A stretch of 63,971 bases of DNA, filler included, from Dimargaris cristalligena (lineage: Eukaryota), in assembly GCA_003614675.1 (NCBI GenBank). It is 5 parts of 5 records of this genome, joined end to end, with 100 filler letters (N's around TTAATTAATTAA, not from the genome) between each part and the next. Parts side by side here need not be neighbours in the genome. Positions count along the whole stretch, not along the records: positions 12,954 to 25,786 come from ML003021.1; 4 more parts are not named here. One strand, written 5' to 3'. A program made the translations under genes and the position numbers. Below are positions 1-63,971 of this stretch, in pieces. The notes beneath the pieces are model-generated. The model saw only the letters and a list, made by a program, of their open reading frames with translations, searched no databases and had not been told where the DNA came from. The stretch's first letter is position 1, and each line of letters opens with the position of its first letter.

Positions 1-179
1 GCAAGGTTGAGCGTGGGGGATACCAGTGAAAATAAAATAGATTTAGTTAGAAACCAGCTAGATAGTTAAAATAGGGATGATGCATAGACTAATTTGGGGA
101 TATACTGTAAGCTAGATAGCTTATAGTCCTGAAGATGATAATCGACCAAGGCAAATTAGGGATGCCAAAAACCACTTAC

Positions 180-707
180 CCTTCGCCTTCGGGAGGGATT
201 TGGGCGCTACCGTGGCGATGCGCTATTATGGTGTACGGTCCATTTACCCGGAAGCAATATATATATATATATAATGTTAAGTTAACAAAATGGCCGAGGC
301 TCTCTAGCCGGAGAAAATCGGTATCGCAGTACCAGACCCGTAAGTGTTGCGTGAGGCTGAACGGAGTCGGTCACCGGCAAGGAAGTGGGGGACATCATTG
401 GAGAAAGGTATTTGGCCCCTGACCTCTGTAGGTCACATAAGATAATGTGTACAGAGAGAGGGAATGTGGGGAGGGACCGAGACTTACCTGAAGTAGCATG
501 GAGAGATCGCACCTTGGCCTTGGAGACCCATTTAGCGGGGGCCCGAATGAGCCCCGGGGCATTGAGGTTTCTAGAGACCGGGGCTAGGTTGGAATAAGAC
601 CAACTGTGGGAGAGCCGCCATACGGGTACGATTGCGGTGGTTGGCCGGGACGGGAGGGTATTTGGCACACGGGTGCCACGGACTAAGGCAGATCTAAGAA
701 CGAACAT
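180..707 (-). CDS. 5' part of a mitochondrial precursor protein, possibly ferredoxin/adrenodoxin (Yah1-like); continues off the window start
   Basis: ATG at 707. Arg/Ser-rich, acid-free presequence MFVLRSALVRGTRV...RSLHATS; donor GTAAGT after 488; exon 2 at 180-222 (TAG acceptor, GTAAGT donor) reads in frame AHRHGSAQIPPEGEG, reminiscent of the HG...P.PGE segment preceding fungal ferredoxin domains. The 2Fe-2S domain itself is not in the window. Confidence 0.35.
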
Positions 708-2264
708 GGCGAAAACTAATTGAGGCTGGAACAGCAGACAAGGGTCTGTAATAATGTAAAAGGGATATACTGGAGAAGGGCGTGAATACAATATATTAAG
801 GTGAGAAGGAGAATGCTACAGTAGTGGTAAAGGAATTGGGGCCAAAGGTAGAGAGAGAGAGAGTTGAGTGGAGTGGTTGGTGTACGCGCAAGGGGGGGGT
901 GTGACGAGGCTTCTTCCCATTATAAGGAAAAAAACAGCAAGGCGGTGTGGTGGGTTGTTAGTCACGAATTATCAGATTATTTCCTTAGGACTGGGCATTT
1001 TCCAAAATTCAGTCGTCTCGTTAATGAAGTATCCTTCTCTGCTGCCACACACAGCACATGAATCTTCTTGACACAACTACCGGAGCGCCCTATAAAGCCC
1101 CGGCCCCGGTCCCCAATCACTGGCTCCGTAAATTTTCCACAAATGATTGGCGAGCCAGCAGGTCCTAAAAGTATCGAAATTTAGGCCTCGGCGCCATTCC
1201 AGTCAATTGATAGTATATTCCTCGACTATTGAGCGGAATACGTTTATGGATCTCTGGCAGGCTGTAGTTTATGATACAATACCGTTGCCAACTTTTCCAT
1301 TCTTTGGCATTCCTCTAGTTTAGGCGGTTTCTGAGATAATAGCCACATAGTGCGAGTCAGTTTTGCCCTAATTTAACTAGAGTCTCTCCTCGCATCAAAA
1401 TGCGCTATTTATTAGGTTCGGATTTAATCCCTAGTATACTATTCCTGAATCCCCGGATATTGGGTTTGTCCGTGGCCCTCTCCTATTTACATTGGGTGTC
1501 TAAATTTGCGGCTGCTTTCATAACTGTAGATTGAAGGAGGAATACGGGCATTTTTCGATTCACGGGCTGGTTTAGTAAACACCGCTCTTCTACTCACTTG
1601 CCGTGGCCGAAACCCTCGAAAACTGATTTCTATTATTGAATCGTTGAACAAACCCGTTGACTGGTGGTATTTTTTCATCGTACTCACTGTGGCTGTCCTA
1701 CTTTAGTTTCTCGACTAAGGATTATATACATATATATGTTATGCGTGAATCCTATATATACTCCCCACAAAGTGCTCCACTTGGATGCATTCCTGGACTT
1801 CCCCTTTTCTTAAAGTCAAGTTCATTTCCGCGATTCACCTTGGTTTGGCACGCCATTCTTCCAGTCTTCTTTCTTTTCGTTATCCAATACGAGTCCGCCC
1901 GTCGGGTACCTTGTGACTTGATTCAATCGCCTTCAATTCCCTGAGCAGTACCATCAATAGCTAGAATATACGCCCCCGCGGTGGTGTCAATCCCGGAAGT
2001 AGTAGTGTACACACCCCTTACCACAAGGTTCCAACGTACTCCCACCACCACGAAACAGCCGTATTCCCCTGTATTCACCTTTACTACATTAAACCCATTT
2101 ACAAGCCAACCCCATTGCTTTCCCATTGTTCCTTAGTGTACCAAAAGTATTATTGGCTATATATATTTGCGTAGACCGCTGTTTTGTCCTCTTAAGTAGG
2201 CCGTACTGCCATCGTCTTTTTTTTTTTCTCCACAGCTCCCCACCGCCTCCCATTTCCCCCGACC

Positions 2265-4402
<2,138 letters not shown>

Positions 4403-4557
4403 ACTGGCTAATTTGTTTGGTGTAGTTTATCCTACTTTGAAAGGGGGACCTCTCGCTTAACTTGTTGGAGTTCGGGGTTTGCCATTCTCATTGCCCGTCT
4501 TCTTTAGGTTTTTTACTTCGCATCCCCCTAATTTGTACTTTGGCCTATGATATTATC

Positions 4558-4591
<34 letters not shown>

Positions 4592-5029
4592 TTAAGTATT
4601 GAATTTCCCACCGAAATATGAAATTATTGGATTTAAATAGTATAGATAAAGTCATTCTCATATATAGAACCTGATCAGTAAAGCTGCATGAAAAGGCCGA
4701 TGAAGGGTTAAATGAAGCGTACCTACTTTGGTTTGCAGAATTTGCATTACTGGTTGGTGTAGTGGCTTCGATTTATCACCCAATATTTAGTAAGTTACCG
4801 CCCGTAATCTATCGCTTGTCCAACCATTGTTTAATATTCTACGACGTAGGAGACCGTTTTTAGATAATAAAAAAAAACCCCGCTCCCAGCAATGCAATTC
4901 GCGGGCGGAGGGCCTAGACGACATCAGATATTTTGGAAGGCTTCTAGGGATGGCAGGGAAAGAAATGTGCGATATAAATCCATTTGTCACACCCAATTGG
5001 CCCATTCCCCATACTGAACAGGAAATACT

Positions 5030-5874
5030 GTTTTAGCTACTGCCGTTGGACCTTACTACAGGTTTTCTGGTGCTTAAAATGAAGGCATTTAATGGGAAAC
5101 CCTTGCCTACGAAATGGCCACTTATAGGGGGGCTTGGTATTTTACGGATGCTGATGCCGTCTCGTGCGCGTGGCATTTTGAAATTGTTTGAAACAGTATG
5201 GACAGTGGTGCCAATTGGGGGTACATTCGGAGTCTTTCTGACGCATATGCCCCAAATGGCGGGTTCGATTTTTGAAACTCCAGCCCACAGTCCCCGCGGG
5301 TCTGATTATAGGCACAGGTTCGGGTCTTCTGGTGTTTAGACACATCATGGCTATTTTTAAAGGTTAACCTGCAGCTGGAGCAAGCCAGACCACGGCATTT
5401 GGCTTCGTGACTCTTATATCCGCTCTTGGTGGAAACCATAGCCCCGCATTGCTTACATTCCAGACCAGTACCGGCCCGGTGGACCCGTAGGTGGTTCTCC
5501 CATTAGGTCTTACCAATGGGCTGGCGTGGGCAGGTCGAATTGCCTCGGTATTGGCAACACTGATAATCCACTTCTTCGGTAGGACGGGCCTCCGGGTGCT
5601 TCTTCGTGGGAGGGGAGTGTTGGCTGCTAGGCGGGGAGGGACCACCAGTATGATCATCGGGTCTACGCATCACGATGCCCTGTTCTGGCACTAGTTCAGG
5701 GCTCGACGGCAGTGTGACGGGATGATGAATATCGGTGTTAAATTAGGGGTGGGAGTGGGGGTGAGTCAAGTTAGCTTCGGGGGACCCCATCGATTCCGCA
5801 GCCACCGGGTATGATGAGGTCTGGTCACCGGTCAGGTAGCTCGCCGCACCTCTATTCGCATCCGTTCCGGCCAT
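5030..5874 (-). pseudogene. Degenerate multi-zinc-finger (CxxC...HxxxC/H) gene
   Basis: One frame runs 5691 to 5122 through an in-frame TAA (5503-5505): ...PIGKT*WENHLRVH...CKQCGAMVSTKSGYKSHEAKC...CSSCRLTFKNSHDVSKHQKTRTC; a further finger CPYCFKQFQNATRTRRHQH lies in another frame. Possible first exon ATG 5874 (MAGTDANR). 3' end approximate. Confidence 0.5.
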
Positions 5875-6426
5875 GTTCCCCTCTACCCATGATCAACTAC
5901 GGGGTCATCGTACAGCCAGTCGCAATCTACAATCGGATTGGTCGGTAAGGACCGATGGTCCACCCAGATATATTTATCCAGTTCCAGAAAATCAACGTCG
6001 TAGTTCGAATACAACTGCCCTTGGTTTTTGTTTACCCGTGCAGTGGGCTGTTCAGGGTGGTCGCGGGTGTGAGGCCGTAGTTTGGTGGATACTGAGCCGA
6101 GTAGTCCAGCAGCGAGGCTGAACGCGGCCAGTTTCGCCCAAACATGCATTTTGGGAGCTGTTTAATATATAGAGTAACTAATACTACCCAACACAAAAGG
6201 TGGGTTATATAATTGTAGTGATAGACGCAATACAAATAATATGGAGGCACTCAGTCTAAGGTGGGTCTTGATAAAAGGTGCATATATTAGCAGGTGACCT
6301 GTGTGATAAACGATATAATCTGGGGGTCAAAAGGAAAATAAAAGTATTGGATACAAAGCTGCCCGGAATACTCCTTGTTAAGACTACGCGGATAATGGAC
6401 CGTTCACACCACCACCCATCTAATAC

Positions 6427-6454
<28 letters not shown>

Positions 6455-6459
<5 letters not shown>

Positions 6460-6590
6460 AGGTTCAGTTCAGCTGTAAAACCAAAAAGCCCGTTTGATAT
6501 GTAAGGTCCTGCTGGTTAAAGATAAAGGTTTCTCCTATTTTTCCGCTTCCGTCTCATTCAACATTTTTTACTATTGTGTTGAATTATGGC
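6455..6590 (-). mobile_element. Degenerate copy of the ~144-bp hairpin/MITE family
   Basis: gaggttcagttcagctgtaaaa...ccgtttgat...ctggttaaa...tgtgttgaatt aligns loosely with copy 42681-42824; termini eroded, boundaries approximate. Confidence 0.4.
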
Positions 6591-7740
6591 ACCATCCCAT
6601 TCTGCCTGTGTCGCCAAATCTGGCCTACTCGACTATCGGCAAAAAAAGGGTTGAAGGTGGGGTTATGAGGGAAATGGGGGAAGGGATGGCGAAGTTCTTC
6701 ACAGCCCGGAAATGGTGGCGATACCCTGTATATCAGTTGGTAGTGCGAAGGGCCAAGCGGAAGATCCACAAAATAATTATATAGATAGACACTCTTTTTG
6801 CCCTTGGACTTCGCGTTGCCATTGAAGCTGACATCTAACCATGGGTAGCGCAATCATGAGCGGGTCGCAGCCAACTAATATGTATAAGCACTCCCTTATT
6901 GCACGCCGGAAAGCCCCCTCCCTGAGTTATAGTCGGCCGGCAAATGCATTGGACAATTCACTCTTGGTCTATAAATTAGGGATATATTTAGTATCGGAAG
7001 TATAGTAGTGGGCTATCAATGGGCTACACAGGGTGTGTTCTGGTACAATACTTCCTAATTAATGACTAATATTCGCCATATTAGATTGGTCAATTGGAAC
7101 TATACTGGTCAGAGCGTTTGCGGAGGCCATGCCCAATCCTACTACCGATGTAAATCTAGCCCATTTCCCCCAAGGTGCTCTGGGCCCAACCAACTCCTTG
7201 AACTCTAACGAGGGCTCATCTGCCTATTTACAGATGGGTACGCCACCGACGGTTCTCAAATTTTTCTCATTTCGATTTTAAAAAGAGTCAATGTCCGTTA
7301 AAGATTCGCTAATGGGGGGATGCCTGGAAGTCTTGGTATGCCATTCGCTGGATAGAATCCCGTATTTAAACTAGTCGGGGTATACCAGCCCAACTAGTTA
7401 AGAAAATATCACGCAAGTTACTGGTGTAGATGATAGAGAGATACGCTGTGGTTTATTGGAGAATTATGGGGTTATTTATTGAGTCTATGGCTGTGATATT
7501 ACAGAGCCTTGGAGGGTGTATATTTCAATAATCCTCATAAAACGACCGAATGAAAGGGGTTCCGTAAAATAACCCAAGTTTGAATGGGCTAATTGGAGTA
7601 GAGAATGATGCAGGAATGTATAGAGGTTGGGCGAATGATAAATATTGCGGCGCATAGTGAACAGACACTGGGAGGAGTAGTGTTGGCCTTGTCACTTTAG
7701 GGCGGAGGACGAGGGCTAGTTCGTCACTCATACCGTGACA

Positions 7741-7929
7741 CTAGTTCTGGGTGAAGCTCTTTCCCCTCTTGGCATCACGGCGGATGAGGGTCTGTTCCTC
7801 ACTACCGCTGCGACGCACCAAGGGCGAAAGGTGGGAAAGGGCAGAAGTGTCGGGCAGGCTGGCCAGGGCAACAACACCCAGGGCAAAGGCGGCGACAAGG
7901 AAGGTCTTGATGAAAGAAGCGGACTGCAT
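7741..7929 (-). CDS. Small secreted peptide precursor, copy A (62 aa)
   Basis: MQSASFIKTFLVAAFALGVVALASLPDTSALSHLSPLVRRSGSEEQTLIRRDAKRGKSFTQN: hydrophobic signal peptide, RR/RR/KR dibasic sites, TATAAAA box at ~8060-8068 on the minus strand, near-identical inverted paralog at 10006. Confidence 0.75.
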   Translation of the reverse strand: MQSASFIKTFLVAAFALGVVALASLPDTSALSHLSPLVRRSGSEEQTLIRRDAKRGKSFTQN

Positions 7930-8627
7930 TATGAAGAGGGGGAAGTGGGAGTTTGAGTGGGGGAAGGGAGGAGTAAAAACGTTGGATTGGAATGAAGAAG
8001 TGAGGTAAATGGATGGGATGCTTGGATAATATTGAGAGTACCGGTGGGCGGATGGCAACCTTTTATATTAGAGTGACCAGAAGGTTAATGAGCTACCACT
8101 CCTCAGTGGCCGGTTTATTATGTATTTCTCTAGTCACCCAGCAACGAAACACCGTCAAGACCTAATGCCCTACTATACGATAATTTTTTGAGGGTGGCGG
8201 GGGAAAACCGGCCAATCCTTCGATTATGTTATTTTTCACTCTCTAGCTAATTATATGACCCTGTAATATAGGCATAGCTTCGGCACGGCCAATACACCAT
8301 GGCATTACCGTGAGGAGTTGGTCCATATTTAAATTTTAGGTATTCGCTACACTTAATAATGGCGCGGTTTAGATCGACAGCTTTGTAAGAAACGGTCGAT
8401 TAAAACGGGTCCTGGGATCCCTACCATCGAACTGCGCACTGGACCACCCCGTCGATTATCCCTCCAATGCCCCCGTTTGGTTTTCATCGCTCAGGAAATG
8501 GACCCTACTAGATTCTTTAGAAAAAAAACCAATATTATCCATATTGACCTACATACCTAAGTCTCTAGAGTCAAGTGTATGTACGCCGCTTAGCTGATGA
8601 AAAGTCATATCCTCCCTCCAACTAATA

Positions 8628-8771
8628 ATATGGGTGAAATTCAAGCCAGCTGTATAAAGTTTTACATGATTTGTGTATGGGAGAGTATGTGGGAATAACC
8701 ATTTTAACCAGTAATGTTGGCCCCATCTAATGGATTTTCCGTTATACAGCCGGGATGAACTTCTCCCATAT
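8628..8771 (+). mobile_element. ~144-bp MITE-like hairpin element
   Basis: ATATGGGTGAAATTCAAGCCAGCTGTATAA ... TTATACAGCCGGGATGAACTTCTCCCATAT: ~30-bp imperfect terminal inverted repeats; homologous copies elsewhere in the window. Confidence 0.8.
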
Positions 8772-9865
8772 AAACCATCCTGTAACAGACCAAAACTGCT
8801 AAACTACCATGAAGCAAGGCTACAAAGTTAGTCCCGCGACAATTTACAGTGCACCCCCACCTATACAAGTGAGCCACTGAACTGAGGATAGCTGGGCTCC
8901 GTGTTTAACGAACAGTAAAAACCTACATCCCAGGTTGGAGAACTATGGGGGCACTATGGCTAATCGATATGGGTCACCACCACCCAGACCTTCACAAGGG
9001 GATGTGGATAAACACCTTCTCACCCTTCTCCCTTAGCTATTAGACTGCAGCAGTGAAGTAAAACAATTCCCTTCTGTTCCCCATGCTTCTCTTCATAAGG
9101 CCGTTATCCTTGGACAAAGGTGCGGAATCCAACGAGTGACTAATCCCTTGGAGAGTGTATGTATACCTCTTTACCTCCTGTCCCCTTTGGTGTCAATTAA
9201 AACGCCCGTCGGACTTCGGCTAATCGTTCCCCTGGCCGGATAAACATAATCCGTGATGGCCCTTTTCCAAGTTGAACGGTCGCTGCAAGCCACTGTAGAT
9301 TATTATAACCACCCCCCTTTATGCTATGGTATTGTATTCTTCCCTCGATTAGTTGATCATCACCGTGGAAAAGAAGGTTCACGGGAAGCCAATTAGGGTG
9401 TTGTTAACACACAGTAGGGTGGCTATTGGGCATGGATGGTCCCATCGAAGGGGGCTGTGACTGTTAAGAAGAATAAGAAGTCCGTAAATCCCCAAGGGCT
9501 GTAACAACGACCTAGGTGGCCCGAGTCCGGGAAATCCCAATACATACTACTAGTCTCCCCCATTTATTAGATGAGACTGGCCCCAAGCCACAGGATGTAA
9601 TACAAAGCCTCTATGAGAAACCCTCGAAAGAGAAGTCTCATTAAATCCCGTCTCTTCCAGAGGAGTAGCACTTTGGTCTACTCCCCTAACTTAACTTCAG
9701 AAAATACTATGAGTGAAATGGACGATAGTGCGCCTAAGCGATATTCCGGCTAGGAATACCAATACCATAAGTGTAGTGAATTCATTGCTGGTGACTAAAG
9801 GTGGGACAACCGTTTTTGGGGCCAACCAGTTCTCGTATTTCCTGTCACTGTATTCCGAGTCATTC

Positions 9866-9876
9866 AATATAAAAGG
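9866..9876 (+). promoter_or_regulatory. TATA box of peptide gene B (mirror copy at ~8059-8068 for gene A)
   Basis: AATATAAAAGG ~135 bp upstream of the ATG in both copies; marks the start of the high-identity part of the duplication. Confidence 0.55.
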
Positions 9877-10005
9877 TTACCATCCGCCCACCGGTATTCT
9901 CAATATTATCCAAGCATTCTACCCATTTACCTCACTTCTTCATTCCAATCCAACATTTTTACTCCTCCCTTCCCCCACTCAAACTCCCACTTCCCCCTCT
10001 TCATA

Positions 10006-10194
10006 ATGCAGTCCGCTTCTTTCATCAAGACCTTCCTTGTCGCCGCCCTCGCCTTGGGTGCTTTTGCCCTGGCCAGCCTGCCCGACACTTCTGCCCTTTC
10101 CCACTCTTCACCCCTAGTGCGCCGCAGCGGTAGTGAGGAACAGACCCTCATCCGCCGTGATGCCAAGAGGGGAAAGAGCTTCACCCAGAACTAG
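10006..10194 (+). CDS. Small secreted peptide precursor, copy B (62 aa)
   Basis: MQSASFIKTFLVAALALGAFALASLPDTSALSHSSPLVRRSGSEEQTLIRRDAKRGKSFTQN; TATAAAA at ~9868, pyrimidine-rich 5' leader; 4 aa differences from copy A. Confidence 0.75.
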   Translation: MQSASFIKTFLVAALALGAFALASLPDTSALSHSSPLVRRSGSEEQTLIRRDAKRGKSFTQN

Positions 10195-10763
10195 GTCTAT
10201 AGCATGCATGACAAACTACCCTCATCCTCCACCCCAAAGCGACAAGACCAGCACCCCTCCCTCCAGTTTCCGGCCACTATTCCCAGCAACAGTACCATCC
10301 ACCAATCCACCCATCCTTCTCTATACACTATTGCATTACTATTCATTCGCTTACATATATTTAGATAGTTAGTATTGGCCCATTTATAAAACCGGGTATT
10401 TTAGTTGAATATATATTTACATACTATCCGTCTGCTGTGTTATAACGGCAATGTCAATTGAATAGAAAATGGCTTGAACCCCACAAATATACTCAAATGC
10501 CGATATACTTTTCTGAATATTGATGTCTGTGATAAGGGTCACTCTACAAGATAATGGGGAGGATGACAATAGTTATAGGTATGCATAAGCTTGGGAGACA
10601 GTGTTATTAACCATAATTTCCATGGATCCAGAGTGCAGATGGCACTGAGATATAGAAGGTGGATTTAACAATGACCCAATGAAGAAGCAAATTATAGATA
10701 ATAGTAAGCCAAAGAATTAGTGATTAATTACTAGGAAATGTCTAGGGGAATTAAGAACTCAGT

Positions 10764-11347
10764 TTTTGCCCGGGTTAATCACTCTTAGTCCTTTAAGAGT
10801 CCTGGGGATAGGCTTCTAATGGTAGGTGGGGCTTAGGCTCAGCCAAGTAGTTACTAGCATCAGGTACAGGGTATAACACTAACTAATAAATGCTAAGCAG
10901 CCAGTATATATAAGGGATGTGCAGTGGGCACACTTACTAGTCAGCTATGGGGGTGTGAGTATAGATAGAGTTTATTAGGGGTAAACTAAGGGTAAGAAAA
11001 AGCTCCAACCTCTAATCAGTCCCAATGGGGCCTGGTTATATATATGCAGGGACAAATCCAGAGGGAGGTATCAAGGTAAGGATACTACTAAGACTAAGGT
11101 ATAGGTAAATAGGCTGACCTGATGGCTGCTAGTATCTGGAAAACTTGGAGGGTAACTAGAAGAGTCTAATGGATCAGTACTTAAGTGATTAATACAAATA
11201 GGTAGAGTCTGGCTGGGGGAAGGTTATATAATAAAGGATAATCCCATAATACTGGGTGTAACTATAGGAAATCTAATAAGGTACTATAAGGCCTAATATA
11301 GTCAAATGCTAAGCCATCCAGATTATGGTGGATTCAATGGTTTGACA
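10764..11347 (+). mobile_element. LTR-like repeat (family 1, ~580 bp), solo copy; strand is arbitrary
   Basis: Shares core ...GGATAGGCTTCTAATGGTAGGTGGGGCTTAGGCT... with five other copies; ends ...TTTGACA; almost no CpG. Confidence 0.75.
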
Positions 11348-11798
11348 GTTATTTAAGTCAAATTTTAATATATACTAGTGTATAGGTTATATAGGCCCAC
11401 CATAATGTTGGAGTATCTATGGCCTCTTTCACTTGTTGGGAACATTCAACAATATATACATACATCCCAACTGCAAATATCTGTATCAGTTACTATAATC
11501 ACTCCTAGACTATATATTATTCCATATGTGCTCTCAGTATAACTCATAATCAAAATCTTATAAAACTCTATACTAAAAACCCCTACTAACCAGAATAGCA
11601 TTTACAAGCCATTGTTATCAATAGCCCAGCTCACCATTTGAACAGTAATTATTAGGCACTACTAGGACCAGGGCTTGTGTGTTGGGGTCAATTAAACTAC
11701 CCATTGTTATTATAATCTTATGATATACCTTCTATATTGTTTGAAACATTAATATATAAGGGCCTACATTTACCTATTCTAATTTTAATATTTGGAAT

Positions 11799-12381
11799 TA
11801 TTGGACCATCTAATCCTCCGTAATATGGACACTATAGTATCCATCCCTATAAGGCCTTATAGCACCATATTAACCTTCCCATAGTCACCCCTGGTACTAT
11901 GTAATTACCTTATATCATATAACTCTTCCCCTTCTGGACTCCAGCTCTTCACACTAATCACTCAAGTGCTGATCTGAAAACTCTTCTGGTTACCATCAGA
12001 GTCTTCTGGATACTAGCAGCCATCTGGTTAGCCTATTTACCTATACTGTAGTCTTAGTAGTAGTCTTCTCTTAGGACCTCCTTCTGGAGTTGTCCCTGCA
12101 TATATATAACTAGGCCCTATTAGGACCAGTTAGATTCCTCAGCTTATTCTGACCCCCTACTTTACCCCAATGAACTCCATATATACTCACTCCCCCATAG
12201 CTGGCTAGTAAGTGTGCCCACTGCATGTCCCTTGCATATACTGGCTACTTAGCCTTTATTAGTTAGTGTTGTACCCTATACCTGATACTAGTAGCTGCTT
12301 AGCTGAGCCTAAGCCCCACCTACTGTTAAAAGCCTATCCTTGGGACTCTTGATGGACTAAGCGTGGTTAACCCAGGTAACA
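11799..12381 (-). mobile_element. LTR-like repeat (family 1), inverted relative to 10764-11347
   Basis: Reverse complement of the preceding copy (AGCCTAAGCCCCACCTAC...GGTTAACCCAGGTAACA); TG...CA type termini, one mutated to TA. Confidence 0.75.
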
Positions 12382-12853
12382 CCATTATACTAGATTTAGT
12401 ACATATGGCCAGTTGGCAACACTAATACCATTTACTGATGACTAAGAGCCACAAATGAATTTTCGAAACTAAAATATATTGGCAATATTATTATATACCC
12501 CTGGTTGCAGAACAATCTACCCTATTAAAAACAGCCCAATTGGCTTTGTTGCTACCCAATTGGGTATGTGTTTATTATGGGAGTCATATACCAGCCTTCC
12601 CGGTTAACACTTGAAGGCCTACTCTACACACCTTCACTACTGACCCGAGCTTCTCTTAGATAACATTGGGGTCTTCCAAACACACGTAAATAATGTTAAT
12701 GAACAAGTCAGCAAGTGTATAAACTAATAACGAATATTGAGTATCTAGTGTGACGTTTTATTGAAGCATATAATAGTAGGGAATTGTATGTATGTAGCGA
12801 ATGTGCAAATAGTCGAAAACCAGTAGGATCATAGTAATCTAAGGCTACTCAAA

Positions 12854-12953
12854 NNNNNNNNNNNNNNNNNNNNNNNNNNNNNNNNNNNNNNNNNNNNTTA
12901 ATTAATTAANNNNNNNNNNNNNNNNNNNNNNNNNNNNNNNNNNNNNNNNNNNN
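12854..12953. other. Artificial contig spacer (N44-TTAATTAATTAA-N44)
   Basis: Six-frame-stop linker flanked by 44 Ns on each side. Confidence 0.97.
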
Positions 12954-13589
12954 TTTGTGAATCGGAAATGGCCCCCTCCCCACAACGGGGAAAACGACCG
13001 GTTGGCACGATTGGACGGAAAAGCGACGCATGGTGCAGGCGCGACAAAACGGAAAGTAGGTGTAGGTCACGGAGAGACAATTGGAGTCCTGAACCAGCAA
13101 TTGCCCTATGGGCAGTTTATCCCACATCACTGGCCGGATCGGATGCGGGGCGAGAAACTCTAAGCCCGCCTGGCGTACCACCCGGGGAAGCACCATAAGT
13201 TCCCAAAATTCCGTGTTTTCCTGGGAGGCGGCATCAGGATCCAATGTCTCTTTCTGACAATTTTCGTACTCGGTTTCCGGGGCCGCTTTTAAAACCATGG
13301 GTTTAATGTCCACCGCCTTGGCCCGTTTTCGTTTACCCGTCGCGCTTTTTTTAGCGGGGGCCGTATCGGCGGGCGGGCCGCAGCCGGGGGTACGCTTGAT
13401 GGAACTGGGTGCCGGGTTGACTCGAATGCGACTCCAGCTAGACCGCAGGAAATTGGCCGGCGAGTCACCGCCATTTTTGGATTGGCCGTAATAGACCGGG
13501 GGCTTTCGTCGGGGAGTACGCCGCGGCGTCGACGTCACGGAACCCTGGCTTACATCGTCGTCGTCACTAATGGTTATTGCCCTGGGCAT
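12954..13589 (-). CDS. 5' part of a nuclear protein, possibly KDM3/JMJD1-like (truncated by contig end)
   Basis: ATG at 13589 (MPRAITISDDDD), basic NLS-like tracts (KRKRAK), then LVQDSNC...PFCRACTMRR...C, resembling the FLQDGSC...KCREC Cys-rich segment of KDM3-family proteins; JmjC domain not in window. Confidence 0.4.
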
Positions 13590-16519
13590 ATTGGGCACTA
13601 AAGAAAGGTGTCGGTGGCTTATCAACCCCGCGAACCAATAATCATACACACTGCAAAGACGGGGCCCAAGGGACTGCCGGTGTTGATATGGTATGTGCAA
13701 ACGTCGTAAGGCGAGAGGTAGTGGATACGGTTATAGTATAGGACGAGTAGTTACCGCGGAGTATTAAGGGAGGACAGGTAGTTTACGCGTTGGTTCGGCA
13801 GATAGAGTTATAAACTAAGAGTATCAGGTAAGAAGCTGGGGTTGGAAGGGAAGTGGGCAAAGCGGGGTACCCAATACTGGTTGGGTTCCGTCTACTCAAG
13901 TGGATAATCAAATACGGTGAGAAAATGGGGTGGTCATGCACTTGGTCACTGTCATAAGGGCTGTCCTCGACTGCATAGCTTAGACTACCCCACTCAGGAC
14001 TATAGGGTGGGGAACTATAAAGTAATATGGGCGCAATCAGGTTACCTCCGTTATTAATCAGAGCCTTTGCCTTCTTAAAAGACTCCTCCCCACTGGCCGT
14101 CATTTTAGGGCCACAGCCGAGGGAGTGTCCTCGGGCTGCAGACGGGACTGAGGGCCACTGGGGGATAGAGCCATTGGGGCGGGGGACTGCAAGTTACCCC
14201 GTAAATAACCGGGCGGCGGAAACTACGTGGAACCCTACTGCAGTACCATAACCCCTCTTCCTTGAATACTTCGCGGGGTTGGATAGATCGACGTAAGGCC
14301 AAATAGGCGACTGGGGGGGGCGGGGCACTATAACATAGTTCCCCGAAGGTTTACTAACAAGGCCCTTTAATATACATTTAGATGGACAACTGTCGGCCCG
14401 CTATTTTTGAACCCCACAGGCCACACAGTGCGTCAACTGGGGCCGGGATTCTTTAACCATGTTTGGGCTACCACTATAGATCAGGAATACCAGGCGAACA
14501 TTAAGGGCCATGCTACCATTAGTGATGCCATTGTACCTGTGAAGGTCTTGGGTGATTCGCCTGGTGATAATCTACCATTTTAGTAATCGTGGATGGATCG
14601 GTTAATCCATTTGGATAAAAGGCCAGTTTGGCCCCTAGGAGGGACTTCCAGGTGGCCTAATGGAGTAGATGACCGGGCATTTTTTAATGCCGCGGATGGC
14701 CAAGTTAAATGCCTATATTTACACAAATACAATGGTGTGCACGTTACCCTTGTGGCTGGGATAATATATTCATGACAACCAAATACTTATATTGGGTAAG
14801 AGCAGCACTCGATCTGGTCTTCGCCATTACTATACTGTGATATAGAGTCGCCGCTTTACCAATATCCGCGACAGGCGTCGCCTGCACCACGGCATTGCAT
14901 TGACTATAACGGGAGTTGCCCTAGACAATAATGCTTTAAATGTAGTCTCAGTCAGGGGCACCGTTTGCTCCAGCCTGACTACTGTGGACCCTGGCCATCG
15001 CAGCGGGAGCCATTCATCTAATCAGGCCCCTGCCCCTTCTTTACAGTATGGGCGTTCAGTTACTTATAATTACTGTTTGGCAGGCCTATTTTGTTGTAAT
15101 CAATTTGAAAATAACAAATGGGCGAGAAAGCCCTACTACAGGGCAGTTAGGCCATTCGCCGTTTCCATTAAAATACCCAGGGCGTCTAAATAGACCTGTG
15201 CTGGTACATGTCTCATATATCGTATATGGGAACTGGTATTACACCTCTATAGCAAATGGGAAACTCTTCTCAGAATAATGGGGGTTGGTCATGTGCCGAA
15301 TGTTGGTTGGTTGATGCAATCGATTGTCCCTCAGGCAGATTTTGCGTGTGCTATTAAACAATAGGTACGGTCAGTTGAAATGAGGGATAGCTTGGACTAT
15401 GGTCTTGGGACCAACTGATACCGAGTTCCCACAGCTGGCAAACAGGCTAGTTTTCATAGCAACTTTGCTGAATATTTTTGTGAACTCTCTTAAGCCGTGA
15501 ATTCACCACAGAACATCTAAAAACTGTATGGTTCGCAAGCCATTAACACAATCCACGTTATACATACACCTACTGATAGAAAGGTGGGGATGGAGTAACA
15601 GCAAGCGGCTTGACAGACCGAGGATCTTACCTGACCGGTCCGTCTTCTCACTTCGGTTCGCGCCTTATACAATCAACCATGCTCAGGGTATTCTCACAAT
15701 GTGCAATAGGTGTTTTTGGGACCAGAGCGCGCCTCAAAGTTGAGGCTGGTGCAGGTCCTATAGTACCCCCTCCACCTTTGGCACCAGATTCCACAAGCGA
15801 CAGCTTGCCCTGTCCAGGGTATTACCGAAGTATTTATCCGACCAAATTACTCTCCGTACTTTAACCATCCCCCCCGTCAACCCGACTGATGGCGGTATAG
15901 TAATAGTGAGGTTCTTCTACATCCATAAGTTGCCGGCCCTCCAACAGACCGGTGCATATTATTTATAGCCATTGCCTACTACGCCTAGGACTATTAACAA
16001 ATTACTTGACAAGGAAGGCTCTCCTCAAGCTGTAGTATCCAGTTTTGCGGCAAAACACTTGATACATTGCTACTGTAGTCTTGGGCTTGAGTACGCGGAT
16101 GTCTACTGTTGTTCTGGGATACCCTCTTTACTGATAAGTGCAATGTAAGCGGAACAGGGAAGAAAGGTGCGTTTTGGAAAGCATGAACGAGGTGGATTTT
16201 TTGCTATCCCAGAAACTGGTCCATCATCCCGCTGTTTAATGGGGTGTTTTTTTTTGCCATGGGCCTTGAAGCTGGCTTCCTCCACACGCGCGCATACACC
16301 CTACTACACTCGCCCTCCTCCTGCCTCCGAATGTCCTCCACCCAGTAGTGGCACACACTCCCTCCCAACGTCATAACAGGTAGCCGCGCTTCGTTCCCTC
16401 GCTATTTTTAAAGCTTCCAGGTGATCTCCACCTTATGCCTTCCCTTCTCTTTCCTTCTCATTCCCATCACTTCATAGCTCTATTCTCCCAGTTGATTCCA
16501 CGCCCCTAAAGTATCCACC

Positions 16520-19213
16520 ATGCTCGTCAAAGTCCGCATGCAGGAGGGTCTCCTCGGGACCATTGACATTCATAAACAGGAAGAAATAGCTGATGTCCGC
16601 GCCGCCGTCCTCAGGCTCCTCAAGAAAGAACTCAAGCCTAACTCCCATTTGCGCCTGTTCCACTTAGGCAAAGAGGTAAGATACCATCCCCTTCTATTGT
16701 TTCTATACAAGCACACCGAAGTACCATTGGGGCCCTGTGGTAAGGGAATCGGCCTCCCTTAATAGTCTATGTCCCTGCTTATTTCATTAGTTTGTATTTC
16801 ACTTGGTCCGATACGGAGACTTGGAACCAAGTGTTACCTTGTACACCAAAGCTACCGTCTATTTAGAGACCCCCGCACCTGGACTAGGCAACTAACCCTA
16901 TATACCTCTCCGATTTCATTACCTTTCTTTTTTGTGAAGCTTGCTGACGGCTTTACCGCCTGGGACTTCAATATCAGACCAAACGACACTCTGCTATGTT
17001 TTATGCGCGACACACCTCCCCAGTCGACCCCGACCAAGCCCACCTCGGCTGACTACTTGGCGGGTATAAGCTCTAATGATACACCAGGCCCCAATGAATC
17101 TTTGTCCTCCCCGGGCCCCAGCGTGCGTGCTACCCGCTCGACCAGCGACTCCATGCGCCCCCCCACCAGTCTTAACAAAACCCCCCGAGCAACCGCCACC
17201 CCAGAACCTAGTGGTACTCCCGCCGGTCAGACCGAGTATTGTTTGACCTGCAAAAACCAGGACGGCCGCAAATGCAAAATGTGCGGGTGCAAAGAGTGCG
17301 GGGGTAAGCAGGACGAGGATAAAACTCTGATTTGCGAGGAGTGCCAAATGTATTACCATATGTACTGCCTCCCAACCCCCCTGACCGAAGTGCCCACGGA
17401 CGACTGGTACTGCCACGACTGCTTCAACGATCCCAATGTAGTGATCAAGGCCGGCTCTAATAACATGGCCAAGTCCAAGAAGCGCAGCGCGATGCCCTCC
17501 GCCACCTGTACTCGCAAATGGGGCGGGGGTATGGCTTGCGCCGGGGTGGATAATAAGTGCACGATTGTCAAACCCGATCACGTAGGGCCTATTCCTGGTA
17601 TACATGTCGGCCAAACCTGGAAGTTCCGCATCCAACTAAGCGAGTCCGGGGTCCATCGTCCTCCCGTAGGTGGTATTGCCGGCAAGTCCGATGTCGGAGC
17701 GGTGTCTATTGTCATGGCCTGTGGATACGAAGAGGATGAGGATTACGGCGATGAGTTCATCTACACCGGTTCCGGTGGCCGTAACCTTAGCGATGGTAAT
17801 AAGCGCGTCGGAAAACAGACCTGCAACCAGGAACTGACCCGTTTCAATATGGCGCTTGCGCGCACTTGCGACGCCCCCTTCAATTCCACCACGGGCAATA
17901 CTGCCAATAACTGGAAAAATTCCAAAGCAGTGCGCGTGGTGCGCAGTTACAAACTGGCCAAAAACCACCCCATGTTCGCGCCGGAGGCCGGAGTTCGCTA
18001 CGACGGTATCTACCGGCTGGTTAAGTACTGGCCTGAGCAGGCCAAGTCATCCCCCTTCCTGGTCTGGCGGTTTAAGTTCCGCCGGGACGACCCCGAGCCC
18101 GCTCCCTGGTCTAAAGAAGGGATGGAGCGAATCGAACGCCTGGGACTGGTCATGGTTGGCCACGACCCGGAAACTGACCTGGAGGGGGTTGTGACCCCTT
18201 CGTCCAAACGGAAGGGCAAGGCGGCCGACAGCGAGTCACCGGCCAAACGGACCAAAGTCACTGCCTCGCCTGCAGATAAAAAGCCCCTTACGGTACTCCA
18301 AAATTTCCTTGTACCTCCGCCTGTACTGGCTCTTATCGATCGAGACACCGAGAACCGCCGTATTTGGCAAAAGGTGCTCCATATGGAACTGCCCAGTCTG
18401 AGCGCTCTACTCCGGCAGTTGGCTGAGCAGGACTTCATGTGCCCCATATGCCAAGACCTGGTAGATCCCCCAGTTACCACCAAATGCGGGCATAACTGCT
18501 GCCAACACTGTCTGACAAAATCCATCAAAACCTTCGGCCCCCAGTGCCCCGTTTGCCGTGGCCAGCTTGATTATCCCGAGGGAGAGCCTCTGCCCCTCAA
18601 CAATGCCCTGAGCCAAATTCTCCGCCAGTTAATCCCCAGTTACGGTGCGACAGTGACCCCGTTATCCCGCCAAAACTCGTCGACCAAGACGCCCAAGACC
18701 GCCAGGGCGACCAGGTCGACCACGACCCCCGCAGTTACCGTACCCACACCTGCTACTACTCCCCGGGCGGGTAATCCCCCTACCGATGAGGTGGATGTGG
18801 TTATATTGCCAGTTGTAGAACTTCTATCGGTTCAGACCTCCAGCTCTAATTTGGCCCCCAAGACAAACGGGACGGCCCGTAAGTCTACTGGGCGCCATGC
18901 CACTAAATCCATGGGTGGCAAATCTCGCAGAACCTCATCCCTGAATCCCACTTTGCCACTGCAGTCGGTCCAATCTCCGTCTACCCAGGACGTCTCCGCA
19001 GATTTGGACGCCCTGCTACTTTCTATCCCCGCTTCAAGCTCAACTGACCCCCAGCCAAGCCCCAGTTTAGACTCTCCAACTACATCCGATGACAAGACCC
19101 TTGTCTCACTTTCTGACGTCCTCACACCCTCTAAAATCCCCCAAACATCAATTGATGGAATGGACTCGGAGTCTTCCCAATCCGATAGACCATTAGTTAC
19201 GTTCAATCTATAA
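16520..19213 (+). CDS. UHRF1: UHRF1-like E3 ligase / hemimethyl-CpG reader (UBL-PHD-SRA-RING + long C-terminal tail); exons 16520-16675, 16940-19213; ~809 aa
   Basis: Spliced UBL (MLVKVR...LRLFHLGKE|LADGFTAWDFNIRPNDTL), UHRF-type pre-PHD/PHD (CLTC...CKMCGCKECGGKQDEDKTLICEEC...HMYCL...WYCHDC), WGGGMAC linker, SRA (GPIPGIHVGQTWKFRIQLSESGVHRPPVGGI...GYEEDEDYGDEFIYTGSGGRNLSDGNKR...GVRYDGIY), C3HC4 RING (CPICQD...CGHNCCQHC...CPVCR). Confidence 0.93.
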
Positions 19214-19264
19214 TATGATTCATCACCGAAGATGGCGATGGATGCTTTAGTGCAGGTTGCCATA

Positions 19265-19408
19265 ATATGGGTGGAATTCGACCCAGCTGTATAAGGTTTT
19301 AAATGATAACTGTACGGGATAATGTATGGGATATTTATTTTTAACCAACCATATTTGCTTCATCCAACGGATTTTTCATTATACAGCTCGGTTGAACCTC
19401 TCCCATAT
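19265..19408 (+). mobile_element. ~144-bp MITE-like hairpin element
   Basis: ATATGGGTGGAATTCGACCCAGCTGTATAA ... TTATACAGCTCGGTTGAACCTCTCCCATAT; starts ~50 bp after the UHRF1 stop. Confidence 0.8.
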
Positions 19409-19539
19409 GAAATGCTTTAAATGGAGTTTAAAAGCTACTTGGTACGACATTTACAATGGGTGAACTTTTAATGTGACTGTTAGCCAATTTCTACCATCAA
19501 CCTACTGTAATGAGATGCCAATTTCGGAGCCTTTTACTA

Positions 19540-21215
19540 GTCTTTGGATTATTTCAAGTATTAAACTTGTATTTAAATGGTAGTTTAAACTATGACACTT
19601 ACTCTTATTTTATATATGATATTTACACTACTTTATATAACATCCTAAGTATTTTATGTATAAAATATTTTTAGGTTATAAGATACTTTGGAAGGTATCT
19701 ACCTTCACCATCTCATTCAACCTTTCCTTAGGCTACAGTGATTCTTTAATGTAGTTGAATGGAATACAGACATAATGTTTTATTCTATATTCCCCTTTTT
19801 TAAAGAACCACCTTATCCTGAGTGTGGAATCATTTTACTATTGCATCAGATTTATATGAAAACTCTGATTATTTGAAATATATCTAATAAATATTACTAT
19901 AAAAATTTCAGTCATTGTATCTCTTTTTATCTATTATATATAAACTTCATATGTCATCTTGAATTAACACCAGGAGAGCTTGTAGTTATGTTAGTTAATT
20001 ATTCCAGGTGGGAATAATAGGTATAATCCGTCTTTATTTTGGTTTTTAAATATAATTTTTAGTATAAATTTTTTACTAATTAGAAATACAAAAGGTAAGT
20101 AGGTTAGAAAATGGACCTCACAACTGTAGTCATATTCATACTTATCTTACTCTCCTACTTTGTCTATATTCTATTATCAACTATTCAGTCACTACTCAAT
20201 AAAACCAAGTGAAGAGGTTCTCCTGAATCTCTTTGTGGCTTTTCTCTCTTATTATTATTTTGATATACTTTATTAGCTTGTGAATTCTATCTAGAATACA
20301 TCTCCAATAAAGTATACTCCCCATTCTGCCAATACTTAACATTTTTTGTTTATGGGTATCTATTATGATTCACCATATAGGTATCACTATTTTTCCCTTT
20401 TTGTTACTATATTATACCTTACTATAATACTATCTAAGATTAACTACTCCCACTGCCCTACTAATATTGTTATAACCCTTTATAAGGCTACTACTATCCC
20501 CCCTCCTAGCTCAGAAATAACAGGGGCTGTAGGTTACTTACCTAATAATATCAATACTATTATACCACCTCCTTAAGAACTACAAACTGTAGTGGCACCT
20601 GTACCCAGGCCCAGGTTACTAGGATATCTTCAGGACTGGTCCTGCAATCCCCCCCAGTGGCCCTGTAGGAATCCCTAACCCTGAAGTACCTAGTAACTCT
20701 ATAATATATCTAATAACCAAGCTACTGAGTTTATTAGAATAAACCTATTTGGAACTCAATTTAAACCAACAATACTACCAATGACCCAAATGTTACCAGT
20801 TATCAATATCAAGTGACCCAGGACCATTTGTGGTTATTCCTATAATGGTAATAAGGCCAGCTATTACCCTCTATTGCCCCTGAATACCCTAACCCCTCTG
20901 ATTAATTACCAGTATGTAAATAAGGGGCAATCAGCTATTATTAATAAACCAAACTTTTGAAGACCTATTTCTTACTTTTAAGACTATTAATTATTTTGTA
21001 AATTTTTACTAAATTCTTATTACTATTTGAACTCTTATTTTGACTATTCTCCCACTATTATATAACAATCCTACATCCCCTACCCTCACTTACTCTCCCT
21101 CACCTACACTTAAATAGGAGTTCCCTATTATAAGGAATACCTTTTTTCCCTTTACCTTTCCTAATTTGGTATACTACTACTACCTTTACCTATATTTTAG
21201 TAATCCTTTATTCTC
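19540..21215. mobile_element. AT-rich, CpG-depleted relic (probable decayed transposon sequence)
   Basis: Very TpA-rich, nearly CpG-free, no intact ORF, abuts an LTR-like copy; identity not decodable by eye. Confidence 0.45.
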
Positions 21216-21802
21216 TGTCAGCCCTCCTAATCTGACTTAATCCTGACTTAACAATTGTCTGTCCTTATTAGGCCTTATAGTACTATATTAACCCTCCCAT
21301 AGTCACCCCCAGTACTATAGGATCACCATCTATTATATAACCCTTCTCCTTCTAGCCCCCAATACTTTGCACCAAAACACTCAACCAGCCAATCCAAATA
21401 ACTCTTCTGGTTCCCATGAGAGTCTTCCAGATACAAGGCCATCCAGTCAGATTCCTTATTTACCTATACCTAGTCTTAGTAGTATCTCCCATTGGGACCT
21501 CCCTCTGGAGCTGTCCCCACATATATATAACCGGGCCCCATTGGGACTAGTTAGATTCCTTAGCTTATTCTTACCCCCTAGTTTACCCCTAATAAACCCT
21601 ATATATGATCACCTCCCCTTACTAACTAGTAAGTATGCCCACTGCATGTCCCTTACATACACCTACTACTTAGCCTATATTATTTAGTACTATATCCTGT
21701 ACCTAATGCTAGTAGCCCACTTGGCTAAGCCTAAGCCCTACTAACCATTAGAAACCTATCCTTGGGACTCTTAATGGAATAAGAGTGGTAAACCCATAAT
21801 AT
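21216..21802 (-). mobile_element. LTR-like repeat (family 1)
   Basis: Starts TGTCAGCCC; homologous along its length to 11799-12381 and 37878-38461. Confidence 0.75.
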
Positions 21803-22823
21803 AATAACCTATTATGTCCCCCCCTTCCATTTATCTTATAGAAAGACTATGAGTAATATTGGGTAGCCTGATTATAGATTAGCTATATAGGTGATACTAA
21901 TGAAGTTTACTATAAACCTTACTTTTTTGTATCATAACTTACCTTGTGGGGCCCTTGGCTGGCTCTATTTCTCTTCTTTCTACTACTATGTCTACATAAT
22001 GGCTAAAGAGGTGCTTAAAGAGCATTATAATAATAAAATAGCCTGGTATGGGAAAGCAGGATGCCCCACTTAATGAGGGGGGTAGGTCAGTGACCTGGGG
22101 CTGTTATTTACATAAAATCAATAATAAAGATTGACAAAGTGAAGTCTTAAGTAAATCACGATTTTACTTTTCGCGTATTCTCAGACTCCACCCATGCAGA
22201 GCCAGTGGATCTAGAACGGTCTCCCCTTTGTTGGCCTTCCCCTCGCACTATACAGTACATAGTGCCATTTCATTTACAATGGCCTTATACATCAATACTT
22301 GCCAACATTCTGTAGGTTACCCCCTTTCTCAGCGGGATTGAACTTTACTTTAAGATTTAATCCAGTAAATATGAACAGCCACATGGACCCTCATGGTACT
22401 CTTCAAGCACAGGGGTTTATTAATAACAGCCGAAAGCGGAAGAATAAATGCGCCCATACATTGATTTAGTTACAGTTGGGCAAACGTATAAATGACGATA
22501 GGGGGGGGGGGAAGAAATAGTGGGCATAGACATGTAGAAGCAAATGGAAGTATGGGGAGAGCAAGGTGAACGGATAAAAACATAGAAAAACAGGGGGGGA
22601 AAGATAAAAAATCGAGCCATAAGGGACGAGGAATGCGAACATTGGCGAACTAATCGAGTTGAAGGTAAGAGAGAAATACGGAGCTATAGGCCTGCGCGGG
22701 AAGGCGTCTTTGCTTAATGAGGTGTCGGAGTAACGAGGCTGTACGCATGCGCACAGAACCCCCCGCGAGAGAGGAAAGATAGTGTCGTCGACCCACAAAA
22801 AAAAAAAGGAAGGGGAGGCGCAG

Positions 22824-23737
22824 TTAGCAGCACTTACCGCTGGACTGCTTAGTCTCATTATCCGAGGGCACAATGATGTTGGAGCCCGCGCCTGGCTGCA
22901 CAGCATCCGGGGCCGATTCCAGGGCCTTGTTGGACACAATGCGGTAAATTTCGGTCAGAATCTTCTGGAAGGCCTGTTCGACGTTGCTGGCGTCGAGCGC
23001 GGATGTCTCAATGAACGACAGGCCGTTTTCGGCAGCAAAATTCTTGGCCTCTTCCGTCGGTACCGCCCGGAGGTGGCGCAAATCGCTCTTGTTTCCGACC
23101 AGCATAATCACAATGTTATTGTCGGCGTGGTCACGGAGTTCCTTGAGCCATCGGGTCACGTTTTCGTACGTCATGTGCTTGGCAATATCGTACACCAGGA
23201 GGGCGCCCACCGCGCCGCGGTAATAGGCGCTGGTGATGGCGCGGTACCGTTCTTGGCCGGCCGTGTCCCAGATTTGGGCCTTAATGGTCTTGTTGTCGAC
23301 CTGGATACTACGAGTGGCGAATTCGACACCAATAGTGGACTTGGAGTCGAGGTTAAATTCATTGCGGGTGAACCGCGAGAGAAGGTTGGATTTACCTACC
23401 CCAGAATCTCCGATGAGGACAACTACATATGGGGCAATAAATTGAGGGTGAAGGGTACGGGGGGAATAAGTAAGTCAGTAGGGAACCAGGCTGAATAGAT
23501 GGAAAATGTGGCACATGGGAATGGGCCACGAATAGATGAGGGGGGGAGGGACAAGGCTAAATAGGGGGGTTCATCTGAGCATCCCATTCCTTGACGTATG
23601 GGCAGTTCAAAACAGGTATTGAAAAGCATGTACGAGCTGACGGGTTCCTTTCACTACGGATATTACGAAGATGGGTACGGGAATGGTAACTCGGACTTAC
23701 CCTTGAACAAGTAGTCGTATTCGTCGTCTTTGCTCAT
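22824..23737 (-). CDS. YPT31: Rab11-family GTPase (Ypt31/32, Ypt3); exons 23701-23737, 22824-23422; 211 aa
   Basis: [35 protein letters not shown]...STIGVEFAT...[28 protein letters not shown]...GNKSDL...ETSAL; C-terminal CC prenylation motif. Confidence 0.96.
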
Positions 23738-24307
23738 GATGGACTTGGGAGGGGTGGAGTAAAAGGCTTAGAGAGCGGGTCGGAAAGGAAGGGTTAGATG
23801 TTGGGGCGGATCAATGGTGAAGAAGGAAAAGGTGCATGGGAGGGCCAAGATGAGAAAGAGCGGTGAGATGAGAGGATGGTGTATAGTATAGTCTAGTAGT
23901 AGGTTTGGGGTAAACGGCCGGCTGTATGTGGTAGCGAATGAGACCAGAGGGGAGAGAGACTTGCCCAAGTGGTTCGGGCGGTTTAGAACAAAGGGAGAGG
24001 AAACAGGGGGCCCAGGCGGATGATATATACGATGCAGGCCTCTCTAGATAGTGCGACCTAGGGGTGTTCTACACCTCGTGGGGCTCCTGGGTTCGAAACT
24101 GCAATGCAAGTGGCACGGTATAGCCAGACCAGGCCATTCAAAAGAATCCCTTGCCGTATCACATGTTGCGTAATGGCAGTGGAGACACCTCCTCATTAAT
24201 CAGGCTGGGGCTCTATTACTACTCCATTTACAACCCGCGGCATCGGGGTGTCCTGGTTTTATTAGCCCGGGTTGCACAATGTTTGGTGGACTTGTAATAT
24301 TGTATAT

Positions 24308-24450
24308 ATATGGGTGAAATGCGACCCAGCTGTAAAGGTTTTCCACAATATGTGTATGGGAAAACAGGCGGGATGCTTATTTTCAGCCTGTGGTTTTGGC
24401 TGTATCCAACGGATTCTTCACTATACAGCCTGGTTAAACTACTCCCATAT
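24308..24450 (+). mobile_element. ~144-bp MITE-like hairpin element
   Basis: ATATGGGTGAAATGCGACCCAGCTGTA ... TATACAGCCTGGTTAAACTACTCCCATAT. Confidence 0.75.
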
Positions 24451-24869
24451 TGATATTGCCCTGAAGTGATGAGCATTTAGGCCTTCTTTAAGTGGTAACA
24501 TTTATAAAATGCACCTTTAATATATAGAATAGTTAGTATCGAATAGAACAGAACAGACACCTCCTAGACCCATGGAGGGGAGCGAGAGGCAAGGTATAGG
24601 AGACCTACAGTCTCAGGACGTAGGTATCCCAGGTACACCATAGGCTATTCCTGTTGGCTGGTACAGTATATTGTATATAAGACAGGGTTTACCACTAGAT
24701 AACCCAGTACCTTCTTAGGACGGTCAACATGACCAAAAAGATAAATAAAGGCTTGCTAAACATTAGGCACCTGTATCCATAAAATCTGTTGGTAAATTTT
24801 CAAAAACTGGGAGGAACTCAATGATCTGTTATGCATAGGCATCCCACCTTCTTTTGACCAGGCCAAAAA

Positions 24870-25786
24870 TCATTGCTTCTTTGCAAAGAAGTGTCCCACT
24901 TTTGATTTCAATCGGGAGAGTAGAGTTGCCGAGTTATCAACCAGCTGGAAGTTAGCAAATAGGGTATTACCACCATACTCCTGAGGTTTCCGGTGTATAC
25001 TTTGGTCCAACTCACTACTGTCGGTTGGATTAGTAGCACCATCAGTAGTAGCCACAGCTATTCTTTCCATGTGAGCTTTATGGTATCCAGGAAGCAAATA
25101 AGGGGAAAAACTGGGAGAATCTGAATTAGTCATTGACTGCCCATATATATTGGATGTGAGCACCTGGTCGAGCTGAAATACCACCAAAGGCCCAGCCTGA
25201 AGCAGTTTACCATCATGGGTTAGATAAAGATATTTCTCATCCAAGAAGTACATAACTTTCCAGAAGGCCTTTTGGGGAGTTTTCAGATCTTTATACTACT
25301 TTGACTAAACATCGGACAGACAATTGATCACCTCAACTGAATGATTGGATTCATGGTGGCTAAGTAGGGCCTTTTGTGTAGCTAGAAAGCTATTTAACCC
25401 CTCTCTTCTCTGAATGTCGCCCAGCCCCACCATAGCACAGGATACCACTTCAATAGAAGGCTGGTGGCCTTTGATTGTGGAAAAGGCAATGACCAGCTGC
25501 ACAAGGTCCCAAATTCACAACACAACTTCCGGGGTTTTCAACTCTTTGTAGCTGAATACTTTGGCCTGGTGGGCAGTGGTGGCAACAACCAAGAAAAATT
25601 CCTCCACTTGACCCCATTCTTCATGGTAACACCACCACCCCAGAATGACCATCAGTACTCGGTGTACTACATCAAGCACCAAGCCATTTTTTATTGCCCC
25701 ACTCTCACTGAACTTATAAGGGATTACAATTGTACCAGACTGGTGTTCATTATTGGCCTTATTTTCAGTTACTTCAGCCAACTGGG
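24870..25786 (-). pseudogene. Disrupted ORF of unknown family (runs off contig end)
   Basis: ORFs 25515-25781, 25305-25502 and 24870-25253 are all one frame, separated only by in-frame TGA/TAG/TAG stops; internal repeat YKELKTPE / YKDLKTPQ; CpG-poor. Confidence 0.5.
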
Positions 25787-25886
25787 NNNNNNNNNNNNNN
25801 NNNNNNNNNNNNNNNNNNNNNNNNNNNNNNTTAATTAATTAANNNNNNNNNNNNNNNNNNNNNNNNNNNNNNNNNNNNNNNNNNNN
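25787..25886. other. Artificial contig spacer
   Basis: N44-TTAATTAATTAA-N44. Confidence 0.97.
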
Positions 25887-26027
25887 TAGGCTTCCTCTTT
25901 TGAGTATAAATACTCCCCCTTACTGCCACCTCTTGGAACAGCAAGTCTATCATTACCTTTCCCTTTTTATCACCTATCTTTTCGAATAAAGTTCAGTTTT
26001 CAAGGATTTGAGTTTAATTCTTTACAC

Positions 26028-26257
26028 TGGATAGCTACAGGTACCCAGAAAACTCTGATGGTAACTAAAAGAGTCTTCAGATTAGTACTTGAGTAGTTAA
26101 TATAAAGGAGTAGTATCCATAAAGGGAAGGGTTATATGATATAGGATGATCCCATAGTACTAGGTGTGACTATGGGAAGGTTAATATAGTGCTATAAGGC
26201 CTAATATAGTTGATCAATTGTTATGTCTGGATTAAGCTGGATTAGAAGGGCTGACAA
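26028..26257 (+). mobile_element. Partial LTR-like repeat (family 1, terminal ~230 bp)
   Basis: ...GACTATGGGAAGGTTAATATAGTGCTATAAGGCCTAATA...GATTAGAAGGGCTGACA matches the ends of the other copies; preceded by a different sequence ending ...TTTACA that may be another LTR end. Confidence 0.65.
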
Positions 26258-26279
26258 GTACTGACAGGTCTTATATTAT

Positions 26280-26760
26280 ATCCTATTTCTACCAATAACA
26301 TTGTTTTATTTAGTTACCCTGTAGCCATTCATTTTAACTACTTAAAATGTGCCCTACTGATTACACTATTCAAAAAAATTTGCAATCCAGAGGCAATTAA
26401 TGTCATCTAGCTGCTTTCCTCTTACAATTATGGTTATATTTATTTGTCTTTATATCTCAACTTGTAGTTGCATACAGACTTGGATATAATGGTGCCTTGA
26501 TTTCAATCAGAACCTATTAGATACCAGTATCCTCTGACCAATACCTCTGCTATAACCTTCTGGACAACCCAATGGTATTATGGGTGTATAAATATTCCCA
26601 TGGGTTTTTCTCTGCTCATTCCTTAGCTTATACCTACTCTATGTATTCTATTGTAACAATATACCATTCATTGGCTAGGTATAATGTATCCTATGTATTG
26701 TAGGATTTACTTTTGGATAACCAGGGTACTCCAAGAACAACCTAGATGACCAAAATAAGT
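26280..26760 (-). pseudogene. Decayed retrotransposon coding relic (possible Gypsy integrase H2C2 region)
   Basis: Minus-strand fragments HWVVQKVIAEVLVRGYW and HHYIQVCMQLQ resemble the integrase zinc-binding region; many stops and frameshifts; adjacent to an LTR-like copy. Confidence 0.3.
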
Positions 26761-27959
26761 CAGTAAAAACTTTAATTCTTGCCCTAATATTAGTAAGTGT
26801 ATCTTAATACTAGGTAATATCACTGTTGATTATCCAGTATCACCTAATACTGCCGTATTAGTGTTGGTTAATAATACAACTATTATTAGAGCCAACAGAA
26901 ACCTGTCAGTGTAGCCTCCTAGCGGCCTAAGAGTGGCGAACCACTGCGGCAATGTGCAACTCATCAATGTAGGCGTACATTTTATGTAAGTTTCCCAGAA
27001 AGACCACCTACTATTCAGTGATAATATGGTTGCCCGGAATGCTATATATGATAGACTGAATACCTTTTTTCACCGCATCTAGGTCAACAATAGGTGTAAT
27101 ACTACAGATTATGGCGGGGTATAATCCTTGGATAGACCAGCCACCCTACGCCTAGGAAGAACAAACCGAGATTGTTCAAAATGTGATTACAAAGGTCACT
27201 TTATGGACAATTAGAGTGGCGGATACCAAATAGGGGGATGGGTTAATTTTCATTAAAAAACATTACTATACCTATTTAATAAAGAGGCGCCACTCAGAAT
27301 GAGCCTGCTTGTGTATACCCGATTCCACTAAAGATATAGGTTTAGATCAGACAATGAGTATGCTGGAATTCGTCACTAGAAGACATGATATAGAAGTGGC
27401 AAATAATGAAGACGTACAATTGAATGGGGAAACCATAATATTTGAATGGGAATGGTCAAATGATGACAATGCTTTACGTGATTGGATTATCGCGCCTCAG
27501 AGGCTAGATGATTGTTGCGCCTAGAAACAAAAAAGAAGAGGCAGCTTGCATCTCCTTGAATATTAAGCATACCACCAATATTAATCGATTATACTTCTTT
27601 CAAAGAGAAGCCCACTCATTTACTAGTCCTCGGGCATATCTTTGAAACCAATCATTGGTCTATTCTTGAGTCCTAGCACATAATTATCTTAATTTTATAA
27701 AAAAAAATATCGCCAGTAACATTCTATCAAAAACCAAACCACTAGCCCTAAGTACTTCTTCATTTATCACATTCTTTGACCACTTTCATTGGTTAGTTAA
27801 CTATTTTAGGTCACTCAGCTAGTACCACTGGAGTATTTATAGCACAAGTGCTGGTCACCTATTGCTAAGTCATCACACTTTTAACTCTGTATCTCCAATC
27901 ACAATTTTAAGGCCCTGTATATCCTACCCTACTATTAACTCCGTACACGCAACTCAGCC

Positions 27960-28322
27960 ATGGGAGACCGGGACGCTAGATATGATATCAATTATTTAAT
28001 CACGCCAGAGAAAGATGATACCACCGACAAAACTTGTGACAATCCCGATGGCCGGAAGAATAAGGTCCCTACACACACGTGTCTTAATTGTGGACGGAAA
28101 TTCCATCGCAGCAATACACTTGTTGAACATAAACGGGACTGCAAGGCATCCTCTTTACAGTACAGGTGTTGTGGCTGTAATCATGCATTTGGCACCATTT
28201 TGGGAAGGACCAGACATGAAAATGCTTGCTCTTTAGCCAAATATTGTTTTGAATGCGAGGGGATATGTGAAAATACATATCACCCAAAGGTTCTCCTTAG
28301 ACTTCGACTCGCAACGGATTAA
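27960..28322 (+). CDS. Small C2HC/C2H2-type zinc-finger protein (120 aa)
   Basis: CLNCGRKFHRSNTLVEHKRDC and CCGCNHAFGTILGRTRHENAC fingers plus CFEC; good start context (cagccATGG); single exon. Confidence 0.6.
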   Translation: MGDRDARYDINYLITPEKDDTTDKTCDNPDGRKNKVPTHTCLNCGRKFHRSNTLVEHKRDCKASSLQYRCCGCNHAFGTILGRTRHENACSLAKYCFECEGICENTYHPKVLLRLRLATD

Positions 28323-29089
28323 TATATCCCTCATTTGATTTTGGAGATTTGATTTTTGACTTATGGTATTTTTTAGGTTATCCCACATACACATTGGGGT
28401 CGAAAGCACTGTAATTGTCCACCAAGTATCCGCCTGTTTCATTCACTCATGTGTTGTTCAATATTATTGTGGCAGTCTGCCCTCATTTATGTATTATTTT
28501 GAGTTTGGTTTAGGACACAATGCACTATTCGTCAGTATGCATCTGGAATATTATTGACTTATTTTGGTCTTTGCTTTGTTTGTCATCCGATTGGGTATTC
28601 TCAGTAATGCTTAGCCCTTAGACATGCCCGTTCCCTAGACATCCTTATAATAAAACTCCCATTTCCAAAGTTGGTATATTGAAATATTAACCTGTGTGCT
28701 ACTGTACCATAAATATTATAATTAGAAAATAAATTGGTGGTAGTTTAATGGCCTGTTTTAGTGATATTTACACCAGGCCAACCCTTTTATATGTTTTGGA
28801 GTGGGCAAGGCTATATACATTTGGTACCAAGTGGGTCACTCAGGTTTCGGAATACTTATACTATAGATTACCAGAAACATCAGATCTATATGAATATGAA
28901 GTCCAATATCACCAAATGACTCAGATGGCATCTAATACTTATGAGGGCTTCACATGTTACTATAAAGGTATGAATATTCCACCATTTACTTTGCAGACCA
29001 GGTTATAGACATTAGCATAATAACTTGGGTGATGAAGTAACATTCTATTACATCTATTTAAAAGTAGAAATTTAGTTAGTTAATTATAC

Positions 29090-29908
29090 TATCACCTAGG
29101 TTAACCACTCTTAGTCTATCAAGAGTACCAAGGATAGGCTTCTAATAGTAGGTGGGGCTTAGGCTTAGCCTAGCGGGTCCTAGCATTAGACTGGGGCACA
29201 GTACTAACTAATAAAGGCTACTGGAATGTAGGTATACACAAGGGACATGCAGTAAGTACACTTACTAGTCAATATAAGGGGGGTAAGTGTATATAGAGTT
29301 TATTAAGGTAAACTAGGGGATAAGAATAAGCTAAGGAATCTAACTAGTCCCAGTGGGGGCTAGTTATATATGTGGGGGACAACTCCAAAGGGAGGTCCCC
29401 AGAGAAGAATACTACTAAGACTAAGGTAAGATAAATAAGCTACCTGGATGGCCGTGAGGACTTGAAGACTCTGCTAGTAGCCAGAAGAGTCATTGGATCA
29501 GCACCAGAGAGATTAGTGCAAACTATAGAGTCTGGAAGGGGAACAGTTATAAAATATAGGGTGATCCCATAGTTCCAGAGGTAACTATGGGAAGGTAAAT
29601 ATGTGGTGCTGCAGAGTGCAGGTAACTGGAAGTATATTTAATTACCTGATTCCTTTACTAATTAGAACCCATTTATCAATGTAAAGCGCTTCTACAACCC
29701 CACCGTTGGCTCCACTACAATCTGCCAACAACGAGATCCCTGATAGTAGTTCGAACCTCCCGCCGATTTTCCCGGCTTTTTCCCCCCATGACGTAATCCC
29801 CAACCTAACCAGTCCACCAGGTCTCGGCGTTACAAATATGGCACTATAAGGCCTAATAAGGGTGGTTAATCATTATATCCAGATTAAGCCAGATTAGAAG
29901 GTCCAACA
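29090..29908 (+). mobile_element. LTR-like repeat (family 1) interrupted by a nested 233-bp insertion
   Basis: T(G>A)TCACCTAGGTTAACC...GATTAGAAGGTCCAACA; colinear with other copies except for 29602-29834. Confidence 0.75.
29602..29834. mobile_element. Nested solo LTR (family 2), TGT...ACA with 4-bp TSD AATA
   Basis: aata|TGTGGTG...CGTTACA|aata splits the host motif gggaaggt(t/a)aatatgg that is intact in other copies. Confidence 0.65.
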
Positions 29909-30297
29909 ATGTATTTATCCATTTTAAATTTAACTATATCCCTTATAGTCTTCTGGGTCTTTTTGCCATCTATATATAGGAAGAGTCCTAGATACCCCTA
30001 TTGTGCCAGCCAGGCTTTCTTCTAGAACATGCATTACACCTACATCAACTAGGCCATTGTCTAGGTCACTATCCTATACTTACTGGAAACTTCCTCTAGC
30101 CATTAATAAATACTCAGCTCTATTCCATGACCATACTTTATATAAATAGCCTGTAAGGTCCCCGTGGGACATCGCTTTTGACAAAAACCTCTTTTTATTG
30201 CAAGGCGAGTATAGTTAAAAGAGATATAGTAGGTTGTTTTATCGACCGGCTGGGTATTTGACGCTAGTTTCCATCAAGATACATGGTCTATGCGGAA

Positions 30298-30998
30298 TCA
30301 GTGGCGACCGTTGCCTTCTTCCTTTTGAACCCGTTGTACGTAGGCCTGCGAGATGTGGTTCCAGGCCTCAAGGTACTTCTTCACGCAACTCGATAGACAA
30401 TTCTAATTGGGGGGATCACGTTGATCGGTAAGAGTTAGATATGATGTAGCATTAGAATGGGAGTCGCCATTTGAAATGGTAAGGTATTCCGGGTATATAA
30501 AGCATGATCCATCAGTAGCCTCAGTGGTTGGACGGTGCGTTTAGTGAATACAGTAATTGCGAAAAGTACGTAATGGGGATACCATGAGCCGCCACCAAAC
30601 GAATAAAAGTAACCTACCGTTTCGGATCCGCTGAGGCTTTGGCCTGGATTGGGGACGCAGCTCTTAAAACACGTTTCGTTAGTATGCTAAAGGTTGTATA
30701 CAATTTTGGTAAATATGAACAGGTAAGTCGGGCTTTAGTTGCATGCATGAGACGATCTTATCGTGAAGGAAAACTACCGGTCGCTAATTGCGGATTGTTA
30801 TAGGCATGGCCTTAAACGGTTGATTCGGAGGGACGACGAGAGATCAGCAGTGGGGGTTTTAAAGGTAGGGCGATCTGTTAGTAGAAAATGCGGAATGTGA
30901 CCTACTTGGATGATCTCGCGAGCGTTGGCGAGTGCCAGCTCCTGACGGATCTTATCCTTCAGTTCAGCGCTCTTGTTTCCGGTTAGATTAAATGCCAT
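30298..30998 (-). CDS. TIM13: Mitochondrial IMS small Tim chaperone Tim13; exons 30906-30998, 30618-30686, 30298-30402
   Basis: Spliced product MAFNLTGNKSAELKDKIRQELALANAREIIQ|HTNETCFKSCVPNPGQSLSGSET|NCLSSCVKKYLEAWNHISQAYVQRVQKE...; twin CX3C motif. Confidence 0.92.
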
Positions 30999-31782
30999 GG
31001 TAGATAAGGAACACAGAGTCACTATTCGTAGAAAGTGGAATTCACAAACGAATTAGAGGGGGGGAGGGACAAAACGGAGAGGGTAAACAAATAAACAAAG
31101 GTAAGGGATATAAAATAGAACAATGAGAATTCGGAGTAAATCTTAGAGCTGATAATTGACGAAGCTGTTCGACTGAAACAGCATACTGATAACACTGCTG
31201 AGGCCTGATTAAAATAAATAGCGAAGGTTAATGAAAAAATATCCCCCGTCATGGGACATAGTCTGACCCAAACCACTGAACGCCGTAAGCCCTACCTGAC
31301 CTGCTACGGCTTTACCATTAAACGGTATGGCCAAAACTAAGCAATTTCCGGATGCCTTTCCGGATACTTTCAGTCTACTTATTAATGATTCAAAATATCA
31401 GAAGCAAGCTATTCAAACACTTGAAGAGTAATGCTACCTGTAGCACAAAACCGATACGTAGTATTAAATGCCCTGCCCACCAATTACATACGTAATGATA
31501 CCCAATTATGCACACATTCCTAGTCCAAATACACTCTATATTGATTAATTCCTACGAAAATGCCGGATTTATTGGGTCGTATATAGTTTAACAGTATCGA
31601 AATAGGTTCGGGTCGATCAATATTCAGTGGTGAATGGGCACGTATACATGCCACATCAAAACATGCTAGTCCACGACTGTGGGGGAGTCCCAACTTTAGC
31701 TGAAAATGATTGAATAATCAACAGCCCGAGTCCTGTATAGTAAGGCCACTTGGCCTCTGGAATGAAAGTAAAATCTGTTCGT

Positions 31783-33522
31783 TTAAATCTGGAATCGCTC
31801 TTGATTGGGAAAACGGACTTGCAGTTCCCGCACTTCACGCTGGAGCACGCGTTTCTGCGAATCAGCCCGGCCAATAATCTCTTCGATGTGCTGGCGGTAG
31901 TTACCCGACAGTGCGGACAGGGGCAATTTGGCGGATACCTCATTGATAGCGTTCAGCACGGTGCTTAGTTGGTTGGGCAACCACGTCACAATGGGACTAC
32001 CCCCGGTAGCCACTGGGTGGGAGGTATACTTAATGATATACTCCTTAGTGAACATCCAGTGACGGTGACGGAACGCTCGGATCCAGTCTAAGTTCTCGAG
32101 ATAGAGAGCTAAATAATAGGTGGTTTGGAAGCGGGAAATATAGGTCATACATACAATGCGCATAAGTTAAGTTACAGCGAATGGTAGTGTTGTAAATCCA
32201 GCGATCCCTACTCAGGTATAATCTAACCTTGTTTCAAATCAGATACGATATGACATATAGCGGCTGTATCGATCCAGTAGCCTCACCGAGCTATAGCACC
32301 AACAATATTACGGCGAATATATTAATTTAAGTATTTCGGACGACTTACCGGTGGACTGTGGATCGCGCAGTGCAAAGTCCCGAACGCGAAGGTGGTTAGC
32401 CTCATTCTCCATGTGGGTTACAAAACCATGATGGTTCTTGGGTCGATAGTTCCGGAAGTCCCGCAGGGTCTGGGTAAGGGGGTTATTGGGCATATGGGCC
32501 GTCAACTGAAACAGGTTGTCGCTGGTGGGGATGATACTGTCATTGGCGCCACTTTCGCCGCGGTAAAAACGAGGATTGGATTGGGCGGGCGTTCCTTCAA
32601 ACGTGATGCCGTTGGGGAACATGGGCTGGTTCTTGGTTCCCATGATGAATGTGCGGAACGACATGTAGTCCTCGGCCCGACTGCGTTTCCACATGGTCTC
32701 CATGACCTGGTTAATCTTATCCATAGTATCCCGGTAAAGCTCCAAACTGGCGTTAAAGGCGGTCCGGTCCTGGTCCCGCACCCCCTGGAGTACCCCCAGG
32801 GCGCTGGAGACCAACGGGCCCGTATGGGCCACCATGGCCACATGGACTAGAATGAACCCGTGCTCGGACGGACAGCCCGAGAACTGGCGCACCAGATCTA
32901 AATTGTTATAATCCAGTCCCTGGCTAGGGTCGCGGAGGCGGTAGTTGTAGAGGGAGTATGATTGGGCATACTCCATAAACGGCATCGCACCAATTTTGGC
33001 CGCGACCACTTCGAGCGGCTGGGCAATTGCACGGGGCAAGACATTACGGCCTAAACCGTACTCTCCCGTTTGGCGGTAAAGGCGGTCGCAGGGTTCGAGT
33101 AAGTAAGCCGATGCCAGAAACGTCAGGTCCCGGAAGAGGGCCGTCAGTAAACGGGGGTCGGTTTCGCGGGACACGTCGTACACGGGTAATTCCTGGTCGA
33201 CGGCGGCCCCTAACCTTCCCTGGCCGAGCAAGCCCGCCGAACCGTCGGGCAACTTCAGCGGCATGCGCTGAAGGAGATCCTCCAAAACGCCGAACCGTTC
33301 GGGCAGGGCAGTTAGGGGGTCTTGGGTGGGCAGAAAACCCCGACGGCCATCGACGATAAACTGACTGGTCGGGTCGGGATTACTCCAGACCGGGGAGGGG
33401 TGGTGAGTCAGGGGTTGGGCTTTGCGTACCACGGGGGTAGCCCGCAGACCGAATCGGCGGACGGCGGGGGATTGGAAGGCCGAATGGCCAAAGACGGGGG
33501 AAACCCGAGTCAAGCGCAACAT
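31783..33522 (-). CDS. Indoleamine 2,3-dioxygenase family protein (fungal IDO-gamma-like); exons 32349-33522, 31783-32108
   Basis: RGFLP, ASAYLLEPC, PFMEYAQSYSLYNY, SEHGFILVHVAM, FRTFIMG, YRGESGANDS, FRHRHWMFTKEYI (proximal His) and ATGGSPIVTWLPNQL motifs. Confidence 0.88.
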
Positions 33523-36500
33523 AAGGATGGGTGAACAGAAGGGGAAAAATAAATTAAATGGTAAGGGTGTGCAACTAAGGTGTAATGGTTGTATTTGATT
33601 AAATACACCAGTGAGCTTGGAATAGGGCTGTTGTAACCAAGGAAATGGAAACGGGGAGTAAGGTATGGGTTATCAAATCCTCTAACAGTATTTCGCACTG
33701 TTAGAAATTCGAAATGGGTGAACGTGAGGAGAAGGGGAGAATGCGCCAAAGGTAAATGGTATGTTGGTAATGACGGTTAGAAGGATGGGGCGACCTGGCA
33801 TGTTTAAATACTTTTGATTTGGGCCAAACATTGGAGGTCACGAGCCTGTGACTACACTTTCATGCCCTTTGGGGCTCGAATAATAGGCACTTGATTCCGG
33901 ATAAACTAACACTTAATATTCGCGTAAGTTGAATGAGAATGGGGAGGGGGAGGGGGAGTGTTCATAATTCGGCGAATCCGAAGTGGTCAGTTTTGGTGAA
34001 ATCTAGGGTGTCCAAAGAAAAATTACCGGGGACACCCCTTATTTTTCGGGGCTAGCCCTTATTGCGTTGCTAAGAAGGGCAATGTATCAGTTATTACCAT
34101 TATACCTTGATAGAATAGGGCCAGCTATGCTTAGGGGAACTCAGGCAGCTATTGTTAATCCAGCTTATCATTATCTAGAAAACAAAAGTTGCGGGTGGAC
34201 TAACCAATTCCAACCAATGATGGGTGGGGAACATCGCGCGTGAAGGACAGCATCCCTTGCTCATAGTGGCGGTCAAAATGGTCATTTCGGGAGGGGCATA
34301 TTCTTCCTTTACTAAAAGTAAAATCACGGGTATGTCCAGCGTGACTGTATGTCCTATAAATAATAAGGGGCCCGAAATAGGATAGGTGATGGGATTGGCA
34401 CAGACGTTTATGAAGGGATGTATTTAGAAAAAGACCGTTTTTTCGGGTGGATTGATGGCTCAATCCTCCTTCAGGTTTAATAAGCCAATAAAAAGACAAT
34501 TATTTATTGTTATATCAGGGGGGCGGATAAATCGTACTGGACACTAAATGTGAAACCCCCCCAACCTCGAGCACTGAGGTTCCTCTTTAATCCTCTAATG
34601 GACTGGGTGGGTCACCCCACCTTGGAAGCCAGGAGAATTACCAGCCTCCATTGGTCTAACCTTTGGATGAACCAGTGCCCTTGTTGATGAGCGTGCAGTG
34701 TATGTGTTTGAGTAAGTAGTACGAAAATCATGAGACTGGCGTTCCCGACCCCTTTTGAATTAGAAAACACGACGAGTCGAAAAAAGGCACTGCCCATTCT
34801 TGAGAGGGAAGTGTATACAATGGCATAATCGATGGTACTCCAGCGACTCCTAAATCAGGTCTCGCGAGATAGAAAGCGTACCCTATACCCCAGAGTAGAA
34901 CTACTTGAAACGTAATGACCCGCGGTGACAGTCCTCCAAAATTGCCCCCCTTTAAGCCCTCCCGGCTCAATTTAGAAGTCTGAGTTACAATGCATAGAGA
35001 ACTAGGACTGCGCTTAGCACTGGTTGTAACTATGCATGAGCGGAACAATGAATTAAATTGGTGACTAATGGGCAGGCTAAGAGGTATCATTGTGATTCTA
35101 AGCCAAGTGCTATAATATTTGGTTTCTCTAAATGATTGACTTCCCGTCGAGCTCTAAGATGGAGGTTGACTTTCCAATGTGTCTTGCAAGTTGGTTTTCC
35201 ACTGAATACGCCCGCTGACTTAGTAATGTACCATTTTTCAGTAATTCAGTACTAATAGACAATATTGTCGTCAAAGTTCTACTAGACTAACAGTACACCA
35301 GTTATCCCGAAGGTTTACCCTTTAGGCCCGAATAGCAGTCGCTCTGAGGAGGCGGGTTCCAGTAAAATTCTAAAACGAGGGTTTTAAATACACCTTCAAT
35401 GGTACCCGCGCATATTTATTATAGTATGATGTTAGTCATTCGATACACGAAACGTAATAAAATAGTTCGAGGCAAAAATTAGAAATCGACTCTACAGCTG
35501 CCTGATGGTTTCTATGCGGGACTTGTGACTGCATAACTAAGGGCCCGGCAAAAAGATAACAGTTGATGCAAATTGCCACCCCCCGGTTCTAACCTGAAAT
35601 CCCCCCACCTTAAATTCACACAAGTTACGACCAATAACATAAGCGAAGGTCTGACCCAGGCGATGAAATTGTAGATAGAAAAAAGTAGGCCGAATTTACC
35701 GACCTCCTGTTTTAACTATGTGTCGATGGGGAAGGAGTGGGGAAGGGTGGCAGGGTAAAGAAAAACAGCCATAACAATTACAACAATGACGGACCGGCTG
35801 GCGGATAAAAGTGGAAAGAACGGTTGGAATCCACACTAGTAATATGTTACCCTTCACTTCGGCACCCTTTTGAGTAATATTGTTTAAAAAAAAGCAGTCA
35901 CAAAATATTCCCAGCACACACACGCGCCAGTCGTAATGTTGGGGTGGATCGGCTCGCCAACTGTCAATCCAATTGGTGCACTGATGGGTTCATCCCCAAC
36001 ATCCAAGGGACTTTGGTCGCACATGTGCTTTGATGGAGGCGAACTTCTTCCTGTACTCCACCAGCCTGTATCGATTTTATTTTATGAAACACCCCCCACC
36101 CACCGGGTCGAGTATACAAGTGAGACTTGTCACTCTTTCCTCTACAGCCTCCCTTCAGCGATCTCTCTTAAGCGGCTACTCTCTTTGGGGCTGGACCAAT
36201 AACCAAAATGTTATTTTCAAAGCGACCCCATGGTCATGGTGTGACTCCAATCGCAGCTGAGAATGGGCATGTTTCCGCCTTGCTCACATTCTTGGAACAA
36301 CTATAGCTTAGCTATAATTACACTGTGTAGATTAGTTGGCGTCCGGCAAGACTAGTGAACTGCATATATTTCTTGACGTACATTTATTAAGGGGGCTGGG
36401 TCGTCAACCAACAAATAGCCCAGTACTCGGAGACTATAGAAGCAGATATGCAAGTCCCGAAGAGGGTTGCTTTGACCATTAAATTAAAAGAGTAGGCCCA

Positions 36501-37877
36501 AATCTAGACAAAACGGAAACATTTAAAACGTCTTCATGCTAAGCATAAATGGTCGTATACTTGGACATGTTAGGCCCCCGCGGTTGTATCCGCTGTGGCA
36601 ATGCCTTCGAGAGGCATCCTCTCACCATACCCATGATTTTTTCCCGCCAGGTCACCTGGCCGCTTACTCCCGCTACACAACCAGGGCTTGGGAATTGTGA
36701 CTGTCTTTTTTCTATTAAAACGCAAATGGATGGTTCCACGGTCAACATACACTGTTTCTATATTCATATTGTATTTTCCGCCTAGCCCCTTCACTCAGTC
36801 ACTGATGACGGAAGGCAAATTGTAACTGGGATTGCCCATTGCGCCATTCTCTTATCGGTTTGATCAGTGATTTTCCAGAAAAAAACGGGATGAAAAGCCT
36901 CCTAATTAGTCTATCATCTGAATACCTCCTACTCCCCCATACCAAAAATGGGGAGAACCCCAACGACCACGAATAATACCCCCCGGATTCAACACCAAAG
37001 ACTATCCCCATTTTGGTTGGTGTGATCCTACCCCAATCGAATCATCTGGGGACCATCCCTGTATCACCTCCCCTCTCCTCTCACGCTACCAAAAGCAACA
37101 CCCCATCCCATGACACTGACACATCCACTCTATATGATGATAAACTGTGCCATTATTAATAGAGCGGAGGCTATCCGTGTTAAGGCAGCAGTCGCAGGTA
37201 ACATCGCTATATATAATATAAAAAGAAATTCCCTCCCAAAGAATATCATAGGTGGTTAAGTAGAAGGAGTTTAACTTTAAGTGTGGACATTAAGCAAACG
37301 TCCAGTTACCTCATTCCCCAGTTTACATATTTTGATAAAACACCGTTATTTTTTAGTATTCAACAATAAAGGTCGCCGATAAACGAGTACTGTAATTAGC
37401 CAATGTACTATCGTTATCTGTTCCAGAAGACCTCAATTTGAAAAGGCCAAGAAAGTGAATTGGCCGACATTTTTATCCACATTAAATTGACATTGAACAG
37501 CTCGAATGTTGATTAAACTGCGGCAAATCCCCCATTTTTTTTGGCTAACTATTAGTTGGGACCCTTACATTATTTAAATAATATGTCTTCTGAAACATCA
37601 GGGGGGAGCCAGTGGACATTGATGCCATGACATGTAAAATTATAAGGAATGGCATATAGAGAAGTAGAGTAGTAACTTAGTTTTGAAGAAACCCTTGCCA
37701 CACTATTTCAATATGGTATCAAATAGACAAGGCTCATCCTCACAATTCAGCTATATTGTTCTACACATACTCAGTGGGTCTCTTATTTATAAGTTTTGAT
37801 AAATATATTTCATAAGGTTAACAAATTTATTACCTTACACTATCCTAATAAATAATGTAAATAGTGGAGGTGAGGTC

Positions 37878-38461
37878 TGTCAAACCATCTAATCCACCTT
37901 AATCTGGCCAGTTTAGGTGTCCAACTATATAAGGCCTTATAGCATTATTTTAGCCTTCCTATAGTCACCCCTAGTACCATATAACCATCCCCCATTATAA
38001 AACCCTTCCCCTTCCAGACACCACCTCTTTATACTAATCACTCCCAATACTAATCCACAAACTCTTCTGGTCACCATCAGAGTCTTCCAGATACCCATAA
38101 CTGTCCAGTTAGTTCATTTATCTATCCTATTGTCTTAGTAATATTCCCCCCTTAGGACCTCCCTCTGGAGCTATCCCTGTATATATAACTGGGCCCTATT
38201 CAGACCAGTTAGATAGCTTAGCTTATTCTTACCCCCTAGTTTATCCTAATAAATACTATTTATGCCCACCCCCCCATACTAACTAGTAAGTGTGTCCACT
38301 GCATATCCCTTACATATCCCTACTACCAAAGCCTTTATTAGTTAGTACTGTGCCCTGTACTTAATGCTAGTAGCCTACTTAGCTGAGCCTAAGCCCCAGC
38401 TACCATTAGAGGCCTATCCTTGGGACTCTTAATAGACTAAGAGTAGTTAACCTAGGTAACA
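37878..38461 (-). mobile_element. LTR-like repeat (family 1)
   Basis: TGTCAAACC...TTAACCTAGGTAACA termini; purine-rich AGTGGAGGTGAGG (possible polypurine tract) immediately to the left. Confidence 0.75.
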
Positions 38462-38660
38462 GTACAATTAACTAACTAAATTTCTACTTGTAAATAGATG
38501 TAATAGAATACTATTTCATTACCTAAGCTATTATGCTAATGTCTATAACCAGGTCTGAAAAGTAAATGGTGGAATATTCATACCTTTATAGTAACATGTG
38601 AAACCCTCATGCATATTAGATACCATCTGAATCATTTGGTGATATTGGACTTCATATTTG
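38462..38660 (-). repeat. ~200-bp flank shared with 28890-29089
   Basis: Reverse complement of the sequence immediately preceding the 29090 LTR-like copy (AAGTAGAAATTTAGTTAGTTAATT..., TATGAATATTCCACCATTTACTTT). Confidence 0.8.
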
Positions 38661-38718
38661 TGGTGAACTTACCACATTTTTTACCTACTTTTATTTTTTA
38701 TCTATTTTTCGCACTTAT

Positions 38719-38818
38719 NNNNNNNNNNNNNNNNNNNNNNNNNNNNNNNNNNNNNNNNNNNNTTAATTAATTAANNNNNNNNNNNNNNNNNNNNNNNNNN
38801 NNNNNNNNNNNNNNNNNN
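38719..38818. other. Artificial contig spacer
   Basis: N44-TTAATTAATTAA-N44. Confidence 0.97.
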
Positions 38819-39054
38819 CCTGATGTTGTGTACAATTAGCACACATCTTTAACTGGGATGCTTTGCCTTTACTATATTTAAACTTGTATTTTGAAGTTGC
38901 AATTCCATTAGTACATATTACAGGACTAATGCCTGTTGGGGGGGGGGGTTGCTCTAAGCTCAATAGTGTCCCTTTGATATAGGAATACTTCTGACCGGAT
39001 GAGAACGATGGGCGTGTAGCCTAGAGTAGTACCAACGAAGACGAAACCCATTTT

Positions 39055-39190
39055 AGGAGAAGTTCATACAGACTGTGTAGCGAAACATCCGTTGGATACG
39101 GTAAATATTACCTGGTCGAAAATGAGCATCCCACCTAGCCCAGCACTCTATTACAGGGGAATACATAAGCCGCATAAAAATATAGTTTAT
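39055..39190 (-). mobile_element. Degenerate ~144-bp hairpin family copy
   Basis: GGAGAAGTTCATACAGACTGTGTAGCGAAACATCCGTTGGAT...GTAAATATTACCTGGTCGAAAATGAGCATCCCAC matches the left half of 45116-45259. Confidence 0.55.
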
Positions 39191-39449
39191 ATATGTGCTC
39201 GCATATGCGATTATCTTTAAATATATATGTAAAAATCATGGTAAGGTGAGTGAGGGGGTAAATTAGGCTCTTATTCATATACCTCTTTGCAAATCCAAAA
39301 ATAATAATAATTAAATCAATTTTTTAAAAAACGGGGGAATCAGAATAACGACCTCTCTCCCCCACAGGGCCCGCAAAACGACAACAAAGGGAAATCGACC
39401 AAGGTCACCATTGAGTGTATCAAAAAATTAGTCGACTTTCCAACTACGC

Positions 39450-42400
39450 CTAACGTTCGTCAGCGGGTGGTGGATGGGTGTCGCGGGCCCTTAGTAACCG
39501 CATTACAATCTCAGTATCATTCACCGATTTTTTGGCCTCCCGGTTTAGTTTATTTCGTCGTTGCCGGTTGCCATACGCCCAGACGGTTTTCCGCCGTTGA
39601 ATATCGCGGCGCCGAGCGGCGAATTCCGGCATTTGGTCCCGTTTGGTAAAATTCACGTACAGGTCCACCAGGTCCTCGGTGGGCAAGTGGTAATATTCGC
39701 GTATCTTGAGCAAGTCGTAGTAGTGGCGGGATTGCAGTCGGTCGATGAGGTCCACGTCCCCCGTGGGATCGTCGTCACCGTTGAAGAAAAGCTTGAGTCG
39801 CTCGAGGCAGGCGTAAATAATGCCGAGCTGACCCGGGGTTAGTACGGTGTACTGATCATCATCAAACGGACCCTGGCCGGGCGGTAGGAGCAGGTCGTCA
39901 AAAATATAGAGGATTTCCCGCCAGATTTTAACTACGATGTTCTTAGAAACACCGCTGTGTAAATTTTGGAACAGGACGGCCAGGTTAGTGTTGAGATAGT
40001 CGGTCAGGGGCTGCAGCACGAGGTCGCAGTGGATCGCTTCCCGCGACATTGTGTCTACCGGGTCCTCGGGAAGGGACGAAGACGATTTCGAAACCGGGTC
40101 GGAGGTGGGGGTATGCGAGCTTGGGGAGCCGGAGTTACTGACTGGTGGGGTCGACCCAGTCGCCTTTCCTAAAAACGCTCGGAACTTGTTGCCTAAAAAC
40201 GAGGAAGATGATGGGGCCACGGCGGACGTGGTCGTTAGGGCACCTGTCTCAGCGGGTCGACTAGCTGCGAGCGGTGGTGAGGGGCGGGGAGGGGGAGGAG
40301 CATCCTTCAGAAGATTCTTAAACGCCAAACAGTCACGCATATAGTTGGACATTTGCTGAACGATCATCCTGCCCATACCGCTCTGGGCCAGCTGAATCAT
40401 GCGGAAAATCTTACCAAAGTAGAATTGGGTGTCGGCCTTTTCCAAGTCGACGGTCGCCCGCAGCCAAATCCGGCCGGTGGGCCGGAAATCGAGGTAGAAA
40501 TCCTTGGTGACTTCATCGCGGAAGGCACTGGGGTCGAAGGGAATGGATGCGTAGGCGTAGACCTCCTCCTTATCGGTGTAATCATCAATGTCCTGCACGG
40601 TAATGAGCAGGTTACAGGGAATATTATCGACTGAAAATTCCACGTGTTCATCCCAACGGGGGTTAGTACCCAGGAAACTCGGCCGGGAGCGGCCCAGTTT
40701 CCGTTTGGTACCCATGTTCGTAAACTCGATAAAGGGCCGTGGATTGGCCTTGTCCAGGGACAGGCTCTCAGCGTGTAAGACGTGGAAAGAGACGAGAAAG
40801 GTATCGACTTCGGCGGGCGGGGCGGCTGACGAGGTGGGCGGCCGTTCGATGCGGCCCAGATGGGTTTCCACACCAAGGGCGTCGTACATTTGGTTGACCC
40901 GTTCCTCAATCATATGCAGGTTATTGAGAGCCGTGCACGACTCGATACTAAAATACACGGGCTGGCTGTTTTCGGCCCCTTGGGTAATGATTACCCCCAT
41001 GCTGCGGAGAAACATACTCGAGCGATCCGCGAACGATTTGGTGCCCCCGAGGGCCATCATGGCCAGGGTTTCCATGAATTTCTTCTCGACGCTTTCCCGG
41101 TAAATATTAAGCATGTCAAGCATTATTTTGGCGAACCGCTTCATGATTTCTTCTTCGACCGCCGCGTCGGGCCAGGTTATTTTACGAATGAGCTCAATCT
41201 GCTGGAAAAAAATGGCCGAGACATCGATGACGGACGAAGAATAGGGGAAGCGCTCTCCTTCGTATTGGGTCTACCGTTTGTAACAATGTGGCGTACCATT
41301 TAGTGGGAGGTGATCAACAGAGTATAGGTTAGTATGGGGAGGTCTGCCATAAATGACGTGGGATGTCCGGGTGGAGAGGAATGCCCATTTTGATCCACCT
41401 TCTAATTAACCCGAAATATTTCACAGTTAAATGATAGATAGGTCTCACGGGTGCTTACCGTTTCAATATTAATGGCATTCGTAATCCAAGTTGGTATGTC
41501 AGATTCAATCTGGGCCATCCACCGAAAAAGGTGCTTTTTCAGCCAAATGGGGAGTTCGTCCCGGAGCAGAGGTACACCGGCTATATTGATTGCGTGCTCG
41601 TTAAGATCGTAAATGACTTCGTAAATATCCAGGGCGTTGGCCAGGTCCACCTCACCATCCCGCGGAGTATTGATAATATTCTGTACTTCCAGTTTGAGGC
41701 ATTTGAGTTCACTTTCCAGGGCAAAGGCCGCCACGTGGATTACATAATTAGGGGAGAGGGCAATTTTCGGGAGGAGCCGGCCAATGTGGCGACTATCCTG
41801 TTCCACAAGGGTGGACAAGTAGGTAAGGGGTAGAATTTCGGAGTCGGGGTACGCGGCCTCGGCCACCTCGTGCAACTTCTGGTAGCGTTGCACAGCGGCG
41901 GACTGGATGGTTTGGACCATGTCGCCGTACATGGCGGGAATACGGTCCAGCATGACCCGCTGGAACACCGCGCTGTTGACCAGTTGGACGAGGAGATCGA
42001 CGGCGAACACGGAGGCGGTTTTCTGGGACATTTCCATATGCATGACGGTGAGGGCGAAGTCTTCAATTACCCAGGTTTGGATTTCGGTGAAGATGGTTAA
42101 GCACAAATTGAGGTCCTGTTGGGTCCAGATATTTTTGGGGGATTCGTAGGCACGCTCCATGTTATCAAGGGCCTCAAGTAGGTAGGGCTGGGGGATCTCG
42201 CGGCGAAAGACCATGGTTTTGATAACGTCCAACTGGATAATCTCGTGGGCCTGCTGGGGGACGCGCCAGAACTTGGCACATTGGTTTAGAAGTAGGAGAG
42301 ACGCCTCCGAGAGAGTGGGCTTCTCGGCCGGGGGTTCGGGCTTTTCGAATGCTACGCACACATCTCGGTAAATACAACGACCCAGGAGTACTTGGTAGCA

Positions 42401-44129
42401 CGACCGGGGACTGCGGGGTACAAAGACGAGGTCGTTTTTACGGGTCTACGGAGGGGAGCATACATAGATATAAAGAAAGAAAGAGAGAGAGAAAGTGGAA
42501 GCAGTCGATTGTTAGACATGGGTGGCGCATTATATTAGAACCGCATTTACATCCCATGAATTTACCATGCATGCACAGCATGTAAGTAAGTGTATGCAAG
42601 TCACGGGGCCAGTGCCAGGAAGAGGGGGGAAGCGAATATGCAGGACATGGGAGGTACCAAACCATCTTCCGGAGCACTCCATATGGCAGAAGTTCATCCA
42701 GGCTGTATAACGAATAATCCATTTGATGAGGTAAATACTACTAGGTGAAAATATATATCCCACCGATTTTCCCATACATATATTGTGTAAAACCTTATAC
42801 AGTTGGGTTGAAGTTCACCCATATGCTTTCCCCTCCCCCTCTTTTTTATGTTGGTGGCAGAGAGATAGTATATATACATACATTAAGAGAAAAAAGACCA
42901 TAACAATAGTGCATAAAACAAATTGGAACTTTCTGACTTACCAAATCGAACTCGGTCTTGCGCACGGTGCTGTAGTTGTAATTACGGTAGCGCATACCTT
43001 CCAAAATCCGGCTAATTTCTAAGTTTTCCTGATCCATTAACCGCGTGCGACCGTCCTCGTCCAAAAAGTCGGAGGGTTTGTAGCCATATACGATGCCCTG
43101 GTTCAAAAGATCGAGGAGAAGGCGAAGATCATTGCCTGCGTTTTCTTCGGTACAGAGGGGTATGGTGGCGTTGATGTAGGCCTGATGCAACTCGGGCGGG
43201 GTTTGGAAGATGATAATAACCCGGCTGGCGAGGGGCCCAAGTCTCCGGTATAAGCGGGCGTCGAGCGACTCGGGGACGTCAAATAAGTTCAAATCGGTGA
43301 GATCGCCCAGGCGTTCCAGGATAGCGGGGGAAGACGGGTGGTCGGGGCAGACGGCCGAGATGGTCATGCGGATAATGGCGATGAAATTGGTTAATTCCCG
43401 CTCCAGTTGGGCATTCACAAACGAAATCATTTCCTTATTCTGGGCGTCGGGGGTTTTCTCATCGGGCGGGGAATCCAGGCCGGAGGTGAGGGCGGCCGGG
43501 TCCAGTAAAAGGGGGCTGTGGGGGGTGGAGGTGGTGCTGATGGCCTGCTGACTTTTCCAGTGTTGGCGGTACATGCGCTTGACAATTTGCGAATAGAGCC
43601 GGAGCAGGTCGTCGACTTTACCGTTGAGGGCCAGATTATCTCGGAAAGTCTTGACGTTCATGTCCTTGAGAAACAACGCCAGACAGTTTTTGGAAAAGTC
43701 CGGAGCGGAAAGCATCGACTGGCGGTTACGGGACGACCGGCGGCGGACGGGTAGGGAACCCCCCGGGGTGAGTGGAGGGGCCAGGAGGGTGGGTTTAGGG
43801 GCGGCGGCGGCGGACGACGACGATGAGGGGAAGGCGTAGGCCCCTGAACTGTCGGTTAGAATCTGGTGAATGCGCTGCTCCAACCCCTTGAGCAGGGCCT
43901 TGGGTATCTCGGCGTATTTCTCGGGGGCCTTAAACCGGCTGTTGATGCTACTAAGGCCGGACATGATCTTGGACTGCCGCCGCTGCATGGTGGCCATGGA
44001 GTAGCGGTTGTTCTGGCTAGGCCTGGCGGTAATGGGATTGTGCTTCTGGTCGAAAAGTAGGGCACAGCGGAGGGTGTATTCATAGGCATTGTCATCCTCG
44101 GGGTATGTGGTTGGCTGGGGAGGGTCCAT
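39450..44129 (-). CDS. MUN-domain / C2-domain protein (Unc13-like; Git1/Ync13/Yor296w type); exons 42942-44129, 41459-42445, 39450-41270
   Basis: Three long ORFs join in frame via GT-AG introns; AYEYTLRCALL N-terminus, FVPRSPRSCYQVLL, SSSVID, CTALNNL, C2 domain (HVLHAESL...PFIEF...GTNPRWDEHVEF), LQPLTDYLNTNLAVL...KIWREIL (MHD2-like). Confidence 0.8.
42681..42824 (-). mobile_element. ~144-bp MITE-like hairpin element inside intron 1 of the MUN/C2 gene
   Basis: ATATGGCAGAAGTTCATCCAGGCTGTATAA ... TTATACAGTTGGGTTGAAGTTCACCCATAT; intron spans 42446-42941. Confidence 0.8.
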
Positions 44130-45115
44130 GGTGTAGTAAGTAAATGTATTGGTAAACGAGGGAGTGGCAAGCGCAGATAGAGACCGTGAGGGGTTCTGAC
44201 ACCCGAGGAGACAGACCAATAGCGAACCTGGACGGTGCTCGTAAGGGTAGGTGGGACAGACTATATATATATATATATATATATATACTAAACTATATAT
44301 GAAATATTCGGGTGGACGCAGACTGACAGACTGACAGACAGAGGGATGGAATGCAAGACTAGGAATGAGGCGAATGTAAGAAGAAAAGACGAGGAAAGCC
44401 TGCTGGAAAATAAAGGGGAGGCCAAGGTAGGTCCGATAGACACCACCGGGTATATGGGCTGGCTGGTGGTAAATGTGGGTGGGTGGGAGCCACGGGAGTA
44501 GTTGCGAGGGTTGATTAGCAGGGAAGCAAGCAAGGAGGCCGAAGCGGGTAACAGTAGAAGGCAATACACGACAATAAAGGAACAGAGCTCAGCGGAAAGG
44601 GTTAAAGGCCGACGTGCCTTGCTGATCGCGGGGGGTGAATTCTAAACAATAGGCCAAACACTCTCTTTTCCTATACGACGAGCTGGGTTGGACAAAAACA
44701 AGTAAGTATTGCAGTCTCCCCTTGGTCACCCATACGCTGCTGGATGGGGAGGATGATCTTCGCCTTCTAATAATAGTGCCACCGGGTCGGTCACTCTATT
44801 AATTACATATTGAATATTAGGAGGTCCCCCCTCTCCAGTCAGCCAAATAACCTGATTGTGCCTTACTCATGCTGCCCTGGATGGATCCACGGCCCCGGGG
44901 TATCATCACATGGTGGGGGCTTTTAAAGGGTTTGACCTACTGGCACTTACTTCCATCTATATTTAATTCCCCTAACTGGGTTTACCGAAATTCCCTAGCC
45001 CCTTCTTCTACGACTACTGTACCGTGTATGTGTTACAACACTATTCGAAATAGACATACCCTTGGTTTACACCATGAAAATTACCCGACAGCTGACATCA
45101 AAGAACCTCTTTTTA

Positions 45116-45259
45116 ATATGGTAGAAGTTCATCCAGGCTGTATAGCGAATAATCCATTTGATGAGGTAAATATTACTGGTCAAAAGTTATTCTCCCACAT
45201 ATTATCCCATTCACATATTGTGTAAAATCTTATACAGTTGGGCTAAAGTTCACCCATAT
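45116..45259 (-). mobile_element. ~144-bp MITE-like hairpin element
   Basis: ATATGGTAGAAGTTCATCCAGGCTGTATAG ... TTATACAGTTGGGCTAAAGTTCACCCATAT; ~70 bp beyond the PPR gene stop. Confidence 0.8.
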
Positions 45260-45327
45260 TCTACAATTGCAAAGTATCCCCTTCCATCGAAGCAATAATA
45301 GCATACCCGGGGCAGCTTCCCACTCCT

Positions 45328-47598
45328 TCAGCTTTTTTTGTGCACAACAAACCCCTCCCCTCCCACCCTTACCACAGGACCAGCTGGCCCGGCCTCGGAC
45401 AATAGATTGCCCGCGGCATCGGCACTCCCCTCCACCATCGGAACGTCTTCCTTAACCGTGAGGGGCTCGAAATCCACTGATTTCAGGTCCTTGAACAGCT
45501 CCTTATTCCGCTCGTAGATATCCACCATCAGGTCGTATTCCTCCTGGGAGGTGGGCGTAATGCCTTGATCCGCGAGATACTCCCCGCACCCCATCGAGTA
45601 GTGCTGCTCGGTCCACTGCTGGAGGTGGTCCTGCGTCTTGCCCAGTTTACGCTCCCCCAGCATAATGTACACCCCCTTGACGACATCAATATCGGCCCGG
45701 AAGCCCCGCTGGGGCATGGTCTCCTGGATCAAGCGGAGCGCTGGCTCCGGCTTCGCTAGTTTACAGTAGGTGTTGGCCAACTCGTTATAATTGGCCTCGT
45801 CCAGGGTGAGATCCCGTACCTGACGTAGTTGGCCGAGGATCATCTCTAGGAACAAAGGGTCGTGGTGCGTGGCGCAGTACTCGAACGCCAGGGTTACACA
45901 GGCATTATTGAGTCGCGGGCGGTTCATGATCTGGTCTTGACGGCGGCCACCTTCGGCACCACCATCTGGGTTGTTACTACTACTGGTGTTCCCCTCAGTT
46001 ACGTGACTGCGCACCAGCTTAAGCCATAGCGGTTTAAATGGCCCAGGGTCCTGGCTAAAGGCGAAGGCCCGCAGAAAAATCTCGAACAGCTGACTAGTGG
46101 GGGATGCGACCCGCACCTGGCCCTGTTGAACCATATCGAATAGTTCCCGGATAATATTCTCCTGGAGGGCGGAATGGCACTCCCCCAATAGACCCTCTAT
46201 TAGTGACAGGGCTACCCGCGGGCCTTGGTTCGGTTGTTGTGGATCACGGTCAGCAGCGGGTATCTTCTCCCCGACCCCGGTGTAGCGCTTGAAGAGCTGC
46301 CACGCGTGAGCTACGTTGTGAGCCGTGCAGTAGGCCTGGATAAGCGGCGGATAGGTGGCCATAGTAGGTGCCCAATTGGACTGGTGTTTCAAACAGCGAT
46401 GGAGCGCCACGGCGGTATAGGCCTCGCAAGTGGGCATGGAACCAGCGGTACTGGAGTTTCCGCCTGGATTCGAGGTGGACTGAGCCCCATCAGTGGTGAT
46501 ATCACAGAAACGTGCCTCGGGCGCATCTACCGGATGACGAAGGATAAGTCCCGAGATAATATCGTCGTAGGTATGCTGGGTGGCCGTAAAGCCGGCCTCG
46601 TGCATAAAGGTCAGCACCTGCATGAGTTGCTCGCTACGTCTAGCATCGTCCGATACCGAAGAACTGTTCCCCAGCGAAAGGGCCAGTCGATTAAGGCCAC
46701 CCGCACCATCCTCCGGGTCCATAGGCGGCTCGGGGTCGGGTTCGGGGGTTGGCGTGTAGATCAACCCGTGCAGAAGGATCTCGTAGGTCGCGAGGGTGTA
46801 TGGATCCCGCTTGGTTTGCAGTTCCCTGCGCATGTCCAGAGCCGTCTCCACCTGGCCGCTCATAACCAGAGCAAATGTTAGGTACTGGAACGTCCGGGGG
46901 GTCAGCATAATACTCAAGGTAGTGACTTGTTCAAAAATGACCATGGCGCGCTCCAGGAGTCCGTATTGGAGATAGCCCCCCATAATCAGCTCGACGTCTT
47001 CCGCAGCTAGCGGGCAGGTCCCGGGCGCGATGGGTAAGGACGTTGCTAGATTCTGGCAATGCTCGAGATTTTCGAAAATATCGCCCACCAACACATCCAA
47101 GCGATCCACGAACCGTTGTTGGGTCGTGGTCTCCGGTTCAGGTAACTGGTAGTTAGCCTGATCAATGGTGCACTGGTTGTTGAGGCTGAAAAACTGCGGA
47201 AACTCACTGGCGTTGGGTACCGCTTGGGGTATTAGGCCCCTAAGGAGGTCTAAAGGCAGAAGGGGTGAGGTGGGTTCAGACGGGTCGCGAAGCTCAATAT
47301 AGTGTTGCCAGAGCTCAGGGCTTCCCGGGCTTTGCTGGTATAAGGACAGGAGCTGTTCATTCACCCCGGGGCCAGTGGCGTAGGCGGGCTCTCTAAGGGT
47401 GCTATAGGGAATGGATCGGGTCCATGTTGTCGAGGTCGATGTGTATATAACGGCCGAGGACCCGAAGTTGGGTGCTCGGCTAACTGTTGTGAGAGTTCGT
47501 TGCCTAACGAGGGGAAATGGCCGCAGCTGGGTTGAGACTGGGGTTAAAGCCCCCCCTGCCTTCTGTCGTTCCAGCCGGGAGCAAATACGAGAAAACAT
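45328..47598 (-). CDS. Mitochondrial pentatricopeptide-repeat (PPR) protein
   Basis: Presequence-like MFSRICSRLER...; helical repeats such as TFQYLTFALVMSGQVETALDM, TYEILLHGL, TYPPLIQAYCTAHNVAHAWQLF, NYNELANTYCKLAKPEPALRLIQETMPQRGFRAD. Confidence 0.75.
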   Translation of the reverse strand: MFSRICSRLERQKAGGALTPVSTQLRPFPLVRQRTLTTVSRAPNFGSSAVIYTSTSTTWTRSIPYSTLREPAYATGPGVNEQLLSLYQQSPGSPELWQHYIELRDPSEPTSPLLPLDLLRGLIPQAVPNASEFPQFFSLNNQCTIDQANYQLPEPETTTQQRFVDRLDVLVGDIFENLEHCQNLATSLPIAPGTCPLAAEDVELIMGGYLQYGLLERAMVIFEQVTTLSIMLTPRTFQYLTFALVMSGQVETALDMRRELQTKRDPYTLATYEILLHGLIYTPTPEPDPEPPMDPEDGAGGLNRLALSLGNSSSVSDDARRSEQLMQVLTFMHEAGFTATQHTYDDIISGLILRHPVDAPEARFCDITTDGAQSTSNPGGNSSTAGSMPTCEAYTAVALHRCLKHQSNWAPTMATYPPLIQAYCTAHNVAHAWQLFKRYTGVGEKIPAADRDPQQPNQGPRVALSLIEGLLGECHSALQENIIRELFDMVQQGQVRVASPTSQLFEIFLRAFAFSQDPGPFKPLWLKLVRSHVTEGNTSSSNNPDGGAEGGRRQDQIMNRPRLNNACVTLAFEYCATHHDPLFLEMILGQLRQVRDLTLDEANYNELANTYCKLAKPEPALRLIQETMPQRGFRADIDVVKGVYIMLGERKLGKTQDHLQQWTEQHYSMGCGEYLADQGITPTSQEEYDLMVDIYERNKELFKDLKSVDFEPLTVKEDVPMVEGSADAAGNLLSEAGPAGPVVRVGGEGFVVHKKS

Positions 47599-48263
47599 GG
47601 AATAGCCGCCGGGTGGGAGGTAGGTTCTGGGCCCGATATGCAAACGTAGTAAAGTAAGCGGCAAGTAGTAAAGTCTCGAAGTCACCCTATATGGAATCCA
47701 AAGTCAAGGCATATTTATTATAGACCCCGTGCAGAGTGGCTCCTTCCATGGTAGGAGTGCGCTGCTTATATGAGAATAGGAAGTTTCTATGCCTATTGAA
47801 ACTCATGGCCAGAAGGAACTCCAATACCACATTTGGCTGGATATTCGAAATATACATGGACCATGGGATATTATTTCTCTAAAGGCGGGGCCAGGCATAC
47901 TGGGTCTTTTTCACTATGAATTGTATCTTTTGGCCTGGGTTGAATATTTTTTACCCGTTTAATTTACCTTGCCAAATAATTTCGTGCATTTTTTTTTCTA
48001 ATTCGCTGTAGCCATAGCCTGGAATCACTCTTCGTTCCCAAACGCAGTGTCTGGCCGGCTCAAGGTGTGGCGATTAGACTATTCAATTGCGTCCATATTA
48101 GCCCTTTGCGCTTTTTCACCCCCTCCTCTATAGAAGCTACTTTGCACTTTGTGGCATTGGCTTCGCATACCTCGCATACTCCATCTTTTTATCTAGTTCC
48201 GACCAGCACTGTCCCCTAGCTTCTAGCCACAGTTGATTAGCCGCCAAAAAAATAAATAAAGCC

Positions 48264-51200
48264 ATGGTAGCAGCGAATCCAGCACACTCGGCTTCGCGCT
48301 GGGCCACCCTCGATTCCGCCTCTGCCCTCCAGCAGGCCCTGCAATGGGTTGATACTACCCAATCGACCAATGCCACCCTACGTAAGCGGGCCGCCCGCAA
48401 TCCCGACTACCGGTACCTTACCTCCGAAGAAAAGTTCAGCTTGGCCGAGTACATTGCCCAAAATGACCAAGTGAATATCCCTCGCAAACACGTCGTCCTG
48501 GCCAACTGGGTCCTCGATGAATTATACAATGATATTTTCCTCAAGCCTACCGGGTAAGTTCCTTCAATATGGTTTTAAATCAGACCACATGGTTCCTTAA
48601 GTGGCATCCCTTCTCCACAATGTCACCGCTAGAGCTGAAATAGAAATCCGCGGCAATTACCAGTATTTAATCTAATGTGCCTTGTTTTAATCTTAATCTC
48701 AAACTTACGCATGATTGCCTTGGATCACAAATATATAGTGCCACGATGGGCCATTTCCGGCGACACCAGTATTGGCACATCCTTGTCGATAACACCCACA
48801 AACTAGTATACGGGGAGTGCCGTGCCTCCTGGACCGGCTTTTCGTCCGAGACCACGCTCGTCGCTATCTCCCATTCACGCCACCGTCTTTCTACCGACTA
48901 TAGCCAGGCTGTACCCGTGGTCCTGGCCCAGGTATTCAAACAATTAGTGGATGAGGCCCCTACCGATTTAGTCGACCCCTCCCGGACGGTTGCGCTTGTC
49001 CCCGTCTTTCGGGCAATCGAGGAATGGTTCACCTGTCTGTCGGACACGGACATCCCCAGTCACGCCCGGGCCTTTTTGAAGGAACTGGCCGAGGCCACCA
49101 CCTACTGCTGCCAGTGGTTAGGTCATCTAGTGCGGGCATCGACAACCGCCACCACTAATCAGGCCGATCTGCGGCAATTGCTGGTTTTAGCGGCCTCGTT
49201 ACTGAATACCCTGGTCCCCCTGATGAAGGATGCCACCGTCGACAATAGTAATACCGTGCGGCAGTTTAATCTCACCAGTCAGCAACTTCTCCCGGCCTAT
49301 GCCACCGTACTGTATTGGCTCCCGCAAATGGCTACGATCGCTCCCCAACTAGCCCCGATTTGTGCCAATCTTAAGCTGGAAATCACCACCGCTTTCGAAA
49401 TTTTCCTCTTCCCACTGGGCCAGATGGTCCGCTTTGAAAAAGCGGTGGCCAAGGTTAACCCGCTCGACAGCACCGCGGTATCCGGTTCTAAGCGCGTGCG
49501 GACTCTCGACAACCAAGGCGGTTACCAAGTCGTGCTATTCCACCAGCTCTCCTCCATGGTGTTGGGCACCCAGCGCGATTTGGCCCTGGCCGCCCTCACC
49601 GTGATGCCCGTGCTATTGCGCCAGTTCATCACCCGCTGGGAACGAAGCCAGGTCCAAGAGGCCGCGGCGGCGACCCAAGCTCCCAAGTTCGGGAAGCAAC
49701 CCCTCACGGCTGCTGTTGCTTCTAGTACCGCGGAAAGCGTCCCCTTTACGTTCTTTAGCCACTTCTGGGTGATCGTCAGCCAGTTCTTCCAACAAAGCAT
49801 CATCACCGAGTCGGGTTCAGTAGGGTTTAGTCGCCCGGGATCGGAGGAGACCACCCAGCTCAGCTTCGAGACTCTCGCCCAGTTTCTGGAATGTTTCCTG
49901 CAGGAAAATCTCCTGGGTGCCCCCGGTACTCCCCAGTACCACGAGCAATTGGGTCGCATCACTCCCATACTCGAAACCACCATGAAAGTGCTGCGCTGGG
50001 CCCCCGGGCAGGCCCACCACCACAGTAATGGTGGCGAGTTCCAGCGAATTGGCCTGCGGCTCGCCAATGCTTACGGACAGGTGGATCTCTCCTTAGTAGC
50101 GGCGTACCTCGCCGAACTGGCCGTCTACGCGGTAGCTCCCCTACCGGCTGCGCAGTCCGAGGCCATGGCGCTTCTCCTATCCACCCTTAAAGTTCACGCC
50201 CAGTCCCGTCAATTAGACGTTTGGTTTGATCATTTGATAAAGGCCATTCCCCCGGGCTTTTCAAGGTACCCGGTCGACCTGGCCCGGACTGCAAAAAGTC
50301 CCGTATTAACTGAACAGGTCCTATCGGCCCTCATGTCGACCATCAATGGGGACTTGCCATTCGCGTTAGTGCCTACTATCGTTACTGGGTTCGGTCAGGA
50401 AATCACCCAGATTAATGACAACTTGCGCTCCCAAGCCACCGCCTCCGCCAAACCATCGTCTGAGAATAAGGCCGCTATTTTGGCGTTGTCTCGTTCGCTG
50501 GAAACGTTGGCCGTTCTTATGACGTATTTCGTTACCTCCGTTGGCCCCGACTCCCGGCAGCAACATGTCCGTTGGGATAATCAGTTAGGCGAGCTGTTTA
50601 CTACTTTGGTTCAGCCTCTTTGGGACGGTGCTGGTGAAGTATCTTCCTCCTCATCGACTCAAGAGACCCAGTTGCTGGCCCGCAACAGTCGAGTATTCGC
50701 CGGACTATCCCTACATGGAGCTCTGTTTGAAGTGTCGGAAGCCTACCGCCAGCGGTTCATGGTACCCGAAGCTCTCGCCGGTCTGTGGAACACGACGGCC
50801 GGGTCCGATGTGAACACCCTAACCCCCCAAGCCAAAACCACTCTGTTAATCGATTCCCTGCAAATGGTCTCCTACCTGGTGTCCCAACCCCATATGGTCC
50901 TGGCTACGGCCCCGGGCTTAACCCAAACCGCTTTAATCGAGGCCATCCGCCAGGGGGTGGACCGCAGTCTGTCATTAGTTCACTGGAAGGTCCTGGAAAA
51001 GGCAATTGGGTCCGAGATTAAGACCGGAACGGCGTCCTGGGACCGCCACGTGTTCAATGTTAACGAGTCTAACGAAGTGACGGCCCAATGGTTTGTGGTG
51101 GCCCACGACTACCTGGACCTCATCGCCCGGTATGCCTCGCCGGAGTGGATTCCGCGCCTACTGGCCATTATAACCCGGGCCGCCCCGACCCCCTCGTCAA

Positions 51201-51638
51201 CCACAGTCACGGCCACGACCGATTCGATCACTCAAGTGAACCACTTGGTGCTCAGCAGTGCCCCCTTTTACGAAATTCCGGAACTCCATCCCGCCCTGGC
51301 TCACCTCCTCATTGACCAACTGGTGCACCATTTGGGCACCACGGTGCGTTCAGCGGCAGGTAAGTCAGACGCCCATAAGACCACTGCCAAGGCCCTCGCT
51401 AAATGGAGCAGTGTCACTACCAAAAAGGCCCCCAAGGCCTTGGCTAAACTTGTGGACCAACTGTACGATCCGTCCACCGCTCCTCCGAGCCGAACCACCG
51501 CGTCCAGTGCTACGAAAGTAGTCGATGCGTGGCAGACCCTAAGCTCCCACCTCGGAGCGATCCTGGGAATGCCGCTGGATATGTGGACTGCCGACCAGGC
51601 CCGAACCCTGCTGAACGCGGTTCGCGCCGCCATGTGGA
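48264..51638 (+). CDS. Large helical-repeat protein, probably nucleolar pre-ribosome factor Urb2/Npa2 (3' truncated); exons 48264-48553, 48739-51638+
   Basis: N-terminal IPRKHVVLANWVLDEL resembles the Urb2 N-terminal P.K...l..W motif; >950 codons of open alpha-helical sequence; GT-AG intron restores frame. Confidence 0.55.
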
Positions 51639-51738
51639 NNNNNNNNNNNNNNNNNNNNNNNNNNNNNNNNNNNNNNNNNNNNTTAATTAATTAANNNNNN
51701 NNNNNNNNNNNNNNNNNNNNNNNNNNNNNNNNNNNNNN
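51639..51738. other. Artificial contig spacer
   Basis: N44-TTAATTAATTAA-N44. Confidence 0.97.
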
Positions 51739-52191
51739 GAATTACAGGTCTGCCAAGCCTGCCGTTTCATACAGCGGGTTCCATGGACTACACGCATTCC
51801 CCTGCTACGGGACATATAGAGACAGTTGGGACAGAACGTAAACGGTTTATTGCATAGGTATAGTAATGGAAGGAACCTCCTTGAATAAGGGGAGAGGGGG
51901 TGGGAGCACTTGGTTTTGATAACAACCGGCGGGAGTAAAGTCACCCACTCTGCTGGCTGTTACACTGGCTCTGGTATTGGCTGAGTAAGTCGTTACAGCC
52001 CAAGTAGTCACCCGATTAGCCAGAAAAAAATATTGAAATTAACAGCATTGAACTACTAAAGTGAGGCGCAATGGATGCTGTTGGGTCTGTGGCTTTTATA
52101 GGTCGGCTGTGAGGGAAAATGGACATCATGCCAAGATGGAAAGTGGAAGTTGCAGACCTGAATCAACCTGGGCTGAAGACGAGATAACATG

Positions 52192-52286
52192 ATATGGGAC
52201 AGGCTCAATCCAGTCGTGTAAAGTACACCCCGTTTGAAGCAATTGCTTTTAAAATCTTATACAGCTAGGTTGAATCTCGCCCATTT
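52192..52286 (-). mobile_element. Internally deleted copy of the hairpin/MITE family (~95 bp)
   Basis: ATATGGGACAGGCTCAATCCAGTCGTGTAA ... AAAATCTTATACAGCTAGGTTGAATCTCGCCCAT. Confidence 0.6.
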
Positions 52287-52853
52287 GTATGTGTGTATGT
52301 TAATTTGTTGGATATGGGCTTTAGCAGCACAGCCTCATTATGTACACATTTATATTCCTGGGGGCTACCTCATCCTGCATTTCCAGGCCTGGCGATGACC
52401 CAAACTTTAGTGTAAAAATAAATGATACTCTGTGGCTTAGTTCCAGAGGCATGTGGCTCGTTTTTATTGTTAAATCGACAAGCTACGTGGGCTTTACTCC
52501 TTACGTATATTTCTGAAGCTGGGCCTTTGGCCGCCTAAAAAGTGTAAACACTATATGCATCAGAACAAGTCGAAGTCTGTAGTCCATCGAACTAGGTATG
52601 GCCAGTCTTGGGCTATTTTAGAGGAGCCGTGAACGAAGAAAACCTGATCCTCAGATGCCCAGTTTCATCGGGGGCGTCGCAATGCCTTAATCCGGGAACC
52701 ATTTACTGACTTAAATGAACTAAATATTTACTAGGTGTCCAACAATGGGTGTGCCTTAAATTTAGATTGATTGAACATGATACCAAGCAGTATCACTAAT
52801 TTACCGGCCGTTATAAATAGAGAGGAACCGCCCCCAATTCATTCGTCAGTCCG

Positions 52854-54005
52854 CTAAACCAGCTGGGCCACATCCTTGCTAATAATCTCCGAGGGATCTT
52901 TCGCCTCAGTATGGATCGCCCCCGCTCCAGTTAAGATAGCGATACAGTTGCGGATTTCCTCGCGGGCCACCTGGCGAACGTCGGCAGGATAACGTACCGT
53001 TTTGAACCAATCCTGGGCATCTTTTTCGGAGTAGCGGAACCGCTCCATCAGGAACGCTAGGGAGCGGGGCAGCGAATCAGCGGTTTCCTCGGAGGATTCG
53101 ACAGTGGGGGAACGCATACCGGTCAGGAAATCGGCGACGGCCTGGTTGAGCACCGCCAGGAACCGCTGGACGGTGGCGCGACCTTCGGTGGAATCCAGCA
53201 CCCGGTGGACGCGAGCGGCAATCGTAAAGGACGACCACGGGGGAATCACATTTCCGATATGTTTCAGCACTTTCTGGTCGTAGAGGTTCTTGGTGGTAAA
53301 GAGCTCCCAGAGGAACGCATCAATCTGACCCGTCACGGCGCCTTCGGTCAGGCCGGGAAGATTGTGGAGGACCTGGAATTGTAGGCCACTAGCATTTCCT
53401 TTACCATCACCCCCCTGACTCCAACCGTACTTGTCGGCCATGTACAGTGACATGATATGACTGCCACTGCCGTACCGACTGATACCCATCGTACCGCCCT
53501 GGAGGTCCGCGATTTCCGTGGGGCGGGCATTATAGCCGGTGGACACGGCCCAACACAGCGGCGATTCGACGTACGTGCCCACCATGCGCACCGGCGACTC
53601 GGCGCGGGTATCCAAATCCGCCGCCGTTTCGTTGGCGATGGCCGTGGTCAAGCCCTCGGTCACACAGAAGGCCAAATCCAGCGTTCCTTGTCGGAGACGT
53701 TTCAGCATATCGCCTGTGCCCGCTTCGCAAATAACTACCTCGATGTCGAGACCTAGGGCCTGGAAACGACCATCGCGCTCGTAGAGGAAGACCGGCGAGG
53801 AAAAGTGCTCGGGAACTACGGGGGAGAGAATTAAATCGGGGAATGGTAAAAAGGGGGAGGGGTACCAGAATGAGCCGTTGTGCATTCAGTGTCCAGTTCC
53901 CTCGGGGATAGGATACAGGTTCAACTTGGCCGGGTAAGCCGATAATGTAGCATGTATGCAAACGGCTAATGGGCAGAACTTACCAACTCCTAGACGTAGC
54001 TTCAT
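52854..54005 (-). CDS. SsuA/THI5(NMT1)-like type-2 periplasmic-binding-fold protein (Ca3427-like); exons 53984-54005, 52854-53815
   Basis: Spliced start MKLRLGVVPEHFSSP; GTGDM, TEGL, GTYVESPLCWAVSTG, GISRYGSGSHIM, DAFLWELFTTK, PWSSF motifs. Confidence 0.8.
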
Positions 54006-54741
54006 GGTGAATAGTGGTGACTGGTAGGACGAAATAGGTATATGAATATATTAAGAACAAAGTATAAGGAGTAACAAGTCAAAATGCGACAATGCTCTAG
54101 CATGCGGTAGAGGTAGGAATGAGGCGAAGGAATGTTCAACCCATTCCCATAACTAACCGCCGTAGTTTCGTCTGGAACCCCAGTGGTTACGTTATGGCCT
54201 GTGTCACGAAGATAGGCCGTTCAGTTTGTTTGGGCCACTGTTGCTTCCCACGGCAATATGATGTTCGCCCACTGGAATTATCTCCCTCCAAGACCAAATA
54301 ATTGCAGCTAGCTATCCAGCGGCCCAACGTTAAGAGCAGGTTGCTAAATAGCGACCCGATTAAACAAGTGGTTTAATGAAAATGAGTGCTATTTATAGAG
54401 TCACTAAATAAAAGGCCGCAGACGGGAGACCGCGAATATAAGGTAAAGGAAACATTTTACTGTAATGAAAAGATAAGCGTGTGATAGTGAGAAATATGGC
54501 AAACTACAAGTCCGCATAGGCCACTCGGGCGGTAGGGGAGAGCGTTACAGGGTCGGTGCAATCGACCACGATGCGAGGTGCGGGAGAGAAGAATAAAGCA
54601 GGAATGAGAAAAAGAGAGAGAAGTGGTATATATTTCAGCCGCTTGGTTCTCTAGCCAATTCTACGTAAACCATGGCAGAGACGGGTGAACTAAAATATAT
54701 AGAAGAGAGGAGCAGGGAGGGAGAGAACCGGGGCGAATGGA

Positions 54742-55683
54742 TTATTTCCGCTTCTTCAGACCCTTCTTCTTGTCAATGGCCGACTCGTCAATCAAATTCT
54801 GGGCATTCAGGTCCGCCTCGTCGGCCTTCCACGCCGCAATCTTAGCTTCCAAACTCTCGTAGTAGTCCTTATTTTCCTCCAACACCCGACGGGCCCCTTC
54901 GGCGCGACGTTCCGTTTTCTCGCGCAGTTCGCGGATTTTCTGGTGGCCCAGCATTTCGGACGCCAGTTGGAAAATTCCCTGGCCCCAGCCGGGACGGAGC
55001 GAGTTGGCCTCCTGGACCAGGTCCATCATTTCGGTTTCGAGCTCGGCTTCAGCGGCCTGGAACTGCGACCATACGTCGTCACCAATGGTACCGGACTTAA
55101 CCAGGGCACTTAAAGTTTGTTTCTTGGTTTGCAGGTCAATGGCCCGACCCACATCGGTTACAGCCCGCTTGATCAGGGCTGACTGAAGAACGGCGGCGGG
55201 TACTTGGTCACCGGCGTCGAGAAGCTCGTAATATAGCTCACGTTCAGCGTGTTCGGGGAACCATGATTCCAGTTGGTTCAGAGCTGTGGTGGTTATATAA
55301 TCGGGCAAATAAAAGGAGTTATTCGACAACAGGCAGAGGGGTGTGAGTAGACGGCATAATGAGAAACCAAGCAGTCCCTTGACTTAAAGGCTATTGTCAC
55401 TAGGCAATAACCAACGCCGGGTGGTAGTGACTGGCTGTAGCAATTATAGTTTAGCATACATATATTTATAAATGCAATTGAACGAGAATGCATAAACCGG
55501 GCCGGAGAATGAAGGATGTAGGCACTCCCCATTGGCAGTGTTATGGCCAGCTGGCTATGGAATGGGTACGATGATTGGGTCGTACTTACCGGTTTGCTTT
55601 CTACGGTGGTAGACGGAGACGAAGCTACCAAAGACAACGGCCCAACCGGCGGCGTATCCGGCGAGTAAAACGTAGGAGGACAT
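54742..55683 (-). CDS. SEC66: Sec63-complex subunit Sec66/Sec71; exons 55590-55683, 54742-55283
   Basis: N-terminal TM (MSSYVLLAGYAAGWAVVFGSFVSVYHRRK), WFPEHAERELY, LQSALIKRA, GTIGDDVW, EANSLRPGWGQGIFQLASEM. Confidence 0.9.
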
Positions 55684-56726
55684 TATGACGCAGGAATAGA
55701 AGTAGTGGAAGTGACGGGATGGTAATTACAGCAGTGTGCGGTTAATGATGGATGCGACCAAGGAAAGTTTTACAGAGGACGTGGAGTAAAAATAACGGAC
55801 CAATGGAATGGATAAAAGTATGGAAAGCCGAAGGAATCACCGGGCGTTGGATAGATAAGAGAGGGGGACAGTAGTTAGGTTTGAAGTTGACGGGGGGAGA
55901 TGTACCACTACAAAACGTCAAACAGGGTTTGAGCGGATAATGGTGGCCCCTTTCACCATGCTATAATAATAGGCCTTGGTTGAGGTTGAATTGTCAGCCA
56001 ACAGACGGTCAATGTATGCCAATCCGCTGGGTCGTTGTGATTGGCCAGGATAAAGAGCGAACCCCCGCTCTTCCCCTCAGCCCTATTACTTTGGGCGTGG
56101 CGGAAGAAGGGAATTAGGCCCTGTATGCTTTGTGAATTAGTAATTGGCACTATCAGGGATGGTTTAAATTTTAATATTCAATTAGAGTCGTAGCATTGTG
56201 ACTAGTTTATTCTAAGGCCATCAGGGCTACATATATAGACACACACACACATATATATATATATATACTGAAAGGCACCTGACGTCAACTAGTGTCCACC
56301 GGTCGCTGTTTACATTTTAGCGAGACTGCTAAATACCACTGACACCCCTCCCGCATTGCCTATTAATCATACACAAGTACACATTGGCCTGTCAATTGTC
56401 TGAACCTTCCCATTAATAGGCTGAAAACACAATAAGAATCTACGGAGATTTAGTAAAAAGGGGGATTTATAAAAAAAGGTAGATTCGATGGTTTGGAGTG
56501 AAAATATAGGCGAAGTTCGGATGGGAATACAGAAGGGGAGGACCGACAAGAAGCACTGAGCGTGATAGCGCAGTCGCTGGCGCACCGCACCTGTCCCTAG
56601 AACATAGGCTCGGAAGAAAAGCAGAGGCACGACAGTCTTCGACTGCACCATGGCAGATATACCCGGGGAATCGAGTCAATAGAATTGAGGACCTCTAAAT
56701 ACATATACGTATATATAGATGTATCC

Positions 56727-57108
56727 TTAGAAACCCAGCTCCTCCTTGGTCATGGCACCGAGCTCTTCCTTGAGGGGCTTAAGCACCTCGAGGTACTGCT
56801 GGTACTGCGATTCGTTCTCGACCTTCTCCTTCAGGGCCTCGAAGATTCGGGTGGGGACGGTGAAGTCGTTGACGCGGCGGGCGGCCTTGAAGGCGGCCTC
56901 AATGACCTCGGGGGAGGGGACTAAATCGTACGAGAAGCAGTTGTTCAGACCACGCTGGAGCTCGAATTGTTCATCGACACCTTCGAAGAACTTGACGTAG
57001 CGTTCGTTGAAGGCCTCGAAGGATTCCTCCTCATGGGCGGATGAGTAGCTACGCAGGACGGCACCTGTGAGTGGGTAGAGAAAGAGTGGAATCGGGGAAG
57101 TAGAGAGG

Positions 57109-57142
<34 letters not shown>

Positions 57143-57405
57143 GGAATCAAAAGTGAAGGGTTAATACAGTGAATATGCTGAGGGGTGCATAGGTTCAAAA
57201 GCCTGGGTACATATAGTAGGTCAGTTTATCGTTTGAACTATTCAACAAAAAAACGCATAGATCAAACATTGCCTCGTCATAGCCACCTGGAAGCATATAT
57301 GAGGAGGGGCTTACCGTTGAAGATCGGGGCCTGGCGGGCAACGATAGCGTTGGTAGCGGCGCGGGACACGGCAGCGGCACGGAAAGAGGCGGACAGACGA
57401 AACAT
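56727..57405 (-). CDS. COX6: Cytochrome c oxidase subunit Va (yeast Cox6); exons 57315-57405, 56727-57064
   Basis: Presequence MFRLSASFRAAAVSR...; HEEESFEAFNERYVKFF...FELQRGLNNCFSYDLVPSPEVIEAAFKAARRVNDF...RIFEALKEKVEN...EELG. Confidence 0.94.
57113..57140. repeat. (TA)n microsatellite in the COX6 intron (others at ~4568-4590 and ~44263-44288)
   Basis: Direct TA dinucleotide runs. Confidence 0.8.
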
Positions 57406-58866
57406 GTTGCTGAGATCGGGGGTTGGGGGAAATATAAATATAAAACAAAAGAGTTTAGGGGAATGAGGGGGTATAGAAAGAGATTGCGAGATAACTCTAG
57501 GTGATTATTAAACAAGCGAGCGATTCAACAGCAAAGTGTTAGAGAAAACCCAAGGCAGGTAGGTGATGAGAGTATGGGGGGAGGGCTTAGGGTGAAACCG
57601 CCGGCCTTCGGCTGGAGACCGTTCCGAGCCATTCATGACTATCCCTCGTAGAAGCCGTTGTGGGTGTGTGTGTTGGGGCAAACCAACCTATCCAATCTTT
57701 ATCTCCCCACATACAATCAACTCTCCTTCTGGCCTAGTCGTCACGGCGGCTGCTGCTCCCATGATGGGAAAATTTCGTACTTTTCCGGGACCAAAATCTA
57801 CCCATGGCCAATCAGCCATCGTTGATTTTTAAGCTGCGAAAAGTCACCAAAAATAGACTAATGGGGAAAACCTGAGCCAGGGTCCAATTATTTCCCCCCA
57901 TTTCTTTAAATAGTCACCAGCCCCTATTGTAATGGCAGAGAGGGCCAGAGAACCACCACCGCGGCGGTACACCTACCTACGGTAACAGGCCCCATCTACC
58001 ATAAACCCCCATTGATAAACCGTCTCCCAGGTAACTGGGCTTATCTTATAAACGGCCATATGTCAGAGGCACGAGTCTTTGGGCCATTAATCAACAAAGC
58101 CAGATGGAGAGAGAAAGACCCCACCAACGACCTCCACTCTCCACCCGTTAGTTACAAACTCCGCGGAATTTCCCAAAACATTTTCTAGCGTCTACACTGT
58201 AGCGCTGCGAATAGCGTTTACGTCCTCAGGTTTGGGTCAACTAACCGTCCACACTGGCATCTCCCTTTGTCTTTGGTGTTCGCGGAGAGGGATTGGTGCC
58301 AACCACACCCGTCACAGTACAGCCTCTGTGTTGATGAAAAAAATCCCCCGTGGAAGTCTCTGCGTCGCAAAAGCAGCAGCCGGTAGGTCTAGGAGTGTAC
58401 TATGCCCACCACTCTACATAAAAAACCGTCGACATCGCCTGCACCTTAGCCTGAGTATATGATACACGGCTCCTTCCTGGGATACCCCAAGCCGCTTCCT
58501 TCCTCAAGTGTTCTCTATTCTGTCCTTACCACCTGTCTCCACCTCCACCTCATATCACACTGTTCATTAAGCCAAGGCCTGCCCTGTCAGGTACTCACAA
58601 GCCTATTCTTAGTACTCGGCCGTTTCCGGAACCGTACCTCCTTGCTTCCTTCGGAGTAACCACCAAGTGCTCCCCAAACTGTCCTGAAGCCCCAAACTGA
58701 CGTGCAAGGGTCGCGCACACGGCTGCCGCTGTTACTACTTTTGACATTCCGAATTCTTCCCACATTCCACCTACCGGCCAATCCACATTCTTGTCCATTG
58801 CAAGCGCCTGTCTCCCCCTACCACTACCCTCGTACCCTCACTGCCAATTATATTTGTTCCTCCACC

Positions 58867-60387
58867 ATGGCCGTCGATTTTGTTGATAGTTACACGCTCC
58901 TCAAATACCATGGCATCCGAGTTCACCTCTACGACTACGAACTCCTGAGCCCTAAAAAATGGCTCAACTATACTCTAATGGACCTCTATTACTGGTAGGT
59001 GATTTTATTTTATTTCATTTTAAGTTCACGCCTATGGCCACGCCGAACCCATCGAGAGGGCGCACTCTGTTCATTAATAATTGTCGAATACACCGGCATG
59101 AGTCGAGCTTGTTCCTGGGGGGGGGGGTCGCGGGTTACCTGAATTGCCCGCCTGGAATATTGTCTCCCGCGTCCATTGGGTTGGGTCACACGATGCACTC
59201 CACCCCTCCCCAATATTCACATCCTCTATGCCCACTTGACTCGCCCCTTGGCGCCCATTCCCCCCACATTGCCCTCCGCCGGATACAGTTACCTTAAGCA
59301 GAAGTTTCTGCCGAACATTAATGCCGTGGCTCTGCTTCGCCCCGTGCTGGCCTACCGCCTTACCCGGGACTTGGTCGACGACCCTAACCTGATGGCTGAC
59401 CTGCCCAAAGAACTTACCCGAGCCGAACTCATTTTTATTCCCGTCAATGACAACAATGTGCACACCAAAGCTGCAGAAATTCACTGGTAAGTGATGCCTT
59501 GCTATACCCTCGCTACCTGCATTCTTCGTCCGGGCCCAATCGGAATATCCGGTTACAACTTACTTATACCCAGTTCTGATCTTGTGGATATTATACCTAA
59601 TTCCGGTATTTCATGTTCTTTCTAGGTCACTGCTGGTCTATTCCCGGACGATGGGTAAATTTTATCACTACGACCCGCTCGGCAAGCACAACCTAGCCAT
59701 GGCCAAGATGGTTCATAAAAATCTGACCGGTCTTCTCCGAATTGGAGGTAAGTAACCAGGGTAATATTTATTGGCTGAAACCCCCTCCCCCCTCCCAAAT
59801 CTTGGCCAACTCACCGTTAGGGTATGTCACATTATAAGCGGTTTAGCCACCCTGACTATCTTAAAGGAATCACATATGCCAACGGGTATAATAAATACCC
59901 CCCGCTTACCTATGGTGCCCACTATGTTTATTTCTGAAAAACCCGACAACAGACACGGAATTCGTTTCTCTGAAAGTGCCGAATCAGAAGGCCTGTAAGT
60001 ATTAACTAATATGTATCCGTGATCCCAACAAATTCCACCGGCATGTACTTTTATGTGCCTCTGGTTTGGATCCGTCCTTATATTGTTGTGCTACTATATG
60101 GCTTACATTACACTAACACTATTATTATGGGATTTTTCCACTCCGTCTACTCTATTGACCAAGCCTTCGACTGTGGAATATACGTAATTATGTTCACCGA
60201 GGCCCTACTGCGCCGCTCATTGCGGTTAAAGGAGGCATTGGGTAGCTGGCCGTCGAAAATGTCCGAGGCGGACGATTCCAGTTCGATTTGGGAGCTATCC
60301 TCTTCCACTTTTAGTTTCCCGGTAGACATGCGTCAGAGATTGAAGGGGCTGATTCGGGAACTCCAGCTCGAGCAGGTATATGGATAA
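58867..60387 (+). CDS. Ulp1/C48 cysteine protease, NEDP1/SENP8-like; exons 58867-58994, 59289-59486, 59626-59747, 59953-59994, 60164-60387
   Basis: Spliced motifs LLKYH...KWLN, IFIPVNDN...HW|SLLVY...FYHYD, VPNQKA|SFDCGIYV supply the His-Asp-Cys triad and oxyanion Gln. Confidence 0.8.
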
Positions 60388-62623
60388 TAGGGGTGGGTTC
60401 GAACTGAGTCAATATTATCCATCCGCCTCCCTCCAAAACACCGCCGATATATTCTAATTTGGTTTGGGTGGCGCCCGGCAGCTCTACATTACTTATTGTA
60501 TTGCAGAATAGTTCTTTCGGGTCATTTTCCATTACTTGTACAGAATTCTGATCTGAAGATCAGTAGTATACATTGGTCCGGTTTGCTTGATTATTCGCTA
60601 TTTTTTTCCTAAACTGTATAGGTCAGGTGGTTTGTTGACCTTTGGAAATATGATTAATACTATCATAAATATTTATTATAGGTGTAGTCTGAATCACATA
60701 TATATATACATATGTTACTCTGACTCATGGGGGCTATCTGTAACGACTTATCGTTACCGACCTTTACCCGATCGCCACTGATCGTTTAGGCCATCTGCAT
60801 AACAAGCCATAGCTCTTGCCCCGGAGGGTGTCAATGTCAGTCCCACTGTGCAGCAAGGTAGTCTATGAATAGGTGAGTGGGGGAATTGCAAGACGGAATG
60901 ATTCAAGAAAGGGGTTGGGGAAGAGTGCGTGGGTATGTGCAGGTTGTCTATCGCTATTTGCGCATTACCCCTGGGGCTGCACATTAACCACACTGAATCA
61001 TTGTAAAAAATAGGAGACCGTGAGTCTGGCGGTTGGATGGGTCCCAGATGGGAAGGTAGAAGTTTATAATTTCGGTCGGCGGCCCCTGTCTCTGAGATCC
61101 CGAACCGAGAACTCAACGTTCTTCTCACCGCCCCGCATATCCCTTATTCGGGAGCTACACCACGGTTCCATTTTGGCTGAATACCCCACTCAACCATTTT
61201 TCCTATTAAGTCCCCCCGAGTATGAAATAAATTAATCTCCCCGGGCGGTTCATCGAATTGCACAGACAATTATACCATTAGCATTTGAGGGGTGTAGGTC
61301 CCCCCTAAAGACCCCACATGTGCTACTTAGTCATATCGAACAAGTAGAGTCATTAAATTTACCCCACCAGCTCATTTAACCCCATTAACGCTTAATTCTT
61401 AACCACACTAATCCGACTTCCATTTTCTCCTATCCATTCAATATACCCATCTCCCCTACTTTATCGACCAGGCCGGCGTCCCCTTACGTACGTGTAAGGG
61501 TGGCGTCTTAGCCACCTGAATGCCTGTCTGACTTTAATCCCTAAATGATTTTACGGTGCGTATTTCTCCATTCATCCGGTTTCCGCTTTCCTTTTTATGC
61601 CACCATGGCTGCGATACTCTCCTTTTCATATTTGTTCAACTGGCCAAGTCAGCCGGAGGCAGTGATTCGAGTTAACATCCACACACGTAAACAGATGCAA
61701 TGGCCTGCCTATCTCCCCTGTCTTCTGGGACATGCTCCTGCCAGCAACGCGGGTGGATAGGGAGGGGCATTGCGGATGGCTTGCCCGGTTGAACTAATAA
61801 TAATAATATATGGGGAATCCGGCCTTGAATCTCGGCAGGAATGACTGGGTCCATTGCTTAGACTTGGTACTCCATTGTTGTATGATTGATGCGGGGGACG
61901 AAAACCTGTCGGGCTGACTGGACTCGGCGGGAAATGACTGATTCATGACTATGGCGGGGACAGGGGTAAAGTCGGATGCGGATGCAGAACGGGTGAACTC
62001 CACGCAAACCCCATACGGGCAACTGTGACTGGATTAAGGAACGGTGAACCCCTCCCCCCCCACATGCACACCCTCACCCCCACCAAGGGTGATGGCGGAG
62101 TGTGAGTGGGTGAAAGGGGCGAGTTGACGATGGTTCGAACTGCCAATAGGATTGAGGAGGGCCACTCAAATCAGACGGACGGGTTCTTGAAGAAAATGGG
62201 GGAAGATTCTGTGCATAGCCATAGACTGGGTAGTAGTGGGTGTATTAGGGCGACCATATGGCGTACCTGTCATTTCCCCGGGCCTGTCCGCCGAGAGCCG
62301 TCCCGGGCAGTATAAAAACCGGGCCCTTTGTCCCCGGATCAAGATAGCGTAGCCAGCTTGCAGTTCAGTTCACTTGTTAAGATAACCCTATATTTCAGTA
62401 CACATTAATCCTTAATTTCGCCCACCCCGGTTTTGTCCTTCTACATACTGACCCAAATTGGTCAATAATTTGCTGTTGTTCATCCACCTCCATCTCCATC
62501 TCCTGTTCGATTGGCCCGTCGGTGTCCTTCATTCTGTCCATATTTCCCTTGTTTCTAGGTAATCGCATTTTGCGTCTCCCCCCACCCATCTCATACCCCC
62601 CCCCATTCTACACGCAACACACA

Positions 62624-63175
62624 ATGAAGACCTCCTTCTCGACCGCTCTGTCCCTGTTTATTGCCACTACGGCGCTCACTTGGAGCCCCGTCTCAGCGGC
62701 CGACGGCACCTGCGACGCCCAAGTGGTCGTGACGGAATGCCTGAAGAACTCGAACAACGCCTTCGGTGCCTGCAGCGCCACCGACTACGCCTGCCGCTGC
62801 CTGGCCCAGGAAGCCATCGCCGGCTGCTACATCAACTGCCCCGACCATCCCGACTCGCTGGGCGCCCAGGGTAATCGCCAGATCTACTGCAACCAAGCCT
62901 CGGCCGAGGAATCGCGCACGCACACCACCTCGACCACGTCGACTTCCACTTCGACCTCAACGAGCACGAGCGATTCGGCCACGACTACCGCATCCATTTC
63001 CACCCGTACGGGAACGACCACCGGCACAGGGGCCCGCGCGACTGGCACCGGGACGCAGACCGCTACCGGGACTTCCAATACCGAGGAGGACACAAGTGCC
63101 GCGGCCGGCCCTTATGGAACCTCCCTCATGGCCATGGCCGCCCTGGTGGGCTTGGGGTATTATATTAACCACTAA
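62624..63175 (+). CDS. GPI-anchored Ser/Thr-rich secreted protein with 8-Cys (CFEM-like) domain
   Basis: Signal peptide MKTSFSTALSLFIATTALTWSPVSA; 8 Cys (CDAQ...CLK...CSATDYACRC...CYINCP...YC); T/S-rich stalk; hydrophobic C-terminus after an SAAAG omega-like site. Confidence 0.85.
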   Translation: MKTSFSTALSLFIATTALTWSPVSAADGTCDAQVVVTECLKNSNNAFGACSATDYACRCLAQEAIAGCYINCPDHPDSLGAQGNRQIYCNQASAEESRTHTTSTTSTSTSTSTSTSDSATTTASISTRTGTTTGTGARATGTGTQTATGTSNTEEDTSAAAGPYGTSLMAMAALVGLGYYINH

Positions 63176-63971
63176 ATTAGGATTTATTTACATTAGTATT
63201 TGGGTGAGAGAAAGTGAGGGAGAGGTTGTGTGTGTGTGTGTTTTAATGAATGGGAGCTGCCCCCTCCCCTCCCCATCCCTCCCAACTTCCACTCCTCCCC
63301 TTCTCTCTTTTACCCACTGGTCATCCTGTCAGATTCTCTCCCCAACTTCTTGGTCTGACTATTTAACTGCATCTCATCAATAATAAACCGGGCTCTCCGC
63401 TGCCATATTATTCAGAAAAATCCGCCTATCTATATGATAATGGGATTTTAGCGATTAGCCAGAGGAGCGACAGACGGAGCCAACGTACGTTCATGGTTTA
63501 AGACGGCCTTCTTGGCTTTATCCGCTCCGCGAACTATAATGTTGTTCAGAAGTCGATTGTCCGATTGCCACACAATCGACAAGGACAAATTGTGGACTAT
63601 CCAGCAGTGTCAATTAATTATATATTTTAAGCCATCAGAGGGGAATTAGCGTGTGCTACCTAAACAAGGCGATTGGCCCGCTCACATGATCCCTCCCACT
63701 GATTGGCGAAACCGCCTCTAATTACCCGCCCCAGCTATCTCTTCTACCGCCTCCACCAGAGAGATTTTTGTGGAGGGGGGGAAGCCCACTCGACTCGACT
63801 GGTCGGTTAAATTATGTCGCACTAAGGAAGCGCGGGTAGCATCGGAAACGGCCGTAAACACAGGTATGTATCTTACAGTTGCACTGAATGGTGAAAACAA
63901 GGCGCAGTTGGGGCTACATATTTAAAAGGGATGGCTGAGGTAGGCAGGTGGCAGTTGTACACGCACACCCA

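Follow-up and report, generated by a model that had tools for sequence, protein, structure and literature searches.

A conserved H3K9-like motif, a putative histone mimic, in the C-terminal tail of a Tudor-less UHRF1 from Dimargaritales fungi

The UHRF1 protein of the fungus Dimargaris cristalligena carries, in a C-terminal tail that human UHRF1 lacks, a short motif of the form [TV]-A-R-K-[SR]-[TM] that reproduces residues 6-11 of histone H3 and is conserved in five other Dimargaritales. It is suggested here, tentatively and at a likelihood somewhat short of even, that this motif is a putative histone mimic of the H3K9 type. The gene lies in a window of 63,971 nucleotides, the whole stretch of DNA that was analysed, filler between its joined parts included, taken from assembly GCA_003614675.1.

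Gene structure and domain content

The open reading frame at 16520..19213 on the plus strand is, judged by its sequence, a genuine UHRF1 orthologue with a PHD-SRA-RING organization, preceded by a probable UBL, encoded in two exons (Table 1). Exon 1 translates to a sequence that shares 28/52 positions (54%, E 7e-18) with residues 1-52 of its Dispira simplex counterpart. The intron is backed by collinearity with an orthologue, as residue 2 of the exon-2 protein aligns with residue 54 of the homologue P0003, and its GC content is 0.44, as against 0.57 in the domain-bearing stretch of exon 2 (16940-18636). The reading frame of exon 2 contains no stop between 16766 and the TAA at 19211-19213. The top match of the exon-2 protein in the PDB is human UHRF1 (E 6.5e-128), and the closest relatives of the D. 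cristalligena protein are those of five Dimargaritales fungi, at ~50% identity.

Searches of PDB sequences bear out the individual Pfam assignments, with the PHD finger aligning with UHRF1 PHD structures (E about 1e-18), the SRA domain with the SRA structures of UHRF1 and UHRF2 (E about 1e-72 to 1e-79), and the RING finger with the UHRF1 RING structure 3fl2 (E 4e-15); in the AF2 model, pLDDT exceeds 90 in the SRA region. For the UBL, scanning the two exon halves separately with Pfam gave 0 matches, and the alignment with residues 53-104 of human UHRF1 is weak (2.9 bits); PF00240 is present in the Basidiobolus orthologue.

Table 1. Features of the UHRF1 locus, in positions of the window
Feature	Position	Strand	Remarks
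Exon 1	16520..16675	+	52 codons, N-terminal half of probable UBL; ATG at 16520, GT donor at 16676
Intron 1 (predicted)	16676..16939	+	264 nt, GTAAGA...AG, phase 0; read from sequence
Exon 2	16940..19213	+	Rest of probable UBL, low-complexity linker, PHD, SRA, RING, tail, TAA
PHD finger	17288..17422	+	Pfam PF00628, E 2.9e-07, residues 117-161; precedes SRA
SRA (SAD/SRA)	17579..18091	+	Pfam PF02182, E 2e-43, residues 214-384
RING finger	18437..18559	+	Pfam zf-C3HC4 E 2e-07, zf-C3HC4_2 E 1e-06, residues 500-540
C-terminal tail	18647..19210	+	188 aa; Dimargaritales-specific, predicted disordered
Acidic-hydrophobic patch DEVDVVILPVVELL	18785..18826	+	Upstream of ARK motif in tail
TARKSTG core	18872..18892	+	Like H3(6-12); conserved; 7/9 to H3 6-14
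GTAAGT hexamer	18879..18884	+	Within R-K-S codons; consensus 5' splice-site look-alike
ATKSMGGK, second, weaker H3-like unit	18899..18922	+	6/8 to H3 7-14; opposite gaps in 5/5 orthologues

[quoted passage not shown] A Pfam scan of the D. cristalligena protein at E<=0.1, which returned PHD, SRA and RING only, did not find the corresponding family, PF12148, between UBL and PHD, so that the protein represents a TTD-less variant of UHRF1. The position of the TTD is taken by a low-complexity linker of ~70 residues with pLDDT values of 33-40 in the AF2 model. PF12148 is likewise absent from 8/8 named fungal homologues and is present in 4/4 of the homologues P0010-P0013, three of which come from insects. 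At the other end of the protein, full-length human UHRF1 (793 aa) aligns until its residue 790 at IPSYG, the end of the RING region, and stops three residues further on, which makes the tail that follows in D. cristalligena extra. The original prediction of a Tudor-less UHRF1 extended by some 190 residues past the human end was thus correct on both counts, the actual extension being 188 residues.

The C-terminal tail and its H3-like motif

IPSYG finishes at 18646, and the tail directly adjoins the RING region. Most of the 72 homologues whose alignment reaches the end of that region terminate 0-4 residues beyond it; the tails of the five Dimargaritales orthologues, which derive from predicted "hypothetical protein" models, are 181-192 residues long. 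The D. cristalligena tail is of low complexity (S 33, T 29 and P 21 of 188 residues), and AF2 predicts it to be disordered and the motif accordingly accessible, with pLDDT values of 31-38 from residue 591 onwards, no secondary structure, and no locally ordered segment around the motif. Docking of the motif within its own protein, with autoinhibition, was considered as a further possibility and was dropped because confidence does not rise anywhere in the tail of the full-length AF2 model.

Several properties of the DNA bear on whether this tail is coding. Its frame contains 0 stops, compared with 11 and 5 for the two alternative forward frames, and its GC content of 0.545 gives way to 0.32 downstream of the stop; codon usage in the tail is weak, scoring -0.09 bits/codon as against 0.25 for the domains. 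The stretch is covered by 5 listed sequencing runs from 2 studies, all of them DNA, and comparison of DNA contigs with the gene region revealed no indels and a single codon change, a strain variant (CTA>TCG at 18824-18826) that is in frame, lies upstream of the ARK motif, and alters the last residue of the patch DEVDVVILPVVELL. This patch is one that we take to resemble a SUMO-interaction motif, and comparable patches were seen in the Dimargaris and Tieghemiomyces tails.

Positions 18872..18922 on the plus strand read ACG GCC CGT AAG TCT ACT GGG CGC CAT GCC ACT AAA TCC ATG GGT GGC AAA and translate, in the same frame as PHD, SRA and RING, to TARKSTGRHATKSMGGK, residues 645-661 of the exon-2 protein, just as had been predicted. 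Both of the matches claimed for this segment hold against the H3 strings originally used, TARKSTG being identical to H3 6-12 at 7/7 positions and ATKSMGGK to H3 7-14 at 6/8. Shuffling the tail at constant composition is expected to yield 3.4e-6 occurrences of TARKSTG (8.4e-6 for the whole exon-2 protein), which makes a chance match unlikely. A phmmer search of PDB sequences with a 50-aa segment around the motif did not retrieve histone H3, the H3-like match being too short to score, and returned as its sole match ribosomal eL34 (E 4.7). The motif is internal, beginning at residue 645 of 757, and has no free N-terminal A/V-R-T-K.

Conservation among the Dimargaritales

Six tails representing four lineages (the protein encoded in the window, Dispira, Dimargaris and Tieghemiomyces) were compared. 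ARK occurs exactly once in each of the six, and its columns are the only invariant ones in the six-tail alignment; identity outside the ARK block is 13-25%. When 68 ungapped 6-column windows were scored across the four lineages, the ARK block had 26/36 pairwise identities and the best block not overlapping it had 11/36. In the two Dispira tails, which are 61% identical, the motif falls inside an identical run of 24 residues, the second longest of five, and in the two Dimargaris tails, which are 51% identical, it falls inside the longest identical run, of 14 residues. The check proposed at the outset, whether an ARKS motif is kept in an otherwise divergent tail, therefore came out positive, with 5/5 available Dimargaritales orthologues holding [TV]ARK[SR][TM] as the sole conserved island. 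As far as such alignments can tell, selection has maintained [TV]-A-R-K-[SR]-[TM] as a short linear motif.

Resemblance to H3 extends past the invariant core, the match to H3 6-14 being 7/9 in D. cristalligena and 6/9 in every other lineage (VARKRTGGS, TARKRTKRK and TARKSMPRK). The associated P values for each tail, 0.002-0.005 from global shuffles and 0.003-0.007 from local shuffles, gauge retention and not independent origin, as all six tails share one ancestor. UHRF1 tails from other lineages, used as controls (n=8), reach 3-4/9, with P values of at least 0.49. Which H3 residues beyond ARK are kept differs by lineage, among S10, T11, G12, G13 and K14. The residue following ARK (+1) is Arg, not Ser or Thr, in Dispira and Dimargaris, and Arg at this position is atypical of the ligands of HP1-type chromodomains; Ser or Thr is found at +1 or +2 in all of the motifs. 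The EHMT substrate pattern given in the available text of PMC10611923, [ASGNLKEC]-R-K-[SVTRQNMLKEAGR], also accommodates all six, in the form ARKS or ARKR.

An unbiased search for the best conserved block, scored with BLOSUM62, was not significant, with shuffled tails equalling or exceeding the observed score in 238/2000 trials at w=6, 326/2000 at w=7 and 111/2000 at w=9; with w=5 or w=11, the highest-scoring block did not correspond to the aligned motif. Shuffles of S/T/P-rich tails readily yield high-scoring blocks. Because of this outcome, the evidence for conservation relies on the tests of a motif stated beforehand and on those based on the alignment. Also counting against the H3K9-type reading, four shuffled tails share some 3-mer in 31% of trials, and the probability of finding ARK in a locally shuffled tail is 0.16-0.26 per lineage.

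The second unit, ATKSMGGK, had been taken to supply a K14-like GGK and a K23-like ATK. Its identity to H3 stands and its conservation does not: it lies opposite gaps in every aligned orthologue and so is an insertion specific to the protein encoded in the window. Nor do the six tails share a pair of acceptor lysines a constant distance apart, for lysines follow ARK at +8 and +13 in D. cristalligena, at +6 to +8 in Dispira, at +3, +5 and +9 in Dimargaris, and at +5 in Tieghemiomyces, offsets that differ in every lineage.

Interpretation of the motif and comparison with known systems

If the motif is a mimic of the H3K9 type, its lysine would be methylated by the organism's own H3K9 methyltransferase, and the methylated motif would be bound by a methyl-lysine reader, perhaps an HP1-type chromodomain or an equivalent; a fungal UHRF1 without a TTD would need a reader other than its own TTD. 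The bound reader could then tether UHRF1 to H3K9-methylated chromatin, or to a complex of writer and reader, and such tethering would replace in trans the reading function lost along with the TTD. The neighbouring Ser or Thr may serve as a phospho-switch similar to H3S10/T11. The original interpretation is partly supported: the conserved ARKS in the extra tail of a TTD-less protein stands, the second unit does not, and the idea of a cis-ubiquitylation platform is weakened by the placing of the downstream lysines.

These lysines are central to a different proposal, which seems improbable, that the RING mono-ubiquitylates the H3-like tail of its own protein on lysines within or downstream of the motif and that the ubiquitylated tail docks the RFTS domain of DNMT1, as though PAF15 or the H3 tail had been fused to the ligase. 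Animal UHRF1 provides a precedent in acting on just such H3-like basic tails, with its RING mono-ubiquitylating H3 at K14/K18/K23 and PAF15 at K15/K24 and the RFTS of DNMT1 reading two of these marks, in the account available from PMC9614205; the RFTS also reads H3K9me3, according to the accessible part of a preprint (10.1101/2020.04.27.064493). The fungal tail begins directly after the RING, every orthologue has lysines no more than about 9 residues after ARK, Dimargaris and Tieghemiomyces have one at the position equivalent to K14, and the spacing of 5 between the +8 and +13 lysines of D. cristalligena is that of H3 K18/K23. What has been conserved, however, is A-R-K with two flanking positions and not the downstream lysines, and although these occur in every species, their non-conserved offsets weaken the case for a platform of this type, as does the absence of the GGK/ATK unit from all orthologues. 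Moreover, PAF15 and H3 act in trans with a free N-terminus, whereas the Dimargaritales motif is internal, would act in cis, and offers no free N-terminus to the PHD. It is through this terminus that H3 and PAF15 contact the PHD of UHRF1.

A further explanation, unlikely on balance though by no means negligible, is that the motif is conserved for reasons unrelated to the histone machinery, as a nuclear localization signal (NLS), a contact with DNA or the acidic patch, or a site for a basophilic kinase (R-K-x-S/T), its likeness to H3 being incidental. The surroundings of the motif are rich in K/R in 3/4 lineages (RKRTKRK, RKRTGGSKKK and RKSMPRKR), Ser/Thr is constant at +1 or +2, and a K[KR]x[KR] core overlaps the motif in the Dimargaris pair, yet these are the only two of the six proteins (1/4 lineages) with a minimal NLS core within 12 residues of ARK, and the classical monopartite core K-[KR]-x-[KR] is not found anywhere in the D. 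cristalligena tail. Basic clusters are already available in the SRA-RING linker, for example KRTK at residue 436. Short tails in the Kickxellales, which in 4/4 such proteins end with a basic Q-R-A-x-R-[ST]-[GS] that mostly lacks Lys, are in keeping with a basic element that is not histone-like, but neither an NLS nor a kinase site accounts for the invariant Ala or for the lineage-specific keeping of H3 T11, G12, G13 and K14, and none of the eight other long, basic UHRF1 tails resembles H3 in this way. Very improbable, finally, is a coincidence in a fast-evolving tail rich in S/T/K/R, or a region that is intronic or mis-annotated. The low complexity of the tail, the outcome of the unbiased block test and the weak codon usage are all compatible with it, and as GTAAGT lies inside the R-K-S codons, the motif could be spliced out, on paper, with an in-frame intron of 123 nt (18879..19001). 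This hexamer occurs once in the 2274 nt of exon 2, which is the level of chance (expectation about 0.56), and a coincidence or artefact of this type is difficult to reconcile with the open frame, the fall in GC past the stop, the steady length of the tail, the rarity of TARKSTG in shuffled tails, and the retention of the motif in 5/5 orthologues within their most conserved islands. As a separate matter, if the Kickxellales element is viewed as a precursor of ARK, its distance from the RING better fits a proximal RATRST patch in D. cristalligena.

The reading of the motif as an H3K9-type mimic can be set beside several known systems. H3K9-like mimics in G9a/GLP, LIG1 and ATF7IP make docking sites for HP1, the UHRF1 TTD and MPP8, as described in the part of PMC9768651 that was available. 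The mimic of LIG1 (K126 of human DNA ligase 1) reads IPKRRTARKQLPK and, when methylated, is read by the TTD of animal UHRF1, according to the excerpted text of PMC7585203. As with the Dimargaritales motif, the core of the mimic is T-A-R-K and the part of the replication/chromatin protein that carries it is disordered; its upstream arginines recall the RRN[TV]ARK of Dispira and Tieghemiomyces, and both carriers belong to the UHRF1/DNMT1 maintenance pathway as outlined in the portion of PMC9614205 at hand. The difference is that here the mimic would be placed on UHRF1 itself, which has no TTD, so that a different reader would be needed and recruitment would run in the opposite direction. G9a/GLP and ATF7IP bear mimics of the A-R-K-[ST] type on heterochromatin factors, as here, and these when methylated dock the chromodomains of HP1 or MPP8 and are turned off once the residue that follows is phosphorylated (PMC9768651). 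Unlike these, two Dimargaritales lineages have Arg at +1, and methylation in the fungal proteins is putative. SETDB1, too, reportedly has an H3K9-like motif, described in preprints. In G9a/GLP, ATF7IP and SETDB1 the carrier is a methyltransferase or a cofactor of one, whereas here it is a reader of hemimethylated DNA and an E3 ligase.

Human UHRF1 has a polybasic region (residues ~644-655) that is likewise a basic linear motif engaging the methyl-lysine machinery, in the available text of PMC7585203, and an RK motif of the human protein was proposed by modelling as an EHMT2 substrate and candidate for histone mimicry, in that of PMC10611923. The polybasic region, placed between SRA and RING, binds the TTD of its own protein, whereas the fungal motif is found in the extra tail after the RING and, in the AF2 model, without sign of intramolecular docking.

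A literature search turned up no description of such a tail or mimic for the UHRF1 of early-diverging fungi, and no paper on writers, readers, DNMT1 or 5mC in the Dimargaritales, zygomycete-type mycoparasites that are hard to grow. A bolder arrangement, and a long shot, is that the tail acts as a portable H3 tail: with UHRF1 on a hemimethylated CpG, the K9-like lysine would be methylated and the protein's own tail ubiquitylated, creating an "H3K9me-Ub" epitope to which DNMT1, or a different methyltransferase, would be directly recruited. Neither nucleosomal H3 nor a Tudor reader would then be required for maintenance methylation; a single polypeptide would serve as reader, substrate and docking platform at once.

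As for the putative H3K9-type mimic, the fact that the ligase itself carries a conserved motif resembling the H3K9 region suggests a reverse wiring, in which UHRF1 is written and read like a histone. If this is true, histone mimicry extends to the central adaptor of maintenance methylation, and the Dimargaritales would represent a natural experiment in which the link between DNMT1, UHRF1 and heterochromatin was rebuilt after the loss of a domain.

The TARKSTG-bearing tail of the Dimargaris cristalligena UHRF1

The peptide translated from 18872-18922 on the plus strand (TARKSTGRHATKSMGGK) lies in a frame that is open stop to stop from 16766 and closed by TAA at 19211-19213, within a UHRF1 orthologue predicted to have two exons. 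Collinearity with orthologues supports the proposed junction: the exon-1 peptide has 28 of 52 residues identical to stretch 1-52 of its Dispira simplex counterpart (E 7e-18), and in the Dispira parvispora protein it is residue 54 that aligns with residue 2 of the exon-2 protein. The top match among PDB sequences is full-length human UHRF1 (E 6.5e-128), whose alignment spans the PHD to its residue 790 of 793, where the fungal protein reads IPSYG; the 188 residues that follow (18647-19210) are therefore an addition relative to the human protein. The original prediction, that TARKSTG occurs in a UHRF1 tail beyond the RING, is thus borne out by the translation, the Pfam domains and the human alignment, as is its description of a UHRF1 without a Tudor reader: the tandem Tudor domain (TTD) has no Pfam match at E<=0.1 on the 757-aa exon-2 protein.

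Features of the UHRF1 gene and its neighbours (residues refer to the exon-2 protein)
Feature	Position	Strand	Detail
ORF adjoining GCN5-type ORF	2196-3032	+	no Pfam match
GCN5-type ORF	3527-4402	+	GNAT acetyltransferase fragment and bromodomain (E 1.2e-22)
UHRF1 exon 1	16520-16675	+	ATG start, 52 codons, then GT donor
UHRF1 exon 2	from 16940	+	preceded by AG
PHD	residues 117-161		Pfam, E 2.9e-07
SRA	residues 214-384		Pfam, E 2e-43
RING	residues 500-540		Pfam, E 2e-07
Proximal KTARATRST	18695-18721		
Acidic-hydrophobic patch	18785-18826	+	DEVDVVILPVVELL
Antisense frame	18832-19359	-	175 aa stop to stop, overlapping tail
Repeat	19263-19350		high-copy, beginning ~50 nt past stop codon; summed contig depth 1e4-8e4 vs 6-62 over gene; many loose contig ends at 19264-19265 and 19305-19308
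Indoleamine 2,3-dioxygenase gene	32308-33669	-	
Munc13-like protein gene	39450-41270	-	MUN and C2
PPR-repeat protein gene	45328-47703	-	

The GNAT fragment and bromodomain identify the ORF at 3527-4402 as a histone acetyltransferase gene of GCN5 type; it lies some 12 kb upstream of UHRF1.

Searching 5.8 billion protein clusters by a word index yielded 14 matches, the top five being named by their source as Dispira simplex, Dispira parvispora, Dimargaris xerosporica, Dimargaris verticillata and Tieghemiomyces parasiticus; all five belong to the Dimargaritales and share 49-54% identity with the query. Next come Basidiobolus, Coemansia and Linderina, and below the fungal matches stand three insect UHRF1s with names and one protein without (together P0010-P0013), as well as an ORTHRUS-like protein from a plant. 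The TTD family PF12148 occurs in 0 of the 8 fungal matches of this search and in all four of P0010-P0013. A full HMMER search through 1.84 billion representatives gave 6553 proteins at E<=0.001, and the best 150 of them include no tail of the Dimargaritales type beyond those already named. Most of 72 homologues aligned as far as the end of the RING region stop 0-4 residues beyond it, with 19-24 extra residues in four Kickxellales-type proteins and 181-192 in five Dimargaritales proteins. The short terminal tails of the Kickxellales-type homologues (P0016, P0046, P0008, P0009) have a common W...Q-R-A-[LRK]-R-[ST]-[GS], and in the window KTARATRST follows the RING at a comparable spacing; this may be a basophilic phospho-site patch in the proximal tail or else the ARK motif's precursor.

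In an AlphaFold2 model built with a 48-sequence alignment, the PHD, SRA and RING are confident, whereas all of residues 576-757 fall below pLDDT 50, with values of 31-38 from residue 591 onward. The modelled tail has no secondary structure, shows no confidence bump at the motif and is not predicted to dock intramolecularly; the motif therefore has the character of a short linear motif set in disordered sequence, as in histone tails. About 20 residues ahead of it lies the acidic-hydrophobic patch, which we take to resemble a SUMO-interaction motif, with comparable patches in Dimargaris (DEPMVIVNV) and Tieghemiomyces (YVLLD).

Conservation of the ARK motif and likeness to H3

Exactly one ARK is found in each of the six tails, at 39-64% of tail length, and its three columns are the sole invariant ones in a MAFFT alignment. 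The motif suggested at the outset is therefore conserved in otherwise divergent orthologue tails; the second proposed H3-like unit, ATKSMGGK, fares worse, lying opposite gaps in every orthologue. With one species per lineage and 68 ungapped 6-column windows scored, the motif window has 26 of 36 possible pairwise identities and the best non-overlapping window 11, pairwise identity outside the block being 13-25%. In the Dispira pair (tail identity 61%) an identical stretch of 24 residues, second in length among five runs >=5, contains the motif; in the Dimargaris pair (51%) the motif falls in the longest such stretch, of 14 residues. The ARK motif is under selection.

Motif contexts and best matches to H3 6-14 (reference composed from strings quoted in the original prediction; orthologue tails are predicted 'hypothetical protein' models; because the six tails share an ancestor, P values describe retention, not independent events)
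Tail	Aligned context	Match	P, global shuffles	P, local-20 shuffles
Window	NGTARKSTG	7/9		
Dispira (context both; match D. simplex)	RRNVARKRTG	6/9	0.0020	0.0066
Dimargaris (context both; match D. xerosporica)	RTATARKRT	6/9	0.0026	0.0032
Tieghemiomyces	RRNTARKSM	6/9	0.0046	0.0074
Eight long UHRF1 tails, other lineages		3-4/9	P at least 0.49	

Equivalents of H3 residues are retained in lineage-specific subsets: the window keeps S10, T11 and G12, Dispira has T11, G12 and G13, Dimargaris T11 and K14, and Tieghemiomyces S10 and K14. Descent from an H3-like sequence, or selection in its direction, would be expected to leave such a pattern, unlike a generic basic patch. The H3K27 context is A-R-K-S-A-P; the Tieghemiomyces motif (P0006), ARKSMP, resembles this too, and a K27-type instead of a K9-type reading may apply there.

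Chance, translation and rival functions

The TARKSTG observation is real, and composition-preserving shuffles of the tail give expected counts of 3.4e-6 for TARKSTG and 0.004 for ARKS. As the tail is S/T/P-rich, the chance argument from one sequence is fragile, and weight is placed on comparison with relatives. When four tails are searched without bias for their best BLOSUM62 block, the result is not significant (shuffles reach the score in 238/2000, 326/2000 and 111/2000 trials at w=6, 7 and 9), with a different or inconsistent block on top at w=5 and w=11. Some 3-mer is common to four shuffled tails in 31% of trials, and ARK alone occurs in 4-11% of globally and 16-26% of locally shuffled tails. 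Also on the negative side, Arg replaces Ser/Thr after the motif Lys in two lineages. Regarding translation, the 188 tail codons hold no in-frame stop, whereas the two remaining plus-strand frames have 11 and 5; GC drops from 0.545 in the tail to 0.32 past the stop, and the similar tail length across orthologues (181-192 aa) counts in its favor. By codon usage the tail scores weakly (-0.09 bits/codon vs 0.25 in the domains), and the codons CGT AAG TCT hold GTAAGT at 18879, the only such hexamer in exon 2 (0.56 expected), from which a hypothetical in-frame 123-nt intron can be drawn (18879-19001). Four DNA runs of a separate study give contigs that have no indels and depart from the gene only once, where CTA>TCG at 18824-18826 replaces a full codon and turns the last Leu of DEVDVVILPVVELL to Ser. 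The antisense frame is probably a by-product of S/T-rich plus-strand codons. That the motif is fortuitous, or the tail untranslated, is the least probable of the explanations considered.

An NLS, kinase site or basic patch could also account for a conserved ARK; yet a K[KR]x[KR] core lies at this position only in the Dimargaris pair and nowhere in the window's tail, and we regard this explanation as rather unlikely. Passages of PMC9614205 describe mono-ubiquitylation by the UHRF1 RING of H3 K14/K18/K23 and PAF15 K15/K24 for the DNMT1 RFTS, and of PMC10538959 the co-evolution of DNMT1 and UHRF1, with CDCA7F in three other Zoopagomycota. A tail acting as a cis ubiquitin platform for DNMT1 is improbable, its acceptor lysines being without positional conservation, and this docking model is bolder and less supported than mimicry. 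The animal TTD reads H3K9me2/3 and LIG1K126me2/3 (PMC9614205); methylated H3K9-like mimics of G9a/GLP, LIG1 and ATF7IP dock HP1, the UHRF1 TTD or MPP8, the residue after the mimic Lys serving as a phospho-switch (PMC9768651). All six fungal motifs fit the EHMT substrate pattern published in PMC10611923, which also models human UHRF1 as a mimicry candidate. We tentatively prefer, at somewhat less than an even chance, the reading of the Dimargaritales motif as an H3K9-type mimic, a function that is plausible but unproven.

No description of such a UHRF1 mimic was found in literature on UHRF1 in fungal taxa, Dimargaritales DNMT1/methylation, or UHRF1 histone mimicry/ARKS. Under H3K9-type mimicry, the candidate Lys would be methylated by an H3K9 writer and the methylated motif bound by a methyl-lysine reader, which would give the TTD-less UHRF1 a link to H3K9-methylated chromatin. 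H3K9 mimicry is a device of known kind; what would be new is a conserved mimic of this type carried by UHRF1 itself, within a lineage in which this protein is without the Tudor reader.
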